From NCBI GenBank assembly GCA_903842985.1, contig CAIMOB010000004.1, positions 1-43,872 of the forward strand: DNA of 43,872 nt. Direction: 5' to 3'. The notes under the pieces were generated by a model. That model saw nothing but the letters and a program-made list of their open reading frames with translations. It made no database searches and was not told where the DNA came from. Within the stretch, counting starts at the first letter, position 1. Each line of letters begins with the position of its first letter. Shown in pieces: positions 1 to 43,872 of the stretch. This stretch comes from an uncultured archaeon (GTDB taxonomy: Archaea; Nanobdellota; Nanobdellia; Woesearchaeales; CAIVOO01). Both the position numbers and the translations under genes were made by a program.

Positions 1-804
1 GCCTCAACATCAGGCTTCACTGCCTATTTCAGCAACGGCCTGCTGCAGTCAACCCCAAAAATAAATTCATTTGCACTGAAAATAAACAACATTCCAATAA
101 GCACTGCCACAAACCAGTTTACAAACCAGATAATTGCCGGCCAGTATGCTGTGACAACCCAGGCAGTAAACAGCACATTTTATGTATTTAAGGGAAACCC
201 AGGAGTTTACGGAATAATCTCGCCTGCGATGCCGCTCCCGGCAAAACTGGAATTCAATATAAAAGGCTATGAAAGCTATTACATAAATGCGGTTAACAGC
301 GGTTCAGTGCCGTATCCTTCAGGCTGCAGGTCATTCACAAGCGACAGAATTATTTTCTACTCAAGCAACTCAAGCCTTCTTTTTGCATTTGACATGCCTG
401 CAAGCATAAGTTTCTGCGTGCAAAACACAACAATTGATGTGGACTTTGAATTTGCGCTATCCAGCCAGATGCTTTACAAAATAGTTGAATTCTCAGAAAG
501 CCACACAAATTATCAGAAATACCTGACTCCATACATTGCAGGATTCGGCGCAAGAGAAGTGCTTGAGGGAGTTTCAAAGATTAAATTATTAAACCTGACT
601 GTTTCAAATTATGACAGGATTGTGAACAGCTGGAAAGTTACAGATTTCCAGATAAATGCATACTATGCGGGCGGGAACATAACATTTGGAAACAGCCCTC
701 CACAATCAACAAATATTTATGTGAATGAATACAGGATATTCATCATTGACAAATTTGCAAACATGGAAAAAGTACTAATTAACATAAAGAGCTGGGCAAG
801 ATGA
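1..804 (+). CDS. 5'-truncated hypothetical secreted/pilin-associated protein
   Basis: Frame 1 is open from base 1 through the GTG at 151, so the true start lies upstream of the window. Rich in S/T/N/Y. The stop overlaps the ATG of the next pilin-like gene (ATGA). Confidence 0.7.
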   Translation, partial: ASTSGFTAYFSNGLLQSTPKINSFALKINNIPISTATNQFTNQIIAGQYAVTTQAVNSTFYVFKGNPGVYGIISPAMPLPAKLEFNIKGYESYYINAVNSGSVPYPSGCRSFTSDRIIFYSSNSSLLFAFDMPASISFCVQNTTIDVDFEFALSSQMLYKIVEFSESHTNYQKYLTPYIAGFGAREVLEGVSKIKLLNLTVSNYDRIVNSWKVTDFQINAYYAGGNITFGNSPPQSTNIYVNEYRIFIIDKFANMEKVLINIKSWAR

Positions 805-1175
805 ACAGAAAAGGATTCATGAAAATACTGGAGGCGTCTGCTGCGCTTCTGCTGACGTTTTTAGTCATAACCTTTGTGCTGCCGAAGACGGTTACAGTCA
901 CGAAGCCAAATCCAATGAGCGTGCTGGGTGTTTTGGAGCAGGACAAGGAATTCAGGGCCTGCGTTGTTGCCGGAAATTTTACATGCACAGAATATTTTAT
1001 CGCCGAGTATCTTGGGCCGAAATACAGCTTTGCTGTTGACATCTCTGAAAATATTAACACCCTAAGAACAAACCTGCCTGAAAAAGATGTTTATGTTGAC
1101 TCAATTTATATTTCAGGCAACATTACATCATACGCACCGAGGATGGTCAAGGTTTATTACTGGGAGAAGCGATAA
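801..1175 (+). CDS. class III signal peptide (archaeal type IV pilin-like) protein
   Basis: N-terminus MNRKG|FMKILEASAALLLTFLVITF: basic leader, KG|F prepilin-peptidase site, then a hydrophobic helix. Confidence 0.7.
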   Translation: MNRKGFMKILEASAALLLTFLVITFVLPKTVTVTKPNPMSVLGVLEQDKEFRACVVAGNFTCTEYFIAEYLGPKYSFAVDISENINTLRTNLPEKDVYVDSIYISGNITSYAPRMVKVYYWEKR

Positions 1176-1206
1176 CTTTAAAAACAAAAACACACTAAGA
1201 ATAATT

Positions 1207-1431
1207 ATGATAATAACAATAAACACAAAAGAGGATACGAAGGACGAAATCAAGCGCATAATAGCAATGCTGAGCCATATGATAAGCGAGCCTATGCAGA
1301 CATCAGCTCCTGATTTTGCTCCTCAGCCTTCTGACGGCATTTTTAATATCTTTGACCAGCCGGCTACACCGCCCCAGCCAACAACTGAAGATTCAGAAAA
1401 GCCTGGGAGGATGGAGATCTATGACTACTGA
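1207..1431 (+). CDS. small hypothetical protein (74 aa, acidic/Pro-rich tail)
   Basis: ATG at 1207 lies about 31 nt after TTTAAAAA at 1176. Contains a GGAGG SD for the next gene, and its stop overlaps that gene's start region. Confidence 0.6.
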   Translation: MIITINTKEDTKDEIKRIIAMLSHMISEPMQTSAPDFAPQPSDGIFNIFDQPATPPQPTTEDSEKPGRMEIYDY

Positions 1432-1885
1432 CCAAATAAAAAAGGATGTACAGCTTCTAAAGGATAGGCTTTTGGAGCGCAAGCCCGAGAAATTCTCAAG
1501 CAAGGACATTGCCAGGGCATTTTTCGGGGCGCTTGTAATAGGTGCAACGTTTGTGTTCACGAGCGGCCTGATATCTGTTGTAAAAAATATAACCTGGGTA
1601 AATGTATTCCTTGTGATAATCTCAACCATTGTTCTTCTTATCGCTGAAATATACTTCATAGGCTGGAGCAGGGTGAAAGGCGAAAAAGGCAGAAATGTCT
1701 ATGAGTTTACCCTTAAGAGGCTTCCAACATTTTATGTCATTTCAATTTTGGTTTCATTGTTCTATACATACATATTTGGCATAAACCATCTCGTCTCGCC
1801 AGCTGAAGCTACAAAGCTTATATTCTTGATAGCAATGCCCTGCTCGATAGGTGCAGCAATCGGGGACTTGCTTAAGAAGTATTAA
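1421..1885 (+). CDS. DUF2391-like integral membrane protein
   Basis: ATG 1421 follows GGAGGATGGAG. Four hydrophobic segments, KDIARAFFGA and a C-terminal GAAIGDLL. Paralog at 6038-6691. Confidence 0.6.
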   Translation: MTTDQIKKDVQLLKDRLLERKPEKFSSKDIARAFFGALVIGATFVFTSGLISVVKNITWVNVFLVIISTIVLLIAEIYFIGWSRVKGEKGRNVYEFTLKRLPTFYVISILVSLFYTYIFGINHLVSPAEATKLIFLIAMPCSIGAAIGDLLKKY

Positions 1886-1886
1886 A

Positions 1887-2294
1887 ATGAAATATGAATT
1901 TTTGGAGCATACTGCAGACGCAAAATTCAGGGCATATGGCAGGAATCTTGAAGAGTGCTTTGCAAACGCTGCAGAAGCGATGTCATCATTGATTGTAAAT
2001 CCTGAAAGTGTTTCTGCAAAAATCAGGAAATCCATAAGCATCACAGGCTCTGACCTTAAGTCGCTGCTCTACAATTTTCTTGAGCAGTTTCTTATACTCC
2101 TCGACACTGATTCATTCGTGCTCCACAAGGTTGAGAACATCAGCATAAATTCTGCAGGGAAAAAATATCTTCTAAGCGCAACGCTTGCCGGCGACAGCTC
2201 AGAAAACTACGAATTAGATACAGGAATAAAGGCAGTCACCTACAACGAGATGGAAGTCACTGAGAATCATGTCCAGGTTGTATTGGATCTTTGA
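1887..2294 (+). CDS. archease (RtcB tRNA-ligase activator)
   Basis: MKYEFLEHTAD...IKAVTY...VVLDL signature; true start is ATG 1887. Confidence 0.95.
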   Translation: MKYEFLEHTADAKFRAYGRNLEECFANAAEAMSSLIVNPESVSAKIRKSISITGSDLKSLLYNFLEQFLILLDTDSFVLHKVENISINSAGKKYLLSATLAGDSSENYELDTGIKAVTYNEMEVTENHVQVVLDL

Positions 2295-2991
2295 TTTCCT
2301 TCATAAACGAGATATAACCCTGTTTGTCTTCAAGCAGCATAATCTCCAATTCGACTTTGACCGGGCTTCCGTCAGCCCTATTAAACCTGTACGTTTCTAT
2401 GACGCGGGTTGTTTTGCCTTCCAATAACTCCATCATCTTGCTAACAAAGCCCTTGCTATCTTCAAAAGTGGGAAATAAGTTTATTGAAAATTCCCTAATA
2501 ACCTCTTCCCTATTTTTTCCGCTTATGCTCAATGCTTTTTCATTGACATGGTTTATGTACCCATTGCCATCAGCGATTGTAACACCTACTGGAAGAGACT
2601 CCAGTACAATGTCAAGATATTTTCCTTTGTTTATTTCCTTCTGCTCCAGGGTTTTCAAATTTGTGATGTCTGTTAAAAACAGCTGGACTGCTCCATCAAT
2701 GCAATAATCTTTTAAGAAATCCCCTTTAACAGCGCTTCTAACTTCATTATTCTCAATTTCAAATTCCAATGTTGATCTATCTGACTTTCCTTCTGCAATA
2801 TCTACGAGGCAATTTAAAATTTTTAAAACATCATTTTTTCCAGCCACATAACTTGACAGGCAGGGATTGCTGTCATCGAAGTTTAAAATGCGCCTGCCAG
2901 CATTGTTTATGTAAACTATTCTATAATGCCCATCAACCACTAAAAAAGGGGCTGGCAGGTTTTCTAAATATTTTTTGGTTTCTTCTTCCAT
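2257..2991 (-). CDS. stand-alone tandem PAS-domain protein
   Basis: Two PAS repeats (LENLPAPFLVVDGHYRIVYINNA; LESLPVGVTIADGNGYINHVNEKA...RADGS) with no output domain. Confidence 0.8.
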   Translation of the reverse strand: MEEETKKYLENLPAPFLVVDGHYRIVYINNAGRRILNFDDSNPCLSSYVAGKNDVLKILNCLVDIAEGKSDRSTLEFEIENNEVRSAVKGDFLKDYCIDGAVQLFLTDITNLKTLEQKEINKGKYLDIVLESLPVGVTIADGNGYINHVNEKALSISGKNREEVIREFSINLFPTFEDSKGFVSKMMELLEGKTTRVIETYRFNRADGSPVKVELEIMLLEDKQGYISFMKEIKDPIQPGHDSQ

Positions 2992-3062
2992 TTTAAGAAC
3001 AAGCGCAAATGCTTGTATTTGAAATTAAATAAGACTAAAAGACTTTTAAAACTTTCGAAAGC

Positions 3063-3362
3063 CTATTTAACCAACAATCCAGTGCATCTCCAGTTTATCT
3101 CTGCTGTCCTGTTGTCTGTGTGAATAACACATGCAGGATTGCAGCCTTCCTTCTGGATATTCAAGTCAATCCACCAGGTGTTTGTGCCTTCGTTGCAGAA
3201 ATGCATCTCTTTCAGCTTGTCGCCGCATTCGCTTGCCACAGCCAGCTGCTTGGCTTCTGCCAGCTTCATTCCCTTGCACATTTCATCTTGCGTCCCTGTT
3301 TTTGCGCAGCCTGCAAGCGCAACAATCAAAACTGCAGCCAAGATATAAATTATTCTTCTCAT
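3063..3362 (-). CDS. small Cys-rich lipoprotein
   Basis: Signal peptide ending in a LAG|C lipobox; six further Cys in a mature domain of about 80 aa. Confidence 0.7.
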   Translation of the reverse strand: MRRIIYILAAVLIVALAGCAKTGTQDEMCKGMKLAEAKQLAVASECGDKLKEMHFCNEGTNTWWIDLNIQKEGCNPACVIHTDNRTAEINWRCTGLLVK

Positions 3363-3365
3363 TTT

Positions 3366-3839
3366 TCACCCCAGTGTTGCAATCCAGTTCCCAATGTAAT
3401 ATGTTGCAACAATGACAATAATTGCAATCGCCAGATGCTCAAGAATTGCATATTGCGGCCTAATTCCCCTTTGCCTGGCGAGGTAATAGCTAAAAATCGT
3501 TATCAAAGACAAGCCCCAGATAATGCTTATAAGGATTGCTGTTGAAAGCGAGAATAGCAGTACAGGCACTATGAAAGTAAGCGCAAAAAAAAGCTTTGAG
3601 AAAAATGTCGCAGCAGTAGACTCCCATATCTTCTTGCGCGAGTTCTTCAGCCCCGTCTCTTCAGAAAGATGAATGCCAAGCGAGTCAGACAACGCATCTG
3701 CAACTGCAATCATCAGTATTCCGCCAATAACAACGATTTTTGAATGGGTGCTCGAGTCAAGCCCGACAATCATGCCGAGTGTTGTTATTATCCCTGACGC
3801 AAGCCCGAAGCCAAGCCCCTTCTTGAATGAAACCCTCAC
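3366..3839 (-). CDS. VIT1/CCC1-like membrane protein
   Basis: FGLASGIITTLG..G, IAVADALSDSLGIHLSEE; five TM segments; GTG start overlaps the stop of the upstream gene. Confidence 0.8.
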   Translation of the reverse strand: MRVSFKKGLGFGLASGIITTLGMIVGLDSSTHSKIVVIGGILMIAVADALSDSLGIHLSEETGLKNSRKKIWESTAATFFSKLFFALTFIVPVLLFSLSTAILISIIWGLSLITIFSYYLARQRGIRPQYAILEHLAIAIIVIVATYYIGNWIATLG

Positions 3840-5656
3840 AGTGCAACCTCAACATTCCTATTGAATATCAGCGCATCAAGCAGGAGCTTTCCCAGCTTGT
3901 TTGTTTTGCCGACTTTTATCTCGCCTTTTTTCCCGACATTCATTGTTACAAGATATTCGCCGGCAACATAAATATTCACGTTCTTGTTCACAAGATTAGG
4001 ATCAACTTTTATAATAACATAGTTTCCTGACTCGAATAGCTCAAACCTTACATTCTTCTTTGGCATTTCCTCTGCTGGCTTTTCTTCCATCTCCCTGATA
4101 TCAAGTCCTATGCCGAGCTTTTCCTCTATTTTTTCTATATTCTGACCGCCCTTTCCTATGATTGAGGCAATAAATTTCTCAGGAACATAGACAATTGCCT
4201 TGTTTTCAGAGGCAACCTCAACCCTGACATTGTCTGCATATTTCTGGAGCTCATTTCTTATTGTTTTTGCAGCCAGCTCCTTCAGCGGAGTTCCCTTTTC
4301 AGTCTCCTGTACAGGAACCACTACAGTTTCCTCGCCGTAGCTGTAGATTTCAAACTCAAGCTTCCCTGTCTCAAAGTCAGATACAACAACAATCGGCCTT
4401 GCAAGGTCCGCTTCTGTCATTCCGCTCGGCACCTTTACCATCATTGCTACATTGAAAACCTTTGCAACTCCGCCGTTCTTTATGAAAACCACAGTGTCAA
4501 CAACATGGGGAATCATCCCGAGCTCTATCCTCCCAAGGAATCTCTGGATTGCATCTATTGCCTTTGTTGCGTGCACAACCCCAACCATTCCTACGCCGGA
4601 CAGCCTCAGGTCAGCGAATAATTTGAAGTCATCTGTGTTTCTCATCTCATCAAAAATAGTGTAATCAGGCCTTGAAAGCAATAAAATGTCATGGATTTCC
4701 TGCGGTGTTCCGTGGGAAATTGCGTACTGTGTTATGCTGTCAGGCAGCACCAAATCCCTCGGCGCTTCAACTGTCTTCACTATCTTGTTTTTATTTGCGT
4801 AATGTTCTGCAAGCGCCTGCGCAAAAGTGCTCTTTCCCATTCCAGGCGCGCCTGCAATCAAAACACCCTCTGCCTGCTCCTCTATCCTCTTTGCAAGTTT
4901 TTCAGAAATCTTGTAATCATCAATCTGCAGTTTCTTGATTGGCTTTACAGCAGTTATCTCCCAGCCGTCTGAGAAAGGCGGCCTTGTTATCACAATCCTG
5001 TACAATCCAAGCTGGACAATTGTTGAGCCCGGCCTGTCAATCTCTATGAAGCTGTCCCTTCTCATGTTAGCTTCCTCAATTATCTCCTTTGACATCTCCT
5101 TTATTTCTTCCTGCGTCAGCTTCTTAGCTTCTTTTTTAATGAACTCCCAGTTGCCCGGCACTCCAACCTTGGCAAACGGCGGCATGTTTTCCCTTAAATG
5201 CGCGCTCATTGTCCTTGCGTCAAAGAACCTTTCTAGCATCAATTTTCTCGGCTTTATCTCCAGCTCTATGAGAATAAACTTTATTCCCTTTGCATCCGCG
5301 ACCTTTGCCTGTACCTTGTCAGCTGTTATCAGCACTGCATCGTTCTCAAAGGCAAGCTCCCTTATCAGCGAGTCAATCTCGCCCATTTTCGCGTATTTTA
5401 TCTCAGCAGGCCTAGGCCTGTTTCCGCTGAATGAGAGTTTGAAATCAAGCTTTTTGGAAATCTCCCTCAGCCTGCTTATCTCCTCAAGCCCGATTGAGCC
5501 GATTGACTTGTTCATGTTCGCCTGGTGCTCAAGCTCTGCGACAATCGCCTCATGGATTATTATCTCATCTGTGGCAAGCTCCTTTTTCTCGAGCTTCTTT
5601 GACACAATCCCTTCAATAATGACAGAAGTGTCCGGGACAAGTTTTTCTGTTTTCAT
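3836..5656 (-). CDS. PINc/VapC family P-loop ATPase with KH domain (PINA-type)
   Basis: N-terminal PIN (VPDTSVII...LITAD), Walker A GAPGMGKST, FDEMR, GVVHAT, C-terminal KH GxxG (IIGKGG). Confidence 0.92.
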   Translation of the reverse strand: MKTEKLVPDTSVIIEGIVSKKLEKKELATDEIIIHEAIVAELEHQANMNKSIGSIGLEEISRLREISKKLDFKLSFSGNRPRPAEIKYAKMGEIDSLIRELAFENDAVLITADKVQAKVADAKGIKFILIELEIKPRKLMLERFFDARTMSAHLRENMPPFAKVGVPGNWEFIKKEAKKLTQEEIKEMSKEIIEEANMRRDSFIEIDRPGSTIVQLGLYRIVITRPPFSDGWEITAVKPIKKLQIDDYKISEKLAKRIEEQAEGVLIAGAPGMGKSTFAQALAEHYANKNKIVKTVEAPRDLVLPDSITQYAISHGTPQEIHDILLLSRPDYTIFDEMRNTDDFKLFADLRLSGVGMVGVVHATKAIDAIQRFLGRIELGMIPHVVDTVVFIKNGGVAKVFNVAMMVKVPSGMTEADLARPIVVVSDFETGKLEFEIYSYGEETVVVPVQETEKGTPLKELAAKTIRNELQKYADNVRVEVASENKAIVYVPEKFIASIIGKGGQNIEKIEEKLGIGLDIREMEEKPAEEMPKKNVRFELFESGNYVIIKVDPNLVNKNVNIYVAGEYLVTMNVGKKGEIKVGKTNKLGKLLLDALIFNRNVEVAL

Positions 5657-6045
5657 GCTGCCATCCTTTGTTTCTTAAGCGCATAAATTGCCGCTTCACA
5701 AAAGTTATTGAATTTCTGTATAGATATTTTTATGTTGTCAATCATCTGATTTTTTATAATTGTGGCCTTCTCCACTTCGTAAGTTTCAACACTTGTCTGG
5801 ATGTACTCCAATTGCTTAATCTGCCCAGTCAATTGGCTTTTGATAGCTTTGTATTCTTCTTTTTTAATCTGGCCTGCAATCAGGGATTCAATCTTTTTGC
5901 AGTTTATTTCAAGAATCTTAAGAACATTGTTCATTTTTTCATAATCCCTCTCATTGGTTGTTATGCTAATCAAAAAACCGCGCATAATGTTCATTTTGCC
6001 TGTCTCCCCTTTCATTATATCTTCTACAACTTCCATTTTACTCAC
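5653..6045 (-). CDS. hypothetical helical protein
   Basis: 130-aa ORF overlapping both neighbours in operon style; GGGTGA SD upstream. Confidence 0.65.
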   Translation of the reverse strand: MSKMEVVEDIMKGETGKMNIMRGFLISITTNERDYEKMNNVLKILEINCKKIESLIAGQIKKEEYKAIKSQLTGQIKQLEYIQTSVETYEVEKATIIKNQMIDNIKISIQKFNNFCEAAIYALKKQRMAA

Positions 6046-6691
6046 CCTTCCCTATTAAATCCGCTGTGCATGCGCCCAGTATCGCTGTCAGCGTCACTGT
6101 TGCGACCTGCTTAAAGCTTAGTATGAATGAATTCCCGAATTCCGGATGGAAAAAGTAAAGCACCAGGATAGCCATTAAAATTGAGGTTATGTATAGGACA
6201 ATTAGCCTTATCGGAAGGAATGCAAGCACCTTGACATCCTTTATTTTCCTGAAGCCAGTTACATAAAGGAAAACAGCGCCGATTATGAATGAGAGCAGAT
6301 AAAGCACCGAAGCCCTTACCATGTCCAGTTTTTCAGCAACCTCAATTCCATAAAGAAATGTGTAATGCGCAACCGAGCCAAAGAAAGCGCCGACAGCGCC
6401 TCTTGCAATGTCCTTATATGTTATTTTTCTCAGGGGATGTGTTTCAGTCTGCTTCTCTATTTCCTTCTCAAGCCTTTCAAGCTTCTTAAGTTCAGAAAGC
6501 TCCTCTTCTGTTTCGCCTTCAACCTTTTTTTCTTCAGCCAGCTCCTCTCCTTCCTCTTCCAGAACATTCTTTTCTTCTCTTTCTACGTTCTTTTCCTCTT
6601 TCAGTATCTTTCTTTGGCCTGTCAGAATTACATCAAGCTTATTGTTAATATCACCTAGGCTTGGTTTTTTTCCTCTTTTTTTCTTAGCCAT
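6038..6691 (-). CDS. DUF2391-like membrane protein with N-terminal charged coiled coil
   Basis: E/K-rich coil followed by KDIARGAVGAFFG and four TM segments ending GACTADLIG. Start may alternatively be 6703. Confidence 0.6.
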   Translation of the reverse strand: MAKKKRGKKPSLGDINNKLDVILTGQRKILKEEKNVEREEKNVLEEEGEELAEEKKVEGETEEELSELKKLERLEKEIEKQTETHPLRKITYKDIARGAVGAFFGSVAHYTFLYGIEVAEKLDMVRASVLYLLSFIIGAVFLYVTGFRKIKDVKVLAFLPIRLIVLYITSILMAILVLYFFHPEFGNSFILSFKQVATVTLTAILGACTADLIGKGE

Positions 6692-6710
6692 ATATCCCTT
6701 CATATATTCT

Positions 6711-8690
6711 TTATTTAAAAACTTTGCTGATGCTTCTGCTTATTTTCCTGAAAAACATGCCTGTTTTCTGAAGCATATTAAGCCTGTTTAGATTAATTTC
6801 AAATTCAGCTGTTTGAGTGTACTCCCTGCTGTTTGAGTCAAAATACCTAACATTTATCTTGAAAATATTCTGCTTTGCATCAAGCTGGTTGCCGTTCATA
6901 TTCACAATAATCCGCTTGTCTGTCTCAATGTCGCTAAGGCTCCAGTGATTTTTTGAATCCTCAAAGACAAACTCAACATCTGCATTTTTGGGGAGGGAGG
7001 CAGATACTTTCTTTATTGAAAATGAAATATTAAAATCCCTGCCATAAGAGATATTTTTCGGGTAGTCTGGGTTTGCAATCTCTATCTTCGGTGTGTCAAG
7101 AACTTCAATCTGCACAGTCTTTCTCTTTAAGACATCTGTTCCAGATGCAGTGACATCAATCCTTATTGTACCTGTCTTATTAGTTTCAAGCGTGAAGTTT
7201 ATGTTTTTCTGCCTTGATATGCCCAGGTCAAATATCCCGCAGATATTCTCAAGGCACATGCTCAGATTCCTCATGAAGACATTCCCCTTGTTCTGCACTA
7301 TGCAGTCAATTGTCTTGTTCTCATAAACATAATAAGCGCTCTTTTCGGCGTAGCAGTCAATGAAGACATTCCTTGAATAGACTTTTGCAGTTTCTTCATT
7401 GAGACTTTTCAGGGTTGTTACCGCTTCCTCAAGCTTAATGGATTCAGCGTCAAAATTCGATTTGAAAGTCGCATTTGCAGACACTCCGCTGTCGCTGTAA
7501 ACAACAATGGGGAAGGTATATGCAAAGTCCCTGCTCAAATCATCTATCACACGCACCATCCAGAAGACGCTTTTCTTTTCATTTGGCTTCAGCACAATAG
7601 TCTTTTCAACTGCGTCGACATTCTCAATCTCATTTACTTTTGAAATCCCAACAGTTGTAGCAGCGTAATAATTTTCAAGGTTTTCAACAACAGCTTCTAT
7701 CGTATTGTAGGAGCCGAAGCTAACATCATCTTTTATCGGGCTCGCAGTTATTTTGATAAAATTCGCCTCCTTTGTGTAGTTGATGACTTCTGTCTTGAAC
7801 CTAAGCTTTTCAAAATCAACAGTAACATCCCTGCCGTACCACGCCAGCTGGGTTGACATCTCTTTTGCATCTTTGCTTATGCCTGCAACAATGTGCGTTG
7901 CATCGACATAGCCGAACTCGCCGTATGTTACGTCAAAAGGAACCCAGCCAGTGCCCGGAAAATAAACCTCTGCCCAGCCATGAGGCCCCCATTTCTCTGC
8001 AAATAGCTCAGAGTTTGTGTATGAAATGCCTGAGATGAATCTTGCCGGAATACCCAATGCGCGGTTTAATGCAATAAATAGGTTTGTAATTTCGTCGCAG
8101 ACGCCTTTCCTGTTGCTCAGCACCCAGGTTGCCTTCTGGCTTGCGCTTTCTGTCGCAGTTGTTATGTTGTATTCTATGTTGCTTTTCACCCACTCTGCAA
8201 GCTTTGTCTCCACAACAAACAAGTCGTCCTCGCCTTCAACAATCTGCGAAGCCAGCCCAATTATTCTTGGGTCGTCCGAATCAACCAATTCGCTTGGGCC
8301 CAGGAAGAACCCTGCGGGACCAGGGATAGCAGCTATTGGAAAGCTTGTCTTTTCTTTTATTTCTGCTCTCCTGCTGCTTGTCTTAACCACCGAATCAACC
8401 CTGTAATAATCAGTCATCTTTGGGTTTTTTATGTTGAAAATCAGGCGGTCGCCTACGGCTTCTGCATCCGGCGTTGTTGTTTGCTCAAGAACCTGCTGCT
8501 GCATCGTTTCCTTTGGGAAAAAACTTAGGTTGATGATTGCGTATTCAAGCGAGTAATCATCTTTCTGCGGAAGAATTGTCAGCGATGAGAATACCTCCTG
8601 CCTTGCAGTTATGCTGTCTGCGTAAGTAAAATCCTGAGCAGAAGCTAGCGGAAGCAACAGCAATAAAATCAACAGCGACGTTTTTTTCAT
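6711..8690 (-). CDS. secreted transglutaminase-like domain protein with Ig-like C-terminal region
   Basis: Signal peptide MKKTSLLILLLLLPLASA; intact Cys-His-Asp triad (GVCDEI, PHGWAE, PFDVT). Confidence 0.85.
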   Translation of the reverse strand: MKKTSLLILLLLLPLASAQDFTYADSITARQEVFSSLTILPQKDDYSLEYAIINLSFFPKETMQQQVLEQTTTPDAEAVGDRLIFNIKNPKMTDYYRVDSVVKTSSRRAEIKEKTSFPIAAIPGPAGFFLGPSELVDSDDPRIIGLASQIVEGEDDLFVVETKLAEWVKSNIEYNITTATESASQKATWVLSNRKGVCDEITNLFIALNRALGIPARFISGISYTNSELFAEKWGPHGWAEVYFPGTGWVPFDVTYGEFGYVDATHIVAGISKDAKEMSTQLAWYGRDVTVDFEKLRFKTEVINYTKEANFIKITASPIKDDVSFGSYNTIEAVVENLENYYAATTVGISKVNEIENVDAVEKTIVLKPNEKKSVFWMVRVIDDLSRDFAYTFPIVVYSDSGVSANATFKSNFDAESIKLEEAVTTLKSLNEETAKVYSRNVFIDCYAEKSAYYVYENKTIDCIVQNKGNVFMRNLSMCLENICGIFDLGISRQKNINFTLETNKTGTIRIDVTASGTDVLKRKTVQIEVLDTPKIEIANPDYPKNISYGRDFNISFSIKKVSASLPKNADVEFVFEDSKNHWSLSDIETDKRIIVNMNGNQLDAKQNIFKINVRYFDSNSREYTQTAEFEINLNRLNMLQKTGMFFRKISRSISKVFK

Positions 8691-9601
8691 AATATCTTTC
8701 CTTTTCTCACAATTGTCTTTTTTCCTGCAATTATTGTTGGATTGAGTATTATAACATCCTCATGGACAAGGCTCTTTCCCTTGCCGACGCCGCCGAATGC
8801 AATGTGGGCGGAGCCATATATTTTTTCGTCATGGATTATCTTTTTAATTATTCTTTTGTGCGCAGGGTTTGTCCCGATGCCGAACTCCGCAATCTTCAAT
8901 GCAGAATTTCCGCCTGATTTTTTTAGGTAGCTTATTATTGATTCTGCTTTCTTGTTCCAGCTGACTGCCCTGCTGTTTTTGATTATTATTTTTGCACCGC
9001 TTTGGCACACGCTTGAGAAATCTATGACTAAATTCCCGTTCACATCTTTCATGTCATAAGTGCAGATTTCGCCATAAGGAAAATTGTTTAATTCACCCTT
9101 CTTTGTTGAGTCACCGTCGTCTGACTTGAACTTTATCCCTCTTGTTATTTTAATGTCTGTTCCAGCAGGGCTTGTTATTTTGATATTCTTATGTTTGTTC
9201 AGGATTTTAATCAGCTTCTTGTTTATTTTCCTGATAGCTTTCTGGCTTGCATTTGCGCCCTTTAGAAAAAGCTTCTTGTCAACCTCAACAGCAGAAATAA
9301 TCCTCACCTTGTATTCTTTTTTTGCAAGCCTTGTTTCCGGAGAATGTGAAATGCTTTTGTCAGTTATTGCGACAATTGCGTCCGCATTTATGAATAATTT
9401 TTTTGCTTCTGGAATTGGAGAAGAATGCGCTCTTTTGTTTGTTATCTTCAGTGTTTTTAATTTCCCGCCTAATATCTCAACACCTTCGCAGACAGCCTTG
9501 AAAACAGGGCAGTTTTTCCTGTCCGTAACTACAATGACCATTTCCCCTCTTTTAAGTCCAAGGTTCTGCTTTAAGAGCTTCAGCGCCGCTTTTTTGAGCA
9601 T
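8687..9601 (-). CDS. M29-family (aminopeptidase T/leucyl aminopeptidase-like) metallopeptidase
   Basis: NFPYGE, IAEFGIGTN, HDEKIYGSAHIAFG, HED motifs. True start is ATG 9601, because the track's extension runs through tRNA-Ser. Confidence 0.75.
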   Translation of the reverse strand: MLKKAALKLLKQNLGLKRGEMVIVVTDRKNCPVFKAVCEGVEILGGKLKTLKITNKRAHSSPIPEAKKLFINADAIVAITDKSISHSPETRLAKKEYKVRIISAVEVDKKLFLKGANASQKAIRKINKKLIKILNKHKNIKITSPAGTDIKITRGIKFKSDDGDSTKKGELNNFPYGEICTYDMKDVNGNLVIDFSSVCQSGAKIIIKNSRAVSWNKKAESIISYLKKSGGNSALKIAEFGIGTNPAHKRIIKKIIHDEKIYGSAHIAFGGVGKGKSLVHEDVIILNPTIIAGKKTIVRKGKIL

Positions 9602-9612
9602 TTGAAAATGAA

Positions 9613-9698
9613 CGCCGAGGCTGGGATTTGAACCCAGACTTCCCTTGCGGGAAACAGACTTAGCAGGCCTGCGCCTTACCAGGTTGGGCCACCTCGGC
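9613..9698 (-). tRNA. tRNA-Ser(GCT)
   Basis: GCCGAGG/CCTCGGC acceptor, CAGGC-CTGCTAA-GTCTG anticodon arm, long variable arm, GGTTCAAATCC T-arm, G discriminator; CCA not encoded. Confidence 0.95.
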
Positions 9699-9722
9699 AT
9701 ACGAATACAAAAGAATGGGTTG

Positions 9723-9765
9723 TTTTTAAAGGTTTTTCTTATTTGTTTTCAAAAACCTTTATAAA
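9723..9765. promoter_or_regulatory. divergent BRE/TATA promoters for tRNA-Ser and tRNA-iMet
   Basis: Minus strand GAAAAACCTTTAAAAA (9738-9723) and plus strand CAAAAACCTTTATAAA (9750-9765). Each TATA starts 32 nt before the mature tRNA 5' end. Confidence 0.75.
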
Positions 9766-9789
9766 CCGCCTGCCTTTCCTTCGATATAC

Positions 9790-9883
9790 AGCGGGGTAGG
9801 GCAGTCTGGAGTGCCCGGTGGGCTCATATCAATATGAATTGTAAGAAACCCACAGGTCGTAGGTTCAAATCCTACCCCCGCTA
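9790..9883 (+). tRNA. initiator tRNA-Met(CAT) with 19-nt intron at 37/38 (9829-9847)
   Basis: A1-T72 pair, GTGGG/CCCAC anticodon stem with three G-C pairs, GGTTCAAATCC T-arm. Intron TCAATATGAATTGTAAGAA forms a relaxed BHB. T-run follows. Confidence 0.93.
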
Positions 9884-9893
9884 TTTTTTAGAA

Positions 9894-10250
9894 TTATTCG
9901 TACGACTTCTTCCACTTTCTTCCGGAAGTCGCATGCGTCTTGTCCTTGATGTTTGTCAGCACAGCGTTGAATGCCTTCTGCAGCGCCTTTGCAAAGTTCC
10001 AGTCAGAAGTCTTGTTTGAGTTGAAATTGTTCTTGTTTGGCGTGAAGACATTGATGTCAATTGAGTATTTTTTCTTTTCCCCGCCCTTTTCATAGGTTTT
10101 AATTTTTATTCTCAGCGCAACAAGATTGTCAAGCATCCTTTTTATCTTTTGGAAGTATTCAGTTGAAAGCTTGTTAAGAACAGCTTTTTCAGAATCGCTT
10201 AAGCTTTTGAGCCCGTCAAATGTTATCTCATCCTTGCTAATTCCTGTCAT
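9894..10250 (-). CDS. HPF/RaiA-like (ribosome hibernation fold) protein
   Basis: Pattern beta-helix(YFQKIKR)-LRIKIKTY-KYSIDINV-DWNFAKALQKAF matches the HPF/S30AE secondary-structure layout; recognised by eye. Confidence 0.6.
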   Translation of the reverse strand: MTGISKDEITFDGLKSLSDSEKAVLNKLSTEYFQKIKRMLDNLVALRIKIKTYEKGGEKKKYSIDINVFTPNKNNFNSNKTSDWNFAKALQKAFNAVLTNIKDKTHATSGRKWKKSYE

Positions 10251-10343
10251 AATGCTGTTTTTTGCTTCTTTGTTTATAAATTTTATCCCTGCTTCATATT
10301 ATCAGAAATATTTATAAACATTATATTAATGAATCAATACATT

Positions 10344-10937
10344 ATGGTATTTTCGCCTGGCCAGATAACCCTATTGCTTATTCAGTATGGGTATTACCTG
10401 ATATTTCCTATAATGGTTGTAGAAGGACCGATTATCACAGTAATCGCTGCATTCCTTGCTTCGCTTGGCTATTTCAATGTTTTTGTTGTTTACGCACTTG
10501 CTGTTCTTGGCGATTTTGTGGGAGACAGTCTGTATTATTTTTTAGGGCACTGGGGCAGGAGAGGGTTTATCAACAGGTGGGGGCATTATGTTGGCATAAC
10601 AAAAGAGCGCATAGCCAGGCTGGAAAAGCATTTCCACAGGCACAGCGGCAAGACACTTATCCTGGGAAAGCTGTCCCAGAACTTCAGCGGCATTTTTCTT
10701 GTCACAGCAGGAATTGTAAAGATGCCGTTCTGGAAATTCACCTGGTTTAACATGCTTGTGACAGTCCCAAGGTCTTTTGTGCTTGTCCTTGCTGGATTTT
10801 ACTTTGGTCAGGCTTACACAAGAATCAACCGCTATCTTGATTATACCACATTAATAATAACAGCAGCGGCTATCCTGCTTGTTGCGATTTATCTAATAGC
10901 CAAAAAGGTCAGCAAGAAATATGAGGGCAAAGTCTAA
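10344..10937 (+). CDS. DedA/SNARE-associated membrane protein
   Basis: YGY.LIF...VEGP, GDFVGDSLYYFLG, AGIVKMPFWKF. Start chosen 33 nt after TTTATAAA (10311); 10329 is possible. Confidence 0.9.
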   Translation: MVFSPGQITLLLIQYGYYLIFPIMVVEGPIITVIAAFLASLGYFNVFVVYALAVLGDFVGDSLYYFLGHWGRRGFINRWGHYVGITKERIARLEKHFHRHSGKTLILGKLSQNFSGIFLVTAGIVKMPFWKFTWFNMLVTVPRSFVLVLAGFYFGQAYTRINRYLDYTTLIITAAAILLVAIYLIAKKVSKKYEGKV

Positions 10938-11773
10938 TGAAAAATGCAATTATTGCGTGCGCCAGCGCAAACATCGGGGATTTCCTGATAAATCACTGGC
11001 TTAAGTCTTTGAAGGAGAATGTAAACCTGAGCAATATAGACATCATCATCCTGGATTACGGGCTGACAAAAGAGCAGGCAAAAAAACTTAAAGATAACAG
11101 GGTGATTATAAAAAAAGGAACAAAAACAGGATTTCCGAATTCAGCCAAATTCGGCGACATTAAAAAATTTCTTTCGGCAAAAGACTATGACCAGGTACTC
11201 ACCTGCGACAGTTCAGACATCATCTTCCAAAGCGATATCAGCCACCTCTTTGATGAAGACAAATCAGGGTTCAGGTGCATATGCGAGAATGTAGTCACCC
11301 TATTCAAGCTCATTATCGATTTCGAATTCACTCTGAGCAGAAGTTTCAACAAGAATGACCTGGAAAAAATAAAAAAGGTCATAAAAGGGAAAAAAATAGC
11401 CAATGCAGGTTTTATACTGGCTCCCTGCAGGTTGTTCAGGCAGTTGTGTGTGGAATGCGAATCCCTAATAAAGAATAACAGCTATGGTCCAGACCAGATA
11501 GCAATAAACTATGTGTTGTACAGAGACGGGTTTAAAGAGCTGGATCCTAAATATAATTTCCTGGTGTTGCTTAAGCCATTCCCATTTTATATTAAGAAGG
11601 GGGAATTCTATTCAAAGAATGGAGAAAAAATTCCAGTGGTGCATAATGGCGGGTGGAAAAAATTCTTCAGGCCAGTAAAGAATTTTGGCTATGGGAGCAG
11701 TTTCAACCAGCTTAAGAAAACTTATTCTATAAGCAAAATATTCATAAAATTGCTGAATATGTTCAGATGGTGA
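10937..11773 (+). CDS. GT-A fold glycosyltransferase (GT8-like)
   Basis: IIILDYGLT, DSSDIIFQ (DxD-like), ANAGFI, PDQIAINY, YNF, VVHNGG; coupled to dedA (TAATG). Confidence 0.7.
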   Translation: MKNAIIACASANIGDFLINHWLKSLKENVNLSNIDIIILDYGLTKEQAKKLKDNRVIIKKGTKTGFPNSAKFGDIKKFLSAKDYDQVLTCDSSDIIFQSDISHLFDEDKSGFRCICENVVTLFKLIIDFEFTLSRSFNKNDLEKIKKVIKGKKIANAGFILAPCRLFRQLCVECESLIKNNSYGPDQIAINYVLYRDGFKELDPKYNFLVLLKPFPFYIKKGEFYSKNGEKIPVVHNGGWKKFFRPVKNFGYGSSFNQLKKTYSISKIFIKLLNMFRW

Positions 11774-11780
11774 TTTCTTC

Positions 11781-12956
11781 CTAGTACCCCATCAGACCGC
11801 AGCATCTGGAGCAGATTGGCAGCAGACCCTTTCTTTTTATCAAAAGCTTCCTGAATTTTACAAATCCTTTGTCATTCCATATCTCAAGAAGAGGCTTTTC
11901 TGTTATATTGCCGACTTTGATGTCTACGTAATCCCTGCATGTGACCACATCTCCATTGGGCATTACATCTATCATGAAGAATGGAGCTGCACATTTTGAA
12001 TAGCCGAACATCTTTGCAGGATACTTGTAATAATCTTTAACATCTTTTAATGGGATATTTGGTATGATTAGGTAGTTGAATGGCCATTTTTTTTCCTTTA
12101 CCCTCTTTATTGCGCTGACCAGAGAATCCAGTTCAATTTCATTGTACCTATTTGTGTAAGATTTCCAGGTGTAGGGCTCTATGCCGAATTCTTTCTTTAT
12201 TATTTTGGAATGGGCTTTGCCCAGCTCTTCTGAAGTAAACCAGGAGAGATATACTATCATGTAATCAGGTTTTACCTTGTTGCCTATCTCAAATGTCTTT
12301 TCAAGGACATCTGCATTGACTTTTGAGATTGTCGTTGAAGTCAGTATGTACGGTTTCGCTTTCTTCTGCATTTCTTTTTCCTTCCTCAATGCAATAAGGC
12401 CATCAATAGCAGACTTGTATGCGCCTTTGACTCCCCTGCATCTGTCATGCACTTCCTCAGGGCCGTCCAGGGAAACCATGACAAAATCCCATTCATCATT
12501 AACTATCTGCTTTGCATTATCCTTGAGTCTTGAGCCATTTGTGACAAGGGTTGCAAGGCAGCCTTTTTGTTTTATGTATTTCATCAGCTCCATAAGCTTT
12601 GGATAGAGGAACGGCTCTCCGCCGGTAAGATAGAACAGCGGCTTGTAATATGCAACTTCATCGACAAGTTTCTTATAGACTTCAACATCAAGCGTATTAA
12701 AGAGATGTTTCCCGTTTGTGGTGTGCATGTACCCCTTCTCGCCGTATTGCCCGCAGACTGCACATCTATGATTGCACAGGTTTGTTATTCTCAGGCTTAT
12801 CTGAAGAGGCGGTTTTGAAGAAATACCGTCCCCTCTTTTGTAATCCCAATCAACAGTCAGGTATTTCCTTAATCCGAGCCTTAACATCGGCAGGATTATA
12901 TCTGGTGTTTTAAAGAATACGTTGTATATGAATTTGAAAGGCAGTTTACTTCGCAT
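11781..12956 (-). CDS. radical SAM protein with SPASM/twitch domain
   Basis: CNHRCAVC (CxxxCxxC), TGGEP, VSLDG, C-terminal CAAPF..MPNGDVVTC..VGNI..CSRCC. Confidence 0.92.
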   Translation of the reverse strand: MRSKLPFKFIYNVFFKTPDIILPMLRLGLRKYLTVDWDYKRGDGISSKPPLQISLRITNLCNHRCAVCGQYGEKGYMHTTNGKHLFNTLDVEVYKKLVDEVAYYKPLFYLTGGEPFLYPKLMELMKYIKQKGCLATLVTNGSRLKDNAKQIVNDEWDFVMVSLDGPEEVHDRCRGVKGAYKSAIDGLIALRKEKEMQKKAKPYILTSTTISKVNADVLEKTFEIGNKVKPDYMIVYLSWFTSEELGKAHSKIIKKEFGIEPYTWKSYTNRYNEIELDSLVSAIKRVKEKKWPFNYLIIPNIPLKDVKDYYKYPAKMFGYSKCAAPFFMIDVMPNGDVVTCRDYVDIKVGNITEKPLLEIWNDKGFVKFRKLLIKRKGLLPICSRCCGLMGY

Positions 12957-13046
12957 TTTCTGTTAATGTCTATATCTTGTTTATAAATTTTATGCCCCTG
13001 CTTGCCTTACAAAAGGTTTATATCCTGCACTAATTTTATTATGCTC

Positions 13047-13562
13047 ATGGGCAAAACAAAAATTTATGAAAATTATCCGTGCTGGATAATGCTCATTTCC
13101 AATCTCGTTTCAATTGCAATATATCTTGCAGGAGCATTCATCATTTACCATCTTGGGCTTGTCTGGCTGGGCTTGTATATTCTTTACATCCTTCTGCTAG
13201 AGATAATGGTTATGAAAAAAAGCTGCGTTAATTGCCATTATTACGGCAGATGCTGCGCTTTTGGGAAAGGAAAATTAAGTTCATTATTTTTCAAGAAAGG
13301 CAGTCCAAACAAATTCGCACGCAGAAAAATAACCTGGAAGCATATTATCCCTGATTTCTTGGTTTCGATAATACCTTTAATTGCAGGAATAATTTTGCTT
13401 ATGCTGGAATTCAATTGGCTGATTCTTCTGTCAGTCATATTGATTGTAATCCTGACCTCTTTCGGCAACAGCTTTGTCCGCGGCTCTTTGGCATGCAAAT
13501 ACTGCAAACAAAGGGAGCTTGGCTGCCCAGCTGAACAGCTTTTCAGCAAGAATAAGAAGTAG
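13047..13562 (+). CDS. 4-TM membrane protein with two Cys clusters
   Basis: CVNCHYYGRCC and CKYCKQRELGCP. ATG 13047 is 30 nt after the TTTATAT box (13017). Confidence 0.7.
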   Translation: MGKTKIYENYPCWIMLISNLVSIAIYLAGAFIIYHLGLVWLGLYILYILLLEIMVMKKSCVNCHYYGRCCAFGKGKLSSLFFKKGSPNKFARRKITWKHIIPDFLVSIIPLIAGIILLMLEFNWLILLSVILIVILTSFGNSFVRGSLACKYCKQRELGCPAEQLFSKNKK

Positions 13563-13635
13563 CAAGGGCTTTGACCATAAAGCCAAAATGTTCCCAAACA
13601 AAAGATTTATAAGTAAATAATCTATTTAAAGTACC

Positions 13636-14076
13636 ATGGAAAAAAATCTCATAGAAAATATAATCCTCAAATCAGGAGCTCAAGTAAAAGAATATATTCT
13701 GGAAAAATCTAAAGTTTTTGAAAAATGGCCTAAAATGCGTTTCGGCAGAAGGGATCATAGATGTAATGGTGCTTTTTCCGCAGGCATCGCTGACAAGGTA
13801 GAAAGTGGCGTCCTTATTCATGAAGGATTGGTGCCACATGGCTTTTTTGAAGATACATCTTTTGGTGAAGATGGAAGGGGGAAGGGATATATCATACTTT
13901 TACCAAAGGGGTTATATTCATTTAGGAAGCTCGGTTTCTATGCAATTAATGAGGTGGGAACGAAAACAAATTTTACCAAGGACTATCCTGACTGGAATAC
14001 TAAAGAAGAGATAATATTAAATTATCTTATTTATGGAAATAAAACATTGGAAGAAATAAGCAAATTAAAATCATAA
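13636..14076 (+). CDS. hypothetical protein
   Basis: 146-aa ORF with its own AAACAAAAGATTTATAAG promoter about 30 nt upstream; AT-rich. Confidence 0.6.
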   Translation: MEKNLIENIILKSGAQVKEYILEKSKVFEKWPKMRFGRRDHRCNGAFSAGIADKVESGVLIHEGLVPHGFFEDTSFGEDGRGKGYIILLPKGLYSFRKLGFYAINEVGTKTNFTKDYPDWNTKEEIILNYLIYGNKTLEEISKLKS

Positions 14077-14195
14077 TGCCGCTGTTCTTTCCGAGGCACT
14101 TTTGAGCTATGATTTAGAGCCTGAGTTTATGGCCAGTTTATAGCCAAAGCTGAAGTAGCACAATCTTTAAAAACAATATCTGATTTCTGTATATT

Positions 14196-14849
14196 ATGCC
14201 AACTGTTTTGGGTATTGATGAGGCAGGCAGAGGACCTGTTATCGGTCCGATGGTCATAGCCGGCGTAACAATCGAGGAAGGCGATGAAAAGAAATTAACA
14301 GCTTTGCATGTTAAGGATTCCAAGCTTCTGACACCGAAGCAGAGAACTGATTTGTTCAAAAAAATCCTGAAAATCGCAAAAGACCACATAATTCTCATTA
14401 TCCCTCCATCTGAAATTGATTTTGCTGTCAGAGGCGAAGACAGCCTGAATCTTAATTGGCTTGAGGCAAGGAAATCAGCTGAGATAATCAACAAGCTTGC
14501 GCCCGGAAAGGCAATCATTGACTGCCCGAGCCCGAACATTCCAGATTACACTGGCTACATAAAAAATCTGCTGAACACAGACACAGAATTGGTTCTTGAG
14601 CACAAGGCAGATGAAAATTATGTTGTTGTTTCAGCTGCTTCAATTCTTGCAAAGGTTACAAGGGACGAAGAGATTGCAAAGCTGAAGAAAGCCTACGGCG
14701 ACATCGGCTCAGGCTATCCCGCTGACCCGAAAACAAGGGAGTTTCTTGAGGAGAACTGGGACAAAACCCCCGAGATATTCAGGAAGAGCTGGAAATGCTA
14801 CAGTGACTTGGCAAAGGGAAAGGGGCAGAAGCGGCTGAAAGAATTCTAA
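14196..14849 (+). CDS. rnhB: ribonuclease HII
   Basis: GIDEAGRGPVIGPM, DSK, AASILAKVTRD, GSGYP; C-terminal PIP box QKRLKEF. Confidence 0.97.
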   Translation: MPTVLGIDEAGRGPVIGPMVIAGVTIEEGDEKKLTALHVKDSKLLTPKQRTDLFKKILKIAKDHIILIIPPSEIDFAVRGEDSLNLNWLEARKSAEIINKLAPGKAIIDCPSPNIPDYTGYIKNLLNTDTELVLEHKADENYVVVSAASILAKVTRDEEIAKLKKAYGDIGSGYPADPKTREFLEENWDKTPEIFRKSWKCYSDLAKGKGQKRLKEF

Positions 14850-14852
14850 AAA

Positions 14853-15200
14853 TCACGCAATCCTATACACTGGAGGATTATCCCAAGCTCGTTCAGCTTC
14901 GTTGTGAACATAGTTTTGATAATTAACATCTTTTCTCATCAGGGTGATTAGTGCCTCATTGAAATCACATACATTATAGTAAGGGCGGTCAGGCAGCATT
15001 GCTGAATAATAGCTGTTGAATTTGTCAGCACCTATAATATTGCTTAGGCGCTTCACATCCTCATCTATAACACGCTTCGACCTTTTAGTTACCGGCTCAA
15101 GTCTTGCTTCAATGTTGCTGTCATGCACCATGACTTCAGTCTTGGCTTTGAAATAACTCAGCAGCTCTTTCCATACTCCGCTAGTTGTGTGGGTTTCCAT
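14853..15200 (-). CDS. hypothetical protein
   Basis: ORF converging on the rnhB stop; start uncertain (ATG 15200 or TTG 15215). Confidence 0.45.
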   Translation of the reverse strand: METHTTSGVWKELLSYFKAKTEVMVHDSNIEARLEPVTKRSKRVIDEDVKRLSNIIGADKFNSYYSAMLPDRPYYNVCDFNEALITLMRKDVNYQNYVHNEAERAWDNPPVYRIA

Positions 15201-15414
15201 CCTTAATAGATACAACTAAAGGAGCAGGAAAATCATAGAAAACGTAATTCTGATAGCTATATTATCTGCTCTCATCATATTTAAGCTTTTCGGTTTAGAT
15301 AATCAGGGATTTAGCCAAATATTTCAGCATTTAGCTTTCAATATTGTAAATAAATTCCCAAAATATCACCTTTTTTCAAAAACTTTAAATACTCAGCATA
15401 TACAGGAAAAATAA

Positions 15415-18400
15415 ATGACAAGAATAAACCGCCTTGTAATGCATGGCTTCAAGTCATTTGCGAAGCACACAGCACTCCCATTCGGCAACAGCTTTAATGC
15501 AGTTATCGGACCAAACGGCTCAGGCAAGAGCAATGTCCTGGATGCATTGTGCTTTGTTCTTGGAAGAAGCTCTTCAAAATCGCTGAGGGCTGAAAAATCC
15601 GCAAACTTAATCTACAACGGCGGCAAGGCAAAAACACCTTCAAAGGAGGCGGAAGTCTCAATCTTCTTTGACAATTCCAAAAAAACATTTCCGATTCCAG
15701 AGGAGGAAATAAAGATTTCAAGAATCGTAAAGGGCTCCGGCCAAAGCGTTTATAGGATAAACAACAAGACAAGGACAAGACAGCAAGTTTTGGAGCTTCT
15801 CTCGCTGGCAAGAATAGACCCGGAGGGCTACAACATAATTCTCCAGGGAGACATAATCAGGTTCGTCGAGATGTCGCCTCTTGAAAGAAGAGGGCTTGTC
15901 GAGGAAATCTCAGGAATCTCAATCTACGAGGACAAGAAGCAGAAGGCAATGAATGAGCTTTCAAAGGTTGAGGAAAAGCTGAAGGAAGCAGAAATAATAC
16001 TTTCAGAAAGGCAGGAGCGCCTGAAAGAGCTCAAGAAAGACCGCGACCAGGCGATAAAATATAAGGAAATTGTCGAGAGAATCAATAAGAACAAAGCATC
16101 TTTGCTCAACATCCAGATAAAGCGAAAAGAGGATGAAAGAAAAGAGTTTGAGCAGAGAATAGGCAAACACAGGGAAAAGCTTGAATCACTACAGTCAGAA
16201 ATCTCAAAATTAAAAAATGACATGAATGAGAAGAAGACAAACATCTCTGACATAAACAAAAAAATTGAGTCAAGCGGGGAAACAGAGCAGGTCAAGATTC
16301 ACAAGGAAGTTGAGCAGATTAAGGTTGATTTGGCAACTTCAACCAGCAAACTGGAGTCATTCAGGAATGAGATAGAGAAGCTGAAGCAGAGAAAGGAGCA
16401 GCTGAACAAGAACATCGAAGACATCGATGAAAAAATTTCAAGGTCAAAGCAGGAAAAATCAGAGCTTGAAAAATCACTTTCCTCAACGCAGAAGAGCTTG
16501 ACAGACATAAACAGAAAAATAGATGATTTCAAGAAAAAGAACAACCTTGACACAACAGGAATCGAGAAAGAAATTGATTCGCTGGACAAGGATGCAGAGG
16601 AAAGGCAGACAGAAATCCAGAACCTCAGGCAGGAGCAGCAGGAACTGCTGAGGAAAAAGGACAGGCTGGAATTGCAGCTGCAGTCAATAGACGAGAAAAT
16701 AAACAAAGTTTTGGAGCTTGAGAAGGAAAACAAGGAAGATATTGACATGCTGAAGCAGATGCGCGAGGATTTCAAGAAGGCAACCCTTGAATTAAACAAA
16801 CGACTTAATGATGATTCTTCACTATCAGCCCAGCTGGGAGAGGCAAGAAAGAAGGCAATGAAGGCAAGGGAGGACCTTGCAAGGCTTGAGGCAAGAAACA
16901 TAGGAATTCAGGAGACGCTTCTTGGCGACATTGCTGTCAAAAAAGTCCTTGACCAGAAAAACAAAATCAAGGGCATCTACGGGACTGTCTCAGAGCTCGG
17001 CGAAGTCAGCTCAAAATACTCATTGGCGCTGGAAATCGCAGCAGGCAACAAGATAAAGGGAATTGTTGTTGAAGATGACAAGACCGCCTCAGAATGCATA
17101 AAATTCCTGAAAAACAACAAATACGGCATAGCATCATTCTTCCCGCTTAACAAAATAAAGCCGAAACAAATTTCTGCAAATGCAGAAAGCTTCAAAAACA
17201 GCGAAGGCGCGCACGGCCTGGCAATAGACCTGATCAAGTTTGACAAGAAATTCAATAATGTCTTCTCCTATGTCTTCGGCGACACGCTTGTTGTGGAGAA
17301 CATAGACACTGCAAGGGCCATCGGCATCGGAAAAGTCAAGATGGCAACAATCGACGGCGACATGGCAGAGCTGAGCGGCGCAATGCAGGGAGGCTACAGG
17401 CAGAAACGGGCAGGCCTTGGCTTCAGGGAATCAGAGATTGAAAGCGGGCTTAAGCAGAATGAGCAGATAATTGCTGATTCCGAATCTGTCATAAAGGCGC
17501 TGGACAAGAGGAAATCAGAAAACGAGAAGTTTGTTGACAGGCTAAGGCAAGAAAAGGCGACGCTTGAAGGCGAGATAATCAAGATCGAGAAATCACTGCA
17601 CCTTGAGTCAGGCGACATTGATGTAAACAAGAAGCTGAAGCAGGACCTGACAAAAGAGCTGAAGGACGCGGAAAAGAGAACAGACTCAATCAATCTTAAA
17701 GTAAGCGACTGCAACAATTTACTTGCAAAGCTCAAGATAAAGAAGCAGGAGATGAGGGATAAGATAAGCCAGCTGAGAAATCCCGTATTAATCGCTGAAT
17801 TGAATGCATTTGAGGAGAAAAGGCAGGAGTTCAGCAACAAAATCCTGCAGCTCACATCTGACATGAAAAACGCAGATGTCCAGCTGACAACAATGCTTCT
17901 TCCGGATAAGGAAAACATAATCAAAATCATAAAACAGCACGAGAAAGAGGATGAGCATTTCAGGGGCAAGATAAAGGAGATAAACGACGGCATCAAGCAG
18001 AAAAATGATGTTCTGAAAGATAAGGAGAAGGAAGAAAAGAAATTCTACGAGCAGTTCAAAGACCTATTCACAAACAGGCAGAAGATAGATGACATAATAA
18101 AGAAGCTGGAAAACAGATTAGAGGTCTTGAACGAGGATTCCAAGCAGGTTGAAATCAAGATGAACAATGTCTCCCTTGAAAATGCAAGAGTCAGCACAGA
18201 GCTGGATGCATTCAACAAGGAATTCGAGCAGTTTAGGGGGATTGAGATATTCAGCAGGAAGCCGGAAGAGGAGCTGAGAAAGGAGATAAAGTCAGACGAA
18301 TCATTCATGTCCAGGGTTGGTGACAGCATAAATTTGAGGGCATTGGAAATCTACGAGAGCGTTGAAAAGGAGTATTCCAGCCTTCTTGAAAAGAAAGAGA

Positions 18401-18915
18401 GATTAGGAATTGAAAAGCAGGACGTGCTTGTCCTTATGAATGAGATAGAGACAAAGAAAAAAGACCTTTTCATGAAGACATTCGATGTCATCAACGAGAA
18501 TTTCAAGAACATATTCTCTGCACTGTCAACAAAAGGCGATGCAAACCTTGTTTTAGAGAACAAGGACCAGCCGTTCGATGGCGGATTAATGGTTAAAGTC
18601 AGGATAACAGGCAATAAGTTCCTTGACATAAGGTCATTGTCAGGCGGAGAGAAGACAATGACTGCCCTGGCATTCATATTTGCGATACAGGAGCATGAGC
18701 CAGCCTCATTCTATATCCTGGACGAGGTTGACGCTGCGCTTGACAAGAGGAACTCTGAGAAATTTGCAAAGCTGATAAGAAAATACTCGGAAAATGCGCA
18801 GTACATAATAATCTCTCACAACGACGCAATCATATCCGAGTCAGACTTGGTTTACGGCGTGTCAATGCCCAATGCAGAAGACGGAATAAGCAAGGTAGTC
18901 AACCTGAAGTTATAA
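15415..18915 (+). CDS. smc: chromosome segregation protein SMC
   Basis: GFKSF, Walker A GPNGSGKSN, long coiled coils, hinge (GIYGTVSELG...G.M.GG), LSGGEK, ILDEVDAALD. Confidence 0.98.
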   Translation: MTRINRLVMHGFKSFAKHTALPFGNSFNAVIGPNGSGKSNVLDALCFVLGRSSSKSLRAEKSANLIYNGGKAKTPSKEAEVSIFFDNSKKTFPIPEEEIKISRIVKGSGQSVYRINNKTRTRQQVLELLSLARIDPEGYNIILQGDIIRFVEMSPLERRGLVEEISGISIYEDKKQKAMNELSKVEEKLKEAEIILSERQERLKELKKDRDQAIKYKEIVERINKNKASLLNIQIKRKEDERKEFEQRIGKHREKLESLQSEISKLKNDMNEKKTNISDINKKIESSGETEQVKIHKEVEQIKVDLATSTSKLESFRNEIEKLKQRKEQLNKNIEDIDEKISRSKQEKSELEKSLSSTQKSLTDINRKIDDFKKKNNLDTTGIEKEIDSLDKDAEERQTEIQNLRQEQQELLRKKDRLELQLQSIDEKINKVLELEKENKEDIDMLKQMREDFKKATLELNKRLNDDSSLSAQLGEARKKAMKAREDLARLEARNIGIQETLLGDIAVKKVLDQKNKIKGIYGTVSELGEVSSKYSLALEIAAGNKIKGIVVEDDKTASECIKFLKNNKYGIASFFPLNKIKPKQISANAESFKNSEGAHGLAIDLIKFDKKFNNVFSYVFGDTLVVENIDTARAIGIGKVKMATIDGDMAELSGAMQGGYRQKRAGLGFRESEIESGLKQNEQIIADSESVIKALDKRKSENEKFVDRLRQEKATLEGEIIKIEKSLHLESGDIDVNKKLKQDLTKELKDAEKRTDSINLKVSDCNNLLAKLKIKKQEMRDKISQLRNPVLIAELNAFEEKRQEFSNKILQLTSDMKNADVQLTTMLLPDKENIIKIIKQHEKEDEHFRGKIKEINDGIKQKNDVLKDKEKEEKKFYEQFKDLFTNRQKIDDIIKKLENRLEVLNEDSKQVEIKMNNVSLENARVSTELDAFNKEFEQFRGIEIFSRKPEEELRKEIKSDESFMSRVGDSINLRALEIYESVEKEYSSLLEKKERLGIEKQDVLVLMNEIETKKKDLFMKTFDVINENFKNIFSALSTKGDANLVLENKDQPFDGGLMVKVRITGNKFLDIRSLSGGEKTMTALAFIFAIQEHEPASFYILDEVDAALDKRNSEKFAKLIRKYSENAQYIIISHNDAIISESDLVYGVSMPNAEDGISKVVNLKL

Positions 18916-20026
18916 TTCTTTCAAAATCCTGCGCTGTTTTTTCCCATGAATGCGCCTGCATTGATATTCTTGCGTTTGCCCCAAGCTTCTCCCTTAAATC
19001 AGGCTTGTCTAGAAGTTCCCTAAGTTCGTACTCAAGCGCATCAACGCTGTTTCTCGGGAAGAAATAGCCGTTGTATCCTTTCTTCACAAAATCAACGATT
19101 CTTCCGACAGGCGTTGCAAGCACAGGCAGGCCAACTGCCATCGCCTCCATCGTTGCAAGCGAGGTTGTCTCTGTCACGCTCGGCATCACAAAAATATCCA
19201 TTGCCTGCAGGTATTTCAGTACACTGTCAACAAATCCAGTTATAATCACATCAGGATGCTCCCTGAACAATTCTTCCTCTTCCCCGCCGCCAACTATAAG
19301 AAGCTTGGCTTTGTATTTTCCGCTGATTTTAACAAATGCCTCATACAATGTCTCGACATTCTTCTCCTTGCTTATCCTCCCGCAGTAGCCAACTACAAGC
19401 GTGCCAGGAGAAATGTGCACTGCCTTTTTCGCCTTTTCCCTGTCTTCGGCAGGCCTGAATTTGTTTGTGTCAATCCCAAGCATTACATCCCTCATCTCAT
19501 TTCGTATTCCAATTTCCTTCAGACTTTTCTTTGTATACTCAGAAGGCACTAGTAAAAAATCGCATTTTTTGTAAAGCCATTTTGTGGCATGTCTTACAAT
19601 AAATGAGACAATCTTCTTCAGCCAGGTGGATGAAACAATAACAGGAAACTGCTCCCAGCTCATCTGGTGCACAAATGAATAGACAGGCTTTCCAAGCCTT
19701 TTTGCATAAACAATCGAGGCAGCGCCGGCAAGCAGGACATCCTGCGCCACAACAACGTCTGCCTCTGCAACATATTTTTTTATCTGTTTCAGCACATTTC
19801 TTGAAAACCTGACAGAACTGTAGCCAGTGATATGAATTATTCTTGACAATGGCAGCTTAACAATCTTTATGTTATCTCTTTCAATCTCCCCGGCATTGCC
19901 CTTGAACGCAGGCGCGAGCACAGTAACCTGATGGCTCCTGGCCAATCTTGGTATAACCTCATCAAGAAACCTGACTACACCATCCTTCTTTGGGTGAAAT
20001 GTGTCAACTGCGATTAATATTTTCAT
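18899..20026 (-). CDS. GT4 family glycosyltransferase
   Basis: MKILIAVDTFHPKKDGV, GRISKEKN, ETTSLATMEAMA (EX7E); true start ATG 20026. Confidence 0.92.
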   Translation of the reverse strand: MKILIAVDTFHPKKDGVVRFLDEVIPRLARSHQVTVLAPAFKGNAGEIERDNIKIVKLPLSRIIHITGYSSVRFSRNVLKQIKKYVAEADVVVAQDVLLAGAASIVYAKRLGKPVYSFVHQMSWEQFPVIVSSTWLKKIVSFIVRHATKWLYKKCDFLLVPSEYTKKSLKEIGIRNEMRDVMLGIDTNKFRPAEDREKAKKAVHISPGTLVVGYCGRISKEKNVETLYEAFVKISGKYKAKLLIVGGGEEEELFREHPDVIITGFVDSVLKYLQAMDIFVMPSVTETTSLATMEAMAVGLPVLATPVGRIVDFVKKGYNGYFFPRNSVDALEYELRELLDKPDLREKLGANARISMQAHSWEKTAQDFERIITSG

Positions 20027-20037
20027 TTTAACGAACC

Positions 20038-20676
20038 TTATTTTTCCTTGCAAAAAACTTCTGCAAACCTGCACCTATTTTCAAGCCCTGCCTTCAAATT
20101 TTTTATGTAAATGCTCCAGATTATATAAAATATGTACTTGTGCTGGCTCTTAAACATTTTTATTGCAGAGACTTTCTTCTTCATTGTGCCTGAAATGTCA
20201 ACATAAAGCTTTGGAAGGTTCCTTTTCACAACGCTGATTGGGTTCCAGATGTCAAATGTGTAAACTTCTGTCCTGGCATTCTTAAGCGCCTCAAGAACAA
20301 TGCTGTGGACAGCCTGATGGTCCGGATGCGGGTCGCTTGCAGAGTGCGTGAAAACCTTTTCAGGCATGTGCGTCTTCACCATCTTCTGAATCAAATCCTT
20401 TATCTTTTTCTTTCTGATGTCCTCTATGAAATTGCCTTCCTTCAGCCCGAGAAAAATATCCCTTTTGCATCCCAGAATCCGGTGCGCGCTCTTTGCCTCC
20501 TTCACCCTCATCTCTGTGCTGAACTCCCTCTTCATCAGCGGATGCGCTCGCTCGCCATAGGAGAAAACTACAACAATGACTTCATAGTTTTTTTCAGCGT
20601 ACTTCGCCATTGTCCCGCCTGCGCCAAGCACATCATCATCAGGATGCGCGCAGAAGACAATTATTGATTTTTTCAT
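20038..20676 (-). CDS. PIG-L/LmbE family N-acetylglucosaminyl deacetylase
   Basis: AHPDDD..GAGGT, R..EA, HPDH, FKSQ motifs. Confidence 0.9.
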   Translation of the reverse strand: MKKSIIVFCAHPDDDVLGAGGTMAKYAEKNYEVIVVVFSYGERAHPLMKREFSTEMRVKEAKSAHRILGCKRDIFLGLKEGNFIEDIRKKKIKDLIQKMVKTHMPEKVFTHSASDPHPDHQAVHSIVLEALKNARTEVYTFDIWNPISVVKRNLPKLYVDISGTMKKKVSAIKMFKSQHKYIFYIIWSIYIKNLKAGLENRCRFAEVFCKEK

Positions 20677-20689
20677 TTTAAAATAAAAA

Positions 20690-20760
20690 TGCGCCGGCCG
20701 AATAAAGAAAATCTCGACTTCATCGGGATTTTCAGACCCGTCCGCGCTCTGCGCCGGCCG
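20690..20760. repeat. 11-bp direct repeat TGCGCCGGCCG (tRNA-Gly 3' end) at 20690-20700 and 20750-20760
   Basis: Exact copies 60 bp apart. The spacer contains a hairpin, GAAAATCCCGAT-GAA-GTCGAGATTTTC on the minus strand. Confidence 0.9.
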
Positions 20761-20820
20761 GGCGGCGACCCCGGGTAAACGGCTTGGAAGGCCGTTGTCA
20801 TACCACTAGACCACCGGCGC
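20750..20820 (-). tRNA. tRNA-Gly(TCC) with non-canonical T-loop
   Basis: GCGCCGG/CCGGCGC+A acceptor, GTCTAGTGGTATGAC D-arm, ACGGC-CTTCCAA-GCCGT anticodon arm. T-stem is CCGGG/CCCGG but the loop reads GTCGCCG instead of TTCRANY. Confidence 0.75.
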
Positions 20821-20848
20821 GGACTGAGAAATCTTAAAAATAACTCAT

Positions 20849-21880
20849 TTATAAATCTTCTTGTAATATCTCAATAAACCTCTTGAAACCCTCTGCCTTG
20901 AGTATTATAGCTGAAGACTGCGGATGCCCCCCTCCAAACCCTTCAACCTCTTTAAGTGTTTTTTCAACAACTTTCCTTAGGTCAACAATATGCGACCTTA
21001 ATGAGCATTTCATTTCATCCCCTTTTTTCCTTGCAATCACAATTGTCCATTCCGGATGCCTGTAAAATACTGCATTTGCAATTTCGCTTGACAGGCTTGT
21101 CGTCTTTTCAGTGTATTCAAAGACATAAAGATTGCCATTTGCCTTTACTTTCAGCGCCTCCTTAAGCAGCTCTTCATACTCCCTGCTTATTTTCAGGCAT
21201 CTCTTGCAGATTAATTTTCCCCTTTCAGTTGTCTGATTCAGGATTTCATACGGGCTTTCAATTCTTGTCAGAATTTTTATCGCTTTTTTAACATCCTCGC
21301 TCCCGCCCTTTAGATTAAAGCCTAAAATCGATATCAGCTTGGTAAGCCCAGACTCAAACTGCATCTTGTTCCTGTCTTTTATCTTTGGGTTGAGTATGTC
21401 AGGGTACTCCTTTGCAAAATCCTTTACAAAATCAGCATTTCCGCCGTCGCCAAGCGTGCCTATTGTCCCCAGCCACAGGTCTTTCTTGACAGCTTCGTAG
21501 CATATCTGCGAAGCAGGGATATAGGAGTCCTTGTCCTTGATTTTCGGATTGAAATATTTTACATTCTTTATCTCGTACGGACCGTGATGGTCTATCCAAA
21601 TCACAGGAAGCTTGACTTCATCAACAAATTCCTGGTCAAGCTGCGCAACATCAAGGATAAAAATCTTGTCTGGGTCATAGTCTTTTACAAATCTGACGAA
21701 TTCCTTTGTTATGCGCGGATTTGTCTTCACAATATGCCCCTTGCCCCTCTGTATGTGCCTGTAGAGCAGGAGGAATGAGCACAATCCGTCAACATCATCG
21801 TGAAAGAAAAACAGAGGTCTTTCTGAGCTTTCCAATTCTTCCTTTATCTCATTCAGTTCTTTCTCGCTAAGCAACTTCAA
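20849..21880 (-). CDS. DHH/DHHA1 family phosphoesterase (RecJ/NrnA-like)
   Basis: HDDVDG, ILD, WIDHH, SLRS, GGGHP motifs; TTG start. Confidence 0.9.
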   Translation of the reverse strand: MKLLSEKELNEIKEELESSERPLFFFHDDVDGLCSFLLLYRHIQRGKGHIVKTNPRITKEFVRFVKDYDPDKIFILDVAQLDQEFVDEVKLPVIWIDHHGPYEIKNVKYFNPKIKDKDSYIPASQICYEAVKKDLWLGTIGTLGDGGNADFVKDFAKEYPDILNPKIKDRNKMQFESGLTKLISILGFNLKGGSEDVKKAIKILTRIESPYEILNQTTERGKLICKRCLKISREYEELLKEALKVKANGNLYVFEYTEKTTSLSSEIANAVFYRHPEWTIVIARKKGDEMKCSLRSHIVDLRKVVEKTLKEVEGFGGGHPQSSAIILKAEGFKRFIEILQEDL

Positions 21881-22454
21881 TCACCTTTGCTTTCCTGACG
21901 CATTCCTCAACCATGTTCTTAATGTTTGCCTTTTCCTCTTCCTTCTCAACTGCCTCAAGCCTTGCCTTTGTCGCAACGCTCTTTGGAAGCCAGCAGCATT
22001 CATGCGCCTCTTTTATTGAAATCGCATATGTCCCGAATTTTTTTGCAAGTGTTACAGTTTCTTCCTTATCCCTTGTCAGTAATGGCCTTAATATCTTAAT
22101 TTTAACTGCCTTGTCCTCAACAAACATGTTGTCCAGTGTCTGCGATGCAACCTGCCCAAGATTTTCTCCTGTAACAATGAATCCGCATTTCTCTTTTTCA
22201 GCGATTTTTTCCGCAACCCTCAGCATAAGCCTCTTGCAGTAGAGGCAGGTATATTTTTTCTCTGAATTTCCAAATCCGCTTAAGTCATGCGGGACAAAGA
22301 ATATTTTTTTAATTCCAATATTCATTGCAAGCTTCTTTACTTTTTCGCTTTCCTCTCCAAAATGAACTCCAACAAGCTCCACTCCCTTGTCTGCCAGCAG
22401 CCTGCCTGCAACAGGGCTGTCTATTCCTCCTGAGATAAGCAAAATAGCTTTCAT
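21867..22454 (-). CDS. ThiI-type PP-loop sulfurtransferase, catalytic domain only
   Basis: LISGGIDSPVA, CLYCKR, TGENLGQVASQT, RPL; no N-terminal THUMP domain. Confidence 0.85.
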   Translation of the reverse strand: MKAILLISGGIDSPVAGRLLADKGVELVGVHFGEESEKVKKLAMNIGIKKIFFVPHDLSGFGNSEKKYTCLYCKRLMLRVAEKIAEKEKCGFIVTGENLGQVASQTLDNMFVEDKAVKIKILRPLLTRDKEETVTLAKKFGTYAISIKEAHECCWLPKSVATKARLEAVEKEEEKANIKNMVEECVRKAKVIEVA

Positions 22455-22512
22455 TTGCCCACTAAAACAGGGCTTATTTTTAAGCTTATTTATGACTACT
22501 TTGGAATGACAT

Positions 22513-22532
22513 CAAACCAAAAGGTTTATATA
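22513..22532 (+). promoter_or_regulatory. BRE/TATA promoter of the lytic transglycosylase gene
   Basis: CAAACCAAAAGGTTTATATA; TATA starts 30 nt before ATG 22555. The first 18 bp are identical to 32557-32574. Confidence 0.75.
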
Positions 22533-22554
22533 TGAGTTATTCAGCATTTCATAT

Positions 22555-23826
22555 ATGCAAATACGAAAAGTATACGGAAGGGGGCCGAAAAGAAACAGCT
22601 TTTGGCAGTGCTTTGGATTGACAGGCATTTCAGTGCCTCTGGCATTTTTTTCCTATTATTCATTTGCAGACACACCTTCCATTGACAAAAAGTGGGACAA
22701 TGTTTCCAGCTCAATTGATTATTACACTGATAACTTCAAGAGCAATTTGGCTGCAGTAAGCAGAGCATTAGGCATAAGCATAGACTCAATCGATTCAAAT
22801 ATTGTTTCAGTGGAAGCTGAGCCTAAAAATGTGATTTCTGTTTCATCCATTGCATCAGACATCGGAAAGAACATATCCACTCTTGTTAAGGATGTCGTGA
22901 AAACAGTGCAGCCACCTGCAAGGGTAGCTTTGCCTGGTCCGGTCAAAATACTTCCCTACATTCCTCCTGAAATAACCATCAAGCCCGCGCCAAGGCCAGA
23001 CCTTGAGTATCTCTATCTTGACAGCAAGCTTGAAAAAGCAATCCAGAAAAAAATAAAATATTACACTGGCTGCGAGGTCCATAAAAAACACACCTACTGC
23101 AGGATGACTGGCTATTCATTTCTTGCGAGCGAATCAACAAGGTTCGATGACTTCATCCTTGAGGGGCTGGCGAAAACAAAGTATGTCAAAGACGGCCTTA
23201 TCAGGTCAATCGGGTCAAATGAATCGTTGTTCAAGCTGAATGCAGTTTCAGGCAAGGGCGCAGAAGGCCCTATGCAATGCATGCCAGAAACTTCAAAAGG
23301 CTTGGGCGTCATGGTAACCCGCCATTTCACAGACAGCATGTTCCCTTCAATATTCATAGAAAGCGCGAAGCATCTCGATAGGATGGCTGAAAAATTCGGA
23401 GGAAACATCATGCTCGCGCTCGTCGGCTACAACTGGCGCGAGGATAAGGCGCAGAAGCTTTATGAAAGATTTGGGAATGATGCAAAATACCATGAGATTT
23501 ATGATAAAATACCTGCTGAGACGCGAGATTACCTGAGGGATGTTCTTTCGCTTCAGAGAGTATATGAGAATCGCGATAAATATGGGCTTGCCGTAAACAA
23601 AAGGCAGCTGTTTTCAAGCATGATAGATTTTGTTTACATTGTCAGAGACGGCGAGCACCTGAGGCGGATAGCAAGGGACTTTGACAGGCCCTATTCGAAT
23701 GTCCGTGATCTCAATCCGCAGATAAGGGACCCTGAATCTATTGTGCCTGGAATGAAAATCTACATGCCGAAGAGAGGCATAACCTCTGATTTGGGCTATC
23801 TTTACGCAGCTCTTCCTGGAAAATAA
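22555..23826 (+). CDS. lytic transglycosylase (SLT/GH23, MltD-like) with C-terminal LysM domain
   Basis: N-terminal hydrophobic anchor; catalytic NES, AVSGKGAEGPMQCMPET, LVGYNW, PAETRDY; LysM YIVRDGEHLRRIA...LNPQIRDPESIVPGMKIYMP. Confidence 0.88.
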   Translation: MQIRKVYGRGPKRNSFWQCFGLTGISVPLAFFSYYSFADTPSIDKKWDNVSSSIDYYTDNFKSNLAAVSRALGISIDSIDSNIVSVEAEPKNVISVSSIASDIGKNISTLVKDVVKTVQPPARVALPGPVKILPYIPPEITIKPAPRPDLEYLYLDSKLEKAIQKKIKYYTGCEVHKKHTYCRMTGYSFLASESTRFDDFILEGLAKTKYVKDGLIRSIGSNESLFKLNAVSGKGAEGPMQCMPETSKGLGVMVTRHFTDSMFPSIFIESAKHLDRMAEKFGGNIMLALVGYNWREDKAQKLYERFGNDAKYHEIYDKIPAETRDYLRDVLSLQRVYENRDKYGLAVNKRQLFSSMIDFVYIVRDGEHLRRIARDFDRPYSNVRDLNPQIRDPESIVPGMKIYMPKRGITSDLGYLYAALPGK

Positions 23827-23880
23827 TCCCACTGGACATCCCTTCACAAACCTTATATATTTTTCTGACTTATTATTTTT

Positions 23881-25110
23881 ATGCACGCCGGAAAAAACTG
23901 CCTAAAATGCAAAGGAAGGCTTCAGTGCGGAGCTTCGTTCTGCCCGATAATAGCAAAGGCAGCTGCAAGAGTAAGAGTTGTGGATGCGCTCGAAAAGCCT
24001 GAGTTCTCAGGCGAAGCCCCTACTGTTTTTGTCGGGCGCGTTGGCTACCCTTTTGTGAATGTCGGGCTGATGTCAACGCAGGCAGAGGATTCTGCGATTT
24101 ATGACGCGCCTCGTACATGGTCAGCTGAGAACTACGAGATTCCCAGGATAATTGACCTTCGTTCCGGCTTGATTAACTCGCGCTTCCAGTCAAATGTCAG
24201 GGAGAAAAGCAAATTCCTTGAGCTTTCTCAGGAAGTTGCAATGGCTTCAAAGCCTGCAGATGTTGACATAACACTGAAAGACAAGCCGAAAGTAAAGATT
24301 TCATTCAAAAGCAACGAAGCTCCCATGGGTCCCTCTGCAAAACTTGTGAAAGCTGAATTGACTGAAAATCCCAAGATTGACAAGAAAGTTGACTATGTTG
24401 TTTCTGACTATGACTTCAAGGCAACTGACGCGCTCGCTTATCTTCAGGAAAAGGGCTTTGAAGAGAATTTCCTTTCAAGATTATTGAGCATCGGGAATCT
24501 TGGGGTGAAGGCGCAGAGGAAATTAGTGCCGACACGCTGGAGCATAACAGCAACAGATGACATGCTTGCAAAGAATCTCATGGCAGAGATAAAAGATTTC
24601 CCTGCAATTAACGACCACATTGCTTTCTTCGGGAATTACCTTGGAAATTTTTATCTGGTCCTGATGTTCCCCGAAATCTGGTCCTATGAACTGTTTGAGA
24701 CATACATGCCAAAGACAAGCTGGAATACAGAGGATAAGATAAACTTCATGACAGACAATGAAGGCTATGAAGGAAGGAAAGATTACGCAGAGAACTGCTC
24801 CGGCGGATATTATTCTGTCAGATTGGCAATTCTTGAGAAGCTGAAGCAGATAAAAAGGCAGGCGTCTGTCCTGGCTCTTCGTTTCATTACAGATGATTAT
24901 TATCTGCCTTTGGGCGTCTGGGTTACCCGCGAGGCAACAAGAAAAGCACTGATGAGCAAGCCAATTGCCTTTGATTCAAAGGAGAGGATGCTTCACTACG
25001 CCAAACTGCTTGCGCAGAAGCGCTGGAGCTATGACGCAGAAAACCTTTTAAAGGAAAGCAGGCTGCTGAAGGAGATGAAACAGCAGTCAAAACTGAGCAG
25101 GTTCGCATGA
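23881..25110 (+). CDS. nreA: Nre family DNA repair protein
   Basis: CLKCKG...CG...CP, VFVGRVGYP, RKLVPTRWSITATD, GGYYSVR, PLGVW; C-terminal PIP box QSKLSRF. Confidence 0.92.
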   Translation: MHAGKNCLKCKGRLQCGASFCPIIAKAAARVRVVDALEKPEFSGEAPTVFVGRVGYPFVNVGLMSTQAEDSAIYDAPRTWSAENYEIPRIIDLRSGLINSRFQSNVREKSKFLELSQEVAMASKPADVDITLKDKPKVKISFKSNEAPMGPSAKLVKAELTENPKIDKKVDYVVSDYDFKATDALAYLQEKGFEENFLSRLLSIGNLGVKAQRKLVPTRWSITATDDMLAKNLMAEIKDFPAINDHIAFFGNYLGNFYLVLMFPEIWSYELFETYMPKTSWNTEDKINFMTDNEGYEGRKDYAENCSGGYYSVRLAILEKLKQIKRQASVLALRFITDDYYLPLGVWVTREATRKALMSKPIAFDSKERMLHYAKLLAQKRWSYDAENLLKESRLLKEMKQQSKLSRFA

Positions 25111-25559
25111 TAAATGAAAAATTCAAAAAAGCGTTGAAGACATTGTCTGAGAGGTTTAAAGAAAAAAATCTGAAGTGGGCGCTTACAGGGAGCGCAAACA
25201 TGGCGCTTCAGGGAATGGAAATTGAGTCAAATGACATTGATGTTATTGTTAACCTGGAAGATTTCAAAAAAATAAAGGAAATGTTATCTGACTTGCGCCC
25301 TTCTGCTGCTGAAAAATCAAAATTCGGCGGGCTAAAGTTCAAATTGGTTATTGGCGGCGCAGAAGTCGAAATTATAGGCGAAGCAAGAAATGACAAAATT
25401 TACCTCCACTCGCTGCTTGAAAAAAATCTGACTCATGTAAATATTGACGGAATTAAAATTCCATGCTTCACGCTTGAACTGGAAGCCAAGGCCTATTCTC
25501 TGATTAACCGCGAACAAAAAGCTGATTCAATCAGGAAGTTTATTGAAGAAAGACGGTAA
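25107..25559 (+). CDS. Pol-beta superfamily minimal nucleotidyltransferase
   Basis: ALTGSANMALQG...NDIDV (GS...DxD); coupled to nre (ATGA). Confidence 0.8.
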   Translation: MINEKFKKALKTLSERFKEKNLKWALTGSANMALQGMEIESNDIDVIVNLEDFKKIKEMLSDLRPSAAEKSKFGGLKFKLVIGGAEVEIIGEARNDKIYLHSLLEKNLTHVNIDGIKIPCFTLELEAKAYSLINREQKADSIRKFIEERR

Positions 25560-25567
25560 GTGAAAGC

Positions 25568-26374
25568 TCACGAATTTTTAACAACAATCTTCTTTAAATC
25601 CCTGACGCCAACGCCGATTTCTCTTGCGTGCTTCAATTGCGGAAGATTCCAAACATCTATTCCCTTCAAGCCTCCGCAGGCCTGAATCTCCCTGCATCCG
25701 ACATAATCCAATGCAACCCTGTCCTCTGAAGCGAAAATCAAATCCTTTTTCACGCTTGGCCCCTTTGCAGGTCCGCAGTCGTACATTATCACTGTGCCGT
25801 CCATCACATTCAAATCAATATCCACAGCCTTGTTCAGTTCAGCAATCTTCATCTGCAGCCTGCTCGTGTGGAACTTCAGCCTGTCAATCCTCTGCATGAT
25901 CCCCATCAAGTTCTTCATTGACATTGAAAAGACAGCCATTGAATGAGTGTGGCAGACAGGGACATTTATCTTATAATAATCTTCATACATTTCCTTTGCA
26001 ATCCTTATTTTCCTGACGCATTCGCCATTCACTTCAACCGACTTGTATTTAAGGAAGTCAACAATTTCTGCCTTGCTCCCCTTCATCGCGTCCAAAAGCC
26101 CATTTGCCTTCATGTTATGCCTTGTCCTCGGCCAGAAAACAGATGAATGGTCGCCAATAATCACTTTCTTTGCGCCTTTTTCAAAGCACAGGTCAGCAAT
26201 TGCCCTTACAACAGCAGGATTCGTAGTTCCCGGATAAGGGTCGTCTGAATTGACATTCGGCTTTATCAAAACCTTTTTTCCTTTGACCGGAAATTTAGAC
26301 ACTAAAGAAATAGCTTTCCAGACAGCTTCTTTTATGTTGCCATCCTTAATCTTTACTCTTGAGACAAGAACCAT
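25568..26374 (-). CDS. DUF362 domain protein
   Basis: VLIKPN, TTNPAVV, INVPVCHTH, SMKNLMG, GP, DRVALD. Confidence 0.88.
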   Translation of the reverse strand: MVLVSRVKIKDGNIKEAVWKAISLVSKFPVKGKKVLIKPNVNSDDPYPGTTNPAVVRAIADLCFEKGAKKVIIGDHSSVFWPRTRHNMKANGLLDAMKGSKAEIVDFLKYKSVEVNGECVRKIRIAKEMYEDYYKINVPVCHTHSMAVFSMSMKNLMGIMQRIDRLKFHTSRLQMKIAELNKAVDIDLNVMDGTVIMYDCGPAKGPSVKKDLIFASEDRVALDYVGCREIQACGGLKGIDVWNLPQLKHAREIGVGVRDLKKIVVKNS

Positions 26375-27108
26375 CAGCGCTTTACCCCTGCAAAAACAAC
26401 ATATTGCTTTGATTTCTTTGTCCAGGGCTTGCCTGAATATTCATACAATTTTACATCAAACCCAATCTTTTCTGCAATCCTCTTTATTTTAAGCGTGTCA
26501 AATATTCCCAGCTTATGAACCTCACTGCCGAAGTGGAATTTTTTATTCTTGAACAATATATAAGCCATGTCCAAAAAAGCGTAATTCCCTTTCCGTATCG
26601 ATTTTGAAAATCTTACAATATCCACCTCTTTGTTGCTCTGGCTGTTTACATATGCATGGCTTTTCTGGTTAAATCTTTCCCTGTTGAATCCCATGTCAAA
26701 AATCATCAGTCCGCCCTTCTTCAGGTGCCTGTGGAAATTTCTTATTGTTTTTTCCATCTGCCTGTAGCTTAAATTGTAGCATATTGTGCTGAACAGGCAC
26801 AGGACAATGTCAAATTTTTTCTTAAGCCTAAAATTCCTCATGTCTCCCTGGTCAAGCCTTATTTTTTTGGTCTTCTTCCTTGCCACAGCAAGCATCTCTT
26901 TGTTCAGGTCAACCCCTGTAATCCTGAACCCTTTTTTCTGCAGGATTACTGCGTGGTTTCCTGTGCCGCAGCCGACTTCAAGAATTTCCTTCCCTTTTAT
27001 CCCATTCTTTTTTATCAGGCGAAGCAGAAAATCTGTCTCCTTTTTGTAATCCTTTATCTGGTAAATCAAGTCATAATACTTTGCAAAGCGCTTGAAAAGA
27101 TACTCCAT
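26374..27108 (-). CDS. class I SAM-dependent methyltransferase
   Basis: ILEVGCGTG, GVDLN, QGDMR, LKKGGLMIFD. Confidence 0.92.
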   Translation of the reverse strand: MEYLFKRFAKYYDLIYQIKDYKKETDFLLRLIKKNGIKGKEILEVGCGTGNHAVILQKKGFRITGVDLNKEMLAVARKKTKKIRLDQGDMRNFRLKKKFDIVLCLFSTICYNLSYRQMEKTIRNFHRHLKKGGLMIFDMGFNRERFNQKSHAYVNSQSNKEVDIVRFSKSIRKGNYAFLDMAYILFKNKKFHFGSEVHKLGIFDTLKIKRIAEKIGFDVKLYEYSGKPWTKKSKQYVVFAGVKR

Positions 27109-27141
27109 AGAATATTATTCAATTAAATGATATTTAAATAT

Positions 27142-27723
27142 TTATGTAAAAATTCCTGCTTCGTAAAGCTTTTCTATCAAATCTTTCTGGTCATGCTTTT
27201 CTCTCGTAACTATTTCTCTTACATCAGCAGATCCATATTTCATCTTGCTGTTTGGTCTGGTTTTATATGCATCATAAAAATCCATTAAGCTAAGCAATGC
27301 AACAATTCTTTTTGGGTCTTTTATCACCATCTTTGGATAGCTGTTCTTCTGCATTACATGATGCAACAGTGCAATATCTGCAATGTCTTCTGAAAAATCA
27401 TGGAAATCATCTACCAGCATTTCGTAACTAAGAATAGGATGCTTTTCCATCTCAGCCATCTCCTCTGCTGTCAGCTTCCCTTCTTTGCCTAAAATCCTTG
27501 GGTCAATCTTCGCTTTTCCGACATCGTGCAAAAGCCCTGAAAGATACATCACAGCAGGGTCTAAGCCAGCTACTTTTGAAGCGTTTAAGCATAGTTCTCC
27601 AACTCTTAGAGAATGATTATAAGTAGGCATATGCACTGTTTTAAGCGGTTCCAAGTGCTTTAAAGCCCTTTCCCCTATCTCTGGTGAGATGCCCAATTCA
27701 TCTAATGTTTTGTATATTTCCAT
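27142..27723 (-). CDS. stand-alone HD-GYP-like phosphohydrolase
   Basis: HSLRV, LLHDVGK, L.KEGKLT.EE...HP, HH...SYP, DFYDA...RP; own promoter AAACGAAAGGTTTATATAC (27764-27746). Confidence 0.82.
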   Translation of the reverse strand: MEIYKTLDELGISPEIGERALKHLEPLKTVHMPTYNHSLRVGELCLNASKVAGLDPAVMYLSGLLHDVGKAKIDPRILGKEGKLTAEEMAEMEKHPILSYEMLVDDFHDFSEDIADIALLHHVMQKNSYPKMVIKDPKRIVALLSLMDFYDAYKTRPNSKMKYGSADVREIVTREKHDQKDLIEKLYEAGIFT

Positions 27724-27857
27724 ATCTGGACTAGAACATCTGCTAGTATATAAACCTTTCGTTTTTTAACTACCAATAAGTGACGAATACAATATAAAAA
27801 CGTTTATAAACAACCCGTGCTTTATACGGATAAAAGGGGCTTATTCTTGGAGTTGAA

Positions 27858-28880
27858 ATGAAGGTAATGGTAAATGGTCTGCCGGGGAAAATGGCAACGG
27901 AAGTTGCCAACAGCATATCAGCAGACCCAGCCATAAAATGCAGTAATGGATTTGAACTGGTAAAGTATTCGCTTACAGGACCTGAAATAACCCAAAAATT
28001 TTTCATGGCAGGGCTTGCTGTGGAGCAGCCAATCCTGCTTATCAATACAGATAAAAATGAGGCGATAGAAAAAATAAAAGAGCTTGAAGGGGATTTTCTT
28101 TCAGTTGACTTCACACAGCCTGATTCAGTGAATGCAAACGCTGATTTTTACTGCAGGCACAACCTCCCGTTTGTGATGGGCACCACAGGAGGCGACAGGA
28201 AGGCGCTTGAGGAGCGCGTGAGAAATTCGGATATTATGGCTGTCATTGCGCCGAACATGGCAAAGCAGATTGTCGCGCTTCAGGAGCTTGTCAAGAATTA
28301 CTCTGAGCAAAATCCAAATTCTCTGAAAGGCTATAAATTGAAGATGATAGAAAGCCATCAAAATGGAAAAAAGGACACAAGCGGAACAGCGAAGGCAATG
28401 GTCCAGTATTTCAACAAACTGGGAATCCCATTCGAAGCTGGCCAGATAAAAATGATAAGGGAGCCGGCTGAACAGCACTTGCTTGGCGTCCCCGAGGAGC
28501 ATTTGGCAGGCCACGGCTGGCACACCTATGCATTGTCGCCAGGTGCTGAAGCGCCAACAGCACAGATTAAGGATTTCGCCGATGAAATTTTTAATTTCCT
28601 GTCCAGGTCGCCTGTTTTTAAAGAATACATATTTGATAGTGTGTCTTCTGCAGTTAATGTAGCGTGCATGACATCTAAAGACAACACTGTGCTTTTCAGA
28701 ACCAAGCATTGGACTGAAGAGGGAATTTTGCAGCTAACCCACAATGTCAACGGCAGGGCAGTCTATGCTTCAGGAACCCTCGATGCATTGAAATTCCTTG
28801 AGGAAAAAGTCAGTGCAGGGAAAAAGGGAAAAGTTTACTCAATGATTGATGTTCTCAACGCAGGCATTAGAAACCTTTAA
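27858..28880 (+). CDS. dapB: plant-type dihydrodipicolinate (HTPA) reductase-like protein
   Basis: MVNGLPGKMA, VDFT.P, FVMGTTGGDR, IAPNMAKQIVA, ESHQ..K.DTSGTAKA, GHGWHTY, HNVNGR. Confidence 0.8.
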   Translation: MKVMVNGLPGKMATEVANSISADPAIKCSNGFELVKYSLTGPEITQKFFMAGLAVEQPILLINTDKNEAIEKIKELEGDFLSVDFTQPDSVNANADFYCRHNLPFVMGTTGGDRKALEERVRNSDIMAVIAPNMAKQIVALQELVKNYSEQNPNSLKGYKLKMIESHQNGKKDTSGTAKAMVQYFNKLGIPFEAGQIKMIREPAEQHLLGVPEEHLAGHGWHTYALSPGAEAPTAQIKDFADEIFNFLSRSPVFKEYIFDSVSSAVNVACMTSKDNTVLFRTKHWTEEGILQLTHNVNGRAVYASGTLDALKFLEEKVSAGKKGKVYSMIDVLNAGIRNL

Positions 28881-28905
28881 AAATTATATATATTTCTAAG
28901 CCATA

Positions 28906-30663
28906 ATGGACTCAAAAGAGCTGATTAGGAAGTACCTTGAGTTCTTCAAGGCAAAGAAGCATGCAGCCATAAAATCAGCTTCATTAATCCCAGAGCATGA
29001 TCCTTCTGTGCTTTTCACAACAGCAGGCATGCATCCGCTTGTGCCTTTTCTTTTAGGGCAGCCGCATCCGCTCGGAAAGAGACTAGCTGATGTCCAGAAA
29101 TGCATAAGGACAACTGACATTGATTCTGTCGGAGACCCTTCGCACTTAACTTTCTTTGAAATGCTCGGCAACTGGAGCCTGGGCGACTATTTCAAGAAAG
29201 AAGCAATTGAATGGAGCCATGAGTTCCTTACAAAAGTCCTTGGGTTTGATGCCAAGAAGCTTTCAGTCACCTGCTTTGCAGGAGACAAGGACGCTCCAAA
29301 GGACGAAGAGGCAGCATCTGCCTGGAAAAGCTTGAAAATTCCTGCTGAAAGAATCTACTTTTTGCCAAAGGAAGACAACTGGTGGGGCCCTGCAGGTGAA
29401 ACAGGCCCGTGCGGACCATGCTCTGAAATGTTCATAGACACAGGAAAGGAGAAATGCTCTCCAAAATGCAGGCCAGGCTGCAACTGCGGGAAATACTTTG
29501 AAATCTGGAATGATGTTTTCATGGAATACAGCAAGACAAAGGAAGGCAAGTTCGAGAAGCTGAAGCAGAAGAACGTAGACACAGGCATGGGAGTCGAAAG
29601 GACAATTGCAATGCTTGCCGGAAAGAAAACTGTCTATGAAATAGAGACGCTGAAGCCAATTATCGAGAAAATAAAGGAGATTTCAAGGATAAATAACCCA
29701 GATGAGAAGCAATTGCTTTCAATGAGGATAATCACAGACCATTTGAGAGCTTCAACTTTCATTCTCGGAGACGACAAGGCAGTCGCCCCTTCAAACGTCG
29801 ACCAGGGCTATATTTTAAGGAGATTCATCAGAAGGGCGATAAGGCACGGGAATGTTCTTGGCATACAGAGAGAATTCCTCTCTGAACTTGCGGTAATTGT
29901 CCTAGAGATGTACAAGGAAAGATACGACGAGCTGTACAGGAACAAGAACTTCATAATTTCTGAACTGAGAAAAGAGGACGACAAATTCAGGAAAACCCTT
30001 GAGAAAGGCCTTCATGAGTTTGAGAAGATTGCAAAGGCAACAATTTCAGGCAAAGACGCTTTCCTTCTTTTCCAGAGCTACGGCTTCCCATTTGAGCTTA
30101 CAAAGGAGCTTGCAGCTGAGAAGAAAATAAAGGTTGATGAGAAAGAGTTTGACGACGAGTTCAGGAAGCACCAGGAGCTTTCTCGCGTTGGCGCAGAGAA
30201 GAAATTCAAAGGCGGGCTGAGCGAGGCATCAGAGGAAACAGCAAAATTGCATACTGCAACGCATTTATTGAATGAGGCATTGCGAATTGTTGTTTCAAAA
30301 AATATTTCACAGAAAGGAAGCAACATAACACCTGAAAGATTAAGGTTTGACTTCAATTTAGACAGGAAAATGACGCCTGAAGAGATTAAGAAAGTTGAAG
30401 AAATTGTCAACAGGAAAATAAATGAAGCAATCCCAGTCAAAAGAGAGGAAATGTCTGTTGAGCAGGCGAAAAAGAAAGGAGCGCAGGCAGAGTTCGGCGC
30501 CAAATACAGCGAAAAGGTTTCTGTTTATTCTATTGATGATTTCTCAGTTGAGATATGCGCAGGACCGCACGTCAAGAACACTTCTGAACTTGGAACATTT
30601 AAGATTATGAAAGAAGAGAGCGTTGCAGCAGGCGTCCGAAGGATAAAAGCAGTTCTTTCGTAA
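28906..30663 (+). CDS. alaS: alanyl-tRNA synthetase (short form lacking C-Ala)
   Basis: LFTTAGM, QKCIRT, FFEMLGNWS, DTGMGVER, DHLR; editing HTATH and CAGPH; ends at GVRRIKAV. Confidence 0.97.
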   Translation: MDSKELIRKYLEFFKAKKHAAIKSASLIPEHDPSVLFTTAGMHPLVPFLLGQPHPLGKRLADVQKCIRTTDIDSVGDPSHLTFFEMLGNWSLGDYFKKEAIEWSHEFLTKVLGFDAKKLSVTCFAGDKDAPKDEEAASAWKSLKIPAERIYFLPKEDNWWGPAGETGPCGPCSEMFIDTGKEKCSPKCRPGCNCGKYFEIWNDVFMEYSKTKEGKFEKLKQKNVDTGMGVERTIAMLAGKKTVYEIETLKPIIEKIKEISRINNPDEKQLLSMRIITDHLRASTFILGDDKAVAPSNVDQGYILRRFIRRAIRHGNVLGIQREFLSELAVIVLEMYKERYDELYRNKNFIISELRKEDDKFRKTLEKGLHEFEKIAKATISGKDAFLLFQSYGFPFELTKELAAEKKIKVDEKEFDDEFRKHQELSRVGAEKKFKGGLSEASEETAKLHTATHLLNEALRIVVSKNISQKGSNITPERLRFDFNLDRKMTPEEIKKVEEIVNRKINEAIPVKREEMSVEQAKKKGAQAEFGAKYSEKVSVYSIDDFSVEICAGPHVKNTSELGTFKIMKEESVAAGVRRIKAVLS

Positions 30664-30717
30664 AAACTACGGCTAAATTCAAAAATATTATTAATAACTT
30701 CTGCCTATAATAAACAC

Positions 30718-31392
30718 ATGATAGCAATGATATCAGACATACATGCAAATCTCGAGGCATTGGTCGCTGTTCTGGACGACATCAGGAAACACGGGATTAA
30801 GAAGATTTACTGCTGCGGCGACATTGTCGGCTACGGCGCAAACCCTAACGAATGCATTGAACTGGTTAGAGCAAACAAAATAGAATCTGTGCTGGGCAAC
30901 CACGACTATGGAATTGTCGGCATCAACAAGAATTGTTTAAATCTTGGCGAGAAGGCATTGTATGGCGATAAGGTAGTAGATGTGCTTGACTGGACAAAGG
31001 AAAAACTGACAAAAGAAAACTACAGCCACCTATCTGCGCTGAAATGCACATTAAATGTCGGTGACGTGCTTCTTGTCCACGGCTCACCAAGGGACCCATT
31101 GTTTACATATGTTGACTTTCCCCAGCCTTCGCTTATCCCTGAAGACATCAGGGTTTTAGTCATGGGGCACACCCACGTCCCCTTTATAAAATATTTCAAC
31201 GAAAAGCTGGCAATAAATCCCGGCTCTGTGGGACAGCCGAGAGACAGCGACAAGAGGGCAAGCTACTGCATTTTTAAGGGAGATGATGCAGAAATAATAA
31301 GGGTTGAATATGACATAGATGGTGCGGCGAAGAAAATCAAGGAAGCAGGATTTCCAGGCGAATATGGAGACAGGCTTTTCTGCGGGATTTAA
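30718..31392 (+). CDS. calcineurin-like metallophosphoesterase
   Basis: SDIHAN, GDIVGYG, GNHD, HGSP, GHTH, NPGSVGQPRD. Confidence 0.93.
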   Translation: MIAMISDIHANLEALVAVLDDIRKHGIKKIYCCGDIVGYGANPNECIELVRANKIESVLGNHDYGIVGINKNCLNLGEKALYGDKVVDVLDWTKEKLTKENYSHLSALKCTLNVGDVLLVHGSPRDPLFTYVDFPQPSLIPEDIRVLVMGHTHVPFIKYFNEKLAINPGSVGQPRDSDKRASYCIFKGDDAEIIRVEYDIDGAAKKIKEAGFPGEYGDRLFCGI

Positions 31393-31712
31393 TTCAGAAT
31401 CCTAACCATCCCCTTCTCTTCAATTATCTCCCCTTTCCTCAGCAATTCGTTCACCAATTCCTCATCAAACATGTCAATCAATTTGATTGATTCAATCGGC
31501 TCGAATTCTTTTACAACCTGCAGAATCTTGTTGTACTTTCCCCTGCCTTCCAGCTCCAGATAATTATTCACAGCCTCGAGATGCTTGCACCATTTCCTGA
31601 ACTTGAATGCAGGGCACTCGCAGTTCGGCTTTGAAATGTCAACCAGATAAAACTTCCCCTTCTTTGTGTCAGACTCAACCTTATAGCAGCCGTCTGATTT
31701 TATTATGTTCAT
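31389..31712 (-). CDS. SWIM zinc-finger protein with probable C-terminal winged helix
   Basis: CECPAFKFRKWCKH (CxC...CxH). Confidence 0.8.
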   Translation of the reverse strand: MNIIKSDGCYKVESDTKKGKFYLVDISKPNCECPAFKFRKWCKHLEAVNNYLELEGRGKYNKILQVVKEFEPIESIKLIDMFDEELVNELLRKGEIIEEKGMVRILN

Positions 31713-31750
31713 AATGTTAAAGAAGGAAGAAAGATATTTAAATATTTGGC

Positions 31751-31897
31751 TTAAAATTTACCTACCAGCTCATTTATTTTTTTGGCAGCCTTTGCAAGCA
31801 TATCTCTTGCACTATCGCGATAACCTGCCCCTGCATCTCTTTTTACAGTATCTATCATAATTTTAATATTGTCCAACTCAGTGTTTATGTCTGCCAT
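31751..31897 (-). CDS. 48-aa micro-protein (below ORF-track cutoff)
   Basis: MADINTELDNIKIMIDTVKRDAGAGYRDSARDMLAKAAKKINELVGKF*. The ATG lies 30 nt after the start of a minus-strand TTTTTAAA box, and the ORF fills an otherwise empty gap. Confidence 0.6.
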   Translation of the reverse strand: MADINTELDNIKIMIDTVKRDAGAGYRDSARDMLAKAAKKINELVGKF

Positions 31898-31919
31898 TAA
31901 TGCAGTTAATTAATTCCAG

Positions 31920-31946
31920 TTTAAAAACCTTTTCGAAAGCTTTAAA
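31920..31946. promoter_or_regulatory. back-to-back BRE/TATA promoters sharing a TTTCGAAA core
   Basis: TTTAAAAACCTTTTCGAAAGCTTTAAA reads as BRE+TATA on both strands, 30 nt from ATG 31897 (-) and ATG 31971 (+). Confidence 0.7.
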
Positions 31947-31970
31947 TTTTTTCCTGTTTTTAGACTGAGA

Positions 31971-32546
31971 ATGCTCGAAAAACTAACACAGCGAATCGAT
32001 GATGCAGTGGAGCGGACCCATGAAATATTCAAATGGATAAATGAAAAGAGACAGCTGATCAATGACACAAATATCGGATGCAGGATAAACAATTCCGCCA
32101 GAGGGCTTCGTTTTGAGGACCTGAGCCTGAAGCTGGGCGAAAAAGCCAAAGAAACATTTGAAAATGCGGTCGAAACTGGATTTTTGATGTTTTACCGCAG
32201 AGTCAATCCGCCATTTGCAGAATGCCTTGCATTCAGATTTGAATTCTTCAAAAAAATTTTTAAGGATGAAATGCGCGAGCCAAATTATTCAGAAACATCC
32301 CTGCTGTGGCAGAAATTTTATTTTGTCGGCTTTGTTGGCAACAATATCATCCGCTACAAAAGGCTGACCCTTGAGGAAGCGCTTGAAAGAAGAAAAACCC
32401 CTCCTTTATCAATGTACATAGTTCAAGGAAACTATCCGCTTGATCTGCGGTTAGAAAATGAATCTATTCGCCATTCTGATGGGATACAGCCTTTCTACAG
32501 CTCTGGCAGGAATGTTACAGAAGGCAGGTCAGAGTATATACACTAA
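31971..32546 (+). CDS. hypothetical protein
   Basis: 191-aa ORF with a correctly spaced promoter; no recognisable motif. Confidence 0.6.
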   Translation: MLEKLTQRIDDAVERTHEIFKWINEKRQLINDTNIGCRINNSARGLRFEDLSLKLGEKAKETFENAVETGFLMFYRRVNPPFAECLAFRFEFFKKIFKDEMREPNYSETSLLWQKFYFVGFVGNNIIRYKRLTLEEALERRKTPPLSMYIVQGNYPLDLRLENESIRHSDGIQPFYSSGRNVTEGRSEYIH

Positions 32547-32595
32547 TTAGTAGTAACAAACCAAAAGGTTTATAAATAACCGGTATCTGTTATAT

Positions 32596-33093
32596 ATGAA
32601 AATGGAGTTTATAATATCAAAAACGAACCTGGCAGAGCTTACAACATCCGGGGAAGGTGAAGTTGGCTACCTTATCATGCACAAGCAAAGCGAAGACCAG
32701 CTTTATTCTGTATCAAAGATAAGAGTGCATGACAGAGGATTCCCTTCAAGACTGGGCAGCGCGCTTGACATGGCAATCATGGAGTATGTTTTCATGACAC
32801 CAGACGTTGTCGGCATCCCTTACAAAGACATAGTTGAGGACAACGGCAAAACAGACGAAAGAACGCATTTCTCCACAATGATGAAATTTTTTAATGCAAC
32901 ACAGGGTCAGATAGACTATTTTCTCACCATAAAAAACAAGGAACTTAAATTTTTCAAAATCTCTGGAAGAGACGGGCCTGACTTTACCAGGGTCAAGTAT
33001 TCCATAGATGACTACAACATTGCATCAGACCCGGACAGGGTAAGAGAAATACTCATTGACTCGCTGAAACTAGGCAACCCTTGCGCCAAGTAA
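32596..33093 (+). CDS. hypothetical protein, possible degenerate JAB/MPN fold
   Basis: EVGYLI...YSVSKI...VVGIPY...DYFLTI...LKFFK resembles MPN strand order but lacks HxH-D. Promoter at 32557-32576. Confidence 0.5.
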   Translation: MKMEFIISKTNLAELTTSGEGEVGYLIMHKQSEDQLYSVSKIRVHDRGFPSRLGSALDMAIMEYVFMTPDVVGIPYKDIVEDNGKTDERTHFSTMMKFFNATQGQIDYFLTIKNKELKFFKISGRDGPDFTRVKYSIDDYNIASDPDRVREILIDSLKLGNPCAK

Positions 33094-33942
33094 ATCATTC
33101 AGCGCAATAACATCCTTGTCAAGGCTTCTTATTTTCGCGCCGACAGCGCGCGCTTCTGCAACAAGGCGCATGTCCCCGACATATCCCTTCTCCCCAATTT
33201 TCATAAAGTCTGATTTCATCTTTTCCAGCAGAACTCTTTTGTCTTTTTTGATGCTTTTTATGGACCTCAGCATAGAGACCAGATTGTCATCACGCGCCTT
33301 GCAGATTTCTTTTATGGCAGCGCCCTTGAAATCGTTGACGTGTTCAAAATACCTGTCTTTGTTCGCTTTTTGGAGATTAATTTTCAGCATTTCGCAGAAA
33401 ATTTTATGCCGTTCCATTATCTTGCTGTCCAGATCCCCCAGATTCAATTCATTCATCCTCTTAATGTCGCCTGAAACAGCATCGAGGCTTTCACCCCTTT
33501 CAAGCCTTGCCAGCACCAGCTCAAACTGCGTTAGCAGCCGGTTTGCAAGGGAATCATCGGCAATGACAAGTATGTAATGCACAAGCCTCCTTGGGATAAG
33601 CTCAACGAGCTGCTCCACTTCCTTCGCAAATTCATTGAAATCCACTTCAGGGATTTTGGTTTTCAGCTTCTCAAAGTACTCTGTCAGCAGCTGCGACGCC
33701 TTCGGCCCGATTTTCTTGTGCTTTATCAGCCCGTAAATCTCCTCCTGGTTTTTTGGCATGAAAAAGAAGAACTCGTAGCCAATCATCTCATCAAGCGCAG
33801 CCCTGTCGCCGACATTTGCAATAGCGACAAAGGCGTTTGTGTCAAGCACAAGCGGCACCTCATCTCTCATCGCGTCTTTGATGTGCTGCCTTGCATCAAC
33901 ATACCGCTTATTCTCATCGGTTGTTTCAGAAAATATTCCCAT
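33070..33942 (-). CDS. PIN-domain protein with large helical insertion (HARP/aRNase P-like)
   Basis: LVLDTNAF, FFMP..EEI, long helical insert, GDMRLVAEARAVGAKIRSLDKDV..LLG. True start ATG 33942, with a TTTATATA box upstream. Confidence 0.65.
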   Translation of the reverse strand: MGIFSETTDENKRYVDARQHIKDAMRDEVPLVLDTNAFVAIANVGDRAALDEMIGYEFFFFMPKNQEEIYGLIKHKKIGPKASQLLTEYFEKLKTKIPEVDFNEFAKEVEQLVELIPRRLVHYILVIADDSLANRLLTQFELVLARLERGESLDAVSGDIKRMNELNLGDLDSKIMERHKIFCEMLKINLQKANKDRYFEHVNDFKGAAIKEICKARDDNLVSMLRSIKSIKKDKRVLLEKMKSDFMKIGEKGYVGDMRLVAEARAVGAKIRSLDKDVIALNDLLGARVA

Positions 33943-34020
33943 GAAATTGATGTATAAAATGCAATATATAAACGTTTCTTTTCCACAAAATTTAAATATT
34001 GCAAAATCCTTATAACCTCC

Positions 34021-34176
34021 ATGAGTGACGTCTGCAAAAGCTGCTGGCGCTGGAAGAAATTCAAGGAGAAGTGCTGGTATCATTGGGATGGGAAAAAAGA
34101 GTGCTTCAAGCACATTGATAATGAGAATTCTGAAGAAAGCTACAAGAATGTTGATAAAAACACAGACATCTACTGA
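34021..34176 (+). CDS. 51-aa Cys/Trp-rich putative zinc-binding micro-protein (below ORF-track cutoff)
   Basis: MSDVCKSCWRWKKFKEKCWYHWDGKKECFKH...: CxxC-x9-C-x9-C. TTTAAATA box lies about 30 nt upstream. Confidence 0.65.
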   Translation: MSDVCKSCWRWKKFKEKCWYHWDGKKECFKHIDNENSEESYKNVDKNTDIY

Positions 34177-34272
34177 AATTCTTATTTTCGTCACAGCTCA
34201 GCGAAAATAGTTTTTAAATTGAAAAATTTATGATAGAAAATGTTTTAAATAAAACATCATTTTTTCTATTTT

Positions 34273-34986
34273 ATGTACACGTACGTTGTTCCGTATGCGA
34301 ATGATGTACGCAATCGGCTGGACCGCATGCGCGGCAGGATAATTCTTGACAATTCTTTTGTGACACTTCGGATCGGAATCCTGAATGGAAAGCTGATAGA
34401 GTGCAGCAGGGATTTCATAGAATTCTCGCTTGAGCTCATGGCAGGCGGAGGAGAATACAAGCCATTGATGGACAACCAGCAGGAGTACATGCAGGGGCTG
34501 TGCGAGCTTGCCGAAGAAAAAAAGCTTTTCACTGTTGACGGCATTGTCAGGAAGGAGATGCTTGACCTGAAACGCAAGAGCGACAAGTGCGCCGGCAGTT
34601 TCATAGAGCCGGACTTCATTGCCTATTTCAGGGACTTCAGCAACGGGGTTGATGAGCTTCTTAGGGCTTTGAACAAGAATGTGCCATATTTGACTGAGGA
34701 CAGCATGTTCAGGAAAATAAGCCATGACATAAACGGGATTATGATCCGCGGAAAAAAGCAGCCGTCAAAGATAGACAGGAGGGTTGTTGCAACAGCGCTC
34801 TATGAAAGCCATGCAAAAAGCGAGGAGATAAACATACTTGCGAATGACCCGCATATATACAACCTGCTTGAAAAATTCTGGGAATCCAAGAACCGCAGGA
34901 GGCTTGATGCAGAAATTAGATGCTTCACATTCGACAAGGAAAGAGATTACGAGCTGGTGCAGGCCTACTCCACCTTCAGGAAATAA
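34273..34986 (+). CDS. PIN-domain protein (paralog A)
   Basis: GRIILDNS, VRKEM, PSKIDRRVVATA, INILANDPHI: four acidic PIN residues. Confidence 0.7.
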   Translation: MYTYVVPYANDVRNRLDRMRGRIILDNSFVTLRIGILNGKLIECSRDFIEFSLELMAGGGEYKPLMDNQQEYMQGLCELAEEKKLFTVDGIVRKEMLDLKRKSDKCAGSFIEPDFIAYFRDFSNGVDELLRALNKNVPYLTEDSMFRKISHDINGIMIRGKKQPSKIDRRVVATALYESHAKSEEINILANDPHIYNLLEKFWESKNRRRLDAEIRCFTFDKERDYELVQAYSTFRK

Positions 34987-35021
34987 CAAGTATTTTATAT
35001 TTTTCTGTCTTTCTGATTCTT

Positions 35022-35804
35022 ATGAAATACTTCACGCCCAACCTTCAGCAGACACTTCAAATGCTGGATGAGATAGCTGCGTCAGGCAGGATTCTCCTTG
35101 ACACCTCCGCAGCAACCTTTCCATTCGGCCTGCAGAGGAGCACAAGCATAGAAACCCCTGACTTGTTTGATTTTTTGCTGCAGTCAGCTAGGACTTATGG
35201 GAAATACGAGGGGCTAATCCGCGTGCAGACAGCGTACATAGACCACCTGACTTCGCTCTCTGAAAGCGAAAGGCTTTTCACTGTCGATGACATTCTGAAC
35301 CAGGAGATGAAAGTGCTGCAGTTTAAGAGCAGCCAATCCATACAGGACCTCACAAGCATGAAATACAGGCAGGAGATGGGCAAGCTCGCCCACAGCATTG
35401 ACGGGCTGACGGCTTCCCTGCAGAAAAATGTTTTTGCCACAAAAGGCGTGCCTGGGCTTGATGCTGTTCGTGAAGAAATCAGGGATATTTACATGACAAC
35501 TGAAACGCTGCCGTCCCAGAGGGACAAGCTGCTGGTTGCATCGGCGTTCCACCTGAATGCTGCGAACGGCGAAAGAATAAACATACTTTCAAATGACGGG
35601 CACATCTTTGAACTGTGCGTAATCCATTACGGGAGAAATCTCCACAAGGAAAATTCGCTTGAGCTGGATGTCAGCTGCTTCTCGTTTGACAGGGACCACA
35701 GCCTTGACCTGATAGAACTGATTTCAAAGGGATATTCCAGCGAAGTTACTTTCAACAACTATGCCAGATTTCTCAGCAATCTTACAGAAGGCACGCTGTT
35801 CTAG
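35022..35804 (+). CDS. PIN-domain protein (paralog B)
   Basis: GRILLDTS, LNQEM, PSQRDKLLVASA, INILSNDGHI; colinear with paralog A; true start ATG 35022. Confidence 0.7.
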   Translation: MKYFTPNLQQTLQMLDEIAASGRILLDTSAATFPFGLQRSTSIETPDLFDFLLQSARTYGKYEGLIRVQTAYIDHLTSLSESERLFTVDDILNQEMKVLQFKSSQSIQDLTSMKYRQEMGKLAHSIDGLTASLQKNVFATKGVPGLDAVREEIRDIYMTTETLPSQRDKLLVASAFHLNAANGERINILSNDGHIFELCVIHYGRNLHKENSLELDVSCFSFDRDHSLDLIELISKGYSSEVTFNNYARFLSNLTEGTLF

Positions 35805-36220
35805 AATCTTCCGACGTTGCCAGCTGTCCTGTAATTGAAATTCTCAGTCACATCTGCACTAGGAATTGGAGCGATTGCGCACTTTATTTCAAGTAAACTG
35901 CCCTTTACATTGATATCATTTACCTTTTTGACATATGCATTATTTCCATAGGGAACAGCATTTAGCTTTGGAAAAACCAAATCTGCTATTGCATTTTTCC
36001 AGTCAAAACTGAAAGGTATGTTTGTCTTGTTAAGTTCAAGAAAAACTCCGCTGCCATCACGCATGCAACAATACTCCTGCTTTGCCTGCTGTGTCTCAAA
36101 TGTCAGCGTTGGGGCAGTTATTGTTACAGGAACCTCTCCGTTCTTTTTTGTCAGCCCTGTTTTTATACTGTACCCACTGCGAATATCTATTGTTTTTTCA
36201 ACATCAAAGTAATGTGGCAT
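35801..36220 (-). CDS. hypothetical protein
   Basis: 139-aa beta-rich ORF; promoter CAAAAGCTTTTATATA about 30 nt upstream. Confidence 0.6.
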   Translation of the reverse strand: MPHYFDVEKTIDIRSGYSIKTGLTKKNGEVPVTITAPTLTFETQQAKQEYCCMRDGSGVFLELNKTNIPFSFDWKNAIADLVFPKLNAVPYGNNAYVKKVNDINVKGSLLEIKCAIAPIPSADVTENFNYRTAGNVGRF

Positions 36221-36271
36221 ATATGCTTGGATTTAGAACTTATATATAAAGCTTTTGCTATTATATAGTAA

Positions 36272-36547
36272 CTACTTCCTGAACTTGGTCATATTCGGGG
36301 TTAATCTGCTGAAGGGGAACGGCCTTTTGTTTGTCACAAATGTCATGTATTTCAGGAAAACGTAGAATTGGGTGTTCCATATCTCGCAGAACTCTGCAAT
36401 CCTCTTGTTTCGCTTTGCCCTGAATATGGCAATGAGCCAGTTCACAATTATTAAAATCTGTATCAATGCTTTCCAAACACCCAGGATGATTCCTGTGACT
36501 ATTGCCACAATAATCCTCATCAGTGCTTCTTTTCTTTCGTGCTTCAT
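36272..36547 (-). CDS. DUF4389-like membrane protein
   Basis: IIVNWLIAIF...YMTFVTNKRPFPF motif. Confidence 0.75.
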   Translation of the reverse strand: MKHERKEALMRIIVAIVTGIILGVWKALIQILIIVNWLIAIFRAKRNKRIAEFCEIWNTQFYVFLKYMTFVTNKRPFPFSRLTPNMTKFRK

Positions 36548-36870
36548 TTTCTGCTCATGTTCGCCAGGCCCTGGAGAATAATGATGATTGACAGGACTGC
36601 GATGATTGCTGCGGATGCGATGAAATTGTAGATTGCAGTTTTAAGAACCATGCCTCTTATCATTATTGGAGGAAGGAGCTCTTTAGCCACTTCGTGACTA
36701 ATTGTGCCACTGCTTGTACTTACATTGAATACGCTAAGCAGCACTTCATCCCCTTCTTTGGCAGGACCCAGATAGTAATTATTTATGATAAAAATCGAGC
36801 AGACAATTGTCGTCAGCAGAATTATTATTCCAACGCAGACCTGAATTTTCCCAATTGTTTTCTCCTTCAT
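36544..36870 (-). CDS. 2-TM hypothetical membrane protein
   Basis: Two hydrophobic helices; stop overlaps the next ATG; ATG 36870 is 31 nt after TTTATATA. Confidence 0.65.
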   Translation of the reverse strand: MKEKTIGKIQVCVGIIILLTTIVCSIFIINNYYLGPAKEGDEVLLSVFNVSTSSGTISHEVAKELLPPIMIRGMVLKTAIYNFIASAAIIAVLSIIIILQGLANMSRK

Positions 36871-36943
36871 ATTTTCCAATTAACTAAACAGGGTATATAA
36901 ATTTTTGCCAAGATTTTTAAATAAATAAGTATTTACATATTGA

Positions 36944-37387
36944 ATGAAAAAGTGGCTTAAGCTGGTTTTGGCAATTGTTGCATGCGAGCTTGCCGGAGCT
37001 GTTGGTTCTATTTTTACCACGCCTGCAATTTCAACCTGGTATGCTTCGCTTGTCAAGCCTTCTTTTAATCCTCCAAACTGGATATTTTTTCCAGTCTGGA
37101 CAATTTTGTTTGCGTTGATGGGCATCGCGCTTTATCTTGCCTGGCCAAAGGGAAAATTAATTTTTGGAGCGCAGCTGCTCCTGAATATTCTGTGGTCTGT
37201 GCTGTTCTTTGGACTGCATTCGCCGCTCTTGGCTTTCATTGAGATAATCCTTCTTTGGATTGCAATTTTATCCACAATTATTGTATTTTACAGAACTTCA
37301 AAACAAGCTGCTTATCTTCTTGTTCCTTATATTTTATGGGTCAGCTTTGCAGCTGTGCTGAATCTTTTCATCGTAATATTAAATTAA
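36944..37387 (+). CDS. tspO: TspO/MBR tryptophan-rich sensory protein
   Basis: WYASLVKPSFNPPNWIFFPVW, LNILWS, LLVPYILWVSFA. Confidence 0.95.
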   Translation: MKKWLKLVLAIVACELAGAVGSIFTTPAISTWYASLVKPSFNPPNWIFFPVWTILFALMGIALYLAWPKGKLIFGAQLLLNILWSVLFFGLHSPLLAFIEIILLWIAILSTIIVFYRTSKQAAYLLVPYILWVSFAAVLNLFIVILN

Positions 37388-37406
37388 AAAATAAAAAATA
37401 AAGAAT

Positions 37407-37604
37407 TTATTTCTTTGTTGCGACATAAATCATCCAAAGCGCAGACAATCCGACCAATACGTAGACTATTTTGGCCAATACTGGTATTGAACCCAATAGC
37501 CAACTCACAAGGTCAAGATTGAATAACCCTACAAGACCCCAGTTCAAGCCGCCGATGATCACAAGAACAAGAGCAATCAAATCAATGACGCCTTTTTTTG
37601 CCAT
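37407..37604 (-). CDS. DUF378 domain membrane protein
   Basis: LVIIGGLNWGLVG.F..DLV...VYVLVGLSA; GGAGGTG SD upstream. Confidence 0.92.
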   Translation of the reverse strand: MAKKGVIDLIALVLVIIGGLNWGLVGLFNLDLVSWLLGSIPVLAKIVYVLVGLSALWMIYVATKK

Positions 37605-37653
37605 GTTGACACCTCCTTTTGATTGATTAGTATATTGAGGTTTATAAAGTTTT

Positions 37654-38697
37654 TTAGAATTGTCTTAAATCGTGCTCAACCATCCTTATGACTAATTCTT
37701 TGAATTTAACTTTAGGAGCCCAGTTTAATTCTTTCCTTGCCTTTGAGCTGTCGCCCAAAAGAAGGTCCACTTCAGCTGGCCTGTAGAATTTTGGATGCTT
37801 TATGACGTAGATTCCAGCCTGCTTTTTCAGCTCTTCAACCTTCTTATCTGCATCTGCTTCTGAAAGATTGTGCAAGTCCACTAATTCATATTTGCAGTTG
37901 ATATGCTCAAATCCCAAATCCAAGAATTCCTTGACACTGTGGGTTTCGCCTGTTGCCAAAACATAGTCGTCTGGAGTATTCTGCTGCAGCATTTTCCACA
38001 TTGCCTCTACATAATCCTCTGAATGCCCCCAATCTCTTCTGGAGTCAAGGTTTCCGAGGATTAAAACATTTGTTTTTCCTTTCTTGATGTCAGCAATGCC
38101 TGCTGATATTTTTCTTGACACGAATTCCTTCCCCCTTCTTTCACCTGCATGGTTGTATGATATTCCTGAGCAGGCGAACATCCCGTATGATTCCCTGTAA
38201 TTTCTTACTAATTCGAATCCTGCTATCTTGCTTATGCCATAAGGAGACCTTGGATGGAATCTTGTTGTCTCCTTCTGCGGCGATTCAACGACCTTGCCGA
38301 ACATCTCTGAGCTTGCTGCAAAGTAGATTTTGCATTTTGGCGCCCGGTTGTGAACTGCTGACAGAACATGATACGTCCCCTTGATGTTTGTTTCAAATGT
38401 TGAGAAGCCGTCTTCAAAGCTCTGCGCAACAAAACTTTGTGCTGCCAAATGATATAACTCATCTGGCTTTACTTTGTCCACTATGTTTATTAAACTTGAA
38501 TAGCTTTCAAGGCTTCCGTAGTGCAGGTGAAAATTCGGGTTGCCTATGAGATGCTTTATCCTGCTTAGCCTATTATCCTGGTCTTCTATCCCGACCCTTC
38601 TTATTATTCCGTGGACTTCGTAGCCTTTTTTAAGAAGAAATTCTGATAAGTAACTGCCATCCTGTCCAGTTATTCCTGTGATAAGTGCTTTCTTCAT
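37654..38697 (-). CDS. gmd: GDP-mannose 4,6-dehydratase
   Basis: ITGITGQDGSYL, LAAQSFV, SSEMFG, SPYGISK, RDWGH, RPAEVDLLLGD. Confidence 0.97.
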   Translation of the reverse strand: MKKALITGITGQDGSYLSEFLLKKGYEVHGIIRRVGIEDQDNRLSRIKHLIGNPNFHLHYGSLESYSSLINIVDKVKPDELYHLAAQSFVAQSFEDGFSTFETNIKGTYHVLSAVHNRAPKCKIYFAASSEMFGKVVESPQKETTRFHPRSPYGISKIAGFELVRNYRESYGMFACSGISYNHAGERRGKEFVSRKISAGIADIKKGKTNVLILGNLDSRRDWGHSEDYVEAMWKMLQQNTPDDYVLATGETHSVKEFLDLGFEHINCKYELVDLHNLSEADADKKVEELKKQAGIYVIKHPKFYRPAEVDLLLGDSSKARKELNWAPKVKFKELVIRMVEHDLRQF

Positions 38698-38768
38698 ATT
38701 CCCCCAGCTCTTTTGAAACTTGATATAGTATATAAAGTTTTTTAAATAGGGCTATATTAAATATCTTT

Positions 38769-39422
38769 ATGATTAAGGCAGTAATCTTTGATTTGGACAA
38801 CACTCTTATTGACTTCATGAAGATGAAGCGGAAATCTGTTTCTGGTGCTGTTCGGGCAATGATTAATGCCGGGCTTCGTTTGAATCAAGCCAAAGCTGAG
38901 AAGATTATGTATTCGCTTTATGATGAGTACGGGATTGAGTACAGCAGAATATTCCAGAAGTTCCTTCTGAAGGTCGGGAAAATTGACTACAGGATTTTAT
39001 CTGCAGGCATTGTCGCTTACAGAAAAGTGCAGTTGGGATTTTTGGAGCCTTACCCAAAGGTTGTTCCGACACTTTTGAAATTGAAGCAGAAGGGACTGAA
39101 GTTAGCAATTGTTTCAGACGCACCCAGATTAAAGGCTTGGATGCGTCTTACTGAACTTGGGATTGCTGACTTCTTTGAAACAGTTGTTGCATTTGGCGAT
39201 GTTGCAGAGAAGAAGCCTTCTAGATTGCCTTTTGAAAAGGCTTTGAAGCAGCTGAATGTTCATCCTTCTGAAGCGCTGATGGTCGGGGACAATTATTCCC
39301 GCGACATTCTTGGCGCCCGAAAACTGGGGATGAAGACCTGCTTTGCAAAATACGGAGCCTTAGAGGACGGAAAAGCTGACTTTGTGATTAAGAAGTTTGA
39401 GGAGATTCTTAGGATTGTTTAG
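38769..39422 (+). CDS. HAD-superfamily hydrolase
   Basis: FDLDNTL, VSD, KKP, MVGD...DILGA. Confidence 0.93.
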   Translation: MIKAVIFDLDNTLIDFMKMKRKSVSGAVRAMINAGLRLNQAKAEKIMYSLYDEYGIEYSRIFQKFLLKVGKIDYRILSAGIVAYRKVQLGFLEPYPKVVPTLLKLKQKGLKLAIVSDAPRLKAWMRLTELGIADFFETVVAFGDVAEKKPSRLPFEKALKQLNVHPSEALMVGDNYSRDILGARKLGMKTCFAKYGALEDGKADFVIKKFEEILRIV

Positions 39423-39670
39423 GATTTGTAAACATTCTTTCTGTGGCCTATCTTGATGACGAGAATTAGCAATTTATCATTTTGAATATTTAAGATAATC
39501 CGATAATCGCCGACTCTCAAACTGTAGCGAGGGTCGCCGACAAGCCTTTTGACATACGCTTGGGGTCTTATCCTTATTCGTTCCAGTGCAATTAGTATTC
39601 TCTCTTTTATGTTGTGCTCAAGGCTTTCGAGCTGCTTTAATGCATCAGAGGAGTATTTTATCTCGTACAT
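39419..39670 (-). CDS. RelE/ParE family toxin
   Basis: YEIKYSSDALKQL...LRVGDYRII...IGHRKNVY. Confidence 0.93.
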   Translation of the reverse strand: MYEIKYSSDALKQLESLEHNIKERILIALERIRIRPQAYVKRLVGDPRYSLRVGDYRIILNIQNDKLLILVIKIGHRKNVYKS

Positions 39671-39889
39671 TTAAAACCCCAATTTTTTCTTTACCTCTTC
39701 GTGCGTATAGAATTTTCCAGCCTTTATTTCAGCTTCTGCTTTCTCTATGTCTCTCTTTGTCTCATCGCTGAGTTCCATTGTGTCCTCTATAATGCCCCAG
39801 ATGACGTCTTCGTAGCTTTCCTTTTCAAAGAGCTTTCTTTTCTTTAGCTCTTTCAATAGGTCAGCGCTTACCTGTATTGTTGTTGCCAT
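39671..39889 (-). CDS. cognate antitoxin (RHH-like N-terminus)
   Basis: MATTIQVS..L...K...ESYEDVIW...YTHEEVKKKLG; abuts the toxin ATG; true start 39889. Confidence 0.85.
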   Translation of the reverse strand: MATTIQVSADLLKELKKRKLFEKESYEDVIWGIIEDTMELSDETKRDIEKAEAEIKAGKFYTHEEVKKKLGF

Positions 39890-39951
39890 AGCAGGCATAT
39901 AAGTTGCTATAGTATTTAAAGGTTTTGTTTCCATGAGAGATATTATAAATT

Positions 39952-39990
39952 TGGAGTATATAAGCAAGCGTTGTAGTGTTTGCTACTACA
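39952..39990. repeat. TA-upstream element copy 1
   Basis: TGGAGTATATAAGCAAGCGTTGTAG (23/25 identical to 41323-41347), followed by the inverted repeat TGTAGT-N7-ACTACA. Confidence 0.8.
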
Positions 39991-40042
39991 CATAAATCTT
40001 TATATATTGCCTGCTGTTGCTTTTTGCTAAAGAGGGATTGTT

Positions 40043-40762
40043 TTGGAAGTCACTGTCATCGCATCCGGAAGCAACGGGAATTGCTGCCTAGTTGAGGAAA
40101 AAGGCGTTTCTATCCTTATTGATGCAGGCAAAAGCGGGAGAGAAATAGAAAGACGGATGAATTCTTTGGGCAAAAGCCTGGAAAATGTTGACGGATGCAT
40201 TATCACGCACGGGCATACAGACCATATCCGGGGTGCAGAAGTGATATCAAGAAGATACGGCATTCCGCTGTATGTCAGCAGGCAGGCTGAATTTTTATTA
40301 TCTGGCGCTGTAAAGGAGTTTGACGGTAATTTTAAAATTAAAGGCGTTGAGGTTAAGCCGGTTTTAACTTCGCATAATGTTCCGTCTTCAGGATTTGTCA
40401 TAGGAAAGTTCGGGCTGTTCACAGACACAGGCATGGTGACGCCGGAGATGGACTCTGCCATGGGAAATTTAAATGCTGTTCTGCTGGAATCAAATCATGA
40501 CATAGAAATGCTCAGGAATGGGCGCTATCCCCGTTTCCTTAAGAACTGGATTCTTTCTGACACAGGGCACTTAAGCAATGAAACAGCAAGCTCGCTTATA
40601 CAAAATAAAGGGAAGAATCTTTCTTTGGTTTTATTAGGCCATCTGTCCGGCAATAACAATACGCCTCAGCTTGCAGAGGAGACATTCGAAAGAATAGTCA
40701 AAAGAAAGATAGACTGTGCAGTGTGCTCAAGAGAAAAGGAAAGCGGCAGCTGGGGATTCTGA
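40043..40762 (+). CDS. metallo-beta-lactamase fold hydrolase (YycJ/WalJ-like)
   Basis: ASGSNGN, IDAG, THGHTDH, TDTG, ESNHD, GHLSN, GHLS; TTG start. Confidence 0.9.
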   Translation: MEVTVIASGSNGNCCLVEEKGVSILIDAGKSGREIERRMNSLGKSLENVDGCIITHGHTDHIRGAEVISRRYGIPLYVSRQAEFLLSGAVKEFDGNFKIKGVEVKPVLTSHNVPSSGFVIGKFGLFTDTGMVTPEMDSAMGNLNAVLLESNHDIEMLRNGRYPRFLKNWILSDTGHLSNETASSLIQNKGKNLSLVLLGHLSGNNNTPQLAEETFERIVKRKIDCAVCSREKESGSWGF

Positions 40763-40764
40763 GA

Positions 40765-41025
40765 CTAATGCCTATAAATATTGTCATGGTGGTCGTAATC
40801 AAGTATAATTATCTCCTTTTCATTAATTTCATAAATCAGTACAAATGACTTATCAATATGAACTCTTCTTATTCCGGACATATCCCCCCGCAATGGCTTG
40901 AAATGATACGGATTTTCAAGTATTTGCTGAATTTTCTTTGATATTATCTCCATTTGTTTTGGATTTTTCTTTTTCAGCTTTAAAAATATTTTATCAACAT
41001 CCGGCTTTATTTTTATAGAATACAT
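40765..41025 (-). CDS. RelE/YafQ-like toxin
   Basis: ILENPYHFKPLRGDMSGIRRVHIDKSFVLIY...DHHDNIY. Confidence 0.88.
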   Translation of the reverse strand: MYSIKIKPDVDKIFLKLKKKNPKQMEIISKKIQQILENPYHFKPLRGDMSGIRRVHIDKSFVLIYEINEKEIIILDYDHHDNIYRH

Positions 41026-41026
41026 T

Positions 41027-41260
41027 TCATTTCAGGCTGTACCTCTTCCTTAAGTCCGCCATACTGCTGATATGTATTGCCTTTTGCTTGCTGATTCTCT
41101 CAAGCTTCTTCAAATATTCATCCCTTACTTTAGGCTCTTCCTCAATCTGCGATTCCATGAATATCTCCACTTGCTTGCTCATGCTAATCCCGTGTTCCTT
41201 GCAAAATCCTGAAAATTTGCGGTACACTTCCTCCTGAACATTGAATGTTTTCAATACCAT
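41027..41260 (-). CDS. cognate antitoxin (RHH-like)
   Basis: LKTFNVQEEVYRKFSGFCKEHGISMSKQVEIFM: strand-helix-helix; 1 nt from the toxin. Confidence 0.8.
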   Translation of the reverse strand: MVLKTFNVQEEVYRKFSGFCKEHGISMSKQVEIFMESQIEEEPKVRDEYLKKLERISKQKAIHISSMADLRKRYSLK

Positions 41261-41290
41261 GTTATTTAACCTTAAATAAGGTTATTTAAC
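41261..41290. promoter_or_regulatory. probable antitoxin operator array
   Basis: GTTATTTAAC-CTTAAATAAG-GTTATTTAAC: three alternating TTATTTAA half-sites between the TATA box and the ATG. Confidence 0.65.
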
Positions 41291-41322
41291 ATGTATTTAA
41301 ACCTTTCTGTATGTTAGAAGTC

Positions 41323-41360
41323 TGGAGTATATAAAGAAGCGTTGTAGCGATCACTACAAC
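41323..41360. repeat. TA-upstream element copy 2
   Basis: TGGAGTATATAAAGAAGCGTTGTAG, continuing into the near-perfect palindrome GTTGTAGCGATCACTACAAC (41341-41360). Confidence 0.8.
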
Positions 41361-41397
41361 AGCAAGATTTTAATATATCCTTATGCACCCAATTCAT

Positions 41398-41478
41398 ATG
41401 AAATCTAAAAAATCTAAGAAAAGTTGGTTTGGCTGCCTGAAAGGGGTAAAGAAGTTTACCAAGAAGGATGAATTTTGA
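41398..41478 (+). CDS. 26-aa micro-ORF or antitoxin remnant
   Basis: MKSKKSKKSWFGCLKGVKKFTKKDEF*; a TTTTAATA box starts 30 nt upstream. Confidence 0.3.
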   Translation: MKSKKSKKSWFGCLKGVKKFTKKDEF

Positions 41479-41484
41479 TTAAAT

Positions 41485-41844
41485 CTATTCTATTTTTCTC
41501 TCCTCTGTTTTTCTTATGAACTTATTTATGCTTATTTTTTTGCTCGGAAAATCATCAACATTATAGCGAATGTCGCTATCAAAATTGCAAACAACATACT
41601 TTAATTTCTTTGTGAGAAACCAGATTATCTGCTCATAGTATTCCGGCAGGCATTGCACGCAATAACCCTTGCCAAGATAGTTTCCTTTCTTTATTTTTGT
41701 TCCAATGAGGCTTTCAGCAAATTTTTTTGCTTTTATCGTGTCTTTTTCAAACTCTTCCCTTTCCACATTTTTGCCCAGTAAAGTTTCTTCATGCTCGCCT
41801 TCACACCAGTCGTATTCTATTTTGAAAATATTTAATTCATTCAT
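41485..41844 (-). CDS. hypothetical protein
   Basis: 119-aa ORF with GGGGTG SD; upstream palindrome GTATC-GATT-GATAC. Confidence 0.65.
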   Translation of the reverse strand: MNELNIFKIEYDWCEGEHEETLLGKNVEREEFEKDTIKAKKFAESLIGTKIKKGNYLGKGYCVQCLPEYYEQIIWFLTKKLKYVVCNFDSDIRYNVDDFPSKKISINKFIRKTEERKIE

Positions 41845-41961
41845 TTAGCACCCCTTTGATATTGTGTTTTGGTATCGATTGATACTAATAAGGTATCGTT
41901 TATGCATCTTTTTGGTTTTTAGAAGAGATTTGGGCTTTTATATATGTTGCGGGAGGATGTC

Positions 41962-43033
41962 CAGTGGTCAACCCAGAGGTGACTACTTTTTCTTTGTTTT
42001 GTAGTCACCCAGTTTTTTCTTCAGTTCCTTATATTCTTTAATATAAAGCCTTACTGTTGGCTTTAAATCATGGTTTTTCTCATAAAACTGCAATGATTCA
42101 TAATACTCTGCCCTGTTTTTGAAATCTATGTTTATTGGCGGCAAGCTGTGTTTGATGAGTATGTTATTTAATAGTATTCTTCCAACCCTCCCATTCCCGT
42201 CCCTGAATGGATGAATATTCTCAAATTGGTTATGGACAACCGCCCCAAGAATCAGCCCCGGATATTTGTTTTTGTTATTGCTGTACCACTCAACCAATTC
42301 GCGCAGAAGATGGCTTATTCTCGCCTGCGGCGCGCCTTCATGGACAACATTTCCTCTGCTGTCCATTACAACAACTTCTTCGCCTTTTTTCCTAAGTTTC
42401 CCGGCGAATGGCTTGGAATTCTTGAATATGATTTTATGTATTTTTTTAATAAGCTCCAATGAAATATGCTCTTTTATGATTCGGGTATGTGAAATTGCCT
42501 CATCCACCCCAAATGCCTCGGCAATGTCCTCCTTTGATTTGTTTGGCCATTTGTCTTTTTCCAGCAGATCCTTGACCTCTTCCTGGCTTAGTTTGCTTCC
42601 TTCTATTGCGTTGGTATTGTAAGTGAATATTTTTGAGAATTCCTTCCAATCCCCTTCTGACAAATGGCTTATTTTTAGCGGTATCTGGGCTTCAAGTTTC
42701 TTTATTAAATTTATTTCCTCCTTTGAAAGCTCTACTTTGAGCGGGTCTTTTATTATTTTGTACCTGTGTATCTCCTCCAGGATGAGCTTTTCAGCTATTT
42801 TTTTTCTTTCGTTCAGCTTTGTTAAGTCATGGCCCAGGTATTTCCTGAATTTGTGGACTTTCGTGCCTTCCCTATATGAATATGCGAGGTAATATTTTAT
42901 TCCCTTCCCGGACTTTCTTTTTTCTATATGCATACTAATGTTATAGGTGACTACATATTTAAACTTTTTGGTTTTGGGTGACTACATTTGGGTTGGTTTG
43001 TAGTCACACTATCTTCTGGCAGTGGTCAACCCA
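41962..43033. repeat. repeat-bounded Fic unit: 14-bp direct repeat and GTGACTAC-N14-GTAGTCAC sites
   Basis: CAGTGGTCAACCCA at 41962-41975 and 43020-43033; IR sites at 41978-42009 and 42977-43007; extra half-site GGTGACTACAT at 42946-42956. Confidence 0.85.
41983..42933 (-). CDS. Fic family protein with N-terminal putative DNA-binding domain
   Basis: Canonical HPFRDGNGRVGR; internal inhibitory motif TNAIEGS; N-terminal YYLAYSYREG.KV...KYLG. Confidence 0.93.
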   Translation of the reverse strand: MHIEKRKSGKGIKYYLAYSYREGTKVHKFRKYLGHDLTKLNERKKIAEKLILEEIHRYKIIKDPLKVELSKEEINLIKKLEAQIPLKISHLSEGDWKEFSKIFTYNTNAIEGSKLSQEEVKDLLEKDKWPNKSKEDIAEAFGVDEAISHTRIIKEHISLELIKKIHKIIFKNSKPFAGKLRKKGEEVVVMDSRGNVVHEGAPQARISHLLRELVEWYSNNKNKYPGLILGAVVHNQFENIHPFRDGNGRVGRILLNNILIKHSLPPINIDFKNRAEYYESLQFYEKNHDLKPTVRLYIKEYKELKKKLGDYKTKKK

Positions 43034-43663
43034 TTTGCAGAAGCCGCAGTCTTCTGAAGGTTTTGGCATTGGATTTTTTAGAATTTGAATTGCTTCCCTG
43101 AAGATATTTTCCGCGTTCTTTATATTGACTGGCATCTTGATTAAGTCTGTGTGGAAGACAACATCTCCGCTCTTATTGACTTTTTCCGGATGGTAGAATA
43201 AGAGGTAGCTGTAATCCTCTGTTTCGTAGCTGTTTTTTCTTAATAAGAAGTTGTAGATGTCCAGCTGGTCCCTGTAATGCTCTGTTGTGTCTTCCTTCAC
43301 TGGGAAGCCCCGGGTTTTGAAGTCCAATACTATTAGCTTGTTTCCCTTTTTTAACAAGCAGTCAACTGCTCCTCTGAAGAGGTTTCCAGCTTCATCTGTC
43401 CAGGGGATGCCTTTGAAGTTGTTCCTCCAGATATCTAATAGTTCTTTGTTATTGAATAGGGTTACGCCTTTCAATTCCTTCAGCACTGGCGGAAGCTTTT
43501 CTCCGAATGAGTCAAAATATGCTTTAAGTATCTTGTCCATGCCAGATGGCAAGGAGGGGAAGATTGAGTCTGGGCGCTTGATATTCTTATTGAATTGTAG
43601 CCAGAAGCAGCGCGGGCAGTCTTTCAGCAAGCTTAAAGATGATGGGCTGAATTTGTGTGGCAT
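43004..43663 (-). CDS. PD-(D/E)XK nuclease, Cas4/RecB-like with 4-Cys Fe-S staple
   Basis: SPSSL..CPRC, GAVD, LDFKT, QLDIY, CGFCKWVDHC; true start ATG 43663. Confidence 0.88.
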   Translation of the reverse strand: MPHKFSPSSLSLLKDCPRCFWLQFNKNIKRPDSIFPSLPSGMDKILKAYFDSFGEKLPPVLKELKGVTLFNNKELLDIWRNNFKGIPWTDEAGNLFRGAVDCLLKKGNKLIVLDFKTRGFPVKEDTTEHYRDQLDIYNFLLRKNSYETEDYSYLLFYHPEKVNKSGDVVFHTDLIKMPVNIKNAENIFREAIQILKNPMPKPSEDCGFCKWVDHCQKIV

Positions 43664-43774
43664 TTCTTGTATAAAAATCATAGTATTTATAAGTATTATG
43701 CCCGTAGCTGTACTGTGGGAGTGGTGCACAAAATCAAAATCTTTATATATTGGTGTATATTTACTGTATATACA

Positions 43775-43872
43775 ATGAATATCGAAAACATAAAACGAAG
43801 GAAAAATGGAAGCAGCAAGTCAGTTCTAATAACAATCAGGATAACTCCAAAGATGTCTAAATGGCTTAAAGA
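43775..43872 (+). CDS. 3'-truncated ORF, possible RHH DNA-binding protein
   Basis: MNIENIKRRKNGSSKSVLITIRITPKMSKWLK... runs off the window; TTTATATA box 33 nt upstream. Confidence 0.5.
   Translation, partial: MNIENIKRRKNGSSKSVLITIRITPKMSKWLK

Follow-up and report, generated by a model that had tools for sequence, protein, structure and literature searches.

Earlier work has already described murein transglycosylases from Woesearchaeota and Pacearchaeota and proposed that such archaea have bacterial hosts or prey (PMC8204110, PMC9723730). The proteins described there, fam00969 of Castelle et al. 2021 (PMC8204110) and the GH23 enzymes of Vigneron et al. 2022 (PMC9723730), share with the protein analysed here the catalytic domain, the organism group and the proposed role. 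Those papers stress large proteins of up to 3,000 aa, whereas ours has 423 aa and combines an MltD-type core with a LysM domain, a domain that goes unmentioned in the main text of both. Modular peptidoglycan hydrolases have been surveyed more broadly and occur in 175 of 3,706 archaeal genomes, prominently in Nanoarchaeota (PMC12352652). In that 2025 PLoS Biol study the pairing of a catalytic and a wall-binding domain in an archaeon is as seen here, and SLT and LysM are both on its domain list (S10 Table); its detailed work (section 6) concerns zoocin-A-like M23 peptidases of Halobacteriales, whereas our protein is a lytic transglycosylase, and no archaeal row combining SLT and LysM was found in those of its supplementary files that were searched. 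A study of Woesearchaeota ecotypes (PMC11606122) mentions none of the terms transglycosylase, peptidoglycan, murein or LysM.

Among bacterial enzymes the closest described system is MltD (family 1D, GH23), represented by the PaMltD structures 8RHE, 8RHI and 8RHF and by E. coli MltD (b0211). A helical insertion that widens the active-site cleft is given as the hallmark of family 1D (PMC11327851).

Results

Gene and domain architecture

The window, that is, the whole stretch of DNA analysed, is 43,872 nucleotides long. The gene within it starts with an ATG at 22555 and ends with a stop codon at 23826, and comprises the following features.

22555..23826, + strand: MltD-like lytic transglycosylase coding sequence, 423 aa, stop codon included (ORF list, Pfam SLT and LysM, P0001)
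22600..22668, + strand: hydrophobic segment, predicted Sec-type signal peptide or signal anchor, residues about 16-38 (Kyte-Doolittle, charge count, AlphaFold2)
22669..22908, + strand: helical 'stalk' of low confidence, residues 39-118 (AlphaFold2, alignments A1 and A2)
22909..22998, + strand: Pro-rich linker, residues 119-148 (Pro count)
23002..23589, + strand: catalytic module with a lysozyme-like family-1 lytic transglycosylase fold, residues about 150-345 (AlphaFold2, Foldseek, VIA-align, hhalign)
23170-23481, + strand: Pfam SLT core, within the catalytic module
23221..23223, + strand: codon of Glu223, predicted catalytic acid, in the motif G-S-N-E-S (family conservation; alignment to PaMltD, Slt and E. 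coli MltD)
23635..23769, + strand: single C-terminal LysM module, residues 361-405 (Pfam, own-genome scan)

A database protein, P0001, is 100% identical to the product. The Pfam SLT profile (PF01464) scored 43.9 bits over residues 206-309, where the cut-off is 21.3 (E 2e-11; positions 7-111 of the 117 in the profile), and the LysM profile (PF01476) matched residues 361-405 with 24.5 bits against a cut-off of 20.9 (E 2.5e-5, positions 1-43 of 43). In the genome-wide scan the corresponding scores were 47.1 and 27.1 bits, and this LysM was the only one matched in the organism's own genome. With both domains above the Pfam cut-offs, as the proposed HMM scan was to establish, and with MltD the best match by sequence, profile and structure, the SLT and LysM identity put forward in the original prediction held, and the assignment of the protein to the family-1 lytic transglycosylases, with an attached LysM module, is supported.

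The motifs on which that prediction was based (NES, G.MQ.MP.T, YN and ETRDY) are all present in the translation, as N222-E223-S224, G238-P-M-Q-C-M-P-E-T246, Y292-N293 and E322-T-R-D-Y326. In an alignment of the 36 family members E223 was unchanged in all 36, and S224, Q241, T246, Y292, E322 and T323 were each at least 90% conserved. The E223-S224 pair aligns with the E-S of PaMltD and PaSlt, and E223 with E125 of E. coli MltD; Glu223 is predicted from these alignments to be the catalytic acid. Within the LysM module N387 is invariant in the family and P388 at least 90% conserved. At residue 295 the query has Arg, whereas the family and the bacterial enzymes, MltD included, have the Gly of Y-N-x-G.

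Likeness to bacterial MltD

The AlphaFold2 model had a mean pLDDT of 82.5, exceeding 90 over residues ∼130-410. Among solved structures the closest in sequence was PaMltD (8rhe, E 1.4e-7), and the top Foldseek matches to the model were likewise PaMltD (8rhe, 8rhi and 8rhf, E about 2e-9), compared with E 3e-5 for Slt. For VIA-align, 996 chains were aligned, 89 of which gave Z >= 8. PaMltD aligned with Z 19.5 and an rmsd of 3.8 A over 249 residues, model residues 140-411 lying on chain residues 67-332, while other families scored lower (MltF, Z 14.8; Slt70 and MltC, both Z 13.3; goose-type lysozymes, Z 10.5-10.6). The top 43 structural entries listed were all lytic transglycosylases, followed by goose-type lysozymes. 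By hhalign, the family profile matched E. coli MltD (b0211) with a probability of 99.7% and E 1.5e-25 over 235 columns, and the alignment includes both the E-T-R/K-x-Y helix that follows the core and the LysM.

The superposed span, 140-411, would take in the catalytic module and LysM1 of PaMltD. The model aligns with 249 of the 276 PaMltD chain residues, an overall length at which a lost 1D insertion would have little space. Of the lytic transglycosylase subfamilies, MltD / family 1D is the closest, and the alignment extends from the catalytic module through LysM1. The module order, catalytic domain then LysM, is the same in both. The differences from MltD are nonetheless considerable: identity is only 18-27%, PaMltD has four LysM domains and the query one (PMC11327851), the lipobox anchor of MltD is replaced by a signal or anchor helix followed by a stalk and linker of ∼110 residues, and the hosts of MltD are bacteria whereas that of the query is an archaeon in which no murein genes were found. 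The protein is MltD-like rather than an MltD equivalog, scoring 30.2 bits (E 1.4e-7) with the NCBIfam model NF008050 against a cut-off of 508 bits.

A predicted exported protein with a long N-terminal extension

Residues 1-15 contain five Lys/Arg and no Asp/Glu, and are followed at residues ∼16-38 by the only hydrophobic stretch of the protein, with a best 19-residue Kyte-Doolittle mean of 1.25, at residue 19. Residues 12-37 were modelled as a helix. The N-terminal membrane anchor that had been predicted is borne out as far as the hydrophobic segment goes; with a Kyte-Doolittle maximum of only 1.25 the segment may equally be a cleaved signal peptide, the two being indistinguishable at this value. 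A possible signal-peptidase site, S-F-A then Asp, read by eye from the sequence, closes the segment. Inspection of residues 1-40 gave no L-x-x-C, the lipobox pattern of a lipoprotein anchor. The hydrophobic segment is a family trait (36 of 36 members, with a Kyte-Doolittle value of at least 1.2 in 29), and five of the 36 carry an RRxFL-like twin-arginine motif.

The stalk was modelled with pLDDT 38-73, with helices at residues 50-71 and 96-117, and in alignments A1 and A2 it is common only to the query and its closest homologue, P0002. The linker is Pro-rich as described in the original prediction, with 10 Pro in its 30 residues, and pLDDT passes 90 only beyond it. Stalk and linker together place ∼110 residues between the hydrophobic helix and the catalytic module.

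Subfamily and distribution

P0002 (67% identity) was the sole match of a word-index search, and the wider family was recruited beyond it by an exhaustive protein search. A pattern search with alignment A3 gave 30 matches, none of them a relative. In the ESM Atlas the SLT(+LysM) clusters retrieved, at 0.92-0.93, were all bacterial; they had 162-167 features in common, short of the 170 mark, and so are a lead only.

The query matched the A2 SLT+LysM subfamily profile over positions 5-320 of 322 with 297 bits, a score that is partly built in, since A2 includes the query among its rows. It covers all the A2 features: the N-terminal hydrophobic segment, a conserved pre-catalytic helix, the SLT core, the E-T-R-x-Y helix, an L-F-S motif and one LysM. 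With the catalytic-domain profile it scored 180 bits, compared with 96 bits for the best named bacterial ORF. The labelled A2 members are archaeal, namely the top five genome-contig loci (5 of 5), P0008 (Nanoarchaeota / DPANN) and P0071 (Aenigmatarchaeota), and homologues were already annotated as SLT-domain proteins.

In the tree, same-architecture relatives grouped with archaeal sequences, away from the named bacterial ones sampled. The half that holds the query has 89 rows with no named bacteria, and the other half holds all 55 named bacteria. On the DPANN-specific clade for which phylogeny had been proposed as a test, the tree splits the query's half from these 55 but is no proof that the clade is restricted to DPANN: SH-aLRT support for the dividing branch is only 84%, and 75 of the 89 rows are unlabelled, one of them on a 2.9-Mb contig and possibly bacterial. 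A long branch (1.06) bears the query and P0002, and altered specificity is possible because of it.

Occurrence of the narrow family is patchy, with matches at E <= 1e-30 in 21 of the 401 genomes sampled from the phylum, and SLT domains occur in 64 of 101 sampled genomes of the same order. Two further SLT proteins of the organism's own genome, on C40 and C39, resemble the query in passing the Pfam SLT cut-off (60.7 and 51.6 bits) and in having N-terminal hydrophobic segments, but they lack LysM, and the catalytic-domain profile of the query's family gives them only 54 and 47 bits, against 180 for the query. One of them, at least 665 aa long, contains multiple hydrophobic helices and, in its middle, a large region with no Pfam match.

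Source of the substrate and proposed function

No match to Mur_ligase_M or Transpeptidase, and thus no murein or pseudomurein synthesis gene of these types, was found in the organism's own genome (878,927 bases, 92.65% complete). The substrate must therefore be foreign, and on the same result remodelling of the cell's own wall was rejected as a role. Searches of this genome also found no M23, Amidase_2 or CNNM/TlyC-type wall-degrading or pore-forming genes.

From sequence and model, the most likely function would be the extracellular cutting of bacterial peptidoglycan, the bacterium being presumably a host or prey. We consider it probable that the protein is an exported, MltD-built enzyme acting in this way outside the cell, on a bacterial partner or prey. 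The Sec system would put the protein outside, where it would either stay tethered by its N-terminal helix or be freed by cleavage, and the stalk and linker could extend the enzyme past the archaeal surface layer. LysM would grip a GlcNAc-containing glycan strand, and Glu223 would protonate the MurNAc-(beta-1,4)-GlcNAc bond, with the C6 hydroxyl of MurNAc closing the 1,6-anhydro ring. The peptidoglycan strands of a neighbouring bacterium would be cut in this way, and the purpose may be a local opening of its wall for attachment, access or killing of the partner or prey.

The enzyme could instead serve nutrition, digesting free peptidoglycan debris in the sediment for amino sugars and peptides. 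With so small a genome much must be imported, and the runs that contain this DNA are labelled as freshwater sediment metagenomes, a setting where cell-wall debris is plentiful. Lytic transglycosylases free soluble anhydro-muropeptides. However, neither AnmK nor a NagB-type glucosamine-6-phosphate isomerase/deaminase was found, a weak argument in a genome 92.65% complete, nor was an Amidase_2 or M23 peptidase that would free the peptides. The wall-scavenging variant of the original prediction is weakened accordingly, and we regard it as unlikely.

To a like degree improbable is action on some other GlcNAc polymer. Candidates would include chitin, chito-oligosaccharides and glycans belonging to an archaeal host or to the archaeon's own envelope, and the protein would then either bind the polymer or act in the manner of a chitinase. 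Chitin is among the ligands of LysM (PMC12352652), PaMltD holds chitotetraose in its cleft (PMC11327851), and all the cultured DPANN archaea named in PMC8204110 have archaeal hosts. The match of goose-type lysozymes to the model, Arg295 in place of the family Gly and the long branch point the same way. Against this, whether by sequence, profile or structure, every best match is a murein lytic transglycosylase, and MltD leads the others by ∼5 Z units; the single-Glu E-S motif is of the lytic transglycosylase type, and no Mur-ligase gene for a wall of the cell's own was found. The chemistry of lytic transglycosylases uses the C6-OH of MurNAc, whereas pseudomurein has beta-1,3 links to N-acetyltalosaminuronic acid.

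Genomic context

The surroundings of the gene bear on a further reading, and on whether the gene belongs to this organism.

21867..22454, - strand: divergent neighbour encoding a ThiI-type PP-loop sulfurtransferase domain protein, 195 aa (Pfam ThiI, E 9.2e-48; NCBIfam)
22526-22533, + strand: TATA-like promoter box TTTATATA, starting 29 nt before the ATG (sequence read, genome-wide peak)
23852-23859, + strand: TATA-like box of nreA (sequence)
23881..25110, + strand: downstream neighbour nreA (Pfam Nre_N, E 3.5e-82; Nre_C, E 2.8e-31)

Both flanking genes are as originally described. A functional tie of the enzyme to nreA or thiI was considered and rejected, as nothing beyond adjacency was found to suggest one and the enzyme gene and nreA have TATA boxes of their own.

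Quite unlikely is that the protein is a secreted antibacterial weapon, its signal peptide cleaved, that diffuses away with no stable cell-cell association. The putative signal-peptidase site would allow this, but the outer membrane of intact Gram-negative cells protects their wall, so that lysis by a lytic transglycosylase acting on its own is rare. The Pfam matches around the SLT gene include no toxin or immunity partner beside it, and the same gene neighbourhood recurs in several families of the order, a pattern that suits a housekeeping role in the lifestyle better than a mobile cassette of weapons. In favour of this reading, modular hydrolases of archaea are proposed to be anti-bacterial weapons whose patchy occurrence is a sign of arms races (PMC12352652), and the narrow family is likewise patchy. 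This reading overlaps with the one we prefer, the cutting of a bacterial partner's or prey's wall, and ecology is the sole difference.

Of 795 genes, 202 have a TATA-like hexamer that starts at -32 to -27, whereas only 43 have one in the control interval from -52 to -47, and the genome-wide peak lies at -31 to -28. The archaeal TATA box claimed for the gene, at -29, falls on this peak, and the mRNA is therefore predicted to be leaderless or near-leaderless. The synonymous-codon score ranks 91 of 487 and differs from the genome mean by less than 1 SD, and the GC content is 0.442, compared with 0.42 ± 0.032 for the genome. Contig pieces with 100% identity from four runs, all of one study and possibly of the source sample, bridge both gene junctions, a result that bears on the coverage over the flanks that had been called for; these runs were represented by low-depth contigs, so that gaps in their cover are uninformative.

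An SLT-domain gene adjoins nreA at seven of the 41 archaeal loci examined. These seven represent six distinct places (G018, G146, G131, G113, G109 and G037) in five families of the order, and the order SLT-LysM then nreA recurs in named archaeal records. Between the G018 and G146 orthologues dN/dS is 0.26, and this pair is under purifying selection. Position of the TATA box, codon use, GC, bridging contigs and conserved nreA adjacency support the gene as native to a small-genome, DPANN-type, Woesearchaeota-like archaeon, and agree with the earlier argument against bacterial contamination.

SLT and LysM are typically bacterial, and in control genomes both match only in bacteria, but a bacterial gene misjoined to archaeal DNA by assembly or binning can be dismissed for practical purposes in the face of the archaeal-type TATA box at the genome's canonical distance, genome-typical codon use and GC, the perfect bridging pieces of four runs (from one study, possibly the source sample) and the SLT-LysM-nreA gene order, which named archaeal records and further genomes of the taxonomic order share; a chimeric contig is rejected by codon use, bridging contigs and synteny.

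More speculatively, the ancestor of the order may have gained an MltD-type enzyme once, which was then inherited vertically beside nreA over a very long time, diverging fast and often being lost, and which breaches the walls of bacterial rather than archaeal hosts or prey, the stalk giving reach through the cell's own surface layer. We hold this fuller account to be doubtful, if conceivable.

Discussion

The novelty that the original prediction attached to this gene was overstated. The identical interpretation is in print (PMC8204110, PMC9723730), archaeal hydrolases have been surveyed (PMC12352652), and homologues carry SLT annotations. What we describe is not a discovery: it is a well-supported new example that fits the published idea of archaea attaching to or attacking bacteria. 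The new details are modest, and consist of a conserved association with nreA, a subfamily of archaeal sequences that is small and lies apart from the bacterial ones sampled, and the long stalk-like N-terminus.

Enzymes that cut walls and are specific for murein are the main genomic hint that some DPANN lineages have bacterial partners or prey. The gene is a native, intact and clean example of these, and leaves the published picture unchanged. It is also a convenient test object, with a confidently modelled soluble domain of ∼270 residues, E223Q as an obvious control, and a solved bacterial counterpart that comes with an inhibitor, bulgecin A. The linkage to nreA provides a simple marker for tracing the history of the gene in the order.

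Domain organization and N-terminus

The transglycosylase gene lies between two genes assigned with Pfam:

21867-22454 (-), ThiI-type gene
22555-23826 (+), the transglycosylase, 423 aa
23881-25110 (+), nreA (Nre_N, E = 3.5e-82; Nre_C, E = 2.8e-31)

These neighbours are the ones named in the original prediction, and the domain scan agreed with its reading of the protein. Both SLT (PF01464, residues 206-309, E = 2e-11, 43.9 bits against a cut-off of 21.3) and LysM (PF01476, residues 361-405, E = 2.5e-5, 24.5 bits against 20.9) exceed the Pfam cut-offs, and all of the predicted SLT motifs are found in the translation: N-E-S at 222-224, G-P-M-Q-C-M-P-E-T at 238-246, Y-N at 292-293 and E-T-R-D-Y at 322-326. 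The top NCBIfam match, the MltD equivalog, is far below threshold (30.2 bits against 508). The proposed Pro-rich linker is present: 10 of the 30 residues from 119 to 148 are Pro. Residues 1-15 contain five Lys/Arg and no acidic residue, and the single hydrophobic stretch (approximately residues 16-38) is only moderate (Kyte-Doolittle 19-residue maximum 1.25). Thus, a hydrophobic segment exists where a membrane anchor had been proposed, but at this strength it may act either as an anchor or as a signal peptide that is cleaved off.

Other genes in the window were also noted. About 2 kb from the transglycosylase gene, a GT4 glycosyltransferase gene overlaps that for a PIG-L family de-N-acetylase of the GlcNAc-PI de-N-acetylase type (18899-20676, -), possibly a pair for surface-glycan or lipid-glycan synthesis. 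A 605-aa protein (3836-5656, -) joins a PIN domain, a T2SSE-type secretion ATPase domain and KH domains. A 659-aa protein (6711-8690, -) has a transglutaminase-like core and no further Pfam domain, and the ORF next to it, at 6038-6703, has a match to DUF2391, a family of membrane proteins. Near the contig end, a Fic/DOC family protein adjoins a PD-(D/E)XK nuclease family protein (41983-42933, -, and 43004-43729, -).

Similarity to MltD and family conservation

The AlphaFold2 model has a mean pLDDT of 82.5, above 90 for approximately residues 130-410 and low for 1-118. The best six Foldseek chains were all Pseudomonas aeruginosa MltD (PaMltD; E = 2e-9 to 7e-9), and Slt came next at 3e-5. VIA-align superposed model residues 140-411 on MltD chain residues 67-332 (Z = 19.5, rmsd 3.8 Å, 249 residues), a span that would include the catalytic module and LysM1; the runners-up were MltF (Z = 14.8) and Slt70 and MltC (Z = 13.3). 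The SLT+LysM family profile matched Escherichia coli MltD over 235 columns (probability 99.7%, E = 1.5e-25). BLASTP paired E223 with E125 of E. coli MltD (27% identity over 126 residues), and by arithmetic on the construct numbering the aligned PaMltD residue would be Glu144. Given these homologue, model, fold and profile matches, the identification as MltD-like is secure. The protein is nevertheless not an MltD equivalog: it carries a single LysM against four in PaMltD, lacks a lipobox and has ∼110 residues of stalk and linker.

The only close homologue in a word-index protein search was P0002 (67% identity), which alone shares this stalk and linker. An exhaustive search gave 5962 proteins with E ≤ 1e-3, of which 122 reached E ≤ 1e-10 and five E ≤ 1e-30. 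The family alignment, A2, comprises 36 single-stretch matches of 267-469 aa. All share an N-terminal hydrophobic segment (at 1.2 or more in 29 of the 36), a conserved helix ahead of the SLT core, the core itself, an E-T-R-x-Y helix, an L-F-S motif and one C-terminal LysM; an RRxFL-like motif occurs in five. E223, A236, G238, N293 and N387 are invariant, and S224, S232, Q241, T246, P264, Y292, P320, E322, T323, L352 and P388 are at least 90% conserved. Position 295 is Arg here and Gly in at least 90% of members.

Evidence for a native archaeal gene

The genome has 60 contigs totalling 878,927 bases, with a completeness of 92.65% and a contamination of 1.64%; contig C4 is the entire window. Upstream of crude ORF calls, TATA-like hexamers show a sharp genome-wide peak at -31 to -28 relative to the start codon. 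Of 795 ORFs, 202 carry a hexamer that starts between -32 and -27, compared with 43 for the control interval -52 to -47. This is the pattern expected of archaeal promoters with leaderless mRNAs, and the peak suggests that most mRNAs in the organism are leaderless. The predicted archaeal TATA box of the transglycosylase gene, TTTATATA, begins at -29 (22526-22533), on this peak, as does that of nreA (-29, 23852-23859). The gene's synonymous codons score -1.084 (rank 91 of 487), the genome mean being -1.041 (SD 0.056), and its GC of 0.442 compares with 0.42 ± 0.032. Read coverage over the flanks had been proposed as a check, and contigs from four runs, all of one study, span both junctions at 100% match (e.g. 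22312-22565 and 23719-23966). These runs bear the label freshwater sediment metagenome and may stem from the source sample.

The strongest evidence that the gene is the archaeon's own is synteny. An SLT-domain gene directly adjoins nreA at 7 of 41 archaeal loci of the same order, representing six distinct places (genomes G018, G146, G131, G113, G109 and G037) in five families. NreA at these loci is 44-52% identical to the window copy, and the SLT protein, where detectable, merely 28-34%. The same gene order occurs in three named records, one titled Candidatus Woesearchaeota archaeon and two uncultured Methanosarcinales archaeon, with a DHH gene upstream in two; these were kept out of the six places, as they may overlap with genomes counted there. 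The conserved placement next to nreA points to long-standing vertical inheritance within the order. Between the G018 and G146 orthologues, dN/dS is 0.26 over 329 codons.

Together, TATA position, codon use, GC, bridged junctions and nreA synteny uphold the original view that this is not a contaminating bacterial fragment. As far as the promoter, composition, bridging contigs and synteny can show, the contig is not chimeric.

Distribution and phylogeny

SLT domains are common in the order, being found in 64 of 101 sampled genomes (47 of 77 high-quality ones). Of 201 genomes from the order, 65 matched the A2 profile at E ≤ 1e-10, only five of these, including this one, having full-length matches above 290 bits, and the narrow SLT+LysM family at E ≤ 1e-30 was found in 21 of 401 genomes sampled from the phylum. 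The narrow family is thus rarer than SLT domains generally in the order. Its labelled members are archaeal, among them P0008 (annotated SLT domain-containing protein, Nanoarchaeota / DPANN group archaeon) and P0071 (Candidatus Aenigmatarchaeota).

The genome itself has three SLT-domain genes, LysM being present in the transglycosylase alone. In L001 (contig C40, 1324-3321, -, at least 665 aa), several hydrophobic helices lie at the N-terminus, a middle region of ∼400 residues matches no Pfam family, and the SLT domain (60.7 bits) is at the C-terminus, its Glu being followed by Asp and not by the Ser of the transglycosylase; directly downstream is a lipoprotein-like ORF of 332 aa with no Pfam match. 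L002 (contig C39, 3-1169, -, running past the contig end, at least 389 aa) has a hydrophobic helix at the N-terminus, an SLT domain (51.6 bits) spanning residues 219-353, and no LysM.

A scan of one genome per species gave 140 pattern matches, 104 confirmed and 80 kept, its bacterial sample being biased by reliance on a single peptide pattern. The best five of the 80 (E = 0 to 1e-43) cover core and LysM and all have archaeal titles; the other 75 have bacterial titles, with E from 1e-11 on and mostly core coverage only. On a catalytic-domain profile, five named archaeal ORFs scored 216-225 bits, the transglycosylase 180, the best of 76 bacterial ORFs 96 and other SLT proteins of the order 26-129, the archaeal-bacterial gap being partly by construction as the profile was made from the family itself.

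The tree used 166 rows from 228 sequences with a match, keeping those that covered profile positions 25 to 135 and removing identical rows; the genome's two SLT paralogues and, as duplicates, the five named archaeal loci were left out. One midpoint half holds all 55 named bacteria, 8 archaeal and 14 unlabelled rows, and the other the transglycosylase, 13 archaeal and 75 unlabelled rows. The latter half contains no named bacterium. This falls short of establishing the DPANN-specific clade for which phylogeny had been proposed as a test: SH-aLRT support for the branch between halves is only 84%, and the unlabelled rows include a 20-row subgroup of longer proteins, one on a 2.9-Mb contig, that may be bacterial MltD-like. 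The nreA-linked SLT proteins of G037, G113 and G109 (loci L012, L035 and L041) lie on long branches spread over both halves, so the tree understates the orthology seen in synteny; fast evolution of a syntenic orthologue would explain their placement. The small SLT+LysM subfamily appears set apart from the bacterial sequences sampled.

Substrate and likely role

Neither Mur_ligase_M nor Transpeptidase was found in a scan of the genome (92.65% complete); as controls, both families were matched in bacteria, and Mur ligase also in two archaea. It is thus unlikely that the archaeon builds a murein- or pseudomurein-type wall itself, and the enzyme would be expected to act on a foreign substrate.

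The original inference of a bacterial wall as target and a bacterial host or prey is reasonable, and has been published previously. Earlier sightings, by Rinke in 2013 and Castelle in 2015, are reportedly among those that Castelle et al. cite. Castelle et al. (PMC8204110) propose that bacterial walls are bound and degraded and that hosts are bacterial, Vigneron et al. 2022 (PMC9723730) describe a 'vampiristic' lifestyle and five woesearchaeotal genomes that encode GH23 enzymes, and PMC10936187 gives such enzymes in three further genomes. PMC12352652 reports modular peptidoglycan hydrolases in 175 of 3706 archaeal genomes, prominent in Nanoarchaeota, with M23-type hydrolases chosen for detailed study. 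The literature search found no description of the small MltD-type subfamily or its nreA linkage, though subscription journals and supplements may hold one. The new, small additions are the conserved nreA placement, the apparent separation of the SLT+LysM subfamily from the sampled bacterial sequences and the long stalk-like N-terminal region in this copy.

Extracellular cleavage of bacterial peptidoglycan is the activity indicated by the conserved catalytic Glu, the MltD-type cleft and LysM, and the export signals seen throughout the family. Wall scavenging, also suggested originally, is weakly disfavoured as a feeding role, as is a larger lytic toolkit, since no AnmK, NagB-type, M23, Amidase_2 or CNNM (TlyC-type) genes were found in the genome. 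The most economical reading is that the enzyme would locally open the wall of a partner or prey.
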